A stretch of 64,000 bases of DNA from an uncultured Gammaproteobacteria bacterium. Its GTDB lineage: Bacteria; Pseudomonadota; Gammaproteobacteria; Steroidobacterales; Woeseiaceae. Of this stretch, positions 1 through 64,000 are shown piece after piece; positions within the stretch are counted from its first letter, which is position 1; every line of letters begins with the position of its first letter. The position numbers and the translations under genes are program-made. The stretch covers positions 59,080-123,079 of the forward strand of contig CAVONH010000021.1 of assembly GCA_963697245.1 (NCBI GenBank). The letters run 5' to 3'. The notes below the pieces were generated by a model, which was given only the letters and a program-made list of their open reading frames with translations, did not search any database and was not told the origin of the DNA.

Positions 1-1752
1 TGCCCTGGTGGCGATTTCGAAAGCCAGCGCCGACGAATCGACCGCGTGGAACGCGCCGTCCAGCAGCGTGAACTTCACGTCGAGCAGGGGATAGCCTGCG
101 AGCGTGCCTTCGGACATGCTCCCCTGGAAGGCCTTCTCGATCGCACCCCAGTACTCGCGCGGTACGTTGCCGCCCGTGACGAGGGACTCGAATACATAGC
201 CTTCGCTGGTGCCGGCCGGCTCGATGCGGTATTCGATCTTGCCGTACTGGCCCGATCCGCCGGACTGTTTCTTGTGGGTGTAGCTGTCTTCGACCAGCTT
301 GGTGATCGTCTCGCGGTAAGCCACCTGTGGCTTGCCCATCTCGACGTCCACCTTGTGCGTGCGGCGCAGGATGTCCACCTTGATGTCGAGGTGCAGTTCG
401 CCCATACCCTTGATCAGCGTCTCGCCGGAATCTTCGTCCGTCGCAACCTGGAATGACGGGTCTTCCTGGACCATCTTGTTCAGCGCAACACCCATCTTCT
501 CGTTGCCGGCCTTGTCCTTGGGCCGGATGGCAACCGAGATCACGGGATCCGGGAACACCATCGGCTCGAGCGTTGCCGGGTTGTTCGGGTCCGCGAGCGT
601 ATGGCCGGTGCGCGTATTCTTCATGCCGAGCAGGGCGACGATATCGCCGGCCTGGGCATACTCGAGCTCTTCGCGCGAGTTCGCGTGCATTTCGACGATA
701 CGGCCGATGCGCTCGGTCTTGCCCGTGAACGTATTCAGCACGTTGTCGCCCTTCTTGATCTTGCCGGAATAGATGCGCGTGAACGTCAGTGCGCCGTAGC
801 GGTCGTCCATGATCTTGAAGGCGAGCGCGCGCAGCGGCTTGTCCGGGTCGACGATGGCATGGCCGCCGGTCTCGTGGCCCTCGAGGTCGATCTCGGGCTG
901 CGGCTTGACCTCGGTCGGGCTCGGCAAATAGTCAACAACTGCATTAAGAACATTCTGTATGCCCTTGTTTTTAAACGCAGAGCCGCAGAAGGTCGGGAAA
1001 AAGTCCAGGTTGACCGTGCCTTTCCGGACGCAGCGCTTCAGGTCCTCCACCGAGGGCTCATTGCCTTCGAGGTACTGCTCCAGCAGATCATCGTCCTGCT
1101 CCACGGCGGTCTCGATCAGCTTCTCGCGCCATTCCTCGACGGCGTCCTGCATATCCGCGGGCACGTCGGTGATCTCGTAGTCCGAGGGATCGTCGCGGCC
1201 ACCCCAGACCCATGCCTTGCGCTCGAGCAGGTCGACGACACCGATGAAGTTGTCCTCGACGCCGATCGGCAGGGTCATGACCAGCGGGGTTGCCGCCAGC
1301 ACGTCCTTGATCTGCTTCACGACGCGGTAGAAGTCCGCGCCGACGCGGTCCAGCTTGTTGACGAAAATGATGCGTGCGACTTCCGAGTCGTTCGCATAAC
1401 GCCAGTTGGTCTCGGACTGCGGCTCCACGCCGCCCGAACCGCAGAACACGCCCACACCGCCGTCAAGGACTTTCAGTGAGCGATAAACCTCGATCGTGAA
1501 GTCCACGTGCCCGGGGGTGTCGATGATGTTCAGGCGGTGCTTGTTCCACTCGCAGCTGGTCGCGGCCGACTGAATCGTAATGCCGCGTTCCTGTTCCTGC
1601 TCCATGAAGTCCGTGGTCGCTTCACCGTCATGCACTTCGCCGGTGCGGTGGATCTTTCCCGTCAACTTCAGGATGCGCTCGGTCGTCGTCGTCTTGCCGG
1701 CGTCCACGTGGGCGAAAATGCCGATATTTCTGTATGTGCTTAAGTCTTTCAT
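1..1752 (-). CDS. fusA: Elongation factor G (EF-G paralog), 3' end cut by window start
   Basis: Not in the ORF track because it runs off the window. Reverse-strand translation from ATG (complement of 1750-1752) reads [64 protein letters not shown]...[10 protein letters not shown]...FVNKLDR...[24 protein letters not shown]. It stays open to position 1. The GTPase G1-G4 motifs are present. Confidence 0.9.
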
Positions 1753-2058
1753 GTCGAGTCTTCAGCTGTATCCAAGTCAAATGCACCCACGCCCCCATAT
1801 TCGTAAGACGTCACTCCCGGCATGCCGGAGAACATGGAGCTGCGTCAATCAGGGTGGGTGCCTGTGTTCAGTACCGTCCGGGGATTTGCCCGCGGGCGAC
1901 GCTCGTTGCGCCATCGCCCGGTCCAGAGCGGCTTTCGGGCGCGGATAATAGCAGCGCTGCGGCCCGTAAACCAGTAATTTCCAAGGCTATTGCGCGACGC
2001 CATGACGAAATGGCGGCGGTTGGCCGGTTTTCAACGCTGCGGCGCTGGCAGGGCAGGC

Positions 2059-2742
2059 CTAGCGGCGCAGCAGGGCCCACCAGCGGGCGATATTGAGCAG
2101 GCTCATCAATGACGCGGACACGTAGGTCAGGGCGGCCGCCGTGAGCAGGCGGCGGGCGTGCGGACGATCGGCCTTTTTCAGGACCCGCTGATCGTCCAGC
2201 AGCGGCAGGGCGCGGTTGAAGCTGGCGTCGAATTCGGTGGGCAGCGTTGCCAGGTGCACCAGCGTGGAGGTCGCCAGCGTAAGGAAACCGGCCAGGAACA
2301 TGATGATGCCGATACTGGGCACGCGGGTAAGGGCGCCGATGAAAGGCGCGACCATCAGGGCGCCGGCCCCGACCCGCTCGACGGGGCGAGCCGCGCGAAC
2401 GAGATAGGTGCGCAGCCGCAGCGGCCCGTAGCCCTCGTGGTCCTGGATGGCATGGCCCACCTCGTGGGCGGCAACGGTGATTGCCGTTAGCGAGCGGCCG
2501 TCGTACTTGTCCGGGGTGAGCCGCACGGCTTTCGCCGTCGGGTCGTAATGGTCGCCCTGGTCGGTGGTCTCGACGGCGACGTGCTGCATGCCGAGCCGAT
2601 CGAGCAGGAAGCGCGCGAGCTGGGCGCCGGTGCCCGAATACCGGTCCGGCGGATCGCTGTAGCGCTCGATCACCCTGCGCACCCAGAGCCCCGGACCGAA
2701 AACCAGCGCGAGCAGCAGCACAAGCATGACGACGAATCCCAT
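2059..2742 (-). CDS. Membrane zinc metallopeptidase (Zn_peptidase_2-like, HExxH)
   Basis: 227-aa ORF with an N-terminal TM helix, the motif AAHEVGHAIQ and C-terminal TM helices. This layout is typical of the putative neutral zinc metallopeptidase family. Confidence 0.75.
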   Translation of the reverse strand: MGFVVMLVLLLALVFGPGLWVRRVIERYSDPPDRYSGTGAQLARFLLDRLGMQHVAVETTDQGDHYDPTAKAVRLTPDKYDGRSLTAITVAAHEVGHAIQDHEGYGPLRLRTYLVRAARPVERVGAGALMVAPFIGALTRVPSIGIIMFLAGFLTLATSTLVHLATLPTEFDASFNRALPLLDDQRVLKKADRPHARRLLTAAALTYVSASLMSLLNIARWWALLRR

Positions 2743-2811
2743 GGCCTGATCCTAGCGTGCCTTTCGGGTAACGAATAGCGTATCGTTTCGGTGTCGTGCG
2801 CCGCAGGGAAG

Positions 2812-4591
2812 ATGATGACACTGCAACAATCCGTCCTGTTCGTCATTCTCGTCCTCGTTTTCGTGATGCTCATCTGGGGGCGCTGGCGTTACGACCTCGT
2901 CGCCTTCATCGCGCTGATGGTGGCATTGCTGACCGGCGTCGTGCCGGTTTCCGAGGCCTTTTCCGGCTTCGGGCATCCCGCGACCGTGATCATCGCGCTG
3001 GTGCTGGTCGTCAGTCGCGGATTGTCCAATTCGGGTGTCATCGAGCTGCTGGCTCGCTACCTGATCGACGCATCGCGCAAGCTCGTCGGCGCACGTGGGC
3101 ATCATGGCCGCGCTGGCGGCGTCGCTGTCGGCGGTGATGAACAACGTGGCGGCGCTTGCGTTGCTGATGCCGCTCGATCTGCAGGCCGCGAAGAAAAGCG
3201 GTCGCAGTCCTTCGCTGTCGCTGATGGCGCTGTCGTTTGCGTCGATCCTCGGCGGCATGATCACGCTTGATCGGCACGCCGCCGAATATCGTCATCGCCG
3301 AGTTCCGCAACGACGCGCTTGGCGAGCCTTTCGGGATGTTCGACTTCGCGCCCGGTGGGCATCGCCTGCGCCGCGGTCGGCGTTGCCTACGTGGCACTCG
3401 TCGGCTGGCGCCTGCTGCCGGCATCGCGGTCATCGGGGGACGCCCGGGCCGACCTGTTCGATCTCGCCGACTACATCGCCGAGGTTCGCGTACCCGAAGG
3501 ATCTGCCGTGATCGGCAAGCGGGTCCGCGACCTCGACGATCTCGCGGCGAAGAGCGACATCGAGATCGTGGGCCTGACGCGCAAGGGCAGGCGGCTCCCG
3601 GGGCTCGCGCGGATCGCGACCATCCAGGCAGACGACATCCTCGTCATCGAGGCGAGCCCTGAGAGCCTTGACGAGGCGCTCGGCGCGCTGCAGCTGGAAT
3701 ACGTCGGCAAATCCGAGGGCGTGCTGGATGACGGCGACCTGGAACTCGCCGAGGTCGTGGTGCCGGAATCTTCCAGGCTTGCCGGCCGCTCGGCCAGGTC
3801 CATACGCCTGCTGTACCGCTATCGCGTAGCCCTGGTCGGCGTATCGCGGGCCGGCCGGCGCTTTCGGGAAAACGTGCGCAAGCTCGAGTTGCACCCGGGC
3901 GACGTGCTGTTGCTGCTCGGGCCGGACGAGCGCCTTAACGACGTCACCGGTCAGCTCGGGCTGCTGCCGCTCGCGGATCGCGGGCAGCGCGTCGTGCAGC
4001 GCCACAAGGTCGGGCAGGCGGTAGCGATCTTCGTCGCAGCGATCGCCGCGGCCAGTGCCGGCCTCGTCTACCTGCCGGTCGCGCTCGGCTGCGTGGTGGC
4101 GGCGTACATCCTGTTGAATATCGTGCCGCTGCGGGAGGTTTACACCTCGATCGAGTGGCCGGTCATCGTGCTGCTGGGGTCGATGATTCCGCTCGGCGGG
4201 GCGCTCGAGGCTTCGGGCGGGTCGACGTTGATCGTCGATGCGATTCTCGGGCTCACCGGCAGTATTTCGCCGGCGATGGTACTGTACGCTGCTGATCATG
4301 GTCACGATGACCCTGTCCGACGTGATGAACAACACAGCGACGGCCGTTATTGCCGCGCCGATCGCCCTGGAGATTGCCGACCGGCTCGATGCCAATCCCG
4401 ACGCGTTCCTGATGGGGGTGGCGGTCGCGGCCTCCTGCGCGTTCCTGACGCCCATCGGGCACAAGAACAACACGCTGATCATGGGGCCGGGCGGCTACGA
4501 GTTCGGCGACTACTGGCGCATGGGCCTGCCGCTCGAGATCCTGATCGTGCTGGTTTCCGTGCCGATGATCCTCGTCGTCTGGCCGCTCTGA
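2812..4591 (+). pseudogene. SLC13/DASS-type permease with two TrkA-C (RCK_C) domains, frameshifted as sequenced (about 4 frame changes)
   Basis: A coherent protein can be read only by hopping between ORFs 2791-3270, 3095-3511, 3267-3662, 3319-4698 and 4238-4591. Readable pieces: MMTLQQSVLFVILV..., GIMAALAASLSAVMNNVAAL, IGTPPNIVIAEF, IEIVGLTRKGRRLP / LVGVSRAGRRF, TLSDVMNNTATAVIAAPIA...FLTPIGHKNNTLIMGPGGY. Frame changes lie near 3085, 3267, 3350 and 4285. Confidence 0.8.
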
Positions 4592-4824
4592 GCGCGGCGG
4601 CTTATGTCAAGCGAGTGTCGCTAATTACACGAATCCGTGGTCACATCCTGACACTGCCGGGCGATATTTATGATAATTCTCATTCGAGAAAAAAATAATA
4701 AATAACTGAAATATATCGTTTTTATAAAAGTCATTTTGCGGTCGCGCGGTTGGCACACCGTTTGCACCCCGTAGATCGGGCATTGACTACACGAGCCAAT
4801 TCGCTTGGCGCTACGGAGGTTACG

Positions 4825-5058
4825 ATGGAGCGAGCGACTATCCAGGACTGGACCCAGAGCAAGGTACCGATGAAGGTCGGCGGCTACCGCGAAGTGCAAT
4901 ACCGCGTGTACCGCGATGGCAGCAGGCATTTCCAGGAAATCTGCGAGACCACCGGTGCTCCGGTCCATACTCTCGAACTGCCGGAAGGCATGAAGCTCGA
5001 TCGCAGCAGCTACGAAGTGCTGCTGCGCTACGTGCTGATCGACGTCGTCGCGGCGTAA
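4825..5058 (+). CDS. Hypothetical small protein (77 aa)
   Basis: ATG at 4825 is preceded by GGAGG 5 nt upstream. Translation: MERATIQDWTQSKVPMKVGGYREVQYRVYRDGSRHFQEICETTGAPVHTLELPEGMKLDRSSYEVLLRYVLIDVVAA. I recognise no family. An AT-rich region lies upstream at 4660-4745. The 3' end overlaps the convergent dipeptidase gene by 31 nt. Confidence 0.45.
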   Translation: MERATIQDWTQSKVPMKVGGYREVQYRVYRDGSRHFQEICETTGAPVHTLELPEGMKLDRSSYEVLLRYVLIDVVAA

Positions 5059-6253
5059 TCGTCGATCGCCTGCCAGACCCGCAACAGGTTCTCGCCGAGG
5101 ATCTTGCGGACGTCGGCCTCGCTGTAGCCGCGGCGCAGCAATCCTTCGACGAGATTCGGGTACGCTGACACGTCCTTGAGACCGGTCGGCAGAGAGTCGC
5201 CGACGCCGTCGTAGTCGGAGCCGATGCCGACATGGTCGACGCCGACCAGCCTGACCACGTGGTCGAAGTGATCGAGCACGTCATCGAGCGAGGCGTAGGG
5301 CATGGGGCCGTGCTCTGCCTCCCAGCGGGCAGCGAAGGCCTTCTGTGCGTCCTCGCGCGGCATGTCACTGTGCTCTGCCACGAACGCCCTGGAGGCCGGC
5401 CAGCGCTCTGAGGAGTACTGGCGTGCCTCTTCGGTGATGAATGCCGAGCCGAAGTTGATCATGATCAAGCCGCCTTTTTCGGCGAGCGCGGTGATCATCT
5501 CGTCGCTCATGTTGCGTTCCCAGCCGGGCGTGAAATGCCGTGCGGAGGAGTGCGACGCGATCACCGGTACGGCACTGATCTCGAGCACCTGCCAGAAGGC
5601 TTCGTCCGAGAGGTGGCTGACGTCGACCATGATGCCGAGGCGGTTCATTTCCCGCACGACCTCGACGCCGAATTCGCTGAGCCCGTTCCACTGTCGGTTG
5701 TCGTCGTAGGACGAGTCCGAGATGTGGTTCGACAGGCTGTGAGCGAGCGTGATGTAGCGAATGCCGCGCTCGTGGAAGTGCTGCAGCGTCGCGAGGTCGC
5801 CTTCGATCGGCGAGCCGTTCTCCATGCCCATCGGCAGCGAGATCACGCCCGCTTCGAAATGCGCCCTTACCTCGCGCCGGGGAAGTCGCGATCGCGAATT
5901 TCCCGTTCGAGGTCGCTACAATATTTTCTACGATTTCAATGCGTTGCTCGGCCGCATCGCGGGATTTGCCTTCCGCCTCCAGCTCGGCGGCGGTGTAGAT
6001 CGACATGAACGCCGCATCGAGCCCGCCGGCGCGCGCGCGGGGGTAGTCGAAGTCGCCACCTGCGGTCGCCTCGCTGACGTTCTCGCGCGATTCAACGAGG
6101 CGGTCGGGGACGTCGATGTGGGTGTCGACGATGATGGACTCGCGGGCGATACGCTGCGCCTCGGCGGCGAGGTCGACCGGGGGCGGGGCGCCGCGCTCGC
6201 AGGCGGCCAGCAGAATAACGGCAAGGGTGGCAAGGCTCGATTTTGTAATTCAT
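5028..6253 (-). pseudogene. Membrane (renal-type, M19) dipeptidase lipoprotein, frameshifted as sequenced (2 frame changes)
   Basis: The C-terminal 272-aa ORF (5028-5846) reads ISLPMGMENGSPIEGDLATLQHFHERGIRYITLAHSLSNHISDSS...VDVSHLSDEAF...ASHSSARH...IGSDYDG. The N-terminal part is in other frames: MNYK(K)SSLATLAVILLAACE... (lipobox), then IIVDTHIDVPDRL...DAAFMSIYTAAE. Frame changes lie near 6240 (A-run) and near 5868. Confidence 0.8.
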
Positions 6254-6355
6254 TGATTCGAATTCGGATGCTTGAAACAGGCGCGCATTGTAACCATATT
6301 GGCTGGAACAATTCGCTGCACAGTGCGTCGAAAGCGCTGCGTACAGGAGAGTTCG

Positions 6356-6697
6356 ATGAGTGACGAAAACCCGCCCGCCGATCATGTCGTCTCCGACGGC
6401 AACGACACCGGGGTCCCGATCGAGGAGCACATCAAGTCCCGGTCGACGTGGCTGCGGGCGCTGTTCATGGTCGCTTTCTACGTCATCGGCACAGTCGTGA
6501 CGGCCGTGCTCTCGGTGGTGGTCGTGCTGGCGTTTTTCTGGGTGCTGCTCACGGGCGAGAAGAACGGCCAGCTGCAGCAGGCAGGGCAGGTGATTGCGGC
6601 CTACCTCTACGAGATCGTCCGCTACCTGACGTTCAATACCGAGGACAAGCCGTTTCCGTTCGGCAACGATCTGCCGTCCGCGGACGCCGCGGACTGA
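6356..6697 (+). CDS. DUF4389-like small membrane protein
   Basis: ATG at 6356 follows AGGAGA. Translation: MSDENPPADHV...STWLRALFMVAFYVIGTVVTAVLSVVVVLAFFWVLLTGEKN...YLTFNTEDKPFPFG. The family assignment is from memory of the DUF4389 pattern. Confidence 0.55.
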   Translation: MSDENPPADHVVSDGNDTGVPIEEHIKSRSTWLRALFMVAFYVIGTVVTAVLSVVVVLAFFWVLLTGEKNGQLQQAGQVIAAYLYEIVRYLTFNTEDKPFPFGNDLPSADAAD

Positions 6698-6703
6698 GCT
6701 GAC

Positions 6704-6955
6704 TCAGATCAGTTCCTTCTGGCCGGGCTGCCAGTGGGTCAGCTGGACCTGCGCGGCGCCCACACCCAGTCCCCGTACCCAGCGCGCCGCCGCGTCCAGC
6801 GATACCCAGGTCTTCAACTTGCCTTTGAGAGTCTCCGCCGTGACGGCCCCGTTCGGGGTCCTGGCCTCGACGTGAAATCGTGCGCCGCTCGCGACAATAC
6901 TGATCTTCTTGACGGCGCCGGCGGCGACCAGCGCTCTCAGCATTCGCTCATCCAT
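6704..6955 (-). CDS. Hypothetical 83-aa protein, translationally coupled to the upstream RHH gene
   Basis: Its start overlaps the stop of the RHH gene by 8 nt. Translation: MDERMLRALVAAGAVKKISIVASGARFHVEARTPNGAVTAETLKGKLKTWVSLDAAARWVRGLGVGAAQVQLTHWQPGQKELI. It resembles small proteins I recall from plasmid/ICE backbones, but I cannot name the family. Confidence 0.55.
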   Translation of the reverse strand: MDERMLRALVAAGAVKKISIVASGARFHVEARTPNGAVTAETLKGKLKTWVSLDAAARWVRGLGVGAAQVQLTHWQPGQKELI

Positions 6956-7142
6956 TCCTTCTCCTCGAGGACAGGTCGGGTTTCTCGTACACCGTGATGC
7001 CGGACTGGTCGCAGTGCCGCCGGATCAGCATTTCCACCATGTTGGCGACACTGCGATGCTCGCGCGCGGCTGCCTCGCGGACGGCGTCCTTGAGGGCAGG
7101 GTGAATGCGCAAATTGAGCGTCGAAGTACGGGTTTTTGCCAT
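6948..7142 (-). CDS. Ribbon-helix-helix (CopG/Arc-type) DNA-binding protein, 64 aa
   Basis: MAKTRTSTLNLRIHPALKDAVREAAAREHRSVANMVEMLIRRHCDQSGITV... shows the classic RHH beta-strand plus two-helix pattern. The listed 168-aa ORF (6948-7454) is an upstream over-extension of this gene. Confidence 0.7.
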   Translation of the reverse strand: MAKTRTSTLNLRIHPALKDAVREAAAREHRSVANMVEMLIRRHCDQSGITVYEKPDLSSRRRNG

Positions 7143-7153
7143 GCAACACAATA

Positions 7154-7190
7154 TAACGCAAAAGTATGAAAATTGTAACGCATTTTGCGT
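7154..7190. promoter_or_regulatory. Candidate operator: ACGCA repeats/inverted repeat upstream of the RHH gene
   Basis: TAACGCA occurs at 7154-7160 and 7176-7182. ACGCAAAA (7156-7163) is inverted relative to TTTTGCGT (7183-7190). ACGCATTTTGCGT is itself a palindrome. The element sits in an AT-rich stretch 12-50 nt upstream of the RHH start codon. Confidence 0.4.
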
Positions 7191-7255
7191 GGACAAAAGC
7201 CCGAAAACACGGCTGGATCGGCGAAATCGGGCGGCGACTGCGCTAAGTTCCGCGC

Positions 7256-7687
7256 ATGACGCTCGAACTCCTGCAACGACACTGGGCCCTGGCCGCCGCG
7301 AGCGTGGTGGGCCTGGCCGCGCTGCTTTTCGTCGGCTGGCGCGCGTGGCTGGCGTCGTCACCGGGGCGGCTGCGGGCGGCGAACCGGCGCCTTCGTGCCA
7401 GGCGCAAGGAATCCTCGCGGCAAAGCAGAGCCCTGCAACGGGCGACGGCGGCACTGGGCCGGCTGCAGAAGAACGCCGGGTCCGTGAAGCCGGTTCGGCT
7501 GCAAGAGGCCGCGGAGGCCGTGCAGGACGCGGAGGCCCTGCTGAAGATCGCCAGCGACCAGGTGCTGATTGCCGAGAACCACGTGCGCAAGATCATCGTC
7601 GAGGAATTCCCGCCGAAACGTCACGAGCGCATGCGCCGCAAATATCTGCCCGGCGATACCGACAGCGGTAAGCCCTTCACCTTCTGA
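7256..7687 (+). CDS. Hypothetical membrane-anchored coiled-coil protein (143 aa)
   Basis: ORF with one N-terminal TM helix (WALAAASVVGLAALLFVGW) followed by a basic, helical region. I recognise no family. Confidence 0.45.
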   Translation: MTLELLQRHWALAAASVVGLAALLFVGWRAWLASSPGRLRAANRRLRARRKESSRQSRALQRATAALGRLQKNAGSVKPVRLQEAAEAVQDAEALLKIASDQVLIAENHVRKIIVEEFPPKRHERMRRKYLPGDTDSGKPFTF

Positions 7688-7753
7688 CGTGGCGCCGGCG
7701 GCCCCGGCGCGGGTATGATCCGCGGCATGATGCCCCACGTATGAGGAGATGCG

Positions 7754-8404
7754 ATGGACGACATGCGCGTCACCAGCGTCAATGTCGGACGCGAAGAGAC
7801 CATCGATCACGGCAATCGCCGTTTTACGACGGGTATCCGCAAGCGTCCTGTCGACGGCGCGGTCTACATCGGCTCCGATTCGGTTGCCGGCGATACGATT
7901 TCCGACAAGAAGCATCACGGCGGCGCGGACCAGGTGGTCTACGCCTACAGCGCGGACGACTACGACTGGTGGTCGCACCAGCTGGATCGTGAACTCGCGC
8001 CCGGCACGTTTGGCGACAATCTCACGATCGAGGGCCTGCCGACGGACATGAATGTCGGTGACCGGCTGCTGATCGGGGACGTCCTGCTCGAGGCGACCGC
8101 ACCGCGGATTCCGTGCAGCACGCTCGCGGCGCAGATGCAGGACTCCGGATTCGGCATGGCGTTCCGCAAGGCGGAGCGTCCCGGCATCTATTTCAGGGTG
8201 CTCAACGAGGGCGAAGTGTCGGCGGGAGATGCCGTTACCTGCATCGAAAATCCTGCGCCCGTCGTATCGATCCTGCAGCTCTACCGCCTCGCCTACGATT
8301 TGCGACCGGATCCCGACGCCCTCGAGCGCTTCCTCGAGGCACCGCTGGCCGAGCGCATGCGCGCGTCGATCGAAGACAAGCTGTCTGCGGCACGCCGTTC
8401 GTAG
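7754..8404 (+). CDS. MOSC domain-containing protein (YiiM-like)
   Basis: 216-aa ORF: ...GDTISDKKHHGGADQVVYAYS...FGDNLTIEGL...GDRLLIGDVLLEATAPRIPCSTL...PGIYFRVLNEGEVSAGD. This is the typical MOSC beta-barrel signature with the conserved Cys. Confidence 0.8.
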   Translation: MDDMRVTSVNVGREETIDHGNRRFTTGIRKRPVDGAVYIGSDSVAGDTISDKKHHGGADQVVYAYSADDYDWWSHQLDRELAPGTFGDNLTIEGLPTDMNVGDRLLIGDVLLEATAPRIPCSTLAAQMQDSGFGMAFRKAERPGIYFRVLNEGEVSAGDAVTCIENPAPVVSILQLYRLAYDLRPDPDALERFLEAPLAERMRASIEDKLSAARRS

Positions 8405-8427
8405 GAGCGCTTCCCGAAGCGCGACCC
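8401..8427. repeat. REP-like palindromic element
   Basis: GTAGGAGCGCTTCCCGAAGCGCGACCC overlaps the MOSC stop codon. It differs from the copy at 44789-44815 (GTAGGAGCGGTTCTCGAACCGCGACCC) at three positions. Two of these (GCGC/GCGC versus GCGG/CCGC) are compensatory and keep the stem paired. The third lies in the loop. Confidence 0.6.
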
Positions 8428-8442
8428 ACTGCCCAAAAAAAA

Positions 8443-8462
8443 GACCCCGCCGAGGCGGGGTC
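8443..8462 (-). terminator. Rho-independent terminator for the DUF4397 gene
   Basis: Hairpin GACCCCGC-CGAG-GCGGGGTC. On the minus strand it is followed by T8 (A-run 8435-8442 on plus). It lies between convergent genes ending at 8404 and 8508. Confidence 0.75.
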
Positions 8463-8507
8463 CAGAGGGGGAGCTTACAGCTCAGGGAGGTACGATCTGC
8501 GCGGCCT

Positions 8508-9959
8508 TCAGGGAGCCAGCGGAGTATCGTCGATCAGGATGACGCCAAGATCGGTTGCCGCGTCGCCGGGGAGGGCGTCGCGGGCGATAACGGTGTAAAT
8601 GCCGCCGTCTTGCAGCACAACGTCCTGGAGCGGGCCGATGGCCGGTGTACGCGACCCGCTGACGGTGACCGTGATGTCGTAGGTACCGCCCGCAACCGAG
8701 AGGTAGCCGGTATTGGCGAGATACGCTACGTCGGTCAGTGTCGGAGCGACGCTCTCGTCGGAGATATCGGTGCCCGGTGCCGTCACGTAGATGTCGACGG
8801 TGTCCGGGTCGAGCGACGCGGCGGTTACCGATGCATGGATGATGCGTACCTTGGCAAACAGCGGAATCGGGCGCGGATCGTCACCGGCGAGCGTGACCGT
8901 CAGTTCCTCGATGGTCCCTTCGGTCCCGCCGAGGCGACCGACGGCTATGACGTCGGTTGTCGTTCCGGCCGCGAACTCCAGGTCGGCAGGACCGATTGCG
9001 GCGCCTTCGACGCCGGCACCGGCGGGTGCTACTGCAACGGAGTAGGTGCCTGCCGGAACCTCAGTGGGGCCGTCCGCGGGCTCGAAGTTGGGGAACTCGA
9101 GTCCCTCGATCAGCGCCGCGCCGTCGGCAAAAACGTCTACCGCGGGCGTGTTGTTGGACGCGTGAACCACGCGGAGTGCAGCGGGAGTCCCGTTGCTGAG
9201 GATTTCACTCGAACCATCGCTGTCCAGGACAACGAGGCTTACCGGCGACTCGCCGAGCGTCGTGTTGGGAACTGCGGCGATGACGAGGTCCGCACCGTCC
9301 GGCAGCGTCACCGTGCCGGAATCGTAGGCCAGCAGGAAGTTAGCGTCACCGGGCGTACCCACGCCGACGCGGATCTGGTAGTCGCCCGCCGTCAACTCGG
9401 CCGGGCCGTCGGCCGGGAGAGTCTCCTTGAAGTTAAACGAACCCAGCGGTGCCGCAGCGGTGAGGTCGGCGTCGGGCGCCGTAACGTACACGTCCACGGG
9501 CCCTCCAACGAGCGCCTGCACGTTGTTGGCAGCGTGCAATACCCAGACGCGCGCAGCGCCCGCGGAAACCGGCGTGTCCGGCTGCGTAAGCACGAGCGGC
9601 TCGATGTTCTGCACGTCGTTCAGAGCAACGACCGTATTGATCGTGTCGGCCTCGAACGCCAGGTCAGCGGGGCCAATAACGGACGCATTGCCGCCCGGCA
9701 GGATGCCCTGCACCTCGACGGAATACGTCCCGGCGTCGAAGTCACCCCAACCGGACGAGTCCTTGTAGTCGACACCGGTTAGAGCGACCTCGCCATTGAC
9801 GAGGACATCCACCGCGGGGGCGTCAGGGGAGGCATGCAGGATCTGCACGATCGTGCTCGGAGCCGGCGGCTGGACCGGCGGCGTATCGTTATCGTCGGAG
9901 TCGCACGCGGCCAGCACGAGCGCGCCCGCTGCGACGATGAGTTTACCCAAGTGGTTCAT
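8508..9959 (-). CDS. DUF4397 repeat lipoprotein
   Basis: 483 aa. Signal peptide with lipobox (ALVLAAC). Repeated modules contain HASPDAPAVDVLVNG / HAANNVQ...VDVYV / HASNNTPAVDVFADG / HASVTAASLDPDTVDIYV, characteristic of DUF4397. Confidence 0.8.
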   Translation of the reverse strand: MNHLGKLIVAAGALVLAACDSDDNDTPPVQPPAPSTIVQILHASPDAPAVDVLVNGEVALTGVDYKDSSGWGDFDAGTYSVEVQGILPGGNASVIGPADLAFEADTINTVVALNDVQNIEPLVLTQPDTPVSAGAARVWVLHAANNVQALVGGPVDVYVTAPDADLTAAAPLGSFNFKETLPADGPAELTAGDYQIRVGVGTPGDANFLLAYDSGTVTLPDGADLVIAAVPNTTLGESPVSLVVLDSDGSSEILSNGTPAALRVVHASNNTPAVDVFADGAALIEGLEFPNFEPADGPTEVPAGTYSVAVAPAGAGVEGAAIGPADLEFAAGTTTDVIAVGRLGGTEGTIEELTVTLAGDDPRPIPLFAKVRIIHASVTAASLDPDTVDIYVTAPGTDISDESVAPTLTDVAYLANTGYLSVAGGTYDITVTVSGSRTPAIGPLQDVVLQDGGIYTVIARDALPGDAATDLGVILIDDTPLAP

Positions 9960-10109
9960 GGCGAAATCCTTTCGGTCTGTGAAAATGACGGAGAGAGTGT
10001 GCGCCTGAGGCTGCGACAGTGGGTTTCACCCCGGTATCAGGATGTTTCCAATTGTTTCGCCGCGCATCCTGCGCGGGACGGGGGTGACTTCTCGCGCTAT
10101 GATTCGGAA

Positions 10110-10806
10110 ATGACCAAGGTCCTTATCATCGACGACGATCGCAAGCACTCGGAACTCCTGCAGGAGTACTTCAAGCGCTTCGGCATTAAACTCATAACCG
10201 CGGGCGAGGCGAACGAAGGCTTTCGCAAGCTCGCCGTCGAGGATCCGGACCTGCTGCTTGCTCGACGTGATGTTGCCGGGCAAAGACGGCTTCGCAATCT
10301 GCCGCGAGGTGCGCAAGACCAGCAACATCCCGATCATCATGCTGACGGCCCGCGGCGACGTCATCGATCGCGTTTCGGGCCTGGAGCTCGGCGCGGACGA
10401 CTACATCGGCAAGCCGTTCGAACCGCGTGAGCTGGTCGCGCGCGTGCAGGCCATCCTGCGGCGCAGTGATTCGGCGGGCCCGAGCGCCGGCAAGCTGAGC
10501 TTCGAGGGGCTGGAGATCGACACCGAATCCCGTTCGGTCAAGGTGGATGGCAACAGCATCGAATTGACCTCGATGGAATACGAACTGCTGCTCATCCTTG
10601 CTCGCCGGCACGGCAAGAAGCTGTCGCGCGACGACATACTCGGGGAATTGCGGGGCATCGACGCGGCGATCCTGACCCGATCGGTGGATATCATGATTTC
10701 ACGTCTGCGCCAGAAGCTGGGCGATTCCGTGAAGCCGCCGCGTTTCATACAGACCGTGTGGGGGCGGGGTTACTCATTCATCGGAGTGCCGTTGAACGAT
10801 GACTAG
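10110..10806 (+). pseudogene. OmpR/PhoB-family response regulator, one frameshift as sequenced
   Basis: The receiver domain MTKVLIIDDDRKHSELLQEYFKRFGIKLITAGEANEGFRKLAVEDPDLLL is in frame 0. It continues in frame 1 as LDVMLPGKDGFAICREVRKTSNIPIIMLTARGD...ADDYIGKPFEPRELVARV, followed by a winged-helix output domain (IQTVWGRGYSF). A single extra base near 10256 (ctgcttgctcgac where ctgctgctcgac is expected) causes the shift. Confidence 0.85.
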
Positions 10807-12154
10807 ATGGCTGGCGCGATCACTGTCGTTCCGGCTCCTGGTCATCTTCCTGCTGCTCGGCGGCCTGTTCGTCTACGGCACACTGGCCGCAATACGCTGG
10901 GTGTACAACAGCGATGACGTCCGCGGCCTCATCAGCGGGCACCTGTCGCTGCACGTGCAGTACGTGCGCGAGGATATCGGCAGCCCGCCGCGCATCGACC
11001 GGGCAATCTCGATTACCGAGCGCGTGCCTGTCGACATCCGCATCCTCGGCCCGGATATCGACTGGGCGTCGGATCCGGCGTTCCCGCGGCTGTCGGAACT
11101 CGACTTCGGGCCGAGCCCGGCGTTCAGCAACGACCCGGACGCCTGGATCGACGAACTCCTCGGCGTCGAGTTTGCCAGGCAGGCCGACCACAATTTCCTG
11201 CGCATGTCCTCCGGCGAAAACGGCGAATACGACATCGTCGTGGTGACTCCGCGCATCGCGGACGTGCGCAGCGGACCTGACCTCAGCTACATCATCGTCG
11301 GCCTCGGCCTTACGTTACTGCTGCTCGGCTACACGGCCGTCAACTGGCTGTTCAAGCCGATACGCGCGATCCGCGCCGGGGCCGCGCATATCGGCCGAGG
11401 CAACTTCGACCACAGGATTGAGACCATCCGGCACGACCAGCTGGGTGACCTGGCCGGCGACATCAACAAGCTCGCAGCCGACGTGCAGAACATGCTCGAC
11501 GCGAAGCGTGCGCTGTTGCTCGGCATCAGCCATGAATTGCGTACGCCGTTGTCGCGGTTGCGGCTGCTCATCGAATTCATCGATGACGACAAAAAACAGC
11601 AGGACATCAAGGTCGAGCTGGTCGAGATGGAAAAGATCATCGTCTCGTTGCTGGAGGCAGAGCGCCTTAACAGTGGCCACGAGCCGCTGGCGCGTTCCGA
11701 GGTGCGGGTGCGTGCGCTCGTCGACGAGCTGATCGACGATTTCTTCACACGCGATCGCGACCGCATCCGGATCATCGATCGCAGCGAGGGGATCTCGGCG
11801 AATATCGACGAGGCCCGCGTGACCCTGCTCCTCAAGAACCTCGTCAGTAACGCTTTGCGCTATTCCCCCGCCGACAGCGGCCCGGTTGAGCTGACGTTGG
11901 CGGCAGAGGGCGACGAACTGGTATTCCGGGTGCGGGACCACGGCCCGGGCATCTCGCCGCAACAGGCCGAGCGCATCGGCGAACCGTTCTACCGCGGCGA
12001 CCCGTCGCGGACCCGCGATACCGGCGGCACCGGGCTGGGGCTGTATCTGGCGACCCTGGTCGCCCGTGCTCACGGCGGCACCCTCACGCTCATCGATACC
12101 GGGGAGGCCGGCGCCTGTTTCGAGGCCAGGCTGCCGCTCCGGCCCCGAACTTGA
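10799..12154 (+). CDS. Sensor histidine kinase (HAMP-HisKA-HATPase_c)
   Basis: 451 aa with two TM segments and a HAMP domain. H-box is SHELRTPLSRL. N/G boxes are NLVSNALRYS and DHGPGI...GLGLYL. The start overlaps the regulator stop by 8 nt. Confidence 0.9.
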   Translation: MTRWLARSLSFRLLVIFLLLGGLFVYGTLAAIRWVYNSDDVRGLISGHLSLHVQYVREDIGSPPRIDRAISITERVPVDIRILGPDIDWASDPAFPRLSELDFGPSPAFSNDPDAWIDELLGVEFARQADHNFLRMSSGENGEYDIVVVTPRIADVRSGPDLSYIIVGLGLTLLLLGYTAVNWLFKPIRAIRAGAAHIGRGNFDHRIETIRHDQLGDLAGDINKLAADVQNMLDAKRALLLGISHELRTPLSRLRLLIEFIDDDKKQQDIKVELVEMEKIIVSLLEAERLNSGHEPLARSEVRVRALVDELIDDFFTRDRDRIRIIDRSEGISANIDEARVTLLLKNLVSNALRYSPADSGPVELTLAAEGDELVFRVRDHGPGISPQQAERIGEPFYRGDPSRTRDTGGTGLGLYLATLVARAHGGTLTLIDTGEAGACFEARLPLRPRT

Positions 12155-12280
12155 CATAAGTCCACGGTTGCGTCGCCAGGCCCTTAGCACGGCAGGGGCC
12201 TGCAGCGCGTGCTTGACGTTCGGGCCTAATGATATCAAAATAATATCAATCTGATATTTACCCCTGCCGAGGAGAGGCCC

Positions 12281-13150
12281 ATGATTCGAGAACAAGTGCG
12301 CAAGGTATCCTCCGGATACCTGATGCTGGTTGTACTCCTGGTTGCACAGTTCGCGACGGCTTACTGGATCTACCGGGCCGTGGTCGTCATGTCGATTCCG
12401 CAGCTCGTCGCTGCCGTGCTGGCGGCCGTGATCGTGCTCATCATGTGGGCCGGCCTGTTCATGATCCACCCGAACGAGGCCAAGGTCCTGCAGCTGTTCG
12501 GCAGCTACGTCGGGACGGCGCACGAGCCCGGCCTCAAGTGGGCCAACCCGTTCTACCAGAAGACCGCGGTCTCGACGCGGGTACGCAATTTCGAAAGCGG
12601 CAAGCTGAAGGTCAACGACTCGAACGGCAGCCCGATCGAGATCGCTGCGGTCGTGGTCTGGAAGGTAGTGGACACCGCGGAAGCACTGTTCGAGGTCGAC
12701 GACTACGAGGAATTCGTGCAGATACAGAGTGAATCCGCGCTACGGAACCTGTCGACCACGTTTCCCTACGAGCCCCACGAGGGCGAGGGCCTGGCGTTGC
12801 GAAGCAACCCGGTGGAGATAGCGCTCGCACTTCGTAAGGAGATCCAGGATCGCCTCGAAACCGCCGGTGTCACCGTGATCGAAGCGCGCATCAGCCACCT
12901 CGCCTATGCCCCCGAAATTGCCAACGCGATGCTACGGCGCCAGCAGGCCTCGGCGATCATCGCCGCGCGCCGGCAAATCGTTCTCGGCGCCGTCGGCATG
13001 GTGGAAATGGCGCTCGACGAACTGCGCCAGAACCAGGTGATCGAGCTCGATGAAGAGCGCAAGGCGGCGATGGTCAGCAACCTGTTGGTCGTGTTGTGCG
13101 GCGAAGAGGGCGCCCATCCGGTGTTGAACACGGGCTCCTTGTACACCTGA
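12281..13150 (+). CDS. SPFH/band-7 (stomatin-prohibitin-like) domain protein
   Basis: 289 aa with two N-terminal TM helices. The SPFH core reads [48 protein letters not shown]...[27 protein letters not shown]. Confidence 0.8.
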
Positions 13151-13181
13151 TCAGCGAGACGACCGGGGAACGACGAAACCG

Positions 13182-13355
13182 ATGGCTGCCCGCAAGGCAT
13201 TTGCGCTGCGCATAGACGAGAAGACCCTCGCGGCGATGCAACGCTGGGCGAACGACGACCTGCGCAGCCTGAACGCGCAGATCGAGTTCGTCCTGCGTGA
13301 AAGCCTGCGCAAGGCGGGACGTTTGCAAAAGGACAGAAACGCCGCCGGGGACTAG
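13182..13355 (+). CDS. Arc/MetJ-like ribbon-helix-helix micro-protein (57 aa)
   Basis: Below the ORF-track size cut-off. ATG at 13182, 32 nt after the SPFH stop. Translation: [57 protein letters not shown]. This is an RHH pattern. Confidence 0.55.
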
Positions 13356-13362
13356 CCGCCGC

Positions 13363-14866
13363 TCAGTGCCGCTGCCGTCGTTCCGAGTCGCCGCGCGACG
13401 AGGCGTGTTTCCTGCGCTCGGTGTTGTGCGCGGGCTTGCGCTGCTTCGCCGGCCGCTGCCTGGACTCGCTGGCCGATTCACGCCGCGGCGGCGGCGTCGA
13501 GCGGCGCTCCTGCCTGGCGTCGCTGCTGCGGTGTTCAACTCGTGCAGTCCGCTCCGTGCGCGGCTGCTGACGCTGAGCGTACTGTCTCTGGCGCTCTTCG
13601 ACGCGGCGCTCGGGCCGGGCCGTGCCGCGCGGCGCCTGCCGCGCCTGCCGCTGATCCGCGCTGCGCTCTGCCCGCACGGCCTCGCGCGTTGCCTGTCGCG
13701 CCTGCCGCGGCTCGACGGCGCGCTCCTCCCGCCGCACCTGGCGATGCGCGGGCCGCGTTGTCCCCGGCGCCGCCGTTTGGCGCTGCTGGCGGCGATTGTC
13801 GGCCGCCGTGTGGCGCAGGCTCTGGCGCCGCTCGGTCTGGCGCGTCACCGTGGCCGCGTGCGAACGACGTTGCACGCTGCGCCCGCTGTAGTAGTCGCTA
13901 CGCGTAATGCGCTGGTTGTGCAGCCGACGCCGCGTGTCGTAGCGCGGCCGCCAGTGGTCGCCGCGACTGTATCGATGCTGCGGTACGGAGTAGCGATTGC
14001 GCGAGTAATAGTGGTTGTGGATCTGGATCGTCGGCCGCCGGTACCACCAGCCGTCCCAGTAGCGATAGCCGTAATACGGGTGACCGTGGTAGCTGTGGTG
14101 GATGACGTGCACGCTGTCGGAGACCCAGCCCACGCTGAAGGCGGTCGTGACGCCCCAGAAGAAGCCGCTGTTGAACGCGTGGCCTACCGGGTACGGGTAG
14201 TAGTAGACCGGATAGGCGCGCGGGTAGTAGTGGTAGACGGGCCGTGGCTGGTAGACCACGACGCGCTCCGGCTCGTAGTACGGCACGTAGATGACGTCGT
14301 CATCGACCGGGGTAATTTCGATCGCGCCGTCATTGCGTGCCACCGTCTGGTGCGCGTCGCTCTTCAGGTTGCCGGCCGCGTAGGCGCGGTCGCGGAAACT
14401 CTCCGAGTGCACCGACGACATCGGCCTGCTGGGCGACGACGGCCTCGCCGAGGCGCCAGGTCCAGTCGAGATCTTCATTGAGCAGTTCCACCACCTCGGG
14501 GTAGTTGAGCAGCGCGATGACCGAGTCGTCCCATTCTTCGTCGGGTTGCAGCGACGGGTCCGCCTCGAGGTCCTGGAGGAAGCGCTGCGCCTGCACCAGT
14601 TGCAGGGGGTAGGTGGATGCCGGCAGAACGATCGCGAGGAGGTCGTCGGGGTAAAGTGCAATCGGGCCGACGAGCTCCTGCAGTTCGGGCTGCGTCAGGA
14701 GCGGAATGTCCTCGTTGCCGGCCTGCGCATCGGGTTCGAACGACTCGTAATCCGCGAGCGGGGCGCCGCTGTCATCAACGGGGACCTGCGCGCCGACAGG
14801 CGTTACCGCCAGCGCCGCAAGCAGCGGCAAGAGGCGTGAAGTAAGTCTTGTGCGTTTGGCGTTCAT
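13363..14866 (-). pseudogene. DUF3300 domain protein with Arg/Gln-rich tail, one frameshift as sequenced
   Basis: The N-terminal ORF (14330-14866) has a signal peptide plus LQELVGPIALYPDDLLAIVLPASTYPLQLVQAQRFL (DUF3300 signature). It continues in the frame of ORF 13363-14661 from ...MSSVHSESFRDRAYAAGNL. The frame change is near 14420. Confidence 0.75.
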
Positions 14867-14965
14867 ACGGCCTCCCGGTCCTGCAGTCGTGGGCTACTGA
14901 GCCCACCTTGCAGACGAGATTAGCCGTATCTACCTTAACCGGCGCTTAACGCCGGGAAGCCCACG

Positions 14966-15433
14966 CTAGTCGTCGGTGCCGCCGTGCCAGGAGAGGAACT
15001 TCCAGCCGTCGTCCGTCCGCACGAGAATGTCGCTGTAGCGGCCGTTGTTCATCTCGACCTCGCCGTCCTTGTTCTTGTAGGCGGACGTGTACAGGTAATG
15101 CGCTACCGCGAAGTCGCCGTGGACGACGATCGCAAGCGGATACAGTTCGTGCGCGACGAGCTTGCCCTGCGATTCATTGAAGCGATTCCACATCTTCGTG
15201 GATGCCTTGTTGCGCGGGGCAGGGGAATTCTTCGGCCACCCGGTGAATTCGTCGACGAGCATCTCGTCCATCCACTTCTTGTCGCCGGCCTCGACGTCAT
15301 TCCACTGCTTCTCGACGACGGCCCAGATATTCGCCTGGTCAGCGGCCGTGTCCTGCGCGGCGGCCACACCGCACACCAGCAAAGCTGCAGCGGCGAGCAC
15401 GTACTTGTAGCAATTGAATCCTTGCATCCCCAA
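14966..15433 (-). CDS. Secreted SnoaL-like/DUF4440 (NTF2 fold) protein
   Basis: 155 aa with a signal peptide (LAAAALLVCGVAAAQD). The tail ...GRYSDILVRTDDGWKFLSWHG is typical of NTF2-like DUF4440 proteins. Confidence 0.6.
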   Translation of the reverse strand: MGMQGFNCYKYVLAAAALLVCGVAAAQDTAADQANIWAVVEKQWNDVEAGDKKWMDEMLVDEFTGWPKNSPAPRNKASTKMWNRFNESQGKLVAHELYPLAIVVHGDFAVAHYLYTSAYKNKDGEVEMNNGRYSDILVRTDDGWKFLSWHGGTDD

Positions 15434-15508
15434 AACCTCGATCTGGCGCCAAAGGTAGGCCGAGTTTAGACCGAATGGATGGTACCGACAATCGACCGGA
15501 GTGGCCGT

Positions 15509-16102
15509 TTACGCCGCACTGAGCCCCAGCGATTTCATTTCCTCGACCTGCTGCGCATGCAGCGAGGTTTGCGTATCGACGGAATACAGGTCGCGCAGGT
15601 CGGCACAGTCCAGGTAATCCGGATGGTGTACCTCGATCAGTGTCGCGTAGTCGATCGCCTGCCGGCCCTTCTCGAGCAACAGCCGGTACACGTGCATCGT
15701 CACGTCGGCCCTGCGGTCGAGGCGCATCAGGTTTGCAACCGGGTGGTCCGTGTCGTCGAGTGTGGCCGTGCCGACGTAGAGCGTTTCCTTGAAGATCGTC
15801 CAGCCGCTCGCCTTGAAAATAGCGCCGATGGATTTGCCGGCCAGGATCTGCGCGTGTTCGGCGTCGATCATGGCGTCGGGTTCGTCCTCGAAACGGACCA
15901 CCGCGTAGGTGCGGCAGGTGCGCACGCCGCGTTCGCTGCTGTACAGATTGGAACGCCGCAGTCCCGGTTCGCTGCTGATGACGTCGATGCCGTAGCTGCC
16001 GAAGCGCTCGGCAATACGTTCGCTATTGAGTCTCTCGGATTCGTGCGCGCAGGCATCCAGAGCCGCAGCGACGACCGACCGTGGAAGATTGTTGCCGTGC
16101 AT
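15509..16102 (-). CDS. Hypothetical protein (197 aa)
   Basis: The plausible start is MHGNNLPRSVVAAALDACAHESERLNSERIAERFGSYGIDV... (ATG complement at 16100-16102). The longer listed ORF (to 16612) is Arg/Ala-rich and antisense to the dehydrogenase gene. I recognise no family. Confidence 0.45.
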   Translation of the reverse strand: MHGNNLPRSVVAAALDACAHESERLNSERIAERFGSYGIDVISSEPGLRRSNLYSSERGVRTCRTYAVVRFEDEPDAMIDAEHAQILAGKSIGAIFKASGWTIFKETLYVGTATLDDTDHPVANLMRLDRRADVTMHVYRLLLEKGRQAIDYATLIEVHHPDYLDCADLRDLYSVDTQTSLHAQQVEEMKSLGLSAA

Positions 16103-16171
16103 AATACCTATTGCGGGCCTTTTGATGGCGCACCATATACTTTGGCACCGGCAGGGTAAAGGAGCAGGAAC

Positions 16172-17189
16172 ATGCGCGCGATGCTGTTGACGGCGACCGG
16201 GAGCCTCGACGCCAATCCCGGCGCCGCTGGTGCTCGCGGACATCGACGACCCCAGCCCCGGGTGACGACGAGATCCTGATCCGCGTCGCCACCTGCGGCG
16301 TCTGTCACACGGAACTCGACGAGATCGAGGGGCGCACGCCGCCGCCGCGCCTGCCCGTCGTGCCGGGACACGAGGTCGTGGGCAGGGTGGTGGCCGCCGG
16401 CGGCAAGGCGGCGCCGCTTCCGCCCCGGCGACCGCGTGGGCGTCGGCTGGATACACTCGTCGGACGGCACGGAGACCGAGAACATCAGCCCGGCATTCCG
16501 CGCCACGGGCCGCGACGTCAACGGCGGCTACGCAGAACTGATGACGGTGCCGGAGACGTATGCCGCCCCGATCCCCGACGCGTTCACCGACGTGGAGGCC
16601 GCGCCGCTGCATGTGCGCGGGCGCGGTCGGCTACCGCTCGCTGCGGCTCGCCGGGATCGAGAACGGCGACGTGCTGGCACTGACCGGGTTCGGCGGATCC
16701 GGGCATCTGGTGCTGCAGATGGCACGGTACCTGTACCCGGACAGCCGGATCGCCGTATTCGCCCGCAGCGAACGCGAACGCCGCTTTGCGCTCGAACTCG
16801 GCGCGGACTGGAGCGGCGACACGGACGAGCCGCCGCCCGAGGCGCCGCAGGCGATCATCGACACCACGCCGGCCTGGAAACCGGTCATCGCGGCCCTCGA
16901 ATGCCTGCGGCCGGGCGGACGCCTGGTCATCAACGCGATTCGCAAGGAAGATAGCGATCGTGAGCTGCTCGCGGGCCTGCGCTACGAGGACCACCTCTGG
17001 CTCGAGAAGGAGATCAAGACGGTCGCCAACGTGACGCATCGGGACCTCGCCGAGTTCCTGCCGCTGGCGGCGCGCGTGCCGCTCCACGTCGAGACGCAAA
17101 GCTATCCGCTCGAAGCGGCCAACGAGGCACTGAACGACCTGAGGCGCGGCCATATTCGGGGCGCGAAGGTTCTAACAATTGGTAGTTAA
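16172..17189 (+). pseudogene. Zinc-dependent alcohol dehydrogenase family protein, multiply frameshifted as sequenced
   Basis: Reading across frames gives MRAMLLTATGSLDANP / APLVLADIDDPSPG / DDEILIRVATCGVCHTELDEIEGRTPPPRLPVVPGHEVVGRVVAAGG / PGDRVGVGWIHSSDG...GGYAELMTVPE...EAAPL / LCAGAVGYRSLRLAGIENGDVLALTGFGGSGHLVLQMAR...GGRLVINAI. At least five frame changes lie near 16215, 16262, 16415 and 16605. Confidence 0.8.
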
Positions 17190-17204
17190 AACAATTAATT
17201 ATAT

Positions 17205-17233
17205 TTGAATATTAAAGTGATTTCTTGAATAGT
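17205..17233 (+). promoter_or_regulatory. Candidate sigma70 promoter for the DUF885 gene
   Basis: TTGAAT (17205-17210), a 17-nt spacer, then AATAGT (17228-17233), inside the AT-rich intergenic stretch 17186-17235. Pattern match only. Confidence 0.25.
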
Positions 17234-17352
17234 GTCCGGTCGTGACCGTCGTGGTTGCCACCGATCGGCGGAGCTTTTTGCGCCCAATCGGGTCGGACAT
17301 GCATCCTTGTTACACGAGAAGGCGCGAAGGCGCCCGGCAACGGAGAGACCCT

Positions 17353-19116
17353 ATGACCCAGGTAATTCGCGCGGCTGCCGCCGCGACCTTGCTCGTGCTA
17401 GGCGTAACGGCCGCGGCTGCCGATGAGCCCGGCTGGGTGGACAGGAGCAATGCGAACGCGCAGATCGTTCTCGAGGTACTGGCCGAGTTCAATCCGGAGG
17501 GCGCGGCCGGTATTGGCGTCGACGGACTCGATGAGGCGATCATCGACTACCGCCCCGGCCTTTACGAGCGGAACAGGACGCGTCCGAGGCCGTGCTGGCC
17601 GAGTTGCGCGGCGCCTGGCCGTGAGGACGGAGCCGCGCGTCCGCCAGGATCTCGAGATCCTGATCCAGGCGGTCGAGGACGGCCTGCGCAGCGCGCAGCT
17701 GACGCGCGACAACCTGTTGCCGTACTACAACGTCAGCCAGACCGTATTCGGGGGCGTTCGCGGGCTCGTGGATCCGCAGGTGCCGCGCGAACGCTACCCG
17801 GCCGCCGTCGTGCGCATGCAGAAGTACGCCGGGCTCGTTGGTGCCGACAAGCCGTTGACGGAACTCGCCATGGACAGGACGCGGGAACGGTTCGGCGTCG
17901 ATGGTCTCGTGGGTCCCTATCGCGGCGAAGTCACTGCAGGACCTCGAACGGTCCGAGTCCATCATCGGCGGCATCGAGGAGTTGCTTACCGGCACCGACC
18001 TCGAAGGCTGGCAGCAAACCTACGAAGTTCTCGCCGGGCAGCTCAGGGACTACAACGACTGGGTACGCGCCGAAGTCCTGCCGCGGGCGCGCACCGATTA
18101 CCGCCTGCCACCGGCGCTGTACCAGGATGCACTCCGGAACTGGGGCGTCGACGCGACCCCGCTCGACCTGATCGAGCAGGCGACCAAGGGCTACATGGAC
18201 ATCCGCAACGAGATGGAGGCGCTTGCGCCGCTCGTCGCAGAGGAGAAGGGCTACGACACCCGCGACTATCGCGAGGTAATCGCGCTCCTGAAGCGGGACG
18301 GCGCACTCGATGGCGATGAATTGCTCGATCACTACTACGACGTGCTGCGCGAGATCGAGGCCATCATTGTCCGCGAGAACCTCGTTACCCTGCCCGAGCG
18401 CGATGCCGGCATCCGCATCGCGACGGCGGCCGAGACTGCCGTGCAGCCTGCGGCGCATCTCGATATCCCGAGGTTGCTCGGCAACACGGGCGAGTACCCG
18501 TTTTTCGTGATTCCCAAGCTAACGCAGAACGAGGACGGCAGCTGGCAGCAGTCCGACGACACCTACGTCGCCGGCTCGTGGACACTGACCGCGCACGAGG
18601 CCCGGCCGGGCCATGAGCTGCAGTTCTCCAGCATCATCGAGTCCGGCGTATCCATCGCGCGTGCGCTGTTCGCGTTCAACAGCGCCAACGTCGAAGGTTG
18701 GGGCCTCTACGCCGAGGCTATCGTGCGGCCGTACCTGCCGCTGGAGGCGCAGCTGATCAGCCTGCAGTACCGCCTGATCCGCGCGGGACGCATGTTCCTC
18801 GACCCGATGCTGAACCTCGGCATGATCACCCCGGAGGCGGCGAAGCGGCTGATCATGGACGACATGGGTGTCGGCGAGGGCTGGGCGCAAAACGAAATCG
18901 AGCGCTACACCTACCGGATCCCGGGACAGGCAACCGCGTACTATTACGGCTACGGCAAGATGCAGGCCCTCCGGGCACAGACGGAGCTGCGGCTGCGGGA
19001 CCGACTTCGACCAGCGGGCGTTTCACGACTTCGTGCTTGCACAGGGCATCCTGCCGCCCGACATCCTCAAGGAATCGGTCATGAACGTCTTCGTGCCGGC
19101 GCAGCTCGGACGGTGA
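17353..19116 (+). pseudogene. DUF885 family (metallopeptidase-like, HExxH) secreted protein, three frameshifts as sequenced
   Basis: Signal peptide MTQVIRAAAAATLLVLGVTAAAADE. The body is read across ORFs 17242-, 17423-, 17901- and 18868-. Readable pieces: ...TAHEARPGHELQFS...EGWGLYAE...IERYTYRIPGQATAYYYGY...FHDFVLAQGILPPDILKESV. Frame changes lie near 17575, 17925 and 18995. Confidence 0.75.
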
Positions 19117-19149
19117 GACGGGGGCCGGGCGCGGCGCTATACTTTTTGC

Positions 19150-19512
19150 ATGAGCCACAACATCGCCTGTTTTCGCTGCGGCGCATCGCTGGCGTCGCTG
19201 TCGCTGCCGTTTTCCCGCCGTGACGAGTGTCCCGAGTGCAGTGCGCACCTTCACGTGTGCCGGATGTGCCGCCAGTTCGACCCGGCTGCAGTGGGCCAGT
19301 GCCTCGAGGACGATGCCGAAGACGTACGGGACAAGGAGCGCGTGAATTTCTGCGAGTGGTTCGTGCCCGCTGAGGACGCCTTCGATCCGGCGGCGAAAGC
19401 CGAGGCCGATAAGGCTAAGCAGTCATTGGACGCGTTGTTTGGCGATGCGGACGGGCCGTCGGAGGGCGCGGATGCGGCGCTCGGCGAAGCCGAGAAGCTG
19501 TTCCGGTCGTGA
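19150..19512 (+). CDS. Cys-rich zinc-ribbon protein (120 aa), hypothetical
   Basis: MSHNIACFRCGASL...RRDECPECSAHLHVCRMCRQFDPAAVGQCLED...VNFCEWF has CxxC/CxxC/CxxC spacing followed by an acidic tail. The ORF is intact. Confidence 0.55.
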   Translation: MSHNIACFRCGASLASLSLPFSRRDECPECSAHLHVCRMCRQFDPAAVGQCLEDDAEDVRDKERVNFCEWFVPAEDAFDPAAKAEADKAKQSLDALFGDADGPSEGADAALGEAEKLFRS

Positions 19513-19537
19513 CCCGGTCGGCCGCCGCCCCGTGACC

Positions 19538-20614
19538 ATGGATCGCCGCCGGTTCATCGGCCTGTCGGCTGCGTTCGCAGCCGCGCCGCTTGCAACGGCG
19601 TGCGGCGGCCAGGAGAAAGTTCCAGCCGCCGGGGTCCCGCGCAGCTGCGTTCGACGATGACTCCACGGCCGAGGACGTGACGGACGGCATCGACCTGTCG
19701 GGCAAGATCGCCGTCGTAACGGGCTGCACGTCGGGGATCGGCTTCGAGACGATGCGCGTGCTGGCATTGCGGGGCGCCTGGGTCATCGGTACCAGCCGCT
19801 CGCTGCAGCGCGCGGACGAAGCCTGTCGGCGGGTGCGCGGCAAGACGACACCGCTCGAGCTCGAACTCTCCGACTTCGACTCGGTGGTGCGGCTGCGCCG
19901 AGACGATACGGTCACTGAACTCGCCCATCGATATGCTGGTGCTGAACGCGGGCTACCGGGGAGGAGGCAACGAGCGCACCCTGATCGGTGGCATCGAGAA
20001 GCATTTCCTCGTCAACCACCTCGGCCATTTCGTGCTCGTGAACCGGCTGCTCGACCGGCTCTACTTCGGCTGGCAGGGCCGCATCGTCGTGGTCGCGAGT
20101 CGTGCCGCGTATCGCGGCGCACCCGACGAGTGGCATCCGTTTCGATGACCTGACGCTTGCGTCCGACTACAGCGACTCGCTGGCCTACGGCCACTCGAAG
20201 CTCGCGAACGTCCTGTTCTCGCTCGAGCTGGGCAGGCTGCTCAAGGGCACCCGCATCACGTCGAACGCGCTGCACCCCGGCGTGATCGACACCGAGATCG
20301 ACCGCAACCTCAATCGCTTCATGCAGTTCGGTTTCGGCGTGCTGACGGCCCTGCGCGGCAAGTCGGTAGAAGCCGGCGCGGCCACGTCCTGCTACGTGGC
20401 GACCAGTCCGCTGCTCGGTTCGACGAGCGGGCGCTACTTCGAAGACTGCAACGCGGTCGAGGTCCCCGGCAGCCATCTGCAGGACATGGCGATGGCCGAC
20501 AGGCTGTGGCTGGTGTCCGAGGAACTGACGCGGGACTACCTCGTCAAGCACGAACGTCCGGACTGGAACGAGTTCGAAAACGGGCTGCGTAAGCCGGCAG
20601 GGACGGCGCAGTGA
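19538..20614 (+). pseudogene. Tat-signal lipoprotein SDR-family oxidoreductase, three frameshifts as sequenced
   Basis: MDRRRFIGLSAAFAAAPLATAC gives a twin-arginine motif plus lipobox. Then GKIAVVTGCTSGIGFET (TGxxxGxG), MLVLNAGY...VNHLGHF, and YGHSKLANVLF (YxxxK). These are read across frames, with changes near 19625, 19925 and 20125. Confidence 0.75.
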
Positions 20615-21292
20615 GCGGCGACGGGGAGCAAGCGCTGGTCGTGCTGTCGGGCGGACAGGATTCGACCACCTGCCTGCACTGGGCGATCGATCGTTTCGGA
20701 CGGGCCGATGTATCGAGCATCACGCTTCGACTACGGCCAGAGGCACCGCATCGAGCTGGAGTGCGCGCGCAACGTCGCGGCGGCTGCCGGCGTGCCGAAC
20801 GTCTGCCTGCCCATCGATACCTTCGCGGCGCTCGGGGGCGACGCCCTGACCGATGCGTCGGTTCCCGTCAGCGAAGCGACCGAAGAAGACAGCGAATTGC
20901 CGGTGACTTTCGTGGCCGGCCGCAACCTGATTTTCCTGACGTTCGCGGCTGCTTATGCCTACCGGCACGACGCGCGGCATCTCGTGACCGGCGTCGCGCA
21001 GACGGATTACAGCGGCTACCCGGATTGCCGCGAGGAGACCATGGCCGCCCTGCAGAAGGCGATCACGCTCGGCATGGATCGCGAATTCACGATCCACACG
21101 CCGCTGATGCACCGCTCCAAGCGGGAGACTGTCGAGCTTGCCGTACGGCTCGGCGCGCTCGAAGCGATGGCCCTGACGCACACCTGTTACAACGGCCGCC
21201 GTCCGCCCTGCGGCGAATGCCAGGCCTGCCGGCTGCGCGCGAAGGGCTTTGCGGAGGCCGGAGTGAGGGACCCCTTGCTCGATCTCCGATGA
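20611..21292 (+). pseudogene. queC: 7-cyano-7-deazaguanine synthase QueC, one frameshift as sequenced
   Basis: ALVVLSGGQDSTTCLHWA...SSIT then FDYGQRHRIELECA...VAGRNLIFL...CYNGRRPPCGECQACRLRAKGF (Zn-binding Cys cluster). An extra base at about 20725 (acgCttcgac) causes the shift. The GTG start overlaps the SDR stop. Confidence 0.85.
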
Positions 21293-21935
21293 CGTACACG
21301 GTCCGCGAAATCTATTACACGCTGCAGGGCGAGGGTGCCCGCACCGGCACGCCCGCGGTGTTCCTGCGCTTTGCCGGCTGCAATCTCTGGTCGGGCCGCG
21401 AACAGCATCGAGTGCAGGCGGTCTGCCGTTTCTGCGACACCGAATTCGTCGGCACCGAGCGGGCCGGGCGGCGGCAAGTTCGCAACGGCCGGGCGAACTG
21501 GCCGCTGCCGTCGCGAGCGCCTGGCCCGCACCCGACGCGCACCGCACTCGCTACGTGGTCTGCACCGGCGGCGAACCCCTGCTGCAGCTCGACGCGGCAG
21601 CGATCGATGCCCTGCACGCGGCGGGGTTCGAGGTCGGCGTGGAGACGAACGGTACGATCGCGGCGCCGCCGGGGGTCGACTGGTTGTGCGTCAGCCCGAA
21701 AGGCAATGCGGCACTGGAGCAAACGTCCGGCGACGAACTGAAACTCGTCTATCCGCAGGTCGAGCAAGAGGCACAACCCGGGCGCTTCGAGTCACTCGAA
21801 TTCCGGCACTTCTACCTGCAGCCGCTGGATGACGAGCGGCGCGACGCGAACACCCGCGCCACGATCGACTACTGTCTCGCGCACCCGCGCTGGAAGCTCA
21901 GCCTGCAGACACACAAGATCCTCGGCATCGCCTAG
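21289..21935 (+). pseudogene. queE: 7-carboxy-7-deazaguanine synthase QueE (radical SAM), two frameshifts as sequenced
   Basis: MTYTVREIYYTLQGEGARTGTPAVFLRFAGCNLWSG...CRFCDTEF (CxxxCxxC-type cluster), then GPGGGKFATAG, then ELAAAVASAW...YVVCTGGEPLLQL...GVETNGT...FYLQPLDD...KLSLQTHKILGI. Frame changes lie near 21460 and 21495. The ATG overlaps the queC stop. Confidence 0.85.
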
Positions 21936-21954
21936 GCGCTTTAGCGGGGCAGGA

Positions 21955-22779
21955 TCAGGCAGCTTCTTCGTGGCTTTCGTGGCGCCATTCCACGACGTTG
22001 AGCTCGATAAACACGAACGCGACGAGCCACAGCAACGCATCCCACCAGTCCACGAAATCGCCAGTGACCATCCAGGCTATGACGGCGAGCCCGAGAATGG
22101 AGTAGAGCACGAACTTGGCCACGGTGCTGACTTTGAGCGCCAGACCCTCGAAGCGGTTTTTCTCCTGCAGGCGCACGTCGATTTCGAGAATGAGCACGAC
22201 CAGCAGCCACACGGCGGCATTCACGACATCGACCATCGCGAGGAAGTGGATGCCGGCAAGCCCGGGTTCATCGACCACGGCAGCGACGCCGTCGAAGCGC
22301 ACGAATGAACCGAGATTGCTGAAGGTGCTGCAGTTGGACGTCGTGATCTCGACGTACTCGCCGAAGGTCGTCGCGTAGGACCAGTTCTGGCCGACCAGGT
22401 CGCAAACGTGGCTTATGCCATCGAGCGAGGTCGTCTGGAAGACGTACGCAGCGTCCTCGACGTAGCCGTAGAACGCGAACAGGATGAACAGGTAGCACGT
22501 GGCCCGCAGGGCATGCAGGGATATCTTGACGGTCGGGGTGAAGTGCCGGTCCTCGAGCACGTAGGTTTCCAGCTCGAACATCAGCAGCAGGACCACCCAT
22601 GCCGCCGTGTCGACAGTGGCCGCGTAGGCCTTGAAGATATCGCTGCCGGCTATGCCCTGCGGGTATTCGAGGCGTGCGGCAAGCCACTCCTCGCCGAAAA
22701 AGACGAAGACATTTATTGTCAGCAGGGTATAAATCGAGTACTTGAAAAGCTGGTACAGGACTCTGCCGTCGATTTTCAA
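21955..22779 (-). CDS. Uncharacterised polytopic membrane protein with a thrice-repeated D..W......E motif
   Basis: Intact 274-aa ORF with about 6 TM helices. Three related segments are DTAAWVVLLLMFELETYVLEDRHF, DVVNAAVWLLVVLILEIDVRLQEKNRF and DWWDALLWLVAFVFIELNVVEWRHE. I recognise no family. Confidence 0.6.
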   Translation of the reverse strand: MKIDGRVLYQLFKYSIYTLLTINVFVFFGEEWLAARLEYPQGIAGSDIFKAYAATVDTAAWVVLLLMFELETYVLEDRHFTPTVKISLHALRATCYLFILFAFYGYVEDAAYVFQTTSLDGISHVCDLVGQNWSYATTFGEYVEITTSNCSTFSNLGSFVRFDGVAAVVDEPGLAGIHFLAMVDVVNAAVWLLVVLILEIDVRLQEKNRFEGLALKVSTVAKFVLYSILGLAVIAWMVTGDFVDWWDALLWLVAFVFIELNVVEWRHESHEEAA

Positions 22780-22862
22780 GCAGCGTTTCCTCCGGACGCG
22801 CCGCCCCTGGCAGGGTGGCTGGCGGTCATAGGTGCCGAATTCGCACTAAACTAGACAAAGCC

Positions 22863-23657
22863 ATGAGCACACGCAATCGACTTATCAAATTTATTTCCGA
22901 CCGCGACTGGCGCATCTGGTTTGGGCTGGTTGTTACCTTCGTCTGGATCGGCGGCGGTCTGTGGTTCGTCACCGGCAGCGTCGCGGCGGACCCCGACCAG
23001 GAGCTGACGCTCGACGTCATCGGAAACTTCCTGGAGGGCGCATTCGCGCCGCTCGCTTTTCTGTGGCTCGTACTCGGGCTGTTCATGCAGCAACGTGAGC
23101 TCGCGAACAACACGGAGATGCTGCGGCGCACGTCCGAGCAGTCGGAAAAGCAGACGCAGGCGATTGCCGCCACCGAAATGAACGCCAGGCAGGAGACCTT
23201 TTTCAAGATCGCGGAGAGCGTTCGGCACCAGCTCGGCGGCATCACCGGCATGTTGTTTGCGGGCGGGCTGGGCCCGGTCGGCAGCCAGCGTTTCAGCCGT
23301 GAGGAGATCGCCGACATGTTCCAGAAAGCGTCGAGCGGCGATACCGAGATCTTTGCGCGGCAGATGCTGTCGATGGAATACATGGAGGAGGGCGGTATCG
23401 GTTCGCTCCTGTACGACACCGAGGTCCGCCGCCGCCACACGCGCAATTACCGGCGTACGTTCGAGCGGCTCGTCGAGCTGGGCCGCGGCTGCGATGTCGA
23501 CGGCATCATCGTCGACTCGATGAAGCAGTCCGGTTTCGGCCTGCTGTACGAACAGATGAGCGCCTACATGCCCGATGATTTCGGTGCCGGGCACGCGGAG
23601 AGCGCTGCGGGTCAGTCCGGGGCGTCTTCGACTTCGACGTCCTCGAAGTCGGCGTAA
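22863..23657 (+). CDS. Uncharacterised membrane protein (2 TM plus coiled-coil/cytoplasmic domain)
   Basis: ATG at 22863. Translation: MSTRNRLIKFISDRDWRIWFGLVVTFVWIGGGLWFV...FAPLAFLWLVLGLFMQQRELANNTEMLRRTSEQSEKQ... ending in a Ser/Thr-rich tail. The 3' end overlaps the convergent Fic gene by 46 nt. Confidence 0.5.
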   Translation: MSTRNRLIKFISDRDWRIWFGLVVTFVWIGGGLWFVTGSVAADPDQELTLDVIGNFLEGAFAPLAFLWLVLGLFMQQRELANNTEMLRRTSEQSEKQTQAIAATEMNARQETFFKIAESVRHQLGGITGMLFAGGLGPVGSQRFSREEIADMFQKASSGDTEIFARQMLSMEYMEEGGIGSLLYDTEVRRRHTRNYRRTFERLVELGRGCDVDGIIVDSMKQSGFGLLYEQMSAYMPDDFGAGHAESAAGQSGASSTSTSSKSA

Positions 23658-24760
23658 TAGATCCAGATGTTTTCTTCGCCGGTCAGGAGCTCGATGTACT
23701 TCGGGTGGACGAAGACGTTTTCGCGGCCGCGCTTGATTTCCTTCAGAACGCCGATCTCGCACAGCTGCTTCAGGTACACGGAGGCCGTCTGGCGCTTGGC
23801 GATCCCCGAGTCGACGAGGTTGCCGATGCGGCAATAGGGCTGCTGGAACAGCAGTTCGACCAGCTCCCAGGAATAGATCTTGGGCAGCGTCTTGTTCACG
23901 TATTGCGCCGTGTGGGCCATCAGCTCGCGAATCGCCTTGATCTTCTCCGTCGTCCAGACGCAGGTTTCCTCGACGCCCTCCAGGATGAAGCTGATCCAGG
24001 GCTCCCACTGCTGTTCGTGGGTGACGCCCTTCAGCAGCAGGTAGTAGGCGGCCTTGTTGCTGATGATGAACCGGCTCAGGTAGAGGATGGGCGAGTCGAG
24101 CAGGCCGTGCTCGACGAGAAACAGGATATTGAGGATGCGCCCGGTGCGGCCGTTGCCGTCCGCGAACGGGTGGATCGCCTCGAACTGGTAGTGCTGCACC
24201 GCCATGCGCACGAGCGGGTCGATGTCGGTACTGCTTTGCATGAAGTCCGCCCAGTTATCGAGCATCGTCTGCAGGTGCTTCTGGCCGACCGGGGGCGTGT
24301 AGATGACTTCGCCCGACGCCCGGTTTTTCAGCGTTGTTCCAGATTCTGATCGAAGATCCAGCTCTATCCCTTTGACAATACTGACAATTTGTATGGCCAT
24401 GTCGGTCGTCATCATGCGCCGCTGAACCATCTTCGCGCCTTCGTACAGGGCGGTGCGATAGCGCAGCGCCTCCTTTGTCGCGGCATCGGCCTTGTCCTCG
24501 GCGACGTCGGCGAACTCGAACAGCTTGTCGGTGGTCGTGACGATGTTCTCGATCTCGGAGCTGGCCCGCGCCTCCAGGAGCGGCAGGGCGTTGACCAGCA
24601 CGGCCGAGTTCGGGATGAGCTCGGCCGCCTGCTTGAGCTCTGCGAGCGCCACGCGCGCGGAGATGCACTGTTTCAGGATATCCCGCGTTTCGATGAGTTC
24701 GAGCGGCGGCGGCAGGGGCGGCAGGTCGTTGTACGGCAGTTTCGGGTCGAATTCGGGCAT
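23612..24760 (-). CDS. Fic family protein (class II, intramolecular inhibitory helix; C-terminal wHTH-like region)
   Basis: Core motif is HPFADGNGRTGR, matching HxFx(D/E)GNGRxxR. An N-terminal SSEIEN matches the (S/T)xxxE(G/N) inhibitory motif. The likely start is MPEFDPKLPYNDLPPLPPP (ATG complement at 24758-24760). Confidence 0.85.
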   Translation of the reverse strand: MPEFDPKLPYNDLPPLPPPLELIETRDILKQCISARVALAELKQAAELIPNSAVLVNALPLLEARASSEIENIVTTTDKLFEFADVAEDKADAATKEALRYRTALYEGAKMVQRRMMTTDMAIQIVSIVKGIELDLRSESGTTLKNRASGEVIYTPPVGQKHLQTMLDNWADFMQSSTDIDPLVRMAVQHYQFEAIHPFADGNGRTGRILNILFLVEHGLLDSPILYLSRFIISNKAAYYLLLKGVTHEQQWEPWISFILEGVEETCVWTTEKIKAIRELMAHTAQYVNKTLPKIYSWELVELLFQQPYCRIGNLVDSGIAKRQTASVYLKQLCEIGVLKEIKRGRENVFVHPKYIELLTGEENIWIYYADFEDVEVEDAPD

Positions 24761-24804
24761 CGTGCGGCTCCGGCGGGATCTTATGTCCAATTCAGCGGTA
24801 TTTT

Positions 24805-25060
24805 ATGACAAATATGTCGATAAAAGTGGAAAACTTCGACATATTTGGCTGCATATGTCGCTAAAAGTGGCAAAAATCGACATATTTGTCCGGATATGTC
24901 GATGGCATCGACAGTTTTCGCAATCACGTCGATATTTTCGAGAAATATCGACACGTTCACGAAACGCGTCGATAGCATCGACAGGTTCGGCAAACGTGTC
25001 GAATCATGGCTGCAATTTCGACATGTATCCAGTATAGGTCGATCGCGTCGACACGAATGT
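24805..25060. repeat. AT-rich array of at least 7 inverted-repeat pairs of (ATAT)GTCGA / TCGAC(ATAT), including a 41-bp tandem direct repeat
   Basis: The pairs are at 24812-24844, 24853-24885, 24894-24913, 24928-24952 (GTCGATATTT-TCGAG-AAATATCGAC, perfect), 24968-24982 (GTCGAT-AGC-ATCGAC), 24998-25022 and 25038-25052. Units 1 and 2 (24812-24852 and 24853-24893) are near-identical 41-mers. Confidence 0.85.
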
Positions 25061-25158
25061 GACCCAGGTGGGGAAATCCGCGTCGCCAACCGGCGACGTC
25101 GTGACAGGCCGGCCCGGCCCGCCTATCCTTGATCGCATCCATAGGGAGGGGGGGCGTT

Positions 25159-26403
25159 ATGGGCAAATTGAGGCACGTTGGCTGGTTATTTGTGTTCGGC
25201 TTGTGGGTCGCGGCCTGTGGCGGCAGCGGCGGCGACGGACCGTCGGTGTCGCCGCCACCACCTCCGCCGCCACCACCGCCACCGCCTGCAGCGGTCCCGT
25301 CGATCGACGTGGCGCAGGTGTTCCCGTCGCAGACCTTTGACCGGCTCGTGTCGCTGCAGCAGGCGCCGCGGGATGCGACGCGCTGGTTCGCGGTTGAGCA
25401 ACCTGGCGTAATCCGGCTGTTTGCGAACGACCAGGGCGCCGTGGCGAGCAGCGTGTTCCTCGACATTGTGGACCGCGTCAGCTCGGGAGGGGAACGCGGA
25501 CTGCTCGGCTTGGCATTCCATCCTGATTTTCCCGATACACCGGAGGTGTTCGTCGCCTATACGCGTTTGCCGGACGGATTTTCGCACGTGTCACGTTTCA
25601 CGAGCACGGATGCGGGACAGACCCTGGACGAGACCTCGGAGGAGGTGCTTCTGTCGGTGCCGCAGGACTTTGCAAATCACAATGGCGGCCACATCTTGTT
25701 CGGTCCCGACGGCTATCTCCATGTCGGCTTTGGTGACGGCGGCAGCGGCGGCGACCCGCTGGAACGCGCGCAGGACAATACGAACCTGCTCGGCACTATG
25801 GTCCGGATCGATGTCGATGGCGGAATCCCGTATGCCATCCCCGCGGCTGACCCGCCGAACCCGTTTGCCGCAAACCCCACATGTCCGCAAGGCTTTACCG
25901 TCGGCGGCGAGGAGTGCCCGGAGATCATGGCCTGGGGCTTGCGCAATCCCTGGCGCTACAGCTTCGACCGCCAGACTGGTGCCCTTTGGCTCGGCGACGT
26001 CGGCCAAAACAGCTGGGAAGAAGTCGACATCGTCACGGCCGGGGGTGACTACGGCTGGAATGACCGCGAGGGCGCGCACTGTTTCGATCCTCCGTCAGGC
26101 TGCGTCACCGATTCCACCGATCCTATTACGGAGTACGGTCGTGACCTCGGCGCTTCAATAACGGGCGGCTTCGTGTATCGCGGTAGTGCGATTCCCGACC
26201 TCGTCGGTTGGTACGTCTACGGCGATTTCATCAGCGGGCGTATTTTCGGCATACCTGCGGACAGTCCGGAAGGCACGGAGACCATCGTCTTGCTTGAATC
26301 CGGTCTTGGCATTTCGACGTTTGCGGAAGACCAGGACGGGGAACTCTACGTGATCAACTACAGCGGCAGCAGCACCATACACAGAATTACGGATGCCCCG
26401 TGA
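25159..26403 (+). CDS. PQQ-dependent sugar (glucose/sorbosone) dehydrogenase-like beta-propeller lipoprotein
   Basis: MGKLRHVGWLFVFGLWVAAC (lipobox), a 13-Pro linker, then GERGLLGLAFHPDF...NHNGGHILFGPDGYLHVGFGDGG...LGTMVRIDV...WGLRNPWRYSFD...GDVGQNSWEE...ITGGFVYRG. An RBS-like GGGAGG lies upstream. Confidence 0.8.
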   Translation: MGKLRHVGWLFVFGLWVAACGGSGGDGPSVSPPPPPPPPPPPPAAVPSIDVAQVFPSQTFDRLVSLQQAPRDATRWFAVEQPGVIRLFANDQGAVASSVFLDIVDRVSSGGERGLLGLAFHPDFPDTPEVFVAYTRLPDGFSHVSRFTSTDAGQTLDETSEEVLLSVPQDFANHNGGHILFGPDGYLHVGFGDGGSGGDPLERAQDNTNLLGTMVRIDVDGGIPYAIPAADPPNPFAANPTCPQGFTVGGEECPEIMAWGLRNPWRYSFDRQTGALWLGDVGQNSWEEVDIVTAGGDYGWNDREGAHCFDPPSGCVTDSTDPITEYGRDLGASITGGFVYRGSAIPDLVGWYVYGDFISGRIFGIPADSPEGTETIVLLESGLGISTFAEDQDGELYVINYSGSSTIHRITDAP

Positions 26404-26466
26404 GCGGCGCTTTGCTTTAAAATCCGGGCCCTCTTCAAGGTTGCAGGTCCGAACGGGAGAAGCAAA

Positions 26467-28143
26467 GTGAGCGTGAAGTCAGATATCGAAATCGCACAGG
26501 CCGCCAGTATTCTCCCGATCCAGGAGATCGGCGCGAAGATCGGCATACCGTCTGAAGCGCTGGTTCCCTACGGCCACGACAAGGCGAAGATCAGCGCCGA
26601 ATTCATCAATGCGAACGGCAAGCGCGAGGACGGCAAGCTCATCCTGGTGACGGCCGTATCGCCGACGCCTGCCGGCGAGGGCAAGACGACCACCACCGTC
26701 GGTCTCGGCGACGCGATGAACCTCATCGGCAAGCAGACCACCATCTGCCTGCGTGAGCCGAGCCTGGGGCCGTGTTTCGGCATGAAGGGCGGTGCAGCCG
26801 GCGGCGGTTACGCGCAGGTCGTGCCGATGACCGACATCAACCTGCACTTCACCGGCGACTTCCACGCGATCGGTGCCGCGCACAACCTGCTCGCCGCGCT
26901 GATCGACAACCACATGCACTGGGAGAACGAGCTCAACATCGATCCGCGCCGCGTCACCTGGCGGCGTGTCGTCGACATGAACGACCGCGCCCTCCGGTCG
27001 ATTACGTCGGGACTCGGTGGGTACCACAACGGCGTGGTCCGGGAGGCCGGTTTCGACATCACGGTCGCCTCCGAGATCATGGCGATCTTTTGTCTCGCGA
27101 CGAGCCTGTCCGATCTCGAGAACCGCCTCGCCAATATCGTCATCGGCTACACGCGCAACAACGAGCCCGTTACGGTGCGGCAGCTCAACGCGCACGGCGC
27201 GATGACGGCACTGCTCAAGGATGCGCTGCAGCCGAATCTCGTGCAGACGATGGAGAACAACCCCGCGCTGATGCACGGTGGCCCGTTCGCCAATATAGCC
27301 CACGGCTGCAACTCGGTGATGGCGACCAGAACGGCGCTGAAACTGTCCGACTATGTCGTCACCGAAGCGGGCTTCGGCGCCGATCTCGGCGCCGAGAAGT
27401 TCTTCAACATCAAGTGCCGCAAGGCAGGGCTGCGGCCCGATGCGGTTGTGCTGGTCGCGACCATCAAGGCGTTGAAGATGCACGGTGGCGTGCCGAAGGA
27501 CGAACTGGGCAAGGAGAATACCGAGGCGCTCGCGGCGGGCTGCAAGAACCTTGGCCGGCACATCCGCAATCTCGGCAAGTTCGGCGTGCCAGCGGTCGTC
27601 GCGATCAACCGCTACACGGCGGACACCGACGCGGAGGCGGCGGTCGTCAAGGATTTCTGCAAGGAGTTCGGCGTCAGTGCGATCGACTGCACCCACTGGG
27701 CCGACGGCGGCAAGGGTACTAAGGAGCTGGCCGAACACGTCGCCAGGCTGTGCGACAGCGGCGCCGCGCAATTCCGCACGCTCTACAACGACGATGTAAG
27801 CCTGTGGGAGAAGGCGCGTCGGGTCGCGCGGGAACTGTACGGTGCCGACGACATCATCGCCGACAAGAAGGTACGCGACGAATTTGCGAGCTTCGACGCG
27901 GCAGGCTACGGCAAGTACCCCGTTTGCATGGCGAAGACGCAGTACAGCTTTTCGACGGACCCCAACCTGCTGGGCGCGCCGTCCGGCCACGTCGTGCCGA
28001 TCCGCGAGATACGTCTTGCCGCCGGCGCAGAATTCGTGGTCGTCATCTGCGGCGCGATCATGACGATGCCGGGACTGCCGAGGAAACCCGCGGCCGACAA
28101 TATTCGCGTCAACAGCGCCGGCGAGATCGAGGGCCTGTTCTAG
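26467..28143 (+). CDS. fhs: Formate--tetrahydrofolate ligase
   Basis: 558 aa with a GTG start after GGGAGA. Translation: [24 protein letters not shown]...[23 protein letters not shown]...[15 protein letters not shown]. Confidence 0.92.
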
Positions 28144-28153
28144 GCACCGCGCG

Positions 28154-28405
28154 TCAGCCGTGCTCCTCGAGGCGGTGGCTGTCCGCCGCCGTGAGCGTGC
28201 AACCGTAGACGGACTTGAGCTGTTCGATGACGGCCTGCGTGTCGCGGGAAAAAGGCGCTTTGCCCTCGAAACTGTGCAGGACGATGCCCTCCAGCAGGTC
28301 GCCCAGGGACAGGTCCGTGTATTCGGCAAGCCCCTTGAGGACCTTCAGCAGGGAAGTCTCGATGCGCACCCCGGTCTGGGTGCGCTGTACGACACGCTTC
28401 GCCAT
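28154..28405 (-). CDS. Hypothetical 83-aa protein
   Basis: MAKRVVQRTQTGVRIETSLLKVLKGLAEYTDLSLGDLLEGIVLHSFEGKAPF... has an RHH-like N-terminus (inference only). It is divergent from the CadC-like regulator. Confidence 0.45.
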   Translation of the reverse strand: MAKRVVQRTQTGVRIETSLLKVLKGLAEYTDLSLGDLLEGIVLHSFEGKAPFSRDTQAVIEQLKSVYGCTLTAADSHRLEEHG

Positions 28406-28420
28406 GGCGGTGAATCCTGG

Positions 28421-28454
28421 GTGTTACAATTCTAACGAGATAACATAGTAACAC
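28421..28454. promoter_or_regulatory. Inverted repeat in a divergent promoter region
   Basis: GTGTTAC (28421-28427) and GTAACAC (28448-28454) form a perfect 7-bp inverted repeat with a 20-nt AT-rich spacer. It lies between genes starting at 28405 (-) and 28546 (+). Confidence 0.3.
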
Positions 28455-28545
28455 TTGCGGGCCGAATGCAGCGGATGGTCCCGGTGGCGTGTGCGATGCC
28501 GTACAATCGGCTCGCGCCACTGGGGTGGCGTGACAAGGGGGGCGG

Positions 28546-30438
28546 ATGCCGACAGAAGACGAGCTACGACAGGGCTTCCGGCTCGGTGACTGGGAAGTGC
28601 TGCCGTTGCGCGGTGTGCTGCGCAGGGACGGCCGCGAGGAGAAGCCCGAGCCGAGGGTATTCGGCGTGCTGATCGCGCTGGCGAAGCGCGACGGCGACCT
28701 GGTGACGCGCGACGAGCTGGTCGACGAACTCTGGGACGGCCGGCCCACGAGCGATGAGCCGATCAACCGCTGCCTGTCGCAACTGCGCCGGCACCTGGGC
28801 GACAAGTCCAGGCCGCACCGCTACGTCGAGACGCTGACGCGACGCGGCTACCGCCTGGTGCAGCCGGTGGAGCCGCTGGAGCACGCCGAGCCGGCTGAAC
28901 CCGCAGCCGAGCCAGCGCTTGCGCCACTCAGCAAAGCCCCCGCGGCGGCCTGGAAGCCGCTGCTCGCAGTGATCGGCGTCGCAATGCTCGCCTGGCTGGC
29001 GTGGTTCCTGTGGCCGCCCGGCGACTTTCGCTCGATCGGCGTGATGCCGTTCGAGAATGCCAGCAAGGATCCCGCGAACGACTACCTGGTCGCCGGCTTC
29101 AAGGACGAGCTGGTGAACACGCTGCACAATATCCCGGACTTCACGGTGAAGAGCAGCAGGGTCGTCCACTCCGGGGAAGAGGTGGCGGCGATCGCCGATA
29201 GCCTCGGCGTGGATGCCGTTCTTTCGGGGCGTGTGCATCGCGTCGGCAACGATCTGCAGATCTTCTATACCGTCGAGGATGGCCGCAACGGCGACGTCGT
29301 CGCCACCGCCGAAATCGAGGGACCGGTCAGCGAAATCTTCCAGCTGCAGGAGGACCTCGCGCGCATGGTACGCCGCGACCTGTTTGGACAATCCTCGCAG
29401 CAGCTGATCAGCAGGACGCGCCCAGCGAGCTTCGGTGCGTACGACCGTTACATGCGCGGGCTGTATGCGTTCGACAAGCGCCAGGACAGCGGCACGAGCC
29501 TGGAAGAGGCCATTGAACTGTTTCAGCAGACGATCCGGCTGGATGAGAACTTCGGGCCGGCCTACGTGATGCTCGCGACCGCCTACGTGTTGCTGCCGAC
29601 CTACCGCGACGCGCCCACCGACGAGATGAGCAAGGCGGCCATCGCGACGGCGGAGCAAGGGATTAGCGTCGACCCCGGCATCCGCGATGCCGCCAACGCG
29701 ATCTTCGGCTTCGTCCACCACCAGCAAATGCGGTGGCTGGAAGCGGAGGAGGCTTACAGGGCTGCGACGTCCGCGCAGGTGGTCGATCCGAATGCGTTCA
29801 ACTGGTACTCGCGCATGCTCGCCTCGGTCGGCAGGCTCGACGCGTCGCTCGACCAGGCGCTGCGCGCGCTGGAGCTGGACCCGACGTCGGCAGTGATCAA
29901 CAGCCGCGTTGCGCTCGCTTATTTGTGGCTGGGCGATACGCACAATGCGCAGGAGTTCTTCGAACGCGCCGCGAAGTTCGGCGCCAGCGGTCCCACGCAC
30001 ACCATGGGATACGCGCTTTTCCTGTTTCGCGAGAACCGCAGCGCGGAGGCATACGAGCTGTCGCGACAGGCTGCACAGATGGCGGGTGGCAGCGAAGCGT
30101 GGATCGATCCCGTGTTTGCGGCGCTGGACGACGATACTCAGCGCGACGCCGCGCTTGTCGCTGTCGATGAGGCTGCGGCACAAGGCGGTATCAGCCGGCA
30201 GATCGAGTTCATCGTGCGCACCGTACTGGGCGACCTCGACGGTGCGATGCGCGTCGCGCGACTGCTCGAGAGCGAGGGCGAAGTATTCGAGATGGATCTG
30301 CTGTTCATTCCCGAGGTCGCGCCCCTGCGCGAACACCAGGACTTCGCAAGGTTGCTCGATGCGCTCGGCATTAGCGAGTACTGGCGTGCACGCGGTTGCG
30401 CGTGGACCGGCTCCGCAGCGGTATGCGAAGCAGCCTAG
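28546..30438 (+). CDS. CadC/ToxR-like membrane-bound transcriptional regulator (OmpR-type wHTH, TM, TPR domain)
   Basis: The N-terminus FRLGDWEVLPLRGVLRRDG...PRVFGVLIALAKRDGDLVTRDELVDELWDGRPTSDEPINRCLSQLRRHL...ETLTRRGYRL is a trans_reg_C-type winged helix. It is followed by one TM helix (LLAVIGVAMLAWLAWFLW) and a C-terminal TPR-like helical repeat region. Confidence 0.75.
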   Translation: MPTEDELRQGFRLGDWEVLPLRGVLRRDGREEKPEPRVFGVLIALAKRDGDLVTRDELVDELWDGRPTSDEPINRCLSQLRRHLGDKSRPHRYVETLTRRGYRLVQPVEPLEHAEPAEPAAEPALAPLSKAPAAAWKPLLAVIGVAMLAWLAWFLWPPGDFRSIGVMPFENASKDPANDYLVAGFKDELVNTLHNIPDFTVKSSRVVHSGEEVAAIADSLGVDAVLSGRVHRVGNDLQIFYTVEDGRNGDVVATAEIEGPVSEIFQLQEDLARMVRRDLFGQSSQQLISRTRPASFGAYDRYMRGLYAFDKRQDSGTSLEEAIELFQQTIRLDENFGPAYVMLATAYVLLPTYRDAPTDEMSKAAIATAEQGISVDPGIRDAANAIFGFVHHQQMRWLEAEEAYRAATSAQVVDPNAFNWYSRMLASVGRLDASLDQALRALELDPTSAVINSRVALAYLWLGDTHNAQEFFERAAKFGASGPTHTMGYALFLFRENRSAEAYELSRQAAQMAGGSEAWIDPVFAALDDDTQRDAALVAVDEAAAQGGISRQIEFIVRTVLGDLDGAMRVARLLESEGEVFEMDLLFIPEVAPLREHQDFARLLDALGISEYWRARGCAWTGSAAVCEAA

Positions 30439-30863
30439 GCGTCGTCTATGCGGCTGCGCGAGCGCTTGATATCGCCGCGGCGGCGCTTTTCATCGATACG
30501 TTTCTTCACTGACTTGCGGCTCGGCCGGGTCTTGACGCGCGGTTTCCTCTCGACGAGCACCGAGCTCACGAGCTCGCGGAGTCGTTCCAGTGCGGCTTCA
30601 CGGTTGCGCATCTGCGTACGGTATTCCTGCGCCTTGATGGTGACGACGCCGGCCGCAGAGATGCGTCGATCGTCGAGTGCCAACAGTCGGTCGCGCACGT
30701 GATCGGGCAGGGCGCTGCTGCCGCGGATGTCGAACTGCAGGTGGATCGCCGTTGCGACCTTGTTCACGTTCTGTCCGCCAGCGCCGCCCGAGCGGACCGC
30801 GGTCAGCACGATCTCGTCCATCGGGATGGCAATCTCGTCGCTTACGTCGAGTGAGTCTGCCAT
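30435..30863 (-). CDS. arfB: Alternative ribosome-rescue factor ArfB (peptidyl-tRNA hydrolase, GGQ)
   Basis: MADSLDVSDEIAIPMDEIVLTAVRSGGAGGQNVNKVATAIHLQFDI... contains the GGQ motif and ends in a basic tail KRRRGDIKRSRSR. The listed 197-aa ORF is an over-extension. Confidence 0.85.
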   Translation of the reverse strand: MADSLDVSDEIAIPMDEIVLTAVRSGGAGGQNVNKVATAIHLQFDIRGSSALPDHVRDRLLALDDRRISAAGVVTIKAQEYRTQMRNREAALERLRELVSSVLVERKPRVKTRPSRKSVKKRIDEKRRRGDIKRSRSRIDDA

Positions 30864-31675
30864 GTCGTCCATACCGGTCGCAGGTCGTCGGGCAGAGGCG
30901 GGAATCCGCCTGGCCGCGACCAGCGGTTGCCGCCGTGGTGAAAGTCCGAGCCGCACGATGCGGCGAGCCCGGCGTCTCTCGACAGTTGCGCGAGGTGTGT
31001 CGTCGTATTCGGCGACTGCCGGCCGCACACGACCTCGATGGCCGTCCCGCCGGCGTCGCGAAAATCCGCCGCGAGCGCCCGCAAGCGGGTCTTCGTGAGC
31101 CGGTATTTCGCCGGATGAGCGAGCACCGCGATGCCGCCAGCCTGGACGATCCAGTGCACGACCTCGGGCAGCGATGCCCAGGTCTGCCGCACGTCACCCG
31201 GCTTGCCCGCGCCGAGGTACTTGCGGAACGCTGCCCGGGTGTCCTTCGCGATACCCGTTCGGACCAGCAATTCGGCGAAGTGTGGCCGGCCCACCGGTTC
31301 GCCACCGGCGATCTGCAGGACATCCTCAAGCATGTCCGGGAGGCCATTCGACCGCAGCCGCTTCGCAATGAGGCGCGCGCGTTTTTGGCGGGCATGCTGC
31401 TGGCGTTGCACGCCTGCGCGCAGGGCCGGGCACGCCGGGTCGACGTTCAGGCCGACAATGTGAACGCCGCAGTTGCGCCAGGCGGTTGAAAACTCGATGC
31501 CGGGGACGAGTCGAGTCCGCGACACCGAGGTATCAATGCGGTCGTACGCCGCCAGCGTGTCGTGATCCGTGATTGCGAGCGCGTCGACGCCGCACTCGGC
31601 GGCGTGCACGAGGAGTGCGTCGGGGTCGAGTGAGCCGTCGGAGGCGTCGCTGTGTGAGTGCAGGTCGTAGATCAC
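30842..31675 (-). CDS. PHP domain phosphoesterase (TrpH/YciV-like)
   Basis: MIYDLHSHSDASDGSLDPDALL...DALAITDHDT...GIEFS...VLAHP...GSDFH are the PHP metal-binding motifs. The gene overlaps the arfB start by 22 nt. Confidence 0.85.
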   Translation of the reverse strand: MIYDLHSHSDASDGSLDPDALLVHAAECGVDALAITDHDTLAAYDRIDTSVSRTRLVPGIEFSTAWRNCGVHIVGLNVDPACPALRAGVQRQQHARQKRARLIAKRLRSNGLPDMLEDVLQIAGGEPVGRPHFAELLVRTGIAKDTRAAFRKYLGAGKPGDVRQTWASLPEVVHWIVQAGGIAVLAHPAKYRLTKTRLRALAADFRDAGGTAIEVVCGRQSPNTTTHLAQLSRDAGLAASCGSDFHHGGNRWSRPGGFPPLPDDLRPVWTTWQTHST

Positions 31676-31799
31676 GTTGCGGGCATTATACGGGGTCGCG
31701 CGCGGCCCGAAAGTCGGGCCCGGATGTGTGACAATGCGCGGATCGCGCGTTCGCCGGGCCCTTGTGGCGTGACGCGCTGTTCAAAACGGCAGAACCGGT

Positions 31800-33167
31800 A
31801 TGAGTGACTACACGAAGATCATGCGCGACGCGGCCGAACGCGGGATTCGCTACCGCGAGTCGCTCGACGAACGTGCTGTCGGGCCGTCGACCGAAGCCAA
31901 AGCGGCGACTGCCCGCTTCGACGAAGCCCTGCCCGAGAATGGCAGGGACGACGCCGAGACGCTGGCTTTCCTCGACGACATCGGTTCGCCGGCATCGGTG
32001 GCGATGGCGGGTCCGCGGTTCTTCGGATTCGTGATCGGTGGTTCGATGCCGGTGACGGTTGCGGCAAACTGGCTCGCGACCGCGTGGGACCAGAACTCTG
32101 TAATGAGCGAAGTGACGCCTGCGGTCGCAGTGCTCGAAGACGTTACGCGGCGCTGGCTTTGCGAGCTGTTGCAACTGCCTCGCGATTGCGCAGCCGGTTT
32201 CGTGACCGGCGCGACGGTCGCGAACTTCACGGCACTTGCGGCGGCACGCCACAAGGTACTCGCCGACGCCGGTTGGGACGTCGAAAAAGACGGCCTGATC
32301 GGCGCGCCGCCGTTGACGGTGATCGTGGGCGAAGAAGCGCATCCCACGCTGACCAAGTCGCTCGGCCTGCTGGGGCTGGGGCGCGATCGGGCAGTGCGCG
32401 TTCCGGTCGACGGGCAGGGCCGCATGATCGCCGACGCGGTGCCCGCGGTCGACGGGCCCACGATCGTCTGCACACAGGCCGGCAACATCAACACGGGTGC
32501 ATTCGATCCCGTTGCTGAGATCTGCCGCGCCGTGCGGCCTGCCGGCGCCTGGGTGCACGTGGACGGTGCGTTCGGGCTGTGGGCGGCCGCGGTGCCTGGG
32601 ATGCGGCACCTGCTGGCGGGATTCGAGGAGGCGGATTCCTGGGCCACGGACGCGCACAAGTGGCTCAACGTCCCGTACGACAGCGGCGTGGCGATGACGC
32701 GGGATGCAGCGGCATTGAAAGCGGCGATGGCGATCACGGCGGACTACCTGCCGACCGATGCCGGGCTGCGCAATCCGTGCGACTACACGCCCGAACTCTC
32801 GCGGCGGGCGCGCGGCATCGAAGTCTGGGCCGCCCTGCGGTCGCTGGGCCGGCGCGGTGTCGAGGACCTCATCGTCCGTTGTTGCGAGCATGCGCGTCGA
32901 TTCGCGGCGGGCCTGCAGGCCGGCGGCTACGAGATTCTCAACGACGTCGTGCTCAACCAGGTGCTCGTTTCTTTCGGCGACGACGAGACCACACAGAGCG
33001 TGATCGAGGCGATACAGCGGGACGGAACCTGCTGGTGCGGCGGCACGATCTGGCAGGGTCGCCGCGCGATGCGCATCAGTGTCTGCAACTGGTCCACGAC
33101 GCGGGCAGACGTGGACGCCAGCCTGCACACGATGCTCGCCTGCGCGGAGCGCGTACGGCAGGCCTGA
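31800..33167 (+). CDS. PLP-dependent decarboxylase family protein (group II-like)
   Basis: 455 aa. Translation: ...FVTGATVANFTALAAAR...VHVDGAFGLWAA...DSWATDAHKWLNVPYDSG. The PLP lysine sits in the HKW context. Confidence 0.75.
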   Translation: MSDYTKIMRDAAERGIRYRESLDERAVGPSTEAKAATARFDEALPENGRDDAETLAFLDDIGSPASVAMAGPRFFGFVIGGSMPVTVAANWLATAWDQNSVMSEVTPAVAVLEDVTRRWLCELLQLPRDCAAGFVTGATVANFTALAAARHKVLADAGWDVEKDGLIGAPPLTVIVGEEAHPTLTKSLGLLGLGRDRAVRVPVDGQGRMIADAVPAVDGPTIVCTQAGNINTGAFDPVAEICRAVRPAGAWVHVDGAFGLWAAAVPGMRHLLAGFEEADSWATDAHKWLNVPYDSGVAMTRDAAALKAAMAITADYLPTDAGLRNPCDYTPELSRRARGIEVWAALRSLGRRGVEDLIVRCCEHARRFAAGLQAGGYEILNDVVLNQVLVSFGDDETTQSVIEAIQRDGTCWCGGTIWQGRRAMRISVCNWSTTRADVDASLHTMLACAERVRQA

Positions 33168-33172
33168 GTCCG

Positions 33173-34519
33173 ATGCGGCGACTGTACGACGACAACCTGT
33201 ACGATTTCGCCACACCGCAGCCCAGTTACTGGGAGGCCACCGCGCCGCCGCCGGATTTTGCGGCGCCGCCGCTGACGCACGACGAAACCTGCGAGGTCGC
33301 CGTGATTGGCGGCGGCTATACCGGGCTGTCGGCGGCCTACCACCTCGCCCGCGATCACGGCATCGACGTACGCGTGCTGGAAGCGGGGCACATTGGCTGG
33401 GGTGCGTCGGGCCGTAACGGCGGCTTCTGCTGTGTCGGGGGAACCGGCTTGCAGCCGCGGGGCGTGATCCGGCATTTCGGCGTCGAAGCAGCAAGGGACT
33501 GGTATCGCGCGCAGGTGCAGGCAGTCGAACTCGTGCGCGGGCTGGCGGCCGACGAGGACATCGACGTCGAAGCGTTCGGTGCCGCCGAGGTGGAGATCGC
33601 GCATTCGCGTCGCGCTTTTTCCGGCCTCGAGGCGGATCACGAGGCGCTGACAAGGGTTCTCGGCCTCGAGGCGGAGTTGCTGACGCGCTACGAGGTCAGG
33701 GAACGCATTTACGACACCGCCGAACAGCACGGCGCGCTGATTTCGAAACCGGCGCTCGGCCTGCATCCGCTCAGGCTTTGCCGCGGCCTCGCGCGTGCCG
33801 CCAGCCGCCGCGGCGCGACACTGCATTCATCCAGCGAGGTTGTCGGCTGGTCAAGGACTGCCGACGGTGGCCATGCGCTGCGTACCGCCGGCGCGACGCT
33901 GCGCGCATCGAAGGTCCTGTTCGCGACCAACGGCTTCATGCCGGAACAGCTACGCGCCGAGTTTCATGGCCGCACGCTGCCGGTGGTCAGCGCAATCGTC
34001 GTAACGCGCCCGTTGAGCGACGACGAGCGCCTGGACCAGGGCTGGCACACCGAACACCCGGCCATCAATTCCCGGCATCTGTTGAATTATTTCCGGTTGC
34101 TGCCGGACAACCGCTTCCTGTTCGGCGCACGCGGCAACACGCGCGGCACACCGGCCGGCGAGCGCGCAACCTACCGCAAGATCATCGACACCTTCCGCAA
34201 GACCTGGCCCGGCTGGGCCGGGGTGGAAATCGAGTATTGCTGGCACGGCCTGATTTGCATGACCGCCTCATTGCGGCCGGCGATCGGCCGACTGACGGAC
34301 GACCCGTTCACCTTTTACGGCTTCGGCTATCACGGCAATGGCGTCAATACGGCCACCTGGGCCGGAAAGCAGCTGGCGGACTGGATCGGACGGGGGCGCG
34401 CCCCGGACGATCTGCCGCGGCTCGTGCGCGAGTTGCCGCGGCGCTACCCGGTGCCCGCGCTGCGTCGAGCCTACCTGCGCACGGGCCTGGTCATCGCGAA
34501 CTGGCTGGACAGCCTGTGA
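33173..34519 (+). CDS. FAD-dependent oxidoreductase (DAO family, PuuB-like)
   Basis: MRRLYDDNLYDFATPQPSYWEATA...CEVAVIGGGYTGLSAAYHLARDHG has the GxGxxG Rossmann motif, then GWGASGRNGG. It starts 6 nt after the decarboxylase stop. Confidence 0.75.
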   Translation: MRRLYDDNLYDFATPQPSYWEATAPPPDFAAPPLTHDETCEVAVIGGGYTGLSAAYHLARDHGIDVRVLEAGHIGWGASGRNGGFCCVGGTGLQPRGVIRHFGVEAARDWYRAQVQAVELVRGLAADEDIDVEAFGAAEVEIAHSRRAFSGLEADHEALTRVLGLEAELLTRYEVRERIYDTAEQHGALISKPALGLHPLRLCRGLARAASRRGATLHSSSEVVGWSRTADGGHALRTAGATLRASKVLFATNGFMPEQLRAEFHGRTLPVVSAIVVTRPLSDDERLDQGWHTEHPAINSRHLLNYFRLLPDNRFLFGARGNTRGTPAGERATYRKIIDTFRKTWPGWAGVEIEYCWHGLICMTASLRPAIGRLTDDPFTFYGFGYHGNGVNTATWAGKQLADWIGRGRAPDDLPRLVRELPRRYPVPALRRAYLRTGLVIANWLDSL

Positions 34520-35185
34520 TCAGAGGAAATTGAACACGAAGCCCAGGCTGACGACGGGCCAGGCCTTGTAGTCGCTGAGCTCGTTCTCGAGTTCCGCGCG
34601 TTCGGCGTCGAGCGAAGCTTCGAACGTCGGGTCACCCGAAAGCAGGCCGTCGGTGGCCATGGAGATCTGCGGGGAGCCCTGCCAGAGCACGCCGAAGTCC
34701 AGGTTCATGCCGACTTTGCCGAGCAGCGTGAAGTCGAAGCCCACGCCGAAATACGGCGAGGTGCTGTCGAACGCCGCGGTGGCGGACAGCGTGCCGACCG
34801 CGGCCGCGGGATACGGGTCGCCGCCGACCAGGATGATTGCGCCGTTATCGCCGCTCACGGCATTGAATTCGTTGCCGTTCGAATACAGTCCGCCCGTGAG
34901 CCGGAAGGGGCTCAGCGGGAAGCGCAGGTTGCCGGTGACGTAATAGTTGTCGAGACTGATCTCGGCGTCGTAGTTGATGCCGCCGTAGAAACCGCTGTCG
35001 TTGTAGTCGTACTGGTTCACACCCGCGCGCAGGTCGATGTACGGCAGCGGCCGCCAGGTGCCCTCGACACCGAGGCCGAGCGTGCCGGCTTTGACACCGA
35101 CACCGAAGTTATGGTCGGCAAGCGCGTTGCCACTTGCCGCGAGGACCAGAAGCAGCGCGCACAGCTTGAGTGAAAAAGTCGTCAT
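34520..35185 (-). CDS. Small outer-membrane beta-barrel protein (221 aa)
   Basis: Signal peptide MTTFSLKLCALLLVLAASGNALA. The body has alternating aromatic/Gly-rich beta-strands and a C-terminal ...VSLGFVFNFL (terminal aromatic-x-aromatic-type OMP signature). The listed 382-aa ORF is an over-extension. Confidence 0.65.
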   Translation of the reverse strand: MTTFSLKLCALLLVLAASGNALADHNFGVGVKAGTLGLGVEGTWRPLPYIDLRAGVNQYDYNDSGFYGGINYDAEISLDNYYVTGNLRFPLSPFRLTGGLYSNGNEFNAVSGDNGAIILVGGDPYPAAAVGTLSATAAFDSTSPYFGVGFDFTLLGKVGMNLDFGVLWQGSPQISMATDGLLSGDPTFEASLDAERAELENELSDYKAWPVVSLGFVFNFL

Positions 35186-35413
35186 CGTCCCTGTCCTGTT
35201 GCCCAAGCGAATTGTTGTTGCCCAGCGTAGACAGGGATCACGGATGGTTCCGTGCGGCGTATCACAGGCTGCCGGGTCCGGATGGCCGGGACTATGTAAA
35301 AAACCGCATGAAACGGCGGGTTTCGCCGCAAGCAGTACCACCGCCGCGTCGCTAGAGTGACAGTGCGCAGGACGCGCACACCCCCATGCAATGATCGATA
35401 AGGAGATTGAATC

Positions 35414-35608
35414 ATGCGCGAACTTACAGTGAACGAGATCGGCTTCGTCGGCGGCGGCACCGAGCAGTGCAGGTCGGACCAGGGCGGCAACAACTATGGC
35501 GGCGTCACGGATACCGGGTCGGTTGGCCGGGACATCATCGCAATCTACGAGGGGCTGGTCGAGGCGACCTCGTACATTATCGAGCGTGTCGCGGACGCGC
35601 TGAGCTGA
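35414..35608 (+). CDS. Double-glycine-leader peptide (bacteriocin/microcin-like precursor, 64 aa)
   Basis: AAGGAGA RBS 8 nt upstream. MRELTVNEIGFVGGG matches the class II leader consensus L(-12) S/T(-11) x x E(-8) L/I(-7) x x I/V(-4) x G(-2) G(-1). The predicted 49-aa core is Gly/Asn-rich followed by an amphipathic helix (DIIAIYEGLVEATSYIIERVADALS). Confidence 0.6.
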   Translation: MRELTVNEIGFVGGGTEQCRSDQGGNNYGGVTDTGSVGRDIIAIYEGLVEATSYIIERVADALS

Positions 35609-36440
35609 CAGACGCGGCCGGGGCCGCTCGGGCCCCGGCCCGTTGACTGCGCAACAGGGCAACGACAAGCAGGCACGCGACCGCGAGCGAGAACAGCGCG
35701 CTGAACCCCGGTAGCAGCAGCGGCAGGCTGTCGGGCGGCGGGTTCCAGTGACCTTGCAGACAGCGCCAGTCGAACTGTATGAGGCCGTTGTAGGTCGCGT
35801 GGGTAATCACCGTTGCCCACAGCGAGCCCGTGACCCAGAACTGCACGCCCAGCACGAGCCCCATGAAGAACACGAACCCGTAGGACGAGGGCGGGTGGAA
35901 TACGGTGAATATCGCCGCCGAGATGAGGATGGCGGGTACCGCGCCCGCGGGCACAAAAACGGACTGCAGGAAACCCCGATGCACCGTTTCTTCCATCAGC
36001 GGTATCAGCACCGCCATTACAAGCAGGCCCAGCATGAGCGAAGGCAGCGGCGGGCAGGCCCACGTAAAGACCGGGCCCGCTATCGTCTGCGCATCTTGGC
36101 TTGCGGTGAAGCCTAGCGACACGCTGGCAATCAGCTGTGCCCACCATACGATGCGAGTCGCCATGCCGAGCGCGACGGCGCCGAGCGCGATCCGAATCGT
36201 CAGCCTGCGCGGGCTGAACAGTCCCGGCAGGAATGTGCGGTGCTCGAGCAGCACCGGCGCGAGCATGGGCAGCAGGATCGGCGGCACGACCAGGTAAGCA
36301 AGGTAATACGCCTGCAGGTCTTCGATGCCGCGCCCGCGCAAGATGTGTGCGAGCCATGCCTGCGCCGTCAGGGCCACGAGTTGAGCCAGCACGATCAGCA
36401 GCAGGTGACGGATCGATAATCGAAGGACGGGTGGCGGCAT
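35577..36440 (-). CDS. CPBP family intramembrane glutamic endopeptidase (CAAX protease/Abi, bacteriocin-immunity-type)
   Basis: 287 aa, polytopic. Motifs are LMEETVHRGFL (EExxxR), FTVFHPP (FxxxH) and ITHATYNG (HxxxN). The C-terminal 25 aa are Ala/Arg-rich and may be an over-extension. Confidence 0.8.
   Translation of the reverse strand: MPPPVLRLSIRHLLLIVLAQLVALTAQAWLAHILRGRGIEDLQAYYLAYLVVPPILLPMLAPVLLEHRTFLPGLFSPRRLTIRIALGAVALGMATRIVWWAQLIASVSLGFTASQDAQTIAGPVFTWACPPLPSLMLGLLVMAVLIPLMEETVHRGFLQSVFVPAGAVPAILISAAIFTVFHPPSSYGFVFFMGLVLGVQFWVTGSLWATVITHATYNGLIQFDWRCLQGHWNPPPDSLPLLLPGFSALFSLAVACLLVVALLRSQRAGARAAPAASVSSARPRHAR
35616..35640. terminator. GC-rich hairpin just after the peptide gene stop
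   Basis: GGCCGGGGCC-GCTCG-GGCCCCGGCC has a perfect 10-bp stem and starts 8 nt after the stop at 35608. There is no T-run. It lies inside the low-complexity 3' tail of the convergent CPBP ORF. Confidence 0.35.
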
Positions 36441-36536
36441 GGTCGCCTTTGTGCCGGCTGAAGTCTGCCGAGGCTATCAGCCGGGAGGGACCGGCGATGC
36501 GCGACTATCCGGGCAAAACGACCGGATTCGCGATAC

Positions 36537-37739
36537 TCAGGAGATCACCGGCTCCGACATCTTGTCGCGCCCGTACTGCAGGAAAATGCGGCCGCGCGCA
36601 TCGGGATCGATGTTCACCCTGTCGAGGTCGCCCCGGATATGCGGCAACGCGAGCAGCCGCTTGTCCATGACCCTGAACCAGAGCCACGGTACGTAGGCGA
36701 GCAGGTAGACGCCGAAGTAACCGTTCGGCAGCTGCGGCAGGTCCTCGAAGTGCCGCAGGGACTGGTAGCGCCGCAGCGGATGGGTGTGATGGTCGGAGTG
36801 TCTCTCGAGGTGGAACAGGACGAGGTTGCTGAAGACGTGGTTGCTGTTCCAGGAGTGATGGGGTTTGCAGCGCTCGTACTTGCCGGTCTCGTCTTTCATG
36901 CGCAGCAGACCGTAGTGTTCGACGTAATTGGCGCTCGTCAGCTGCCACCACGCAAACAGGGTGTGCAGCAGCAGGAACGGCAGCATCACCCATCCCAGCG
37001 CCAATACGAGCCCGGACCAGATCGCCGCGGTCAGGGCATAAGACTGCAGGATCTGGTTGCCCGGGTTCCAGGCGGACTTGCCGCGCCGGTTGAGCCGATC
37101 CTTCTCGATGCGCCAGGCGCGCAGCAGTGCACCCGGCATCTCGCGCGCCGCGAACTTGTAGATGCTCTCACCCATGCGCGAACTCGCCGCATCCTCGGGC
37201 GTCGACACTTCGCCATGGTGTCCGCGATTGTGATCGATGGTGAAGTGGCCGTAGGCTGGCACCGCGAGCACGATCCTGGCGAGCAACTTCTCGAGCTGTG
37301 AATTCTTGTGACCCAGTTCGTGCCCGGTGTTGATGGCGAGGCCCGCAGTCATGCCGGCAACGACCGCCAGCGCGAGAAACGCCCATGCGCTCAGGTCCTG
37401 CGTGCCGGCATACCACGCGGTGCCGAAAAGGGTCACGAAATGCAGCGGCACGACGATGTAAGTGAGGCGCCGGTAGTAGGGGTCCCGGTCGAGCTGCATG
37501 ACGATCTCTTCGGGCGGGTTGTTTTCGTCCTCACCGACGATCATGTCGAGGATCGGTGCGATCACGTAGTTGAGCAGAAAGGGCAGCAGCAGCCAGAGCT
37601 CGTTACCCGTGGCGACGTGCAACGCGATACCGGCAAACGGCTGTAACGGGTACAGAACCGAGAGTAACCACAGGCGTCGTTTTCGGTCGACGTAGTGGAT
37701 TGCCTCGCCGTTCGGCAGCGTTCCCGTATAGCCTGTCAT
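36537..37739 (-). CDS. alkB: Alkane 1-monooxygenase (integral-membrane di-iron hydroxylase)
   Basis: His boxes HELGHK, DHNRGHH and LERHSDHH, plus NYVEHYGL. Start MTGYTGTLPNGEAIHYVDRKRRLW (ATG complement at 37737-37739). Confidence 0.88.
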   Translation of the reverse strand: MTGYTGTLPNGEAIHYVDRKRRLWLLSVLYPLQPFAGIALHVATGNELWLLLPFLLNYVIAPILDMIVGEDENNPPEEIVMQLDRDPYYRRLTYIVVPLHFVTLFGTAWYAGTQDLSAWAFLALAVVAGMTAGLAINTGHELGHKNSQLEKLLARIVLAVPAYGHFTIDHNRGHHGEVSTPEDAASSRMGESIYKFAAREMPGALLRAWRIEKDRLNRRGKSAWNPGNQILQSYALTAAIWSGLVLALGWVMLPFLLLHTLFAWWQLTSANYVEHYGLLRMKDETGKYERCKPHHSWNSNHVFSNLVLFHLERHSDHHTHPLRRYQSLRHFEDLPQLPNGYFGVYLLAYVPWLWFRVMDKRLLALPHIRGDLDRVNIDPDARGRIFLQYGRDKMSEPVIS

Positions 37740-37929
37740 CGTCTGCCCCTGGTTGTGCCCGCAAGGCCGGATTATCGCCCGTTTGACAGTGCCGCTCCAA
37801 ATGCGGTCGGCGGCGCGTCGAAAAACTATACATATTTCGATCGCCGCTCCGCGAAACCCGGGGGGAACCGCGGCAACGCACGCTTTCGCAGCGCTGGTAC
37901 GCAAATTGCCTTATAGTTTTTACCCACAA

Positions 37930-38457
37930 ATGGAACACAGAGGGTTGGCTCGGGTGAATCGAAAAACAGCGGCCGCGCTGGTGATCTCGTCATGTCTTGC
38001 AGCGGCTTGCGGCGGCGACGGCGCATCGTCCACAGCCGGTGAAGATCCCGCCGCGGCGCTGACCGCCTCGACACTGGGCGAGCAGACGGTGCTCGCTGCG
38101 GCGGATTACCTGCTGCAGGCCCCGTATGCCGGTGCCGACCGGGAGAACGGCCAGCGTCTTGCGCAGATGTGCAAGGCGTGTCATACCGTGCAGGACGGCG
38201 GGGTGCACATGATCGGCCCGAACCTGTTCGGTTTTTTCGGCACGGTGGCGGGCTCGGCCGAGCGCTACGCCTATTCCGCCGCGCTGCAGGAGGCCGAATT
38301 CGTGTGGACGCCGCGGGCCCTCGATGCGTGGCTTGCGCGGCCGGCGCGGTTTCTGCCCGGTAACCGGATGAGTTTTCCGGGCGTATCGAGCGCGAGCGAC
38401 CGCGCGGACGTGATCGCGTACCTGCTGGAGGCCACCAGCCCACAGGCAGGCGACTAG
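37930..38457 (+). CDS. c-type cytochrome (cytochrome c2-like) lipoprotein
   Basis: Lipobox LAAAC and heme motif CKACH, followed by GPNLFGFFG...PGNRMSFPG (Met ligand region). Confidence 0.8.
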   Translation: MEHRGLARVNRKTAAALVISSCLAAACGGDGASSTAGEDPAAALTASTLGEQTVLAAADYLLQAPYAGADRENGQRLAQMCKACHTVQDGGVHMIGPNLFGFFGTVAGSAERYAYSAALQEAEFVWTPRALDAWLARPARFLPGNRMSFPGVSSASDRADVIAYLLEATSPQAGD

Positions 38458-38501
38458 CGGTCGGGTGGCGGCGTGCGATACTCTGGAGGCGGTCACGGCA
38501 G

Positions 38502-39005
38502 ATGCGAGCAGGAAGCGGGACATTGACGGACATGGACGAGACGATGAGTGACAGCAGCAGCGCGGCCGAGCGGCGCGCCGCCGACGAGCGGCGCGAGTTC
38601 AGCTGGCGCACCGTGTTCTTCGGCTTCACCCGGTCCCGGCGGCATTTGCCGCGCCGCGGCGAGGACAGCGGGGTTATCTTCCTCGACTGGCATCATCCGT
38701 GGCTGTTCTTCCTTGCCGTCGGCATCATGCTGCTGAGCTGCGCCGACGCGTTCCTCACGCTCACACTGATGCAGCACGGCATGATCGAGGCGAATCCGAT
38801 CATGGCCGGCATGCTTAACCAGGGCGGCTCGGCATTTGCCGTCAGCAAGGTCGTGATGACCGGCACGAGCATCCTCATCCTCGTGTTCCTGGCGAAAGCC
38901 CGCTTCATGAACCGCTTCCGCACGGGTCTTTTCCTGACGTTTTTCTTCAGCGTTTACTGCTGCCTGGTGTGCTACGAGATCGTCCACCTGCTGGCGGTGC
39001 TTTGA
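38502..39005 (+). CDS. DUF5658 family membrane protein
   Basis: Arg-rich N-terminus, then CADAFLTLTLMQHGMIEANPIMAGML and further TM helices. The start could be an internal Met (38532 or 38544). Confidence 0.6.
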   Translation: MRAGSGTLTDMDETMSDSSSAAERRAADERREFSWRTVFFGFTRSRRHLPRRGEDSGVIFLDWHHPWLFFLAVGIMLLSCADAFLTLTLMQHGMIEANPIMAGMLNQGGSAFAVSKVVMTGTSILILVFLAKARFMNRFRTGLFLTFFFSVYCCLVCYEIVHLLAVL

Positions 39006-39117
39006 CTATCGTATCGTTTCCAACGCTTGTGGCTTGGGCTACACTAGCGGGCCTTTTTGACAGCCTGAACAGATAAGCGGGTAAACGCAGGGCGAATCGC
39101 CCCTAAAATCCATCCTC

Positions 39118-41993
<2,876 letters not shown>

Positions 41994-41997
<4 letters not shown>

Positions 41998-43241
41998 CCA
42001 TTGAAATCAAAGTGCCGGCGCTACCGGAATCGGTGACCGACGCGACCCTCGTTGCCTGGCACAAGAAAGCCGGCGAACGCGTCAGTCGTGACGAGAATCT
42101 CGTCGACCTCGAGACCGACAAGGTCGTGCTGGAAGTGCCGGCACCGGCCGATGGCGTCTTGCAGGAAATCAGGGTTGAGGACGGCGCGACCGTGACCGCC
42201 GGGGACGTGCTGGCGGTGCTGGCCGAGGGCGAGGGTGCCGCGGCGGCGTCGACCGAAACCGAACCGGAGGAAGAGCAGGCCGAGGAAAGCGAACAGGAAG
42301 CGGCCGAGGAGCCGACCGCGAGCAGGGAGCGCCCCGCGAAGGCGGGCAAGACCAGCCCGGCGGTACGCCGCCTGCTGGAGGAGCACGATCTCGATGCGGC
42401 GATGGTGGCAGGGACCGGCAAGGACGGCCGTATCACCAAGGGCGACGTCATGAACTTCCTGAAGACCGACCAGAGCAGCGATGTCACTCCCGGTGACCGC
42501 GCGCCGGCGGTCGAGGAAGGGGAAGCCGTCGTCGGGCTCGCGCGCACGGAGCAGCGTGTTCCGATGACGCGACTGCGGTCGCGTATCGCCGAGCGCATGG
42601 TGGATGCCCAGCAGACTGCGGCGATGCTCACGACCTTCAACGAGGTCGACCTCACGGAGGTCATGGCGCTGCGCAGCCGCTACAAGGATTCCTTCGAAAA
42701 GAAGCACGGCGTGCGGCTGGGTTTCATGTCCTTCTTCGCCAAGGCGGCCGTCGAGGGCCTGAAGAGGTTCCCGGTCGTCAATGCGTCGGTCGAGGACAAC
42801 GACATCGTCTACCACAACTACTACGACATCGGCATCGCGGTCTCGACCGAAAGGGGCCTGATGGTGCCGGTGCTGCGCGACGTCGACCAGATGGGCTTTG
42901 CCCGCTTCGAAGCGGAACTCACGGCAATGGCGAAGAAGGCCCAGGATGGCGCGATCGGCATGGACGACCTGACCGGCGGCACCTTCACGATCACCAATGG
43001 CGGCATATTCGGTTCGATGATGTCGACGCCGATCCTGAATCCGCCGCAGAGCGCGATCCTCGGTATGCACAATATTCAGCAACGGCCGATGGTGGTCGAT
43101 GGCGAAATCAAGATCCGCCCGATGATGTATCTCGCCGTGACCTACGATCACAGGATCATCGACGGGCGTGAGGCCGTGCAATTCCTGGTCACGATCAAGG
43201 AGCAGCTCGAGGATCCGGGCCGGCTGTTGTTGGAAGTCTGA
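41994..43241 (+). CDS. sucB: Dihydrolipoyllysine-residue succinyltransferase (E2o)
   Basis: Lipoyl domain ([18 protein letters not shown]), E3-binding domain ([13 protein letters not shown]) and catalytic domain ([12 protein letters not shown]). It overlaps the sucA stop by 4 nt. Confidence 0.95.
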
Positions 43242-43256
43242 GGAAGCAGGTAAACG

Positions 43257-44681
43257 ATGAGCAGAAAATTTGATGTCGTGGTTATCGGGGCGGGCCCCGG
43301 TGGCTATATCGCCGCGATCCGCGCCGCGCAGCACGGACTGTCCGTCGCTTGCATCGATGAATGGCAGAACAGGGACGGCAAGCACGCCTTCGGCGGCACC
43401 TGCCTGAATGCCGGCTGCATTCCGTCGAAGGCCATGCTGGAATCGTCGGAGCTGTATCACCGTGCCGGCCACGAATTCAAGAAGCACGGTATCGAGACGG
43501 GCAAACTCGGGCTCGATATCGCCGCGATGCAGAAGCGCAGGGCCGGGATCGTGCGGCAGCTGACGGGCGGTATCGCCGGACTGTTCAAGGCCAACAAGGT
43601 AGAAGGCCTCGTAGGGCACGGCAAGTTGCTCGCCGGCAAGAAAGTCGAGTTCAAGCCGTTGGATGGTGACCCGGAAGTGCTCGAGGCAAAGAACGTCATC
43701 CTTGCCTCCGGATCCGTGCCCATCGAACTGCCGTTCGCGAAGTTCGACGGCGAGTCGATCATCGATTCCTGGGACGCGCTGGAACTTGAGGCGGTGCCGA
43801 AACGGCTCGGCGTCATCGGGGCGGGCGTAATCGGCCTGGAACTCGGCAGCGTCTGGTCGCGGCTCGGCTCGGAAGTGACAATCCTGGAAGCCATGGACGA
43901 CTTCCTCTTCATGGCCGATCGCGATGTCGCGAACACGGCGGCGCGCGACTTCAAGAAACAGGGGCTCGATATCCGGCTCGGCGCGAAAGTGACGGCGGCC
44001 AAGGGCGGCAAGAAGGGCATAAAGGTCGAGTACGACGACAAGTCGGGTTCGCACTCCGTCGAGGTCGACAAGCTCATCGTCGCTGTCGGGCGCAAACCGT
44101 ATACCGAGGGCCTGCTTGCGGACGACGCCGGCATCCAGCTTGACGATCGCGGCTTCATCGTCGTCGACCACGAGTGCCGCACGCGCGTCAAGGGCGTGTA
44201 CGCGATCGGCGATGCCGTGCGCGGGCCGATGCTGGCGCACAAGAGTTCCGAAGAAGGCGTGATGGCCGCCGATCTGATCGCCGGCGAGGTTGCCGAGGTC
44301 AATTACAACGTCATTCCGTCGGTCATCTACACGTCGCCCGAGATCGCCTGGGTGGGCAAGACCGAAGCCGAGGTGAAAGAAAGCGGCCGGCCCTACAAGA
44401 AGGGCTCGTTCCCGTTCGCCGCCAGCGGCCGCGCCAAGGCGATGGAACAGACGTCCGGCATGGTGAAGATCATATCGGCGGAGGATGACGACGAGGTGCT
44501 CGGCGTGCACATCGTCGGCCCGATGGCCGGCGAACTGATTTCCGAAGCGGTGCTCGCGATGGAGTTCTCTGCCAGCACCGAGGACATCCAGCGCACCATC
44601 CACGCGCACCCGAGCCTTGCGGAAGCGGTTCACGAGGCCGCGCTCGCCGTCGACAAGCGCGCCCTGAACTACATGAACTGA
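43257..44681 (+). CDS. lpdA: Dihydrolipoyl dehydrogenase (E3)
   Basis: VVVIGAGPGGYIAAIRAAQ, redox-active GGTCLNAGCIPSKA and the C-terminal HAHPSLAE motif. Confidence 0.95.
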   Translation: MSRKFDVVVIGAGPGGYIAAIRAAQHGLSVACIDEWQNRDGKHAFGGTCLNAGCIPSKAMLESSELYHRAGHEFKKHGIETGKLGLDIAAMQKRRAGIVRQLTGGIAGLFKANKVEGLVGHGKLLAGKKVEFKPLDGDPEVLEAKNVILASGSVPIELPFAKFDGESIIDSWDALELEAVPKRLGVIGAGVIGLELGSVWSRLGSEVTILEAMDDFLFMADRDVANTAARDFKKQGLDIRLGAKVTAAKGGKKGIKVEYDDKSGSHSVEVDKLIVAVGRKPYTEGLLADDAGIQLDDRGFIVVDHECRTRVKGVYAIGDAVRGPMLAHKSSEEGVMAADLIAGEVAEVNYNVIPSVIYTSPEIAWVGKTEAEVKESGRPYKKGSFPFAASGRAKAMEQTSGMVKIISAEDDDEVLGVHIVGPMAGELISEAVLAMEFSASTEDIQRTIHAHPSLAEAVHEAALAVDKRALNYMN

Positions 44682-44769
44682 TCGGCGCCCTGTCGCATTC
44701 GCGGGCCCAGGCCCGCTCCTACATGAACTGATCGGCGCCCTGTCGCATTCGCGGGCTCAGGCCCGCTCC
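44670..44769. repeat. 50-bp tandem duplication spanning the lpdA stop codon
   Basis: TACATGAACTGATCGGCGCCCTGTCGCATTCGCGGGCCCAGGCCCGCTCC (44670-44719) is repeated at 44720-44769 with one mismatch (C/T at 44756). The first copy contains the last lpdA codons Y-M-N-stop. Confidence 0.9.
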
Positions 44770-44815
44770 CGCAGCAAGACGAAGCGGTGTAGGAGCGGTT
44801 CTCGAACCGCGACCC
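44699..44815. repeat. Cluster of three REP-like palindromic elements (two direct, one inverted)
   Basis: TCGCGGGCCCAGGCCCGCTCCTAC is at 44699-44722, with a degenerate copy at 44749-44772. The inverted GTAGGAGCGGTTCTCGAACCGCGACCC is at 44789-44815. The shared architecture is GTAGGAGCG, a variable 10-nt palindrome, then CGCGA. Confidence 0.6.
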
Positions 44816-44828
44816 GGTCGGGCCAGCC

Positions 44829-46304
44829 TCAGCCCTCGCGCTCCCAGAAGTCGGCGTTCTTGATGCCGAGCTTTTTCGGGTCGAAGGTGTACTTCGTCAC
44901 GCCCGCTTTCATCTGCGCTTCGTAGTCCTTCAGCGCGGTCAGCGCCGGTCTGCCCATCAGGAACAGGATGAGGATACCGATGATGTTGAGCCAGGCCATC
45001 AGGCCCACGCCCATGTCACCGAGCGCCCAGGCAAGGTCCGCGGTGCGTACCGTCCCGTAGAAGACGGCGCTCAGCATCAGCACTTTGAGCACGGTGATTT
45101 CGCCGGGAATACGAATGGAGCGTCGTATGTAAGCGACGTTGGTCTCGGCGATGTAGTAGTAGGCGAGGATCGTCGTGAACGCGAAGAAGAACAGCGCGAA
45201 CGCCACGAAGGTCTTGCCGAAACCGCCGATAACACTCTCGAGCGCGTACTGCGTGAACGCGGGGCTGTTCGCGAGCACGTCGGTGCTCAGCAGGCCGCCG
45301 CTCTCCGTCGCTTCGACGCCCGTGACGTAGTACTGGTTGGTGATCAGGATCATGAATGCCGTCGCCGAGCACACGAACAGCGTGTCGACGTAGACCGAGA
45401 ATGCCTGCACGAGACCCTGCTGCGCGGGATGTTCGACCTCCGAGGCCGCGGCCGCGTGCGGGCCCGTGCCCTGGCCGGCTTCATTGGAGTAGACGCCACG
45501 TTTCACGCCCCAGCCGATCGCCGCGCCGATGCCCGCCATCGGCGTGAATGCGTCCGTGATGATCAGCATCAGGATGCCCGGCAGGGCCGTGATGTGCATC
45601 AGGATGATGACGATCGCCAGCAGCACGTAACCAACCGCCATGAACGGCACGACGACCTGTGTAAAGTGCGCAATGCGCTTGACGCCGCCGAAGATGATGA
45701 AGCCGAGCAGGAACACGACGAAAATGGCCGTGGCCAGCTTGGTATAGGTCACCGAGCCGAGCGAGGTTTCCAGTACACCGGAACCGCCGAAGGCCAGGTC
45801 CGCCGCGTTGCCGATGGCGTTCGACTGCACGGTCGGCAACAGCAGGCCGACGGCAAAGATGGTCGTGATGGCGAATATCCACGCGTACCACTTCTGGCCC
45901 ATGGCCTTCTCGATGTAGTACGCGGGTCCGCCGCGCAACTGGCCTTCGTCTTCTTCCTTGTAGATCTGGCCGAGTGCAGACTCGACGTAGGCGGTCGCGG
46001 CGCCAAGAAAAGCAACGACCCACATCCAGAAGACGGCACCGGGACCGCCGAAACCGATCGCTGCGGCCACGCCCGCAATGTTGCCGGTTCCCACGCGGCC
46101 CGACAGCGATACCGATAATGCCTGGAAGGACGAGATGCCGCGATCGGACTCCTTGCTCGAGAACAGCAGCTTGATCATCTCGCGGAAAAGGCGCACCTGC
46201 ACGAAGCGGGTAAGAACCGAATAGAAGAGCCCCGCCGCGAGCAGCAGGTACACGAGTACCGGGCTCCAGACAAAGCTGTTGATCAGATCGACGTATTCCT
46301 GCAT
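44829..46304 (-). CDS. Alanine/glycine:cation symporter (AGCS family)
   Basis: 491 aa, polytopic. Translation: ...SSFQALSVSLSGRVGTGNIAGVAAAIGFGGPGAVFWMW...SNEAGQGTGPHAAAASEV. This is the typical AGCS signature. Confidence 0.88.
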   Translation of the reverse strand: MQEYVDLINSFVWSPVLVYLLLAAGLFYSVLTRFVQVRLFREMIKLLFSSKESDRGISSFQALSVSLSGRVGTGNIAGVAAAIGFGGPGAVFWMWVVAFLGAATAYVESALGQIYKEEDEGQLRGGPAYYIEKAMGQKWYAWIFAITTIFAVGLLLPTVQSNAIGNAADLAFGGSGVLETSLGSVTYTKLATAIFVVFLLGFIIFGGVKRIAHFTQVVVPFMAVGYVLLAIVIILMHITALPGILMLIITDAFTPMAGIGAAIGWGVKRGVYSNEAGQGTGPHAAAASEVEHPAQQGLVQAFSVYVDTLFVCSATAFMILITNQYYVTGVEATESGGLLSTDVLANSPAFTQYALESVIGGFGKTFVAFALFFFAFTTILAYYYIAETNVAYIRRSIRIPGEITVLKVLMLSAVFYGTVRTADLAWALGDMGVGLMAWLNIIGILILFLMGRPALTALKDYEAQMKAGVTKYTFDPKKLGIKNADFWEREG

Positions 46305-46356
46305 GCCCCTGTCCTTTGTTGTTCTGCTTTTTGGCCCCCGAGAATAGTAACTGAAA

Positions 46357-48489
46357 TCAGGATCGCCGTTGTACGCTGATCACGTTGGGCAGCTGCTCCA
46401 GCCGGGTCATCGCGGTGCTCAGGGTCGGCAGGTCGCGGATCTCGACGCTGATCTCCATCACCGTCTCCAGCGTCTTCTTGTCCGTCTTGCTCCTCAGGTC
46501 GGTTACGTTGGCCGCTTCGTCGGCGAGAATCGTGCTGATATCGCGGATCAGGCCACTGCGATCGTAGGCGCGCAGCGTCAGGTCCACGGGGTAGGTCGCC
46601 GATTCCGAGCGACCCCAGTCCACCTCGATGATGCGCTGCGGGTGACGCCGGTTGAGGCCGAGGAAGTTGCCACAGTCCTGGCGGTGAATGCTGACGCCCC
46701 GGCCCTGGGTGATGTAGCCCGAGATCGGTTCCGGCGGCACCGGGCGGCAGCAGCGTGCGAAGTTGCACATCAGGTCGCCCACGCCGCTCACGGCCACGCC
46801 TTCGGCTTCGCCGGTCCTGCGTTGGCTCGGCCTGCGCCGCTTCAGGGCTTTCGAGGTGTCGACGCCGCGCATCTGCTGCAGCGCCGTTGCGACGGCGGCA
46901 GGCGTGATGTCGCCCGCACCGAGCGCGACGCAAAGGGTGTCGGTGCCGTTGAATTTCAGTTGTGCCGCTATGGTGTCGGTCGCCACGTCCCGCAGGTTGA
47001 GGCGCCCGAGTTCCCGCTCCAGGATTTCGCGCCCCTGGCGCAGATGCTGGTCGCGGTCCTGCAGGCGGAACCAGCTGCGCACCTTGGCGCGGCTGCGGCC
47101 GCCGGCCAGGTAACCGAGCCGAGGGCTCAGCCAGTCGCGGCTCGGCTGCGCATGGCTGCCCGTGATGATCTCGATCTTGTCGCCGTTCTGCACCTTGTAG
47201 GTCAGCGGCACGATGCGGCCGTTCACCTTCGCGCCGCGGCAGCGATGGCCGACCTGGGTGTGCACGTAATAGGCGAAATCGAGCGGCGTCGCGCCGGCCG
47301 GCAGTTCGACCACGTCGCCTTTCGGGCTAACCGCGTACACGCGGTCTTCGAAAAGGTCGTCGCGGATCTGGTCGAGCAGGTCGCCGCTGTCATTGCCCGG
47401 ATCGAGCAATTGCCTCAGGAAGCGGATCTTCTGGTCGAAGGCCGCCGGCGTGCCGCCGCCCTCCTTGTAGCGCCAGTGAGCGGCGACGCCGAGTTCCGCC
47501 TGCCGGTGCATGTCGAACGAGCGTATCTGCACCTCAACGGTCTTGCCCTGCGGGCCGATCACGGCCGTGTGCAGCGAGCGGTAGTCGTTCTCCTTGGGAT
47601 TCGCGATGTAGTCGTCGAATTCGCCCGGCAGGTAGGACCACAGGTTGTGCACGACACCGAGGGCCGCGTAGCAGTCCTTGACATCGTTCACCAGGATACG
47701 CACTGCCCGGATGTCGAACAGGCTTTCGAGGCCGCGGTCCTTGCGCTGCATTTTGCGCCAGATGCTGTAGATGTGTTTCGGCCGGCCGGTGATTTCCGCG
47801 GGTACGCCGGCTTCGTCGAGCTCCCGTCGCAGGATGCCCTTGACGTCTTCGATGAATGCTTCGCGCTCCTCGCGTTTTTCATTGAGCGCGCCCGCGATCT
47901 CTGCGTAGGTGTCCGGCTCGGTGTAGCGAAACGCGAGATCCTCGAGTTCCCACTTGAGCTGCCAGACGCCCAGGCGATTCGCGAGCGCGGCGTAGATCTC
48001 GCGGGTTTCGGTGGCCAGCGCCTGTTTCTCGGCGGCGGACGCCGACTTCGCCGCGCGCATGCGGTGCAGCTGTTCGGCGATCCGCACCAGCACCAGCCGC
48101 ACGTCGGATACGACCGCCAGCAGCATCTTGCGCAGCGCCTCGGACTGCTTCACGGCGAGCGCCTCGCCGGGCTGCCAGTCGGCGGGCAGGGAGAAGCGGC
48201 CGAGCCGCACGAGACCCGTAATTACTTGAGAAAGTGTCGATAATTTACTGTTATTTAAGGAATCATCTTCAACAAAGCCGTCGCGAAACAGCGGGTAGAG
48301 GTGCACCGCGGCAACCACGTCCTGGGGCAGTCCCAGCGATGCGACGATGGCGGCGATGGACTCACCGTCGTGCACCGCCTGCTGCAGCCCCGGGCGCGGC
48401 GGCAGGGCGGCGACGAAGTCTCGCGCGGCCGCGACGATATCCGCCTGTTCGGCGCCGTTGTCGTGATTTTCAGGTTTCGAAACCGCCAT
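46357..48489 (-). CDS. relA: GTP pyrophosphokinase RelA ((p)ppGpp synthetase I)
   Basis: Start MAVSKPENHD (ATG complement at 48487-48489). Synthetase core GRPKHIYSIWRKMQRK...DIRAVRILV...DDYIANPKENDYRSLHT...VEVQIRSFDMH, plus TGS and ACT domains. The degenerate N-terminal HD region is consistent with RelA rather than SpoT (inference). The listed ORF start at 49092 is an antisense over-extension. Confidence 0.9.
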   Translation of the reverse strand: MAVSKPENHDNGAEQADIVAAARDFVAALPPRPGLQQAVHDGESIAAIVASLGLPQDVVAAVHLYPLFRDGFVEDDSLNNSKLSTLSQVITGLVRLGRFSLPADWQPGEALAVKQSEALRKMLLAVVSDVRLVLVRIAEQLHRMRAAKSASAAEKQALATETREIYAALANRLGVWQLKWELEDLAFRYTEPDTYAEIAGALNEKREEREAFIEDVKGILRRELDEAGVPAEITGRPKHIYSIWRKMQRKDRGLESLFDIRAVRILVNDVKDCYAALGVVHNLWSYLPGEFDDYIANPKENDYRSLHTAVIGPQGKTVEVQIRSFDMHRQAELGVAAHWRYKEGGGTPAAFDQKIRFLRQLLDPGNDSGDLLDQIRDDLFEDRVYAVSPKGDVVELPAGATPLDFAYYVHTQVGHRCRGAKVNGRIVPLTYKVQNGDKIEIITGSHAQPSRDWLSPRLGYLAGGRSRAKVRSWFRLQDRDQHLRQGREILERELGRLNLRDVATDTIAAQLKFNGTDTLCVALGAGDITPAAVATALQQMRGVDTSKALKRRRPSQRRTGEAEGVAVSGVGDLMCNFARCCRPVPPEPISGYITQGRGVSIHRQDCGNFLGLNRRHPQRIIEVDWGRSESATYPVDLTLRAYDRSGLIRDISTILADEAANVTDLRSKTDKKTLETVMEISVEIRDLPTLSTAMTRLEQLPNVISVQRRS

Positions 48490-48684
48490 TTGGCAGAACT
48501 TCACAGTGTGCCTGTTCCGGCAATAACCGTTATCATACGCGCTGATTTCGGCCCCGTGGCCCCGGCCGGATTCAGACTTGGGCATCGGGCATGAAATCGT
48601 ATCAGGCAAAGATGACCGGCGTGAGCACGGACCGGGTCCGTTGCGGGCGTGCAGGGGTCGCGCAGACAGAACAAGCGGAACAGC

Positions 48685-49428
48685 ATGGCAGGACACAGTA
48701 AGTGGGCGAATATCCAGCATCGCAAGGGCGCCCAGGACAAGAAACGCGGCAAGCTCTTCACGAAGCTGATTCGTGAGATCACGATTGCGGCGAAGATGGG
48801 CGGCAGCGACCCTGTCGCCAATCCGCGCCTGCGGCTGGCGATCGACAAGGCCAAGGCGCAGAGCATGCCGAAGGACAACATCGAGCGGGCCGTCAAGCGC
48901 GGCGCCGGGGAACTCGAAGGTGCCGAATTCCAGGAGATCCGTTACGAGGGCTATGGACCGGGCGGGACCGCCGTGATGGTCGACTGCCTGACCGACAACC
49001 GCAACCGCACCGTGGCCGAGGTGCGGCACGCGTTCTCCAAGCACGGCGGAAATCTCGGCGCCGACGGTTCGGTGAATTATCTCTTCAACCACGTGGGCCT
49101 GTTACTGTACCCGGAAGGATCCGACGAAGAGGCGATCATGGAAGCGGCGATCGAAACGGGCGCCGAGGACGTGGTCGTGGACGACGAGGGCTCGATCGAG
49201 GTGCTGACGGAGCCTGCCGAATTCGAACGGGTGCGCGATGCCATGCGCGAAGCGGGATTCGAACCCGAATCGGCGGAGTTGACGATGCGCGCCTCGACCA
49301 GCTCCGAACTCGAGGTGGACGACGCCGCATCGATGGTCAAACTGCTCGAAACACTGGAGGATCTCGACGACGTGCAGGAGGTCTACAGCAACGCGGACAT
49401 CAGCGACGATGTGCTGGCGCAGCTCTGA
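48685..49428 (+). CDS. yebC: YebC/PmpR family DNA-binding transcriptional regulator
   Basis: [70 protein letters not shown] is near-invariant family sequence. Confidence 0.92.
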
Positions 49429-49436
49429 GAATCGCA

Positions 49437-49958
49437 TTGGCCAGCACGCGACGCATCCTCGGCATTGATCCCGGTTCCAGGAAGACCGGCTTCGGCGTGC
49501 TCGATTTCACGGGCGACGCGCCGACCTACGTTGCCAGCGGCGTCGTAAACAGCACTGATGGCACGTTTCCCGATCGTCTCCGGCGGATATTCACGGCGGT
49601 CGGCGAGATCGTCACGGAGTACCGCCCGGACGTCGTCGCGATAGAGAGTGTTTTCATGCACAAGAGCGCCGGAAGCGCGCTGAAGCTGGGCCAGGCCCGT
49701 TCGGCGGCGTTGTGCGCAACGTTCGGCTTCGAAATGGAGGTGCACGAGTACGCGCCGCGGGAAATCAAGCAGGCGATCGTCGGTACCGGGGCGGCGAGCA
49801 AGGAGCAGGTGCAGCACATGGTGATTTCGCTTTTGCAGCTCGACGCTGCGCCATCGCCGGACGCGGCGGACGCGCTTGCCGCTGCGCTGTGCCACGGGCA
49901 CCAGCACCGCATAAAGAACCGGCTCGCGCTGCGCCAGGCAGCGGTGTTGCCGCGATGA
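49437..49958 (+). CDS. ruvC: Crossover junction endodeoxyribonuclease RuvC
   Basis: ILGIDPGSRKTGFGVL...AIESVF...QARSAA...EYAPREIKQAIVGTGAASKEQVQHMV...PDAADALAAALCH. TTG start as listed; the exact start is uncertain. Confidence 0.88.
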   Translation: MASTRRILGIDPGSRKTGFGVLDFTGDAPTYVASGVVNSTDGTFPDRLRRIFTAVGEIVTEYRPDVVAIESVFMHKSAGSALKLGQARSAALCATFGFEMEVHEYAPREIKQAIVGTGAASKEQVQHMVISLLQLDAAPSPDAADALAAALCHGHQHRIKNRLALRQAAVLPR

Positions 49959-50542
49959 TTGGCTCACTGCGCGGCCGGCTCACGCTGAAGCAGGCGCCGT
50001 CGGTCATCATCGAGTGCCACGGCGTCGGCTACGAAGTCGAGACGCCGATGTCGACCTTCCTGGAGCTGCCCCCGACCGGCGACGAACTGTTCCTGTTCAC
50101 GCACCTGGTCGTGCGCGAGGACGCACAGATGCTCTACGGATTTGCCACGGAGGACGAGCGCGCGCTGTTCCGCATGCTGATCAGGATCAGCGGCGTCGGC
50201 GCGAAGATGGGCCTCGCCGTGCTGTCGGCGATGAGTGTCGACGGATTCAGGCGCTGCGTCGAGTACGAGGATGCCGCATCGCTGGTGAAGGTGCCCGGCA
50301 TCGGCAAGAAGACTGCCGAGCGGCTGATCATCGAGATGCGCGACCGGATTGACACACCATCCGCACAATCGGGCGCTACAAGGGTCAAAGCAGAAGCCGG
50401 CGCAAAATCCGAGGCCGTGGACGCGCTGATCTCGCTCGGCTACAAGCCGCGCGAAGTGCAGAAACTGATCGGCGAACTCGATGTTGACGGCAAGTCGGCA
50501 GAGGATATTATCCGGCTCGCATTGCGACAGGTGGCGCTTTAA
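49955..50542 (+). CDS. ruvA: Holliday junction branch migration complex subunit RuvA
   Basis: MIGSLRGRLTLKQAPSVIIECHGVGYEVETPMSTF...REDAQMLYGF...LFRMLIRISGVGAKMGLAVLS...LVKVPGIGKKTAERLIIE. ATGA overlap with ruvC. Confidence 0.92.
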   Translation: MIGSLRGRLTLKQAPSVIIECHGVGYEVETPMSTFLELPPTGDELFLFTHLVVREDAQMLYGFATEDERALFRMLIRISGVGAKMGLAVLSAMSVDGFRRCVEYEDAASLVKVPGIGKKTAERLIIEMRDRIDTPSAQSGATRVKAEAGAKSEAVDALISLGYKPREVQKLIGELDVDGKSAEDIIRLALRQVAL

Positions 50543-50545
50543 ACC

Positions 50546-51596
50546 ATGACCGGAATCGAACACGATCGACTGACCAGCGGTGAGTCGAAGCCCGAGGACA
50601 AGCTGTTCGACCGTGCGATCCGGCCGAAGCTGCTCGACGAGTACGTCGGCCAGCCGGGCGTCAAGCAGCAGATGGGCATTTTCATCGAAGCGGCCCGCAG
50701 GCGCGGCGAGGCGCTGGACCACGTGCTGATTTTCGGGCCGCCGGGGCTGGGCAAGACGACGCTGGCGCATATCGTCGCCAACGAGATGGACGTGAACCTG
50801 CGGCACACCTCGGGGCCGGTGCTGGAGCGCCCGGGCGACCTCGCCGCGATCCTGACCAATCTGGAACCGCAACGACGTGCTGTTCGTCGACGAGATCCAC
50901 CGGCTGAGCCCGGTGGTCGAGGAGGTGCTGTACCCGGCGATGGAGGATTTCCAGCTCGACATCATGATCGGCGAAGGGCCGGCGGCCCGCTCGATCAAGC
51001 TGGACCTGCCGCCGTTCACGCTGGTCGGGGCGACGACACGCGCGGGCCTCCTGACGTCGCCGTTGCGCGACCGTTTCGGCATCGTGCAGCGGCTCGAGTT
51101 CTATTCCGTCGACGAGCTCGAGGCCATCGTGCGGCGTTCGGCGCAGATCCTGCAGCTGCCCGTCAAGGACGAAGGCGCGCAGCACATCGCGCGGCGGGCG
51201 CGCGGCACGCCGCGCATCGCGAACCGCCTGTTGCGCCGGGTGCGCGACTTTGCCGAGGTGCAGGCGGACGGTGTCGTCACCGGCACGGTCGCCCGCGGCG
51301 CAATGGACATGCTGCAGGTCGACCCGCACGGTTTCGATGCGATGGACCGGCGCCTGCTGCGGACGATCATCGACAAATTCGACGGCGGCCCGGTCGGCAT
51401 CGACAGCCTTGCCGCGGCGATCGGGGAGGAGCGCGGCACGATCGAGGACGTGCTGGAACCGTACCTGATCCAGCAGGGGTTCATGATGCGCACTGCACGC
51501 GGCCGTGTCGCGACGAAGAATGCCTACCTGCATTTCGGCCTGACGCCACCGACAGCCGGGTCGTCGCCCGAACTGCCGTTGTTCGACCGGGAATGA
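50546..51596 (+). pseudogene. ruvB: Holliday junction DNA helicase RuvB, one frameshift as sequenced
   Basis: ...[24 protein letters not shown]...AAILTNLEP then (H)[43 protein letters not shown]...[17 protein letters not shown]. The shift is at about 50872, where ccgcaacgac reads as ccg-cac-gac plus one extra A (E. coli has LEPHDVLF here). Confidence 0.9.
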
Positions 51597-51603
51597 GCGA
51601 GCG

Positions 51604-52025
51604 ATGGCGAACGTGACTGACAGCAGCCCCTTCCAGTGGCCCGTGCGGGTCTACTACGAGGACACCGACGCGCAGGGCGTGGTGTATTACGCGAACTATT
51701 TCCGCTTCATGGAGCGCGCGCGCACCGAATGGCTGCGCGCCCTCGGCGTCAACCAGGAGCGAATGCTGAGCGAGGACCGGCGCATGTTCGTCGTCACCCG
51801 GACAGAACTGGATTTCATCGTGCCCGCGCGATTCAATGACGAATTGATCGTTACGGCCCGGCTCTCCGGTCTCAGCCGCGCCACCTTCGACATCGAGCAA
51901 GTGATCTACCGCGAAAGCCTCGACGGCACGGTTTGCTGCCGGGGCGGTGTTCGCGCCGCATTTCTGAATGCCGACACGCTGAAACCGCAGCGTGTGCCGG
52001 CGTCACTATTCGAGGAAAATCCGTT

Positions 52026-52029
<4 letters not shown>
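51604..52029 (+). CDS. ybgC: Tol-Pal-associated acyl-CoA thioesterase YbgC
   Basis: 141 aa hot-dog fold. Translation: [39 protein letters not shown]. It sits immediately upstream of tolQ. Confidence 0.88.
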
Positions 52030-52709
<680 letters not shown>

Positions 52710-52714
52710 GCCCG

Positions 52715-53158
52715 ATGCCTACTCCGCTGCAAAAACGCAAACTGATGGGCGAGATCAACGTCGTGCCGTACATCGACGTGATGCTCGTGTTGCTGGTCAT
52801 CTTCATGGTCACGGCGCCGTTGCTGACGCAGGGCATCGAGGTCGACCTGCCGAAAGCCGCGGCGGAGCCGATCCAGGACGTGCCGAACACGCCGCCGCTG
52901 GTGGTCAGCGTCGACAAGGACGGCAATCTCTACATTAATGTCGGCGACGACGAGGACAAGCCGACGTCGGGCGAGGAGATCATCCGCCGCGTCGGCATCG
53001 TGCTGCGCACGAGCCCGGAGACCCAGATTCTCGTCAAGGCCGATCGCGCCGTTCCCTATGGCAACGTGGTCGGCGCGATGGTGGTCCTGCAGCAAGGCGG
53101 TGCCGAAAGCATCGGTTTCGTCACCGACCCGCTGGATACCTACCCGATACCCGAGTAG
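52715..53158 (+). CDS. tolR: Tol-Pal system protein TolR
   Basis: LMGEINVVPYIDVMLVLLVIFMVTAPLLTQGIEVDLP...ILVKADRAVPYGNVVGAMVVLQQGG. Confidence 0.92.
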   Translation: MPTPLQKRKLMGEINVVPYIDVMLVLLVIFMVTAPLLTQGIEVDLPKAAAEPIQDVPNTPPLVVSVDKDGNLYINVGDDEDKPTSGEEIIRRVGIVLRTSPETQILVKADRAVPYGNVVGAMVVLQQGGAESIGFVTDPLDTYPIPE

Positions 53159-53161
53159 CCA

Positions 53162-54055
53162 GTGATCCAGGACCGTCACAACGTTATCCCCATGTTCATG
53201 GCGGTGCTGCTGCACGCTCTGATCGTGGCGTCGATGTTTCTTGCGTTCGATTTCACGACGCGCAAGCCGCCGCCGATGCCGCTGGTCATCAAGGGTACGC
53301 TGGTGGCCGACAGCACCGTGCTGCCGCCGCCGGTGGTGAAGAAGCCGGAGCCGGAGCCCGAGCCGCCTCCGGTCATCGAGGAAGAGCCGCCGCCCGTCGT
53401 CGACACCGCGGCCGAGGAGCAGGCGCGGCTGGCCGCGGAAGAGGCCAAGCGGCAGCAGGACGCGCTGGTCGAGCAGCAGCGGCTCGAGGAGCTGCGGCGC
53501 CAGCAGGAGGCGGAGGAGCAGCGCAAGCGGGAGGAGGCCGAGCGACGCAAGCGCGAGGAAGACGCCCGCCGCAAGCGCGAGCAGGAAGCCGAAATGGAAC
53601 GCAAGCGCCGCGAGGAAGAGGCCGAGCTTGAACGCAAGCGGCGCGAGGCGGAACTCGAGCGGCAGCGCGAGATCGAACGCCAGCGTGCGGAGAACGAGCG
53701 CAAGCGCCGTGAAGCCGAAACCGCGGCGTTTCAGAGCGCCGTCGACGAGGAAGCGGAGCGCCTCGAAGCCATGAATTCCACGGAAATGGCGGCCTACCAG
53801 TTCGCGCTGCAGCAAAAAGTGCTGCGCAACTGGGCGCGGCCGGCGAGCGCGCAGCCCGGACTGGACTGCCTGGTGCAGGTGCGCCAGTCGGCGTCGGGTG
53901 AGGTGATCTCGGCCCGCGTGGTAAGTTGCAACGGTGACGCGGCGGTCGAACGATCGATCGAGGCGGCGGTCAAGAAAGCGTCGCCGCTGCCGTTGCCCGA
54001 AAATCAGTTACTGTTTGACCCGAACTTGCGATTTCGCTTCATACCTGAACAATAG
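53162..54055 (+). CDS. tolA: Tol-Pal system protein TolA
   Basis: N-terminal TM helix, a long Glu/Arg/Lys/Ala-rich helical domain II, and a C-terminal domain with ...CLVQVRQSASGEVISARVVSCNGDAAVERSIEAAVKKASPLPLP. Confidence 0.88.
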   Translation: MIQDRHNVIPMFMAVLLHALIVASMFLAFDFTTRKPPPMPLVIKGTLVADSTVLPPPVVKKPEPEPEPPPVIEEEPPPVVDTAAEEQARLAAEEAKRQQDALVEQQRLEELRRQQEAEEQRKREEAERRKREEDARRKREQEAEMERKRREEEAELERKRREAELERQREIERQRAENERKRREAETAAFQSAVDEEAERLEAMNSTEMAAYQFALQQKVLRNWARPASAQPGLDCLVQVRQSASGEVISARVVSCNGDAAVERSIEAAVKKASPLPLPENQLLFDPNLRFRFIPEQ

Positions 54056-54084
54056 CCCGCCAACGACAGAGGCAGAGGTTCATC

Positions 54085-55386
54085 GTGCTTAAGAATGCAA
54101 TTATCCTGGGATTTGCGGCGTGGCTTTGGAGTGGCAGCGCCTTGGGCGACATCACGGTCGAAATCACCAAGGGCGGGGTCGCGCGCACGCCGGTCGCGGT
54201 CGTCCCGTTCGGCTGGTCGGGCCGCGCCGCCGACGTGCCCCTCGATATCGCCGAAGTGATCGCGGCGGACCTGCAGCGCAGCGGGCGCTTCGCACCGATC
54301 CCCGAGGAAAACATGCTGCAGAAGCCGACCACGGGGGCCGAACTCGATTTCGATGACTGGTCCTTCGTCAAGGCTGAGGCCGTGGTCGTCGGCCGCATCA
54401 CGCAGACGGGCGAAAACGCGTACGACGTGAGTTTCCAGCTGTTCGACGTTTTTCGCCAGGAGCAGCTGGTCGGTTACCGCATTCCGGCAAGCCGCGGCAC
54501 GATGCGCATCGTTGCCCACCGCGCGGCCGACATGATCTACGAGAAGCTCACGGGCATCAAAGGCGTGTTCGCCACCAAGGTCGCGTTCGTCACCGCGGAG
54601 CGCGACCAGAGCGGGCAGACCTACCGGCTCGTGGTCGCCGACCACGACGGTTTCAACGAGACCGTGGTCCTGCAGAGCACAGACCCGATCATGTCACCGG
54701 CGTGGTCGCCCGACAGCCGGCGCCTCGCTTACGTGTCGTTCGAGGACAACCGCTCGTCCGTGTGGGTCCAGACGCTGCGCACCGGCAATCGCATCCAGGT
54801 ATCCAACAAGCCCGGTATCAACGGGGCCCCATCGTTTTCGCCGGACGGCAAGCAGCTGGCGCTGACCCTGGGCGGGATCGACGGCAACCTCGATATCCAC
54901 GTGCTCGACCTCGCGACGCGGCAGACGCGGCGCCTCACCACGCACCGCGCGATCGATACGGAGAGCAGCTGGTCTCCGGACGGCCGCTACATCTACTTCA
55001 CGTCGGACCGCAGCGGGGGCCCGCAGGTCTACCGGGTCCCGGCGGCCGGCGGCACGCCTGAGCGCGTGACCTTCGAGGGGAGTTATAATGCGCGGCCACG
55101 GTTGTCAGAGGATGGCAAGCGTCTTGCGATGGTGCATCTCGATCGCGGCAACTACCGGATCGCGGTAATGGACATCAAGAGCAAGGAGTTGCTGATCGTG
55201 TCCGCGGGCCAGCAGGACGAGTCGCCGAGTTTTGCGCCGAACAGCGATACGCTGATTTATGCCACGCGCCAGGCGCGCAACGGGGTGCTCGAGACGGTGA
55301 CGGCGGACGGTTTGATCCGCCAGCGCGTCAGTTCCGGGCAGGGGGACGTGCGGGAGCCGGTGTGGTCGCCGTTCCCGCGTTACTAG
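54085..55386 (+). CDS. tolB: Tol-Pal system beta-propeller protein TolB
   Basis: GTG start and signal peptide. Repeated SPAWSPDSRRLAYVS / PSFSPDGKQLA / SSWSPDGRYIYFTSDRSGGPQVY / PRLSEDGKRLA / PSFAPNSDTLIY propeller blades. Confidence 0.93.
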   Translation: MLKNAIILGFAAWLWSGSALGDITVEITKGGVARTPVAVVPFGWSGRAADVPLDIAEVIAADLQRSGRFAPIPEENMLQKPTTGAELDFDDWSFVKAEAVVVGRITQTGENAYDVSFQLFDVFRQEQLVGYRIPASRGTMRIVAHRAADMIYEKLTGIKGVFATKVAFVTAERDQSGQTYRLVVADHDGFNETVVLQSTDPIMSPAWSPDSRRLAYVSFEDNRSSVWVQTLRTGNRIQVSNKPGINGAPSFSPDGKQLALTLGGIDGNLDIHVLDLATRQTRRLTTHRAIDTESSWSPDGRYIYFTSDRSGGPQVYRVPAAGGTPERVTFEGSYNARPRLSEDGKRLAMVHLDRGNYRIAVMDIKSKELLIVSAGQQDESPSFAPNSDTLIYATRQARNGVLETVTADGLIRQRVSSGQGDVREPVWSPFPRY

Positions 55387-55404
55387 TTTTTTTAAAGACT
55401 TACC

Positions 55405-55431
55405 TTACATAGTTAAAGTAACTATCTGTAA
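55405..55431. promoter_or_regulatory. Imperfect palindrome in the unusually AT-rich tolB-pal spacer
   Basis: TTACATAGTTA-AAG-TAACTATCTGTAA (arms match except for a 2-nt bulge). It lies within the 94-nt spacer 55387-55480. Confidence 0.25.
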
Positions 55432-55480
55432 TTTAAAAGGTTCTGACCTGGCCGGAATAGACTTCGCAAAGGACAATACG

Positions 55481-56005
55481 ATGCTTAAGTACAAACTCGC
55501 TGTAATCACGCTGATGCTCGCGCTGCTTGTCGGCTGCGCGTCGAACAAAGTCCCGGATCCTGAGCCCGGCGACGCCACCTATGACGCAGCCGGTTCCGGC
55601 GCGGATACAGACGTTTACGGCGACGACCCGATGGGCGCCGGCGAGATGCTCGACGACGACTACACCGCGGGCGAACTCACCAACATCATCTATTTCGACT
55701 TCGACTCCTCCGAGGTGCGCGCGGATTTCACGGACATCGTCGCCCGGCATGCGCTGATCCTTGCCAATGACCCGGCCGTACGCGTGCGGCTCGAGGGCCA
55801 CGCCGACGAGCGCGGATCCCGCGAATACAACATCGGTCTCGGCGAGCGTCGTGCGCAGTCGGTACGCCGGATGCTGATGATCCAGGGTGCCTCGGCCGCG
55901 CAGATCGCGACCGTCAGTTTCGGCGAAGAGCGCCCCCTCGCGCTGGGCAGCGACGAGGATTCGTGGGCACAAAACCGCCGCGTCGAGATCAAATACACCA
56001 ATTAG
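55481..56005 (+). CDS. pal: Peptidoglycan-associated lipoprotein Pal
   Basis: Lipobox LLVGC. OmpA-like domain: IYFDFDSSEVRADF...LEGHADERGSREYNIGLGERRAQSV...FGEERP...NRRVEI. Confidence 0.93.
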   Translation: MLKYKLAVITLMLALLVGCASNKVPDPEPGDATYDAAGSGADTDVYGDDPMGAGEMLDDDYTAGELTNIIYFDFDSSEVRADFTDIVARHALILANDPAVRVRLEGHADERGSREYNIGLGERRAQSVRRMLMIQGASAAQIATVSFGEERPLALGSDEDSWAQNRRVEIKYTN

Positions 56006-56024
56006 AACCACGGGTAATCGAATC

Positions 56025-56798
56025 GTGAAAGGCAGTCGTACGCTCGCAGTCCTACCGGCGGTCCTGGCGTTGTCCGGGTGCCTGGCCGTCACGCCGCCGT
56101 CGGAAGACCCGGTGCTCATCAAGCTCGACGAACTGGACCGGCGCCTGCAGGCGATCGAGCGTGTCGTGCAGAACCAGAGCCTGGTCACGATGACGCAGCA
56201 GCTGAATTCGCTCGAACGGCGCGTCGACGCGCTGCAGGGTGCCTCGGAAGAGATCGAGTACAACGCGTCGACCACCTACGAACGGCAGCGCGAGTTATAC
56301 GCCGACCTCGACGCGCGCATCCAGGACCTCGAGAGCAAGCTGCAGGCCCGCGGCAACGTGAACGTGCTCGATGGCGGTCCGCTGCCCCCGGGCCAGTTGC
56401 CGGTACCGGGTGGCTCCGATCGGGATAACTACCAGGCGGCATTCGAACTGCTGAAGGAACAGCGCTACGAGCCGGCGGCACAGGCGTTCCAGCAGTTCCT
56501 TAAGACCTACCCGGACAGCGAGCTGGCTGACAATGCGCAGTACTGGCTGGCGGAGTCCTACTACGTCACGCAGAAGTTCGAACAGGCCCTGTCCTCGTTC
56601 CAGACCGTGATCGACGATTACCCGCGTTCACGCAAGGTGCCCGACGCGCTGCTCAAGATGGGCTACTGCAACTACGAGCTGGAGCGCTGGGATGCGGCGC
56701 GGGCCGCCCTGTCCAAGGTGCAGGCGGATTATCCCGAGACGACCGCCGCGCGGCTGGCCGGACAGCGCCTGGAACGGATGGGCACGGAGGGCGTGTGA
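56025..56798 (+). CDS. cpoB: Cell division coordinator CpoB (YbgF), coiled-coil plus TPR
   Basis: GTG start, signal/lipobox-like LALSGC, and coiled coil (LDELDRRLQAIERVVQNQSL...). TPR region: YQAAFELLKEQRYEPAAQAFQQFLKTYPDSELADNAQYWLAESYY...PKVPDALLKMGYC. Confidence 0.85.
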   Translation: MKGSRTLAVLPAVLALSGCLAVTPPSEDPVLIKLDELDRRLQAIERVVQNQSLVTMTQQLNSLERRVDALQGASEEIEYNASTTYERQRELYADLDARIQDLESKLQARGNVNVLDGGPLPPGQLPVPGGSDRDNYQAAFELLKEQRYEPAAQAFQQFLKTYPDSELADNAQYWLAESYYVTQKFEQALSSFQTVIDDYPRSRKVPDALLKMGYCNYELERWDAARAALSKVQADYPETTAARLAGQRLERMGTEGV

Positions 56799-56877
56799 CG
56801 GGCGCTGCGCTTGTCATTTGGCGCCTTTTCGGTATGATGCGCGGCCTCGCGGATCCAGCCCGCGTATCGCATACGCC

Positions 56878-56953
56878 GGGGGTATAGCTCAGTCGGTAGA
56901 GCATCGGCCTTTTAAGCCGCTGGTCCTAGGTTCGAATCCTAGTGCCCCCACCA
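56878..56953 (+). tRNA. tRNA-Lys (anticodon UUU)
   Basis: 76 nt folded by hand. Acceptor stem GGGGGTA/TGCCCCC, D-arm GCTC-AGTCGGTA-GAGC, anticodon loop CTTTTAA, T-arm CTAGG-TTCGAAT-CCTAG, discriminator A and an encoded CCA. Confidence 0.92.
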
Positions 56954-57054
56954 TTTCCCTCGTGATCACTGCGCGCTTTCGGCACCCTGCGCGGCGCAAC
57001 CGTTTCAGATAAAACAGGCGACGGCATTGGAAACTGTCGTTATCATTCAGCGTT

Positions 57055-59565
57055 TTGCGTAACGGGGCGCACGGGCAATTGGCGAACGACCGCTGGAAAT
57101 TCCACAAGTTCGGAGGCAGTAGCCTCGCGGACGCAGACTGTTTCAAACGCGTAGCCGGTCTCATGATCGAGCGGCGCGGGGAGCGACTCGGCGTCGTGGT
57201 GTCCGCGATGGGCGGCATGACGGACGCGCTCCTGAACCTGGCCGCCCAGGCCGAGCGTGACGACAACGCTTACGAAGCCGGACTGAATGCCATCGGCGAG
57301 CGCTACGCCGCCACGGCCAAAGCGTTGCTCGGCGGTGAGGCGCTGGTGCGGATTCTCGACGCATGGGGCCAGGACGCGGACGACATCCGCGACGTGCTGA
57401 AAGCCATTGCACTGGTGCGTTCGGCGCCACAGAGGAGCCGCGACATCGTCGCCGGCTACGGCGAGATCTGGTCGGCGCGGCTGCTGGCGGCGCTGCTCGG
57501 CGCACTCGAGCCTGAGCGCGGCGGCACCTGGGTCGATGCGAGGCAGGTCATCACGGTTCGCCAGACCGAGCTCGGCCCGACGGTGCTGTGGGACACATCG
57601 CGCGACAATTTCAGCCAGGTCGTGCCCGCCGACTACTCGGGAATCGCGGTCATGACCGGGTTCATCGCGGCGGACGAGACCGGCCTGCAGACGACGCTCG
57701 GCCGCAACGGCAGCGACTTCTCGGCCGCCATTTTCGCGGCGCTCGCCAGCGCCTGCGAACTCAGCATCTGGACGGACGTCGACGGCGTCATGAGCGCCGA
57801 CCCGAATCGCGTGCCGGAGGCGCGCGTCATCGAGCAGCTCACGTACAACGAGGCGATGGAACTCGCGTACTTCGGCGCCAAGGTCATCCATCCGCAGACC
57901 CTGGGTCCGGTGATCGACAACGAGATCCCGGTATTCATCCGCAACAGTCACAACCCGGAGCACCCGGGCAGCCGCATCGCGGCGGTCGCGGCGTCCGCGG
58001 ACGGCATCAAGGGGATAACCGCGATCGGCGACATGGCGCTGGTCAACCTCGAGGGCGCGGGCATGATCGGCGTGCCGGGAACGGCCGACCGCCTGTTCGC
58101 GTCCCTGAAGAATGCCGGGGTGTCGGTAACGCTGATCTCGCAGGCGAGTTCCGAGCATTCCATCTGTATCGCGGTGCCGAGTGTGCTGGCGGAGCGGGCC
58201 AGGGAGGTCATCTCGGACGCGTTCGCGGACGAACTGGCGAGCGGGCAGATCCACAGTGTGGACGTCACCGATTCGCAGAGCATCGTCGCCGTCGTCGGCG
58301 ACGGCATGGCCGGCACGCCGGGCATTGCTGCCCGTTTCTTCGGCACGCTGGGTCGCGCCGGCATCAACGTGCGCGCCATTGCCCAGGGTTCGTCGGAGCG
58401 CAATATTTCGGCGGTCGTCGACTCGGACGAGGCAACCCGCGCCCTGCGGGCCGCGCATTCCGGCTTCTACCTGTCGGCCAAGACGGTGTCGATCGGGCTC
58501 ATCGGCCCGGGCACGGTCGGCAGCGCCCTGTTGCGGCAGATCGACAAGCAGCACGCGCGCCTCGAGAACCGTTTCAATCTCGATCTGCGGGTGCGCGGAA
58601 TCGCACGCTCCGACCGCATGCTGCTCGGCGACCGGCGTATCGATCTCACGGGCTGGCACGCCGCGTTTGACAGCGGCGCCGTGGATCTCGACCTCGCCGC
58701 GTTCGAGGCGCACGTCAACCCCGATCACCTGCCGCATGCAATCCTGATCGACTGCACCGCCAGCGAAGCCATTGCATCGCGCTACACCGAGTGGCTGTCG
58801 CGCGGCATTCACGTAATCACGCCGAACAAGAAGGCGTTCAGTGGCCCGATGGATTATTACCGGTCCCTGCAGGCCGCGGCGGACGAGGGCAGTGCGCACT
58901 ATTTCTACGAGACGACGGTCGGTGCCGCGCTGCCCGTCATCACCACGCTGTGCGATCTCATTCACACGGGCGACGAGGTGCACTCCGTGCAGGGCATCTT
59001 CTCGGGCACGCTCGCGTACCTGTTCAACGTGTACGACGGTTCGCGCCCGTTCTCGGACATTGTCCGCGAGGCCAGGGAAAACGGCTTTACCGAACCCGAT
59101 CCGCGCGACGACCTGTCGGGGATGGACGTTGCCCGCAAGCTCACGATACTCGCACGTGAACTCGGCGAGCCGATCGAGATCGGGGATTTCCCGGTGCAGA
59201 GCCTGGTCCCGGAGGCGTTGCGGGACTGCAGCATCGACGAATTTCTCGCGCGCTTGCCCGAGTTCGATGGCGATATCGAGGCGCTGTACAGCGAGGCAGC
59301 CAGGCAGGGCCGGAAGCTGCGTTACGTCGCGCGCTTCGAGGCCGGCGGCGATGCTTCGGTCGGCCTCGAGGCGGTCGGCCCGGAGCATCCGTTCTGCAAC
59401 ATCAACCTGACCGACAACATCGTGCAGTTCAAGTCGGACCGCTACTCGGCGAATCCGCTGGTCGTGCAGGGCCCGGGCGCCGGGCCGGAAGTGACCGCCG
59501 CCGGTGTTTTCGCCGACCTGTTGCGCCTCGCGAACTATCTCAGCACGGGTGCGGGCTATGTCTGA
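57055..59565 (+). CDS. thrA: Bifunctional aspartokinase / homoserine dehydrogenase I
   Basis: WKFHKFGGSSLADADCF...VVVSAMGGMTDAL (kinase), ACT domains, then IGLIGPGTVGSALLRQI...ETTVGAALPVI...GIFSGTLAYLF (homoserine dehydrogenase). The TTG start at 57055 is as listed. The true start may be a few codons downstream. Confidence 0.9.
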   Translation: MRNGAHGQLANDRWKFHKFGGSSLADADCFKRVAGLMIERRGERLGVVVSAMGGMTDALLNLAAQAERDDNAYEAGLNAIGERYAATAKALLGGEALVRILDAWGQDADDIRDVLKAIALVRSAPQRSRDIVAGYGEIWSARLLAALLGALEPERGGTWVDARQVITVRQTELGPTVLWDTSRDNFSQVVPADYSGIAVMTGFIAADETGLQTTLGRNGSDFSAAIFAALASACELSIWTDVDGVMSADPNRVPEARVIEQLTYNEAMELAYFGAKVIHPQTLGPVIDNEIPVFIRNSHNPEHPGSRIAAVAASADGIKGITAIGDMALVNLEGAGMIGVPGTADRLFASLKNAGVSVTLISQASSEHSICIAVPSVLAERAREVISDAFADELASGQIHSVDVTDSQSIVAVVGDGMAGTPGIAARFFGTLGRAGINVRAIAQGSSERNISAVVDSDEATRALRAAHSGFYLSAKTVSIGLIGPGTVGSALLRQIDKQHARLENRFNLDLRVRGIARSDRMLLGDRRIDLTGWHAAFDSGAVDLDLAAFEAHVNPDHLPHAILIDCTASEAIASRYTEWLSRGIHVITPNKKAFSGPMDYYRSLQAAADEGSAHYFYETTVGAALPVITTLCDLIHTGDEVHSVQGIFSGTLAYLFNVYDGSRPFSDIVREARENGFTEPDPRDDLSGMDVARKLTILARELGEPIEIGDFPVQSLVPEALRDCSIDEFLARLPEFDGDIEALYSEAARQGRKLRYVARFEAGGDASVGLEAVGPEHPFCNINLTDNIVQFKSDRYSANPLVVQGPGAGPEVTAAGVFADLLRLANYLSTGAGYV

Positions 59566-60502
59566 CGCGGTAACGGCGTTCGCTCCCGCGTCCATCGGCA
59601 ATGTCGGTGTCGGCTTCGACATGCTCGGCCTCGCCCTTGGTGGCGGCGCCGGCGATACAGTGATCGCAACACGCAGCGATTTGCCGGGCATTTCGATCGA
59701 GGAGGTGCGCGGACTGGATGGCGAGATACACCCCTACCTGTCCACCGACCCGAAGCAGAACACCGCGTCCATCGGGGCGCAGGCGCTGTGGGACGCCGCG
59801 GGCGCCTCCGGCGGCGCCGTGCTCAAGGTATACAAGGGTGTGCCGCTGCAGTCCGGCATGGGAAGTTCCGCGGCATCCGCGGTCGCGGCAGTGGTCGCGG
59901 TCAATGCGCTGCTCGACGAACCGCTCGCAACGCCGGAGCTGCTGTCGTATGCGCTCGAGGGCGAGAAATTCGCGAGCGGCGGGCTGCATGCGGACAACGT
60001 CGCCCCGAGTCTCCTCGGCGGCCTGGTGCTGTGCCCGACCGTGTTGCTGCCCGAGGTCGTGCGTCTGCCGGTACCCGCGGGCGTCAGCGCGGTGCTGTTG
60101 CACCCGGAGTTGCAGGTCAATACGGCGCACGCGCGCCGCGGCCTGGCCAAGGGCTACTCGATGGAACAATGGCTGCAGCAGCAGGGCTACCTGGCCGGCT
60201 TCATCGCCGCGTGCATGGCCGGGGATGTCGAGTTGATCGGCCGCACGCTGCGCGATGTCGTGATCGAGCCGCAGCGTGCTGCGGCGGTGCCGTGCTTCGA
60301 GGACGTCAAGGCGGCGGCGATGCGCAACGGCGCACTGGGCTGCAGTCTGTCGGGCAGCGGTCCGAGTATTTTCGCGCTGTGCGAAACGCGCAGCGGCCAC
60401 AACCTCGCCAGCGCCATGGAGCAGGCCTGCCGGGCGCTCGGTATCGCGTGCCAGTCCTGGGTCAGTCCGCTGGACGCACCAGGCGCCAGGCTGGACGCCT
60501 GA
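59558..60502 (+). CDS. thrB: Homoserine kinase
   Basis: MSDAVTAFAPASIGNVGVGFDMLG...KGVPLQSGMGSSAASAVAAVVAVN (GHMP motif)...GCSLSGSGPSIFAL. It overlaps the thrA stop by 8 nt. Confidence 0.9.
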   Translation: MSDAVTAFAPASIGNVGVGFDMLGLALGGGAGDTVIATRSDLPGISIEEVRGLDGEIHPYLSTDPKQNTASIGAQALWDAAGASGGAVLKVYKGVPLQSGMGSSAASAVAAVVAVNALLDEPLATPELLSYALEGEKFASGGLHADNVAPSLLGGLVLCPTVLLPEVVRLPVPAGVSAVLLHPELQVNTAHARRGLAKGYSMEQWLQQQGYLAGFIAACMAGDVELIGRTLRDVVIEPQRAAAVPCFEDVKAAAMRNGALGCSLSGSGPSIFALCETRSGHNLASAMEQACRALGIACQSWVSPLDAPGARLDA

Positions 60503-60504
60503 CG

Positions 60505-61815
60505 ATGCAGTATTTCAGCACGCGCGGAGCAGGGCCGGTCACGCTCGACGACGCGCTGGTGAGCGGCATCGCCGCTGATGGCGGCTTGTTCCTGCCGCAG
60601 GCGTTGCCGCAATTCAGCGTCGACGACTTTGCCGCAGCGGATTCCATCCCGGCCGTTGCCACCCGGCTGCTGGAGCCGTTCTTCCAGGGTTCGGCGCTGC
60701 ACGGCGACCTGCAGGCGATCCTGGCGGAAACGTTCAGTTTCCCGATTCCCGTTACGCCGCTGCCCGCCGGGCGGGGGTCCGCCAGCCTGCTGGAGCTCTA
60801 TCACGGTCCAACCGCCGCGTTCAAAGACGTCGGTGCCGGATTCCTCGCCGCGTGCCTTATGCGGCTCGAAGGCGATGCGGCAGATCCGCTGACCATCCTG
60901 GTGGCAACGTCGGGCGACACCGGGGGTGCCGTGGCGGCCGCCTTCAACGAGCGGCCGGGTATGCGCGTGGTGGTGCTGTTCCCGGACGGCCGCGTCTCGG
61001 ATCGGCAGGCGCAGCAGCTGACGTGCTGGGGCGACAACGTGTTGTCGTTGCGCGTGCGCGGCGCGTTCGACGACTGCCAGTCGCTGGTGAAGAGCGCGCT
61101 CGCGGATGCCGGGCTCGGCAGCCGTTTTCGTTTCAGCTCGGCGAACAGCATCAATATCGGTCGGCTGCTGCCGCAGAGCACTTACTACGCGCACGCGAGC
61201 GTGGCGCACTACGCGAAAACCGGCCGCAGACCGGGGTTTATTATCCCGACGGGAAACCTGGGCAACGCGCTGGCCTGCGTGATGGCCCGCGAGATGGGTC
61301 TGCCCATCGGCCCGATCATCCTCGCAACGAACGCCAATCGCACGATCAGCGACTATTTCGAGACGCTGAAGTGGTTGCCGCGCCCCAGCGTGCAGACGCT
61401 CGCATCGGCGATGGACGTGGGCGACCCGAGCAACATGGAGCGCCTGCGGAGCCTGGTCGGCGATGCGCAAGTGCTGCGCGAGCGGCTCGGGGTTCTCGCC
61501 GTAACCGACGACCTCATCGAGGCGGCGATCCGCCGTGACTTTGACGAGTTCGGCTTTGCCACCTGTCCGCACACCGCGACGGCAACGCATGCCTGGCGAC
61601 AGCTCGACGAAGAGCTGCGAGTCGAACACGACTGGATACTGGTTGCGACCGCACACCCCGCCAAGTTCGAAACGATCGTCGAGCCGTTGATCGGCACGAC
61701 GGTACCGCTGCCGCAGGGGCTGGCCGATATCCTTTCCCGGCCGAGTCATTCCACGGCAATCGATGCGGATCTGTCCGCACTCGATACGGCGCTCAGTCAA
61801 TTCTTTTCGGCGTGA
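60505..61815 (+). CDS. thrC: Threonine synthase
   Basis: MQYFSTRG...ELYHGPTAAFKDVGAGF (PLP lysine)...VATSGDTGGAVA...SANSINIGRLLPQ...TGNLGN. Confidence 0.9.
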   Translation: MQYFSTRGAGPVTLDDALVSGIAADGGLFLPQALPQFSVDDFAAADSIPAVATRLLEPFFQGSALHGDLQAILAETFSFPIPVTPLPAGRGSASLLELYHGPTAAFKDVGAGFLAACLMRLEGDAADPLTILVATSGDTGGAVAAAFNERPGMRVVVLFPDGRVSDRQAQQLTCWGDNVLSLRVRGAFDDCQSLVKSALADAGLGSRFRFSSANSINIGRLLPQSTYYAHASVAHYAKTGRRPGFIIPTGNLGNALACVMAREMGLPIGPIILATNANRTISDYFETLKWLPRPSVQTLASAMDVGDPSNMERLRSLVGDAQVLRERLGVLAVTDDLIEAAIRRDFDEFGFATCPHTATATHAWRQLDEELRVEHDWILVATAHPAKFETIVEPLIGTTVPLPQGLADILSRPSHSTAIDADLSALDTALSQFFSA

Positions 61816-61880
61816 GCGCTTGACGATCGCATGATCAGTCGCCATTAATACGGCAGGTCACCGGGAGCCGGCCCCAACAT

Positions 61881-62447
61881 ATGTCAGAAATCCTCGATTC
61901 GGTTAACGCAACCTGGTTCCTGCCTGTGCTGGTGGTGCTGCTCGTGGTCTGGCTGGTCTACCGCCGCTACACGGCCGGAGATCACCTGCAGCGCGTGCTG
62001 AAGGAGGTCGCGTACGCGCGCATCGAGGGACTCGTCGTTCCCGACTCCGATGACGGCGAGATCCAGATCGATTACCTGTTGCTGACCTCGCAGGGCCTGT
62101 TGATCCTCCATATCAAGGACGTTGAGGGTGTCGTTTTCGGCAGCGACAAGATGCAGGACTGGACCGTCATCGCCAAGGATCGACGTTTCACTTTCTCGAA
62201 TCCGCAGCCGGCGCTGTACGATCGTATCGCCGCCGTCAGGCAGATCGTGCGCCAGGTCCCGGTCGAGGGCCGGGTGCTGTTTCTCGACGGCGCCGAGTTC
62301 ACCAAGGGTGTGCCGTCGATGGTGTGCACGCTCGACGAACTGCTCGAGCAGTTCGGAGAAAAGGACAAGGCGGCTGCGCGACGCAAGGTCGAGGCTTTCA
62401 AGCCGCACTGGGAACTGTTGCAGAAGAACGCACTCGGTGGCGCATGA
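61881..62447 (+). CDS. NERD (nuclease-related) domain membrane protein
   Basis: N-terminal TM helix. EIQIDYLLLTSQGLLILHIKDVEGVVFGSDKMQDWTVIAKDRRFTFSNPQPALYDRIAAV matches the NERD pattern (IDhhhh...G.hhhE.K...G.h.G....W........NP..Q). Confidence 0.7.
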   Translation: MSEILDSVNATWFLPVLVVLLVVWLVYRRYTAGDHLQRVLKEVAYARIEGLVVPDSDDGEIQIDYLLLTSQGLLILHIKDVEGVVFGSDKMQDWTVIAKDRRFTFSNPQPALYDRIAAVRQIVRQVPVEGRVLFLDGAEFTKGVPSMVCTLDELLEQFGEKDKAAARRKVEAFKPHWELLQKNALGGA

Positions 62448-62977
62448 GTTCGCGTATTCGACTGGTCGAGGCCGGCGCCGCGGATGCGGACGAGTTGTCG
62501 GCCGCCGGGCGGCGCCTGTTCGTACAGGCTTACGGCAATTACTCGCGGGCTGACGACCTCGAATCGCACGTCGAGGAGTATTTCGGCCGCGACGGCGTCG
62601 CCAGCGAGTTACAGAATACCGACGTAAGTTACACGATCGCGTTCGATGCCGATGCGATTGCCGGTTTCATCAAGATCCGTCGCGGCCCCGCGCCCGCCGC
62701 GGTGCCGGTCACAGACGCGATCGAGGTCCAGCAGCTGTACGTCGATGCAGAGCGGCAGCGCAAAGGCGTCGGGCGGGCACTGATGGACCGGGCGGTGACG
62801 GTCGCGCGGCAGGAGGGCCGGGCGGGGCTCTGGCTCAGCGTCTGGCAGGAGGCGGAGTGGGCGACGGCTTTCTATGAGGCATGCGGGTTTCGCAAGTCGG
62901 GCACTGCCGAGTTCTGGCTGGGCCGGACGTGCTTCATGGACTACCTGATGTGGCTGCCGCTGGACGGATCAGGCTGA
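62444..62977 (+). CDS. GNAT family N-acetyltransferase
   Basis: IEVQQLYVDAERQRKGVGRALMDRAV is the acetyl-CoA site (Q/RxxGxG/A), followed by ...FYEACGFRKSG. ATGA overlap with the NERD gene. Confidence 0.8.
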   Translation: MSSRIRLVEAGAADADELSAAGRRLFVQAYGNYSRADDLESHVEEYFGRDGVASELQNTDVSYTIAFDADAIAGFIKIRRGPAPAAVPVTDAIEVQQLYVDAERQRKGVGRALMDRAVTVARQEGRAGLWLSVWQEAEWATAFYEACGFRKSGTAEFWLGRTCFMDYLMWLPLDGSG

Positions 62978-62981
62978 CGGC

Positions 62982-63770
62982 TCATCGTTGCGCGGCGCCG
63001 GCGCCGCGCGGCGATTTCATCAGTGCCAGCAGTGCTTCACGGTCCTCCAGCCAGATGCGTCCGCGGCCGAGCTCCAGCGCACCCAGGCGCTCGAAGTCAT
63101 GCAGCTTGCGGTTGACAACCTCGCGCGCCGTGCCTATCGCGAGCGCCAGGTCGTCGTTGGTCATTTCGACCGTCGGGCGAGCCTGGCCGCAGTTGTCGAA
63201 TTCCTCGAGCAGCAGTTCGATCAGGCGATGATCGACGCTCCGCGTGGTGATATCACTGATACGCACAATGATCTCTTCGAAGCGGTCGGCCACGGACTGT
63301 TGTACGAACTGGTGAAATTCACTGAAGCGAGATGAGAGGTCGCGCACACCAGCGCGATTCAGGACGGCTGCCTTGAGGTTGGAAGATGCGTCTGCATTCG
63401 CCAGGGCGACCGTCCTCGCCAGCACCATGCGCATGTTTATCGGGCAGATTTCACCGGCGCGCACGTTGTAGAGCAGCACGCCGCGGCCGGACGTGCCAGC
63501 GACATAAACTCGAATGTTGCCGTCGCCGACGAGCCAGATCGATTCGCAGCGATCGCCCACCCTGAACAGGTGGCCGTTCCGCAGGTCCTTCTTGTCGAAC
63601 AGTTGCACATGTTGGAGCAATCCCGCGCGTAGCTCCGGCGATCCGTCGCGGTAGAACGAGTATTCACTCAGTACTCTGTCAGCTTTGTCCTGCATGCCTG
63701 CCCGTAAGCTCCCAAGCCTGCCCTGGCGTTCCATGCATGGTAAATGGCACGGCGCATTCGACTCTATCAT
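62982..63770 (-). CDS. Crp/Fnr family transcriptional regulator
   Basis: cNMP-binding-like beta-roll (GHLFRVGDRCESIWLVGDGNIRVYV...GRGVLLYNVRAGEICPINM) and a C-terminal HTH (MTNDDLALAIGTAREVVNRKLHDFERLGALEL). The start is uncertain; 63734 or 63695 are alternatives. Confidence 0.8.
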   Translation of the reverse strand: MIESNAPCHLPCMERQGRLGSLRAGMQDKADRVLSEYSFYRDGSPELRAGLLQHVQLFDKKDLRNGHLFRVGDRCESIWLVGDGNIRVYVAGTSGRGVLLYNVRAGEICPINMRMVLARTVALANADASSNLKAAVLNRAGVRDLSSRFSEFHQFVQQSVADRFEEIIVRISDITTRSVDHRLIELLLEEFDNCGQARPTVEMTNDDLALAIGTAREVVNRKLHDFERLGALELGRGRIWLEDREALLALMKSPRGAGAAQR

Positions 63771-63854
63771 GGTTTACCGAGGGGGGTTACCCGGACTTCG
63801 GGCAAGGCTGCTACACTTCATCGAGATCACTGAATGATCCGGGGAGGCCGCGTT

Positions 63855-64000
63855 TTGCAACAAGTAGGTAACCTGCTCGATGACAAGGGCACCGAGATTT
63901 TCAGCATTGCGCCGGAGGCGACAGTAGCCGAGGCTGTGGACCTGATGGCCGACAAGGGTGTCGGTTCGTTGCTGGTGATGCAGGCCGGTGAACTTCGAGG
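63855..64000 (+). CDS. CBS domain-containing protein, 5' fragment (runs off window)
   Basis: (M)QQVGNLLDDKGTEIFSIAPEATVAEAVDLMADKGVGSLLVMQAGEL is a typical CBS pair opening. The TTG at 63855 is preceded by GGGGAGG. An in-frame ATG at 63834 is an alternative start. Confidence 0.65.
   Translation, partial: MQQVGNLLDDKGTEIFSIAPEATVAEAVDLMADKGVGSLLVMQAGELR

What the first reader, a model, noticed from the sequence alone, without database searches (positions are those of the whole stretch)
24805..25060. AT-rich array of at least seven GTCGA/TCGAC inverted-repeat pairs upstream of the Fic gene
The 400-nt gap between the Fic start (24760, minus) and the dehydrogenase start (25159, plus) contains a ~260-bp stretch much poorer in G+C than its surroundings. 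The first 41-nt unit is 15/41 G+C by hand count.

The stretch is built almost entirely from successive palindromic pairs of the half-site (ATAT)GTCGA / TCGAC(ATAT):
- 24812-24844
- 24853-24885
- 24894-24913
- 24928-24952 (perfect GTCGATATTT-TCGAG-AAATATCGAC)
- 24968-24982 (GTCGAT-AGC-ATCGAC)
- 24998-25022
- 25038-25052

The pairs start 29-42 nt apart. The first two units are a near-identical 41-bp tandem repeat (ATATGTCGaTAAAAGTGGaAAAcTTCGACATATTTG).

No CDS explains this. The listed ORFs across it (24492-25037, 24781-25089, 24845-25132) are composition artefacts whose peptides merely echo the repeat. It is not CRISPR-like, because the repeats are palindromic half-sites with no constant repeat and no unique spacers. 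I see no transposase or rep gene.

Such architecture resembles multi-operator, iteron or partition-centromere protein-binding arrays. One candidate binder is the wHTH-like C-terminal region of the adjacent Fic protein (inference).

In the plus frame, units 1 and 2 also encode twin micro-ORFs, MSIKVENFDIFGCICR and MSLKVAKIDIFVRICR.... Neither has a visible RBS.
Basis: partly seen in the sequence, partly recalled or inferred. Interest (0 to 1): 0.7.

Follow-up and report, generated by a model that had tools for sequence, protein, structure and literature searches.

The report
Amplified operator array of a SoFic gene
The AT-rich repeats upstream of the Fic gene are most likely the gene's own binding sites for its DNA-binding tail, copied in tandem to about three times the usual number, which makes this a lineage-specific variant of a known autoregulatory design.

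Summary
Window 24784-25053 holds seven clear palindromes and one degenerate one, all built from the half-site TGTCGA/TCGACA. They come in two spacing classes: L (15-nt inner spacer) and S (5-nt).

L and S alternate in a 70-bp module. The cores sit on a 10.05-bp lattice, and the array is unique in the 64 kb.

The adjacent gene is a full-length orthologue of SoFic, a class II Fic AMPylase with a C-terminal winged helix (wHTH).

The same L/S architecture lies upstream of SoFic-type genes across several phyla. Its density is 5.0 per kb upstream, against 0.13 per kb elsewhere in the same loci.

In four close relatives the half-site columns are 97% invariant, against 49% for the other array columns.

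One residue of the predicted recognition helix co-varies with one operator base. On my tree this needs about 7-8 separate changes.

A 2026 preprint shows that SoFic binds the 100 bp upstream of its own start codon. That fragment carries this motif.

The array is therefore best read as the Fic autoregulatory operator. In Woeseiaceae-type loci it is amplified to 4-11 palindromes, and to about 20 in one metagenome contig, against a median of 2 elsewhere.

Binding and repression were not tested here. The principle is already known from CccR and SoFic. The motif, the protein/operator co-variation and the amplification were not found in the literature library I searched.

The parts
23612..24760 (-). 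fic gene, 382 aa. [quoted passage not shown]
   Evidence: Pfam Fic_N, Fic and SoFic-like_C. PADLOC SoFic model, E = 3e-119. PDB SoFic chains 3eqx and 9tch, E about 1e-145 over residues 4-370. The Fic motif HPFADGNGRTGR and the inhibitory motif SSEIEN are visible in the translation.
24784..24810 (.). L' palindrome, degenerate. In fic sense it reads TGTCA-N16-TGGACA. It is the site nearest the start codon and ends 24 nt upstream of the ATG.
   Evidence: Read. Both arms are conserved in four relatives (TTTGYCATAA and GAATTGRACATAAG). It matches the degenerate proximal L' seen in most other loci.
24815..24841 (.). L palindrome TGTCGA-N15-TCGACA; unit 1 of the 41-bp tandem repeat.
   Evidence: (D4).
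24856..24882 (.). L palindrome TGTCGC-N15-TCGACA; unit 2 of the 41-bp tandem repeat, a recent duplication.
   Evidence: The duplicated unit is present in the window and in L081 and absent in L082 and L083.
24897..24913 (.). S palindrome TGTCGA-N5-TCGACA.
   Evidence: 0 mismatches. The arms are invariant and the inner 5 nt vary in relatives.
24927..24953 (.). L palindrome CGTCGA-N15-TCGACA. It contains the perfect 25-bp palindrome at 24928-24952.
   Evidence: (I1).
24967..24983 (.). S palindrome CGTCGA-N5-TCGACA.
   Evidence: 1 mismatch.
24997..25023 (.). L palindrome TGTCGA-N15-TCGACA.
25037..25053 (.). Distal S palindrome; in fic sense TGTCGACGCGATCGACC.
   Evidence: Its arms and flanks are conserved in four relatives.
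25031..25036 (-). TATACT, a -10-like hexamer directly after the distal S in fic sense; candidate fic promoter element (inferred).
   Evidence: Invariant in all four relatives. Present after an S in at least 8 of the 17 Woeseiaceae-type loci. In other phyla the S sits between TTGACG and TAnnCT. No good -35 is found here.
25081..25098 (.). G+C-rich palindrome CGTCGC-N6-GCGACG. It may be a variant site or an unrelated hairpin.
   Evidence: D6. Largely conserved in four relatives. The 6-nt spacer does not fit the L or S class.

Best explanation
The array is the operator region of the adjacent SoFic-type fic gene.

**Proposed mechanism.** Fic dimers would bind the half-site A-Y-R-TGTCGA-T through the recognition helix of their C-terminal winged helix (residues 323-335, KRQTASVYLKQL). 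This would repress transcription of their own gene, whose product is a toxic AMPylase.

**Ancestral module.** Found in most phyla, it is L (TGTCGA-N15-TCGACA), then S (TGTCGA-N5-TCGACA), then a degenerate L' that abuts the start codon. S occupies the 17-bp spacer between a TTGACG -35 and a TAnnCT -10.

**State in this lineage.** In Woeseiaceae-type loci the 70-bp L+S module has been duplicated in tandem, and in this genome a 41-bp L unit as well. Seven clear palindromes plus L' now cover about 270 bp, from a conserved TATACT to 24 nt before the ATG. All lie on a roughly 10-bp lattice, so several dimers could occupy the region together.

**Shown here:** the anatomy, the conservation, the link to fic, and the co-variation between protein and operator.

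**Inferred:** binding in this organism, repression, the number of dimers bound, the position of the promoter, and cooperativity.
For: **1. The motif goes with the gene.**
- In 80 genomes carrying a homologue (56-83% identity; Gamma-, Beta- and Alphaproteobacteria, Planctomycetes, Verrucomicrobia, Acidobacteria, a cyanobacterium), L/S palindromes with at most 1 mismatch number 235 in 47 kb upstream of fic. There are 73 in the other 548 kb of the same loci.
- The densest hexamer cluster of the locus lies within 500 bp upstream of fic in 51 of 81 cases. Most of the remainder use the variant TGTCGC.

**2. Spacing is quantised.** Convergent arms are 9 or 19 nt apart and divergent arms 21-22 nt apart.

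**3. Phylogenetic footprint.** In four syntenic relatives (Fic 90-95% identical), 69 of 71 half-site columns are invariant, against 83 of 169 other array columns (Fisher p = 1e-14).

**4. Co-variation of protein and operator.**
- Residue 328 is Arg in 23 of 23 loci whose sixth half-site base is not A. It is not Arg in 51 of 52 loci with TGTCGA (Fisher p = 2e-18).
- On a neighbour-joining tree built without the wHTH domain, the two characters need 8 and 7 changes.
- Two Hyphomicrobium loci have RH for RQ in the helix and a different core, TGGAAC-N15-GTTCCA.
- The predicted secondary structure places residues 323-335 as helix 3 of an H1-b-H2-H3-b-b winged helix. pLDDT there is 58-81.

**5. Published experiments on relatives.**
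- Dimeric SoFic, but not the monomeric mutant, binds 300 bp of its own upstream DNA, most strongly the proximal 100 bp. It does not bind a composition-matched control (bioRxiv 10.64898/2026.07.09.737422).
- That fragment holds TTTACA-TGTCGATTGAATCGACA-TAAGCT plus the left arm of L'.
- CccR, a related Fic-HTH protein, represses its own promoter through inverted repeats (PMC9755527).

**6. Promoter overlap.** The consensus around the proximal S in 59 other loci is tgTTGACg-S-TAt.CT.
Against: - No binding or expression data exist for this protein or organism.
- In the window no S has a convincing -35, and the promoter scan found nothing on the fic strand. The transcription start is therefore unknown, and most of the array may lie downstream of it.
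- One rigid dimer cannot fit both the 20-bp and the 10-bp arm distances, so the stoichiometry is unresolved.
- Some real L+S modules in metagenomes have no fic gene beside them. In one Fic subfamily the module lies after the stop codon. The sites are therefore not only autoregulatory.
- The co-variation test is only roughly corrected for phylogeny.
Confidence: 0.75

Rival explanations
1. The amplified array is mainly a docking or titration platform, and only secondarily a transcriptional operator. It would hold many Fic dimers on DNA and so set the free concentration or the catalytic state of a toxic AMPylase. This does not exclude autorepression by the ancestral module.
For: - Copy number is far above what repression needs and is very variable: 4-11 palindromes in Woeseiaceae-type loci, about 20 over at least 640 bp in L110, against a median of 2 elsewhere.
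- Duplications are recent.
- DNA binding changes the AMPylation and deAMPylation activity of the related CbFic2 (PMC10628234).
- SoFic AMPylation and DNA binding both depend on the dimer.
Against: - No data show that DNA affects SoFic catalysis.
- One chromosomal array can hold only some tens of monomers.
- CbFic2 binds DNA without known sequence preference.
- The amplification could be neutral slippage of a tandem repeat.
Confidence: 0.15
2. A different DNA-binding protein, not Fic, recognises TGTCGA. Fic genes would merely share a regulon signal.
For: L+S modules without an adjacent fic gene exist in metagenome contigs (L137, L163, L182, L188, L203).
Against: - fic is the only gene common to the loci. 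Neighbours range from fhs to type I restriction genes.
- The operator variant tracks a residue of the Fic recognition helix across several clades.
- SoFic binds the motif-bearing fragment in vitro.
Confidence: 0.05
3. The palindromes act as RNA hairpins in a long fic 5' leader, affecting stability, translation or attenuation, rather than as DNA sites.
For: - If the conserved TATACT at 25036-25031 is the -10, about 260 nt of leader would contain seven hairpin-forming palindromes.
- The change from TGTCGA/TCGACA to TGTCGC/GCGACA preserves pairing.
Against: - The sequence of the arms is conserved across phyla, which goes beyond conservation of pairing.
- In most loci the L site lies upstream of the -35 and would not be transcribed.
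- The proximal L' has a degenerate arm that cannot pair.
- There is no Rfam match.
- The co-variation is with a protein residue.
Confidence: 0.04
4. The array is a generic repeat: a MITE, replication iterons, a partition centromere or a CRISPR-like array.
For: It is AT-rich, repetitive and intergenic.
Against: - It is unique in the 64 kb.
- The background rate of the palindromes is 0.13 per kb.
- The repeats are inverted and are not same-orientation iterons.
- No rep, par, transposase or cas gene is among the neighbouring ORFs scanned against Pfam.
- Synteny is stable in relatives.
- There is no constant-repeat and unique-spacer organisation.
Confidence: 0.01

Closest known systems
SoFic (mloA, SO_4266) of Shewanella oneidensis and its own upstream DNA (bioRxiv 10.64898/2026.07.09.737422)
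   Same: - It is an orthologous protein: full-length match with E about 1e-145 and the same three Pfam domains.
- Dimer-dependent, sequence-specific binding to the proximal 100 bp upstream of its start codon was shown experimentally.
- That DNA carries the same S palindrome between -35-like and -10-like hexamers, plus L and L' arms.
   Different: - In the passages and supplement I read, the preprint names no motif and did not test transcriptional regulation.
- S. oneidensis has the minimal set of one perfect S, one S with 1 mismatch, and L/L' left arms with degenerate right arms. The window has seven palindromes plus L'.
- Here the promoter elements around S are not recognisable.
CccR of Yersinia pseudotuberculosis and its operator (PMC9755527)
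   Same: It is a class II Fic toxin with a C-terminal HTH domain. It binds as a dimer to inverted repeats around its own -35 and -10 and represses itself. This was shown by footprinting, EMSA, ITC and reporter assays.
   Different: - The operator is one pair, AGATAATCAT-N26-ATGATAATCT, which differs in both sequence and spacing.
- CccR is only 29% identical to SoFic over 45% coverage.
- It has no array and no two spacing classes.
- CccR is secreted by a type VI system.
CbFic2 of Coxiella burnetii (PMC10628234)
   Same: It is a class II Fic with a wHTH domain and a dimer. DNA binding stimulates and switches its catalytic activity.
   Different: Binding was shown only with random DNA and no specific site is known. 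It is a host-directed effector that modifies histone H3.
Operators of type II toxin-antitoxin modules such as phd/doc (own knowledge, not tested here)
   Same: A growth-arresting toxin, which in Doc has the Fido fold, is kept low by autorepression at palindromic sites in its own promoter.
   Different: There the antitoxin binds the DNA. Here toxin and DNA-binding domain are one polypeptide. The sites are also far more numerous here.

Membership tests
SoFic-type class II Fic protein (the adjacent gene) | Fic motif HPFx[D/E]GNGRxxR | tested here: met
   HPFADGNGRTGR is present in the translation of 23612-24760. Pfam Fic, E = 3e-15.
SoFic-type class II Fic protein (the adjacent gene) | N-terminal inhibitory helix motif (S/T)xxxE(G/N) | tested here: met
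   SSEIEN lies at residues 67-72 (invariant among 34 homologues). Pfam Fic_N, E = 8e-24. The motif definition is taken from PMC9755527.
SoFic-type class II Fic protein (the adjacent gene) | C-terminal winged helix domain and full-length similarity to SoFic | tested here: met
   Pfam SoFic-like_C, E = 8e-37, residues 280-355. PDB SoFic chains, E about 1e-145, residues 4-370. PADLOC SoFic, E = 3e-119. The predicted secondary structure is H-b-H-H-b-b.
Autoregulatory operator of a wHTH-Fic protein (CccR/SoFic kind) | Inverted repeats in the gene's own upstream region, conserved with the gene | tested here: met
Autoregulatory operator of a wHTH-Fic protein (CccR/SoFic kind) | Sites overlap the -35 and -10 promoter elements | tested here: inconclusive
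   At consensus level this holds in 59 other loci (TTGACG-S-TAnnCT; 24 of 59 pass a sigma-70 criterion). In the window only a conserved TATACT is seen and no -35.
Autoregulatory operator of a wHTH-Fic protein (CccR/SoFic kind) | Specific binding by the Fic dimer | not testable with these tools
   Support is indirect: co-variation of helix residue 328 with operator base 6, and the orthologue SoFic binding a fragment that carries the motif.
Autoregulatory operator of a wHTH-Fic protein (CccR/SoFic kind) | Repression of the gene's own transcription | not testable with these tools
   Shown only for CccR. The SoFic preprint states it was not tested.
CccR operator in the strict sense | Sequence AGATAATCAT-N26-ATGATAATCT | tested here: not met
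   The half-site here is AYRTGTCGAT with inner spacers of 5 or 15 nt.
Replication iterons or origin | Same-orientation repeats next to a rep gene | tested here: not met
   The half-sites alternate in orientation. The neighbours are fic, a GSDH-family gene, fhs and queCE. The array follows fic into unrelated contexts.
Partition centromere | Adjacent parA/parB-type genes | tested here: not met
   None is found among the neighbouring ORFs scanned against Pfam between 20611 and 30438, or in the syntenic relatives.
MITE or dispersed repeat | Many copies elsewhere in the genome | tested here: not met
   It is unique in the 64 kb. The background in 548 kb of related loci is 0.13 palindromes per kb. 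A complete genome of this lineage could not be scanned.
CRISPR array | Constant direct repeats separated by unique spacers | tested here: not met
   The repeated unit is an inverted pair. The 'spacers' have fixed lengths of 5, 13 and 15 nt.
Known RNA family (Rfam 15) | A match reaching the family's gathering score | tested here: not met
   No match lies in the array. Only three chance-level matches occur elsewhere in 20000-30000.

The most novel reading that the evidence does not exclude
The tandem amplification is adaptive. Under this reading the array assembles a phased, multi-dimer Fic-DNA complex of 8 to 20 or more dimers on a 10-bp lattice, which stores the toxic EF-Tu AMPylase in a DNA-bound state. 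It would release or activate the enzyme on a trigger such as phage infection. The operator array would then be a working part of a SoFic defence or growth-control switch as well as a repressor site.
Probability: 0.15. Interest if true: 0.7.

Novelty: new variant of a known kind. Interest (0 to 1): 0.5.

Why it matters
SoFic-type proteins are widespread single-gene toxins. They are listed as anti-phage defence systems, and a 2026 preprint identified EF-Tu as their AMPylation target and showed that they bind their own promoter.

This analysis supplies what that work lacks:
- the operator code: half-site AYRTGTCGAT in two spacing classes, within a conserved L-S-L' promoter module;
- a candidate specificity contact, residue 328 against operator base 6, which a swap experiment can test;
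- a lineage in which the module has been amplified three- to ten-fold.

Together these make the DNA-binding half of the proposed dual function directly testable. They also raise the question of why a toxin gene would accumulate many copies of its own operator.

Tried and rejected
- **Rfam and tRNA scans.** The Rfam scan of 20000-30000 at permissive threshold found nothing in the array. The tRNA scan found only tRNA-Lys at 56878.
- **Promoter and terminator scan of 24700-25200.** There were three consensus matches on the plus strand, two of which use TCGACA as a -35, and none on the fic strand. This was not informative.
- **ORFs crossing the array** (24492-25037, 24781-25089, 24845-25132). None has a Pfam match. 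I treat them as artefacts.
- **Twin micro-ORFs.** Rejected. Their ATG is part of the half-site consensus, and one of the two units is missing in L082 and L083.
- **Structure prediction of the Fic protein.** Mean pLDDT was 46.8 from a shallow alignment (80-95% identity). Only the secondary structure of the wHTH region (pLDDT 58-81) was used, and no fold search was run.
- **Reverse scan from motif to gene in metagenome contigs.** Informative but noisy. Of 120 loci, 39 have fic just downstream and 13 have the module right after the fic stop codon. The other 68 gave no tblastn hit. Many of these are chance matches inside coding sequence or contigs cut beside the motif.
- **The downstream module as promoter of an AS1-like antitoxin** (PMC12249575). 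No conserved small ORF follows it.
- **Literature searches for a described SoFic operator motif**. None was found in the held library.

Full report

Yes. The sequence at 24805-25060 reads as the first-stage reader described. The interval 24790-25075 contains GTCGA seven times and TCGAC seven times. The densest 300-bp windows of the 64 kb hold 14 such pentamers. The mean over all windows is 2.0 (sd 1.8), and the highest count away from the array is 8.

Written as palindromes, the sites fall into two classes.
- L has a 15-nt inner spacer, TGTCGA-N15-TCGACA: 24815-24841, 24856-24882 (left arm TGTCGC), 24927-24953 and 24997-25023.
- S has a 5-nt inner spacer: 24897-24913, 24967-24983 and 25037-25053.

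Pattern searches with mismatches find these sites. The only other match in the window is one 2-mismatch S-like site at 46277. Shuffles predict 0.2-0.3 matches.

The 41-bp tandem repeat is confirmed. G+C falls to 0.41 in the array, against 0.64 overall.

I add two elements. A degenerate palindrome at 24784-24810 lies nearest the fic start. A G+C-rich palindrome, CGTCGC-N6-GCGACG, lies at 25081-25098. The TCGA cores sit on a lattice of 10.05 bp (resultant length 0.90; the 99.9th percentile of random placements is 0.79). They do not fit a 10.5-bp lattice (0.12).

**2. What are the neighbours?**

The gene to the left (23612-24760, minus strand, ATG at 24760) has the Pfam domains Fic_N, Fic and SoFic-like_C. 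It matches the PADLOC SoFic model at E = 3e-119. It matches the solved SoFic structures over its full length at E about 1e-145.

Its sequence carries the catalytic motif HPFADGNGRTGR and the class II inhibitory motif SSEIEN.

To the right, on the plus strand, are a GSDH-family lipoprotein gene (25159-26403) and then fhs. There is no Rfam match in the array and no tRNA nearby. The ORFs that cross the array have no Pfam match.

**3. Does the array travel with the gene?**

A scan of one genome per species returned 80 loci with homologues of 56-83% identity. They come from Woeseiaceae and other Gammaproteobacteria, Beta- and Alphaproteobacteria, Planctomycetes, Verrucomicrobia, Acidobacteria and a cyanobacterium.

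The 450 bp upstream of fic are enriched for TGTCGA/TCGACA in most of them. In 51 of 81 loci the densest cluster of the hexamer in the whole 5-9-kb locus lies directly upstream of fic.

Most loci that seemed to lack the motif use the variant TGTCGC/GCGACA in the same layout. Allowing one mismatch, L and S palindromes number 235 in 47 kb of upstream sequence, against 73 in the remaining 548 kb of the same loci.

Distances between neighbouring arms are quantised: 9 or 19 nt for convergent pairs and 21-22 nt for divergent pairs. The half-site logo is A-Y-R-T-G-T-C-G-A-T.

The usual layout outside Woeseiaceae is L, then S, then an L' whose right arm has decayed to TAAACAT and abuts the start codon. 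The consensus around the proximal S is tgTTGACg-TGTCGaTg.cAtCGACA-TAt.CT. S therefore fills the 17-bp spacer of a sigma-70-type promoter. By a simple criterion, 24 of 59 loci pass individually.

**4. Phylogenetic footprint in close relatives**

Three contigs encoding Fic proteins 95, 92 and 90% identical to the window's share its gene order: fhs, GSDH, array, fic, two unknown genes (one in L083), then queE and queC where the fetched locus reaches that far (L082, L083).

In the four-way alignment of the intergenic region, 69 of 71 half-site columns are invariant, against 83 of 169 other columns inside the array (Fisher p = 1e-14). The inner nucleotides of S and the middle of L change freely.

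The second 41-bp L unit is present in the window and in L081 but absent in L082 and L083, so it is a recent tandem duplication. In L081 the two copies are identical. In the window they are 83% alike.

A TATACT directly after the distal S (25036-25031 on the fic strand) is invariant in all four. It recurs in at least 8 of the 17 Woeseiaceae-type loci.

**5. Who binds the sites?**

fic is the only gene common to all these loci. Its neighbours range from fhs to type I restriction genes.

More directly, the operator variant tracks the protein. Residue 328 (Val in the window, within KRQTASVYLKQL) is Arg in all 23 loci whose sixth half-site base is C or T. It is not Arg in 51 of 52 loci with TGTCGA (Fisher p = 2e-18).

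On a neighbour-joining tree built from residues 20-299 only, the two characters need 8 and 7 changes by parsimony. The association therefore recurs in several clades. This is only a rough correction for shared ancestry.

Two Hyphomicrobium loci have RH in place of RQ at the start of the helix. They use a different core, TGGAAC-N15-GTTCCA, at the same spacing.

The structure prediction was poor overall (mean pLDDT 46.8). In the C-terminal domain (pLDDT 58-81) it gives the winged-helix order H298-306, strand, H312-317, H323-335, and two strands. This places residues 323-335 as the recognition helix.

**6. What is already known?**
- CccR of Yersinia pseudotuberculosis is a class II Fic toxin with a C-terminal HTH domain. 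It represses its own promoter as a dimer by binding AGATAATCAT-N26-ATGATAATCT (PMC9755527).
- A July 2026 preprint shows that dimeric SoFic AMPylates EF-Tu. It also shows that SoFic binds 300 bp of its own upstream DNA and prefers the proximal 100 bp. A monomeric mutant and a composition-matched random fragment do not bind. In the passages I read it names no motif and states that regulation was not tested.
- The DNA sequences in its supplement show the following. The bound proximal fragment contains TTTACA-TGTCGATTGAATCGACA-TAAGCT and the left arm of L'. The middle fragment holds an S with one mismatch. The distal fragment has no site.
- CbFic2 of Coxiella binds DNA without known specificity, and binding changes its catalytic activity (PMC10628234).
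- I found no paper that describes the TGTCGA motif.

**7. What is particular to this window?**

Woeseiaceae-type loci carry 4-11 L/S palindromes (median 6). The other 64 loci have a median of 2 and a maximum of 5. One metagenome contig with the same fhs neighbour has about 20 palindromes over at least 640 bp (L110).

The unit of amplification is the 70-bp L+S module. In the window a 41-bp L unit has also been duplicated. With seven clear palindromes plus L', the window is intermediate.

In these loci the S sites lack a recognisable -35, and the promoter scan found nothing on the fic strand. If TATACT is the -10, most of the array lies in the transcribed leader, where bound protein would act as a roadblock. 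This is inference.

**8. Most likely mechanism, and rivals**

Most likely, Fic dimers bind the half-sites through helix 3 of the winged helix and repress fic. The amplified, phased array would allow several dimers to bind together (confidence 0.75).

The geometry is unresolved. Arms 20 bp apart (about 68 Å) are close to the 70-Å separation of DNA-binding helices reported for the CccR dimer. The 10-bp arms of S would need a different arrangement, possibly one winged helix from each of two dimers.

Rivals:
- The amplification serves as a docking or titration platform for a toxic enzyme (0.15; not exclusive of autorepression).
- Another protein binds the sites (0.05).
- The palindromes act as RNA hairpins (0.04).
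- The array is a generic repeat, iteron or centromere (0.01).

**9. Reverse test and loose ends**

I searched metagenome contigs for the composite pattern TCGACA-N13/14-TGTCGA-N5-TCGACA and obtained 120 loci.
- 39 have a SoFic homologue starting within 700 bp downstream.
- In 13 the module starts two or three nucleotides after the stop codon of a Fic of about 50% identity, usually with no module upstream. No conserved small ORF follows it.
- The other 68 gave no tblastn hit. They include chance matches inside coding sequence, contigs cut beside the motif, and some genuine L+S modules with other neighbours.

The sites are therefore strongly, but not exclusively, tied to the 5' end of fic. A wider regulon remains possible.

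**10. Verdict**

The kind of element is known: the autoregulatory operator of a Fic protein with a winged helix.

The new points are the operator code of the SoFic clade, the co-variation between protein and operator, and the tandem amplification in this lineage. I rate the finding a new variant of a known kind, with interest 0.5.

Noticed in passing
L096, L098, L100, L101, L108, L116, L118, L119, L121, L156, L172, L173, L185 (about +1090 to +1230 from each fic start): In a SoFic subfamily of about 50% identity, an S-L-S module begins 2-3 nt after the fic stop codon. There is usually no module upstream, and fic then follows hsdM-like genes. No conserved small ORF follows the module, so its role is unexplained.
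   Followed up: partly
L033 and L073 (Hyphomicrobium), 260 bp upstream of fic: The operator core is TGGAAC-N15-GTTCCA instead of TGTCGA-N15-TCGACA, at the same spacing. The recognition helix begins ERH instead of KRQ. This looks like a second specificity switch.
   Followed up: partly
L110:1924-2565 (contig JAAUXY010137888.1): This is the largest array seen: about 20 L/S palindromes over at least 640 bp next to fhs. The held stretch ends before the expected fic gene.
   Followed up: partly
L137, L163/L171, L182, L188, L149, L203: Genuine L+S modules with no SoFic homologue detected beside them, for example next to a serine-recombinase-like ORF in L137. They may be orphan operators or regulon members.
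   Followed up: no
window 20611-21935: queC and queE each appear split over two reading frames. QueC residues 1-31 lie in one frame and residues 30-209 in another. The QueE N- and C-termini are also in different frames. These are sequencing indels or pseudogenes.
   Followed up: no
window 22815-23657 (+): A 280-aa ORF with predicted membrane segments has no Pfam or PADLOC match. It overlaps the 3' end of fic convergently by 46 bp and is conserved in L081 and L082.
   Followed up: no
window 25081-25098: A G+C-rich palindrome, CGTCGC-N6-GCGACG, lies between the array and the GSDH gene and is largely conserved in four relatives. Its 6-nt spacer fits neither the L nor the S class.
   Followed up: partly
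L081:2598-3006 compared with window 24812-24893: The two 41-bp L units are identical to each other in L081 but only 83% alike in the window. This suggests independent duplication or gene conversion.
   Followed up: no
window 25250-25286: A 12-15-bp tandem repeat encodes a Pro-rich linker after the lipoprotein signal peptide of the GSDH-family protein.
   Followed up: no
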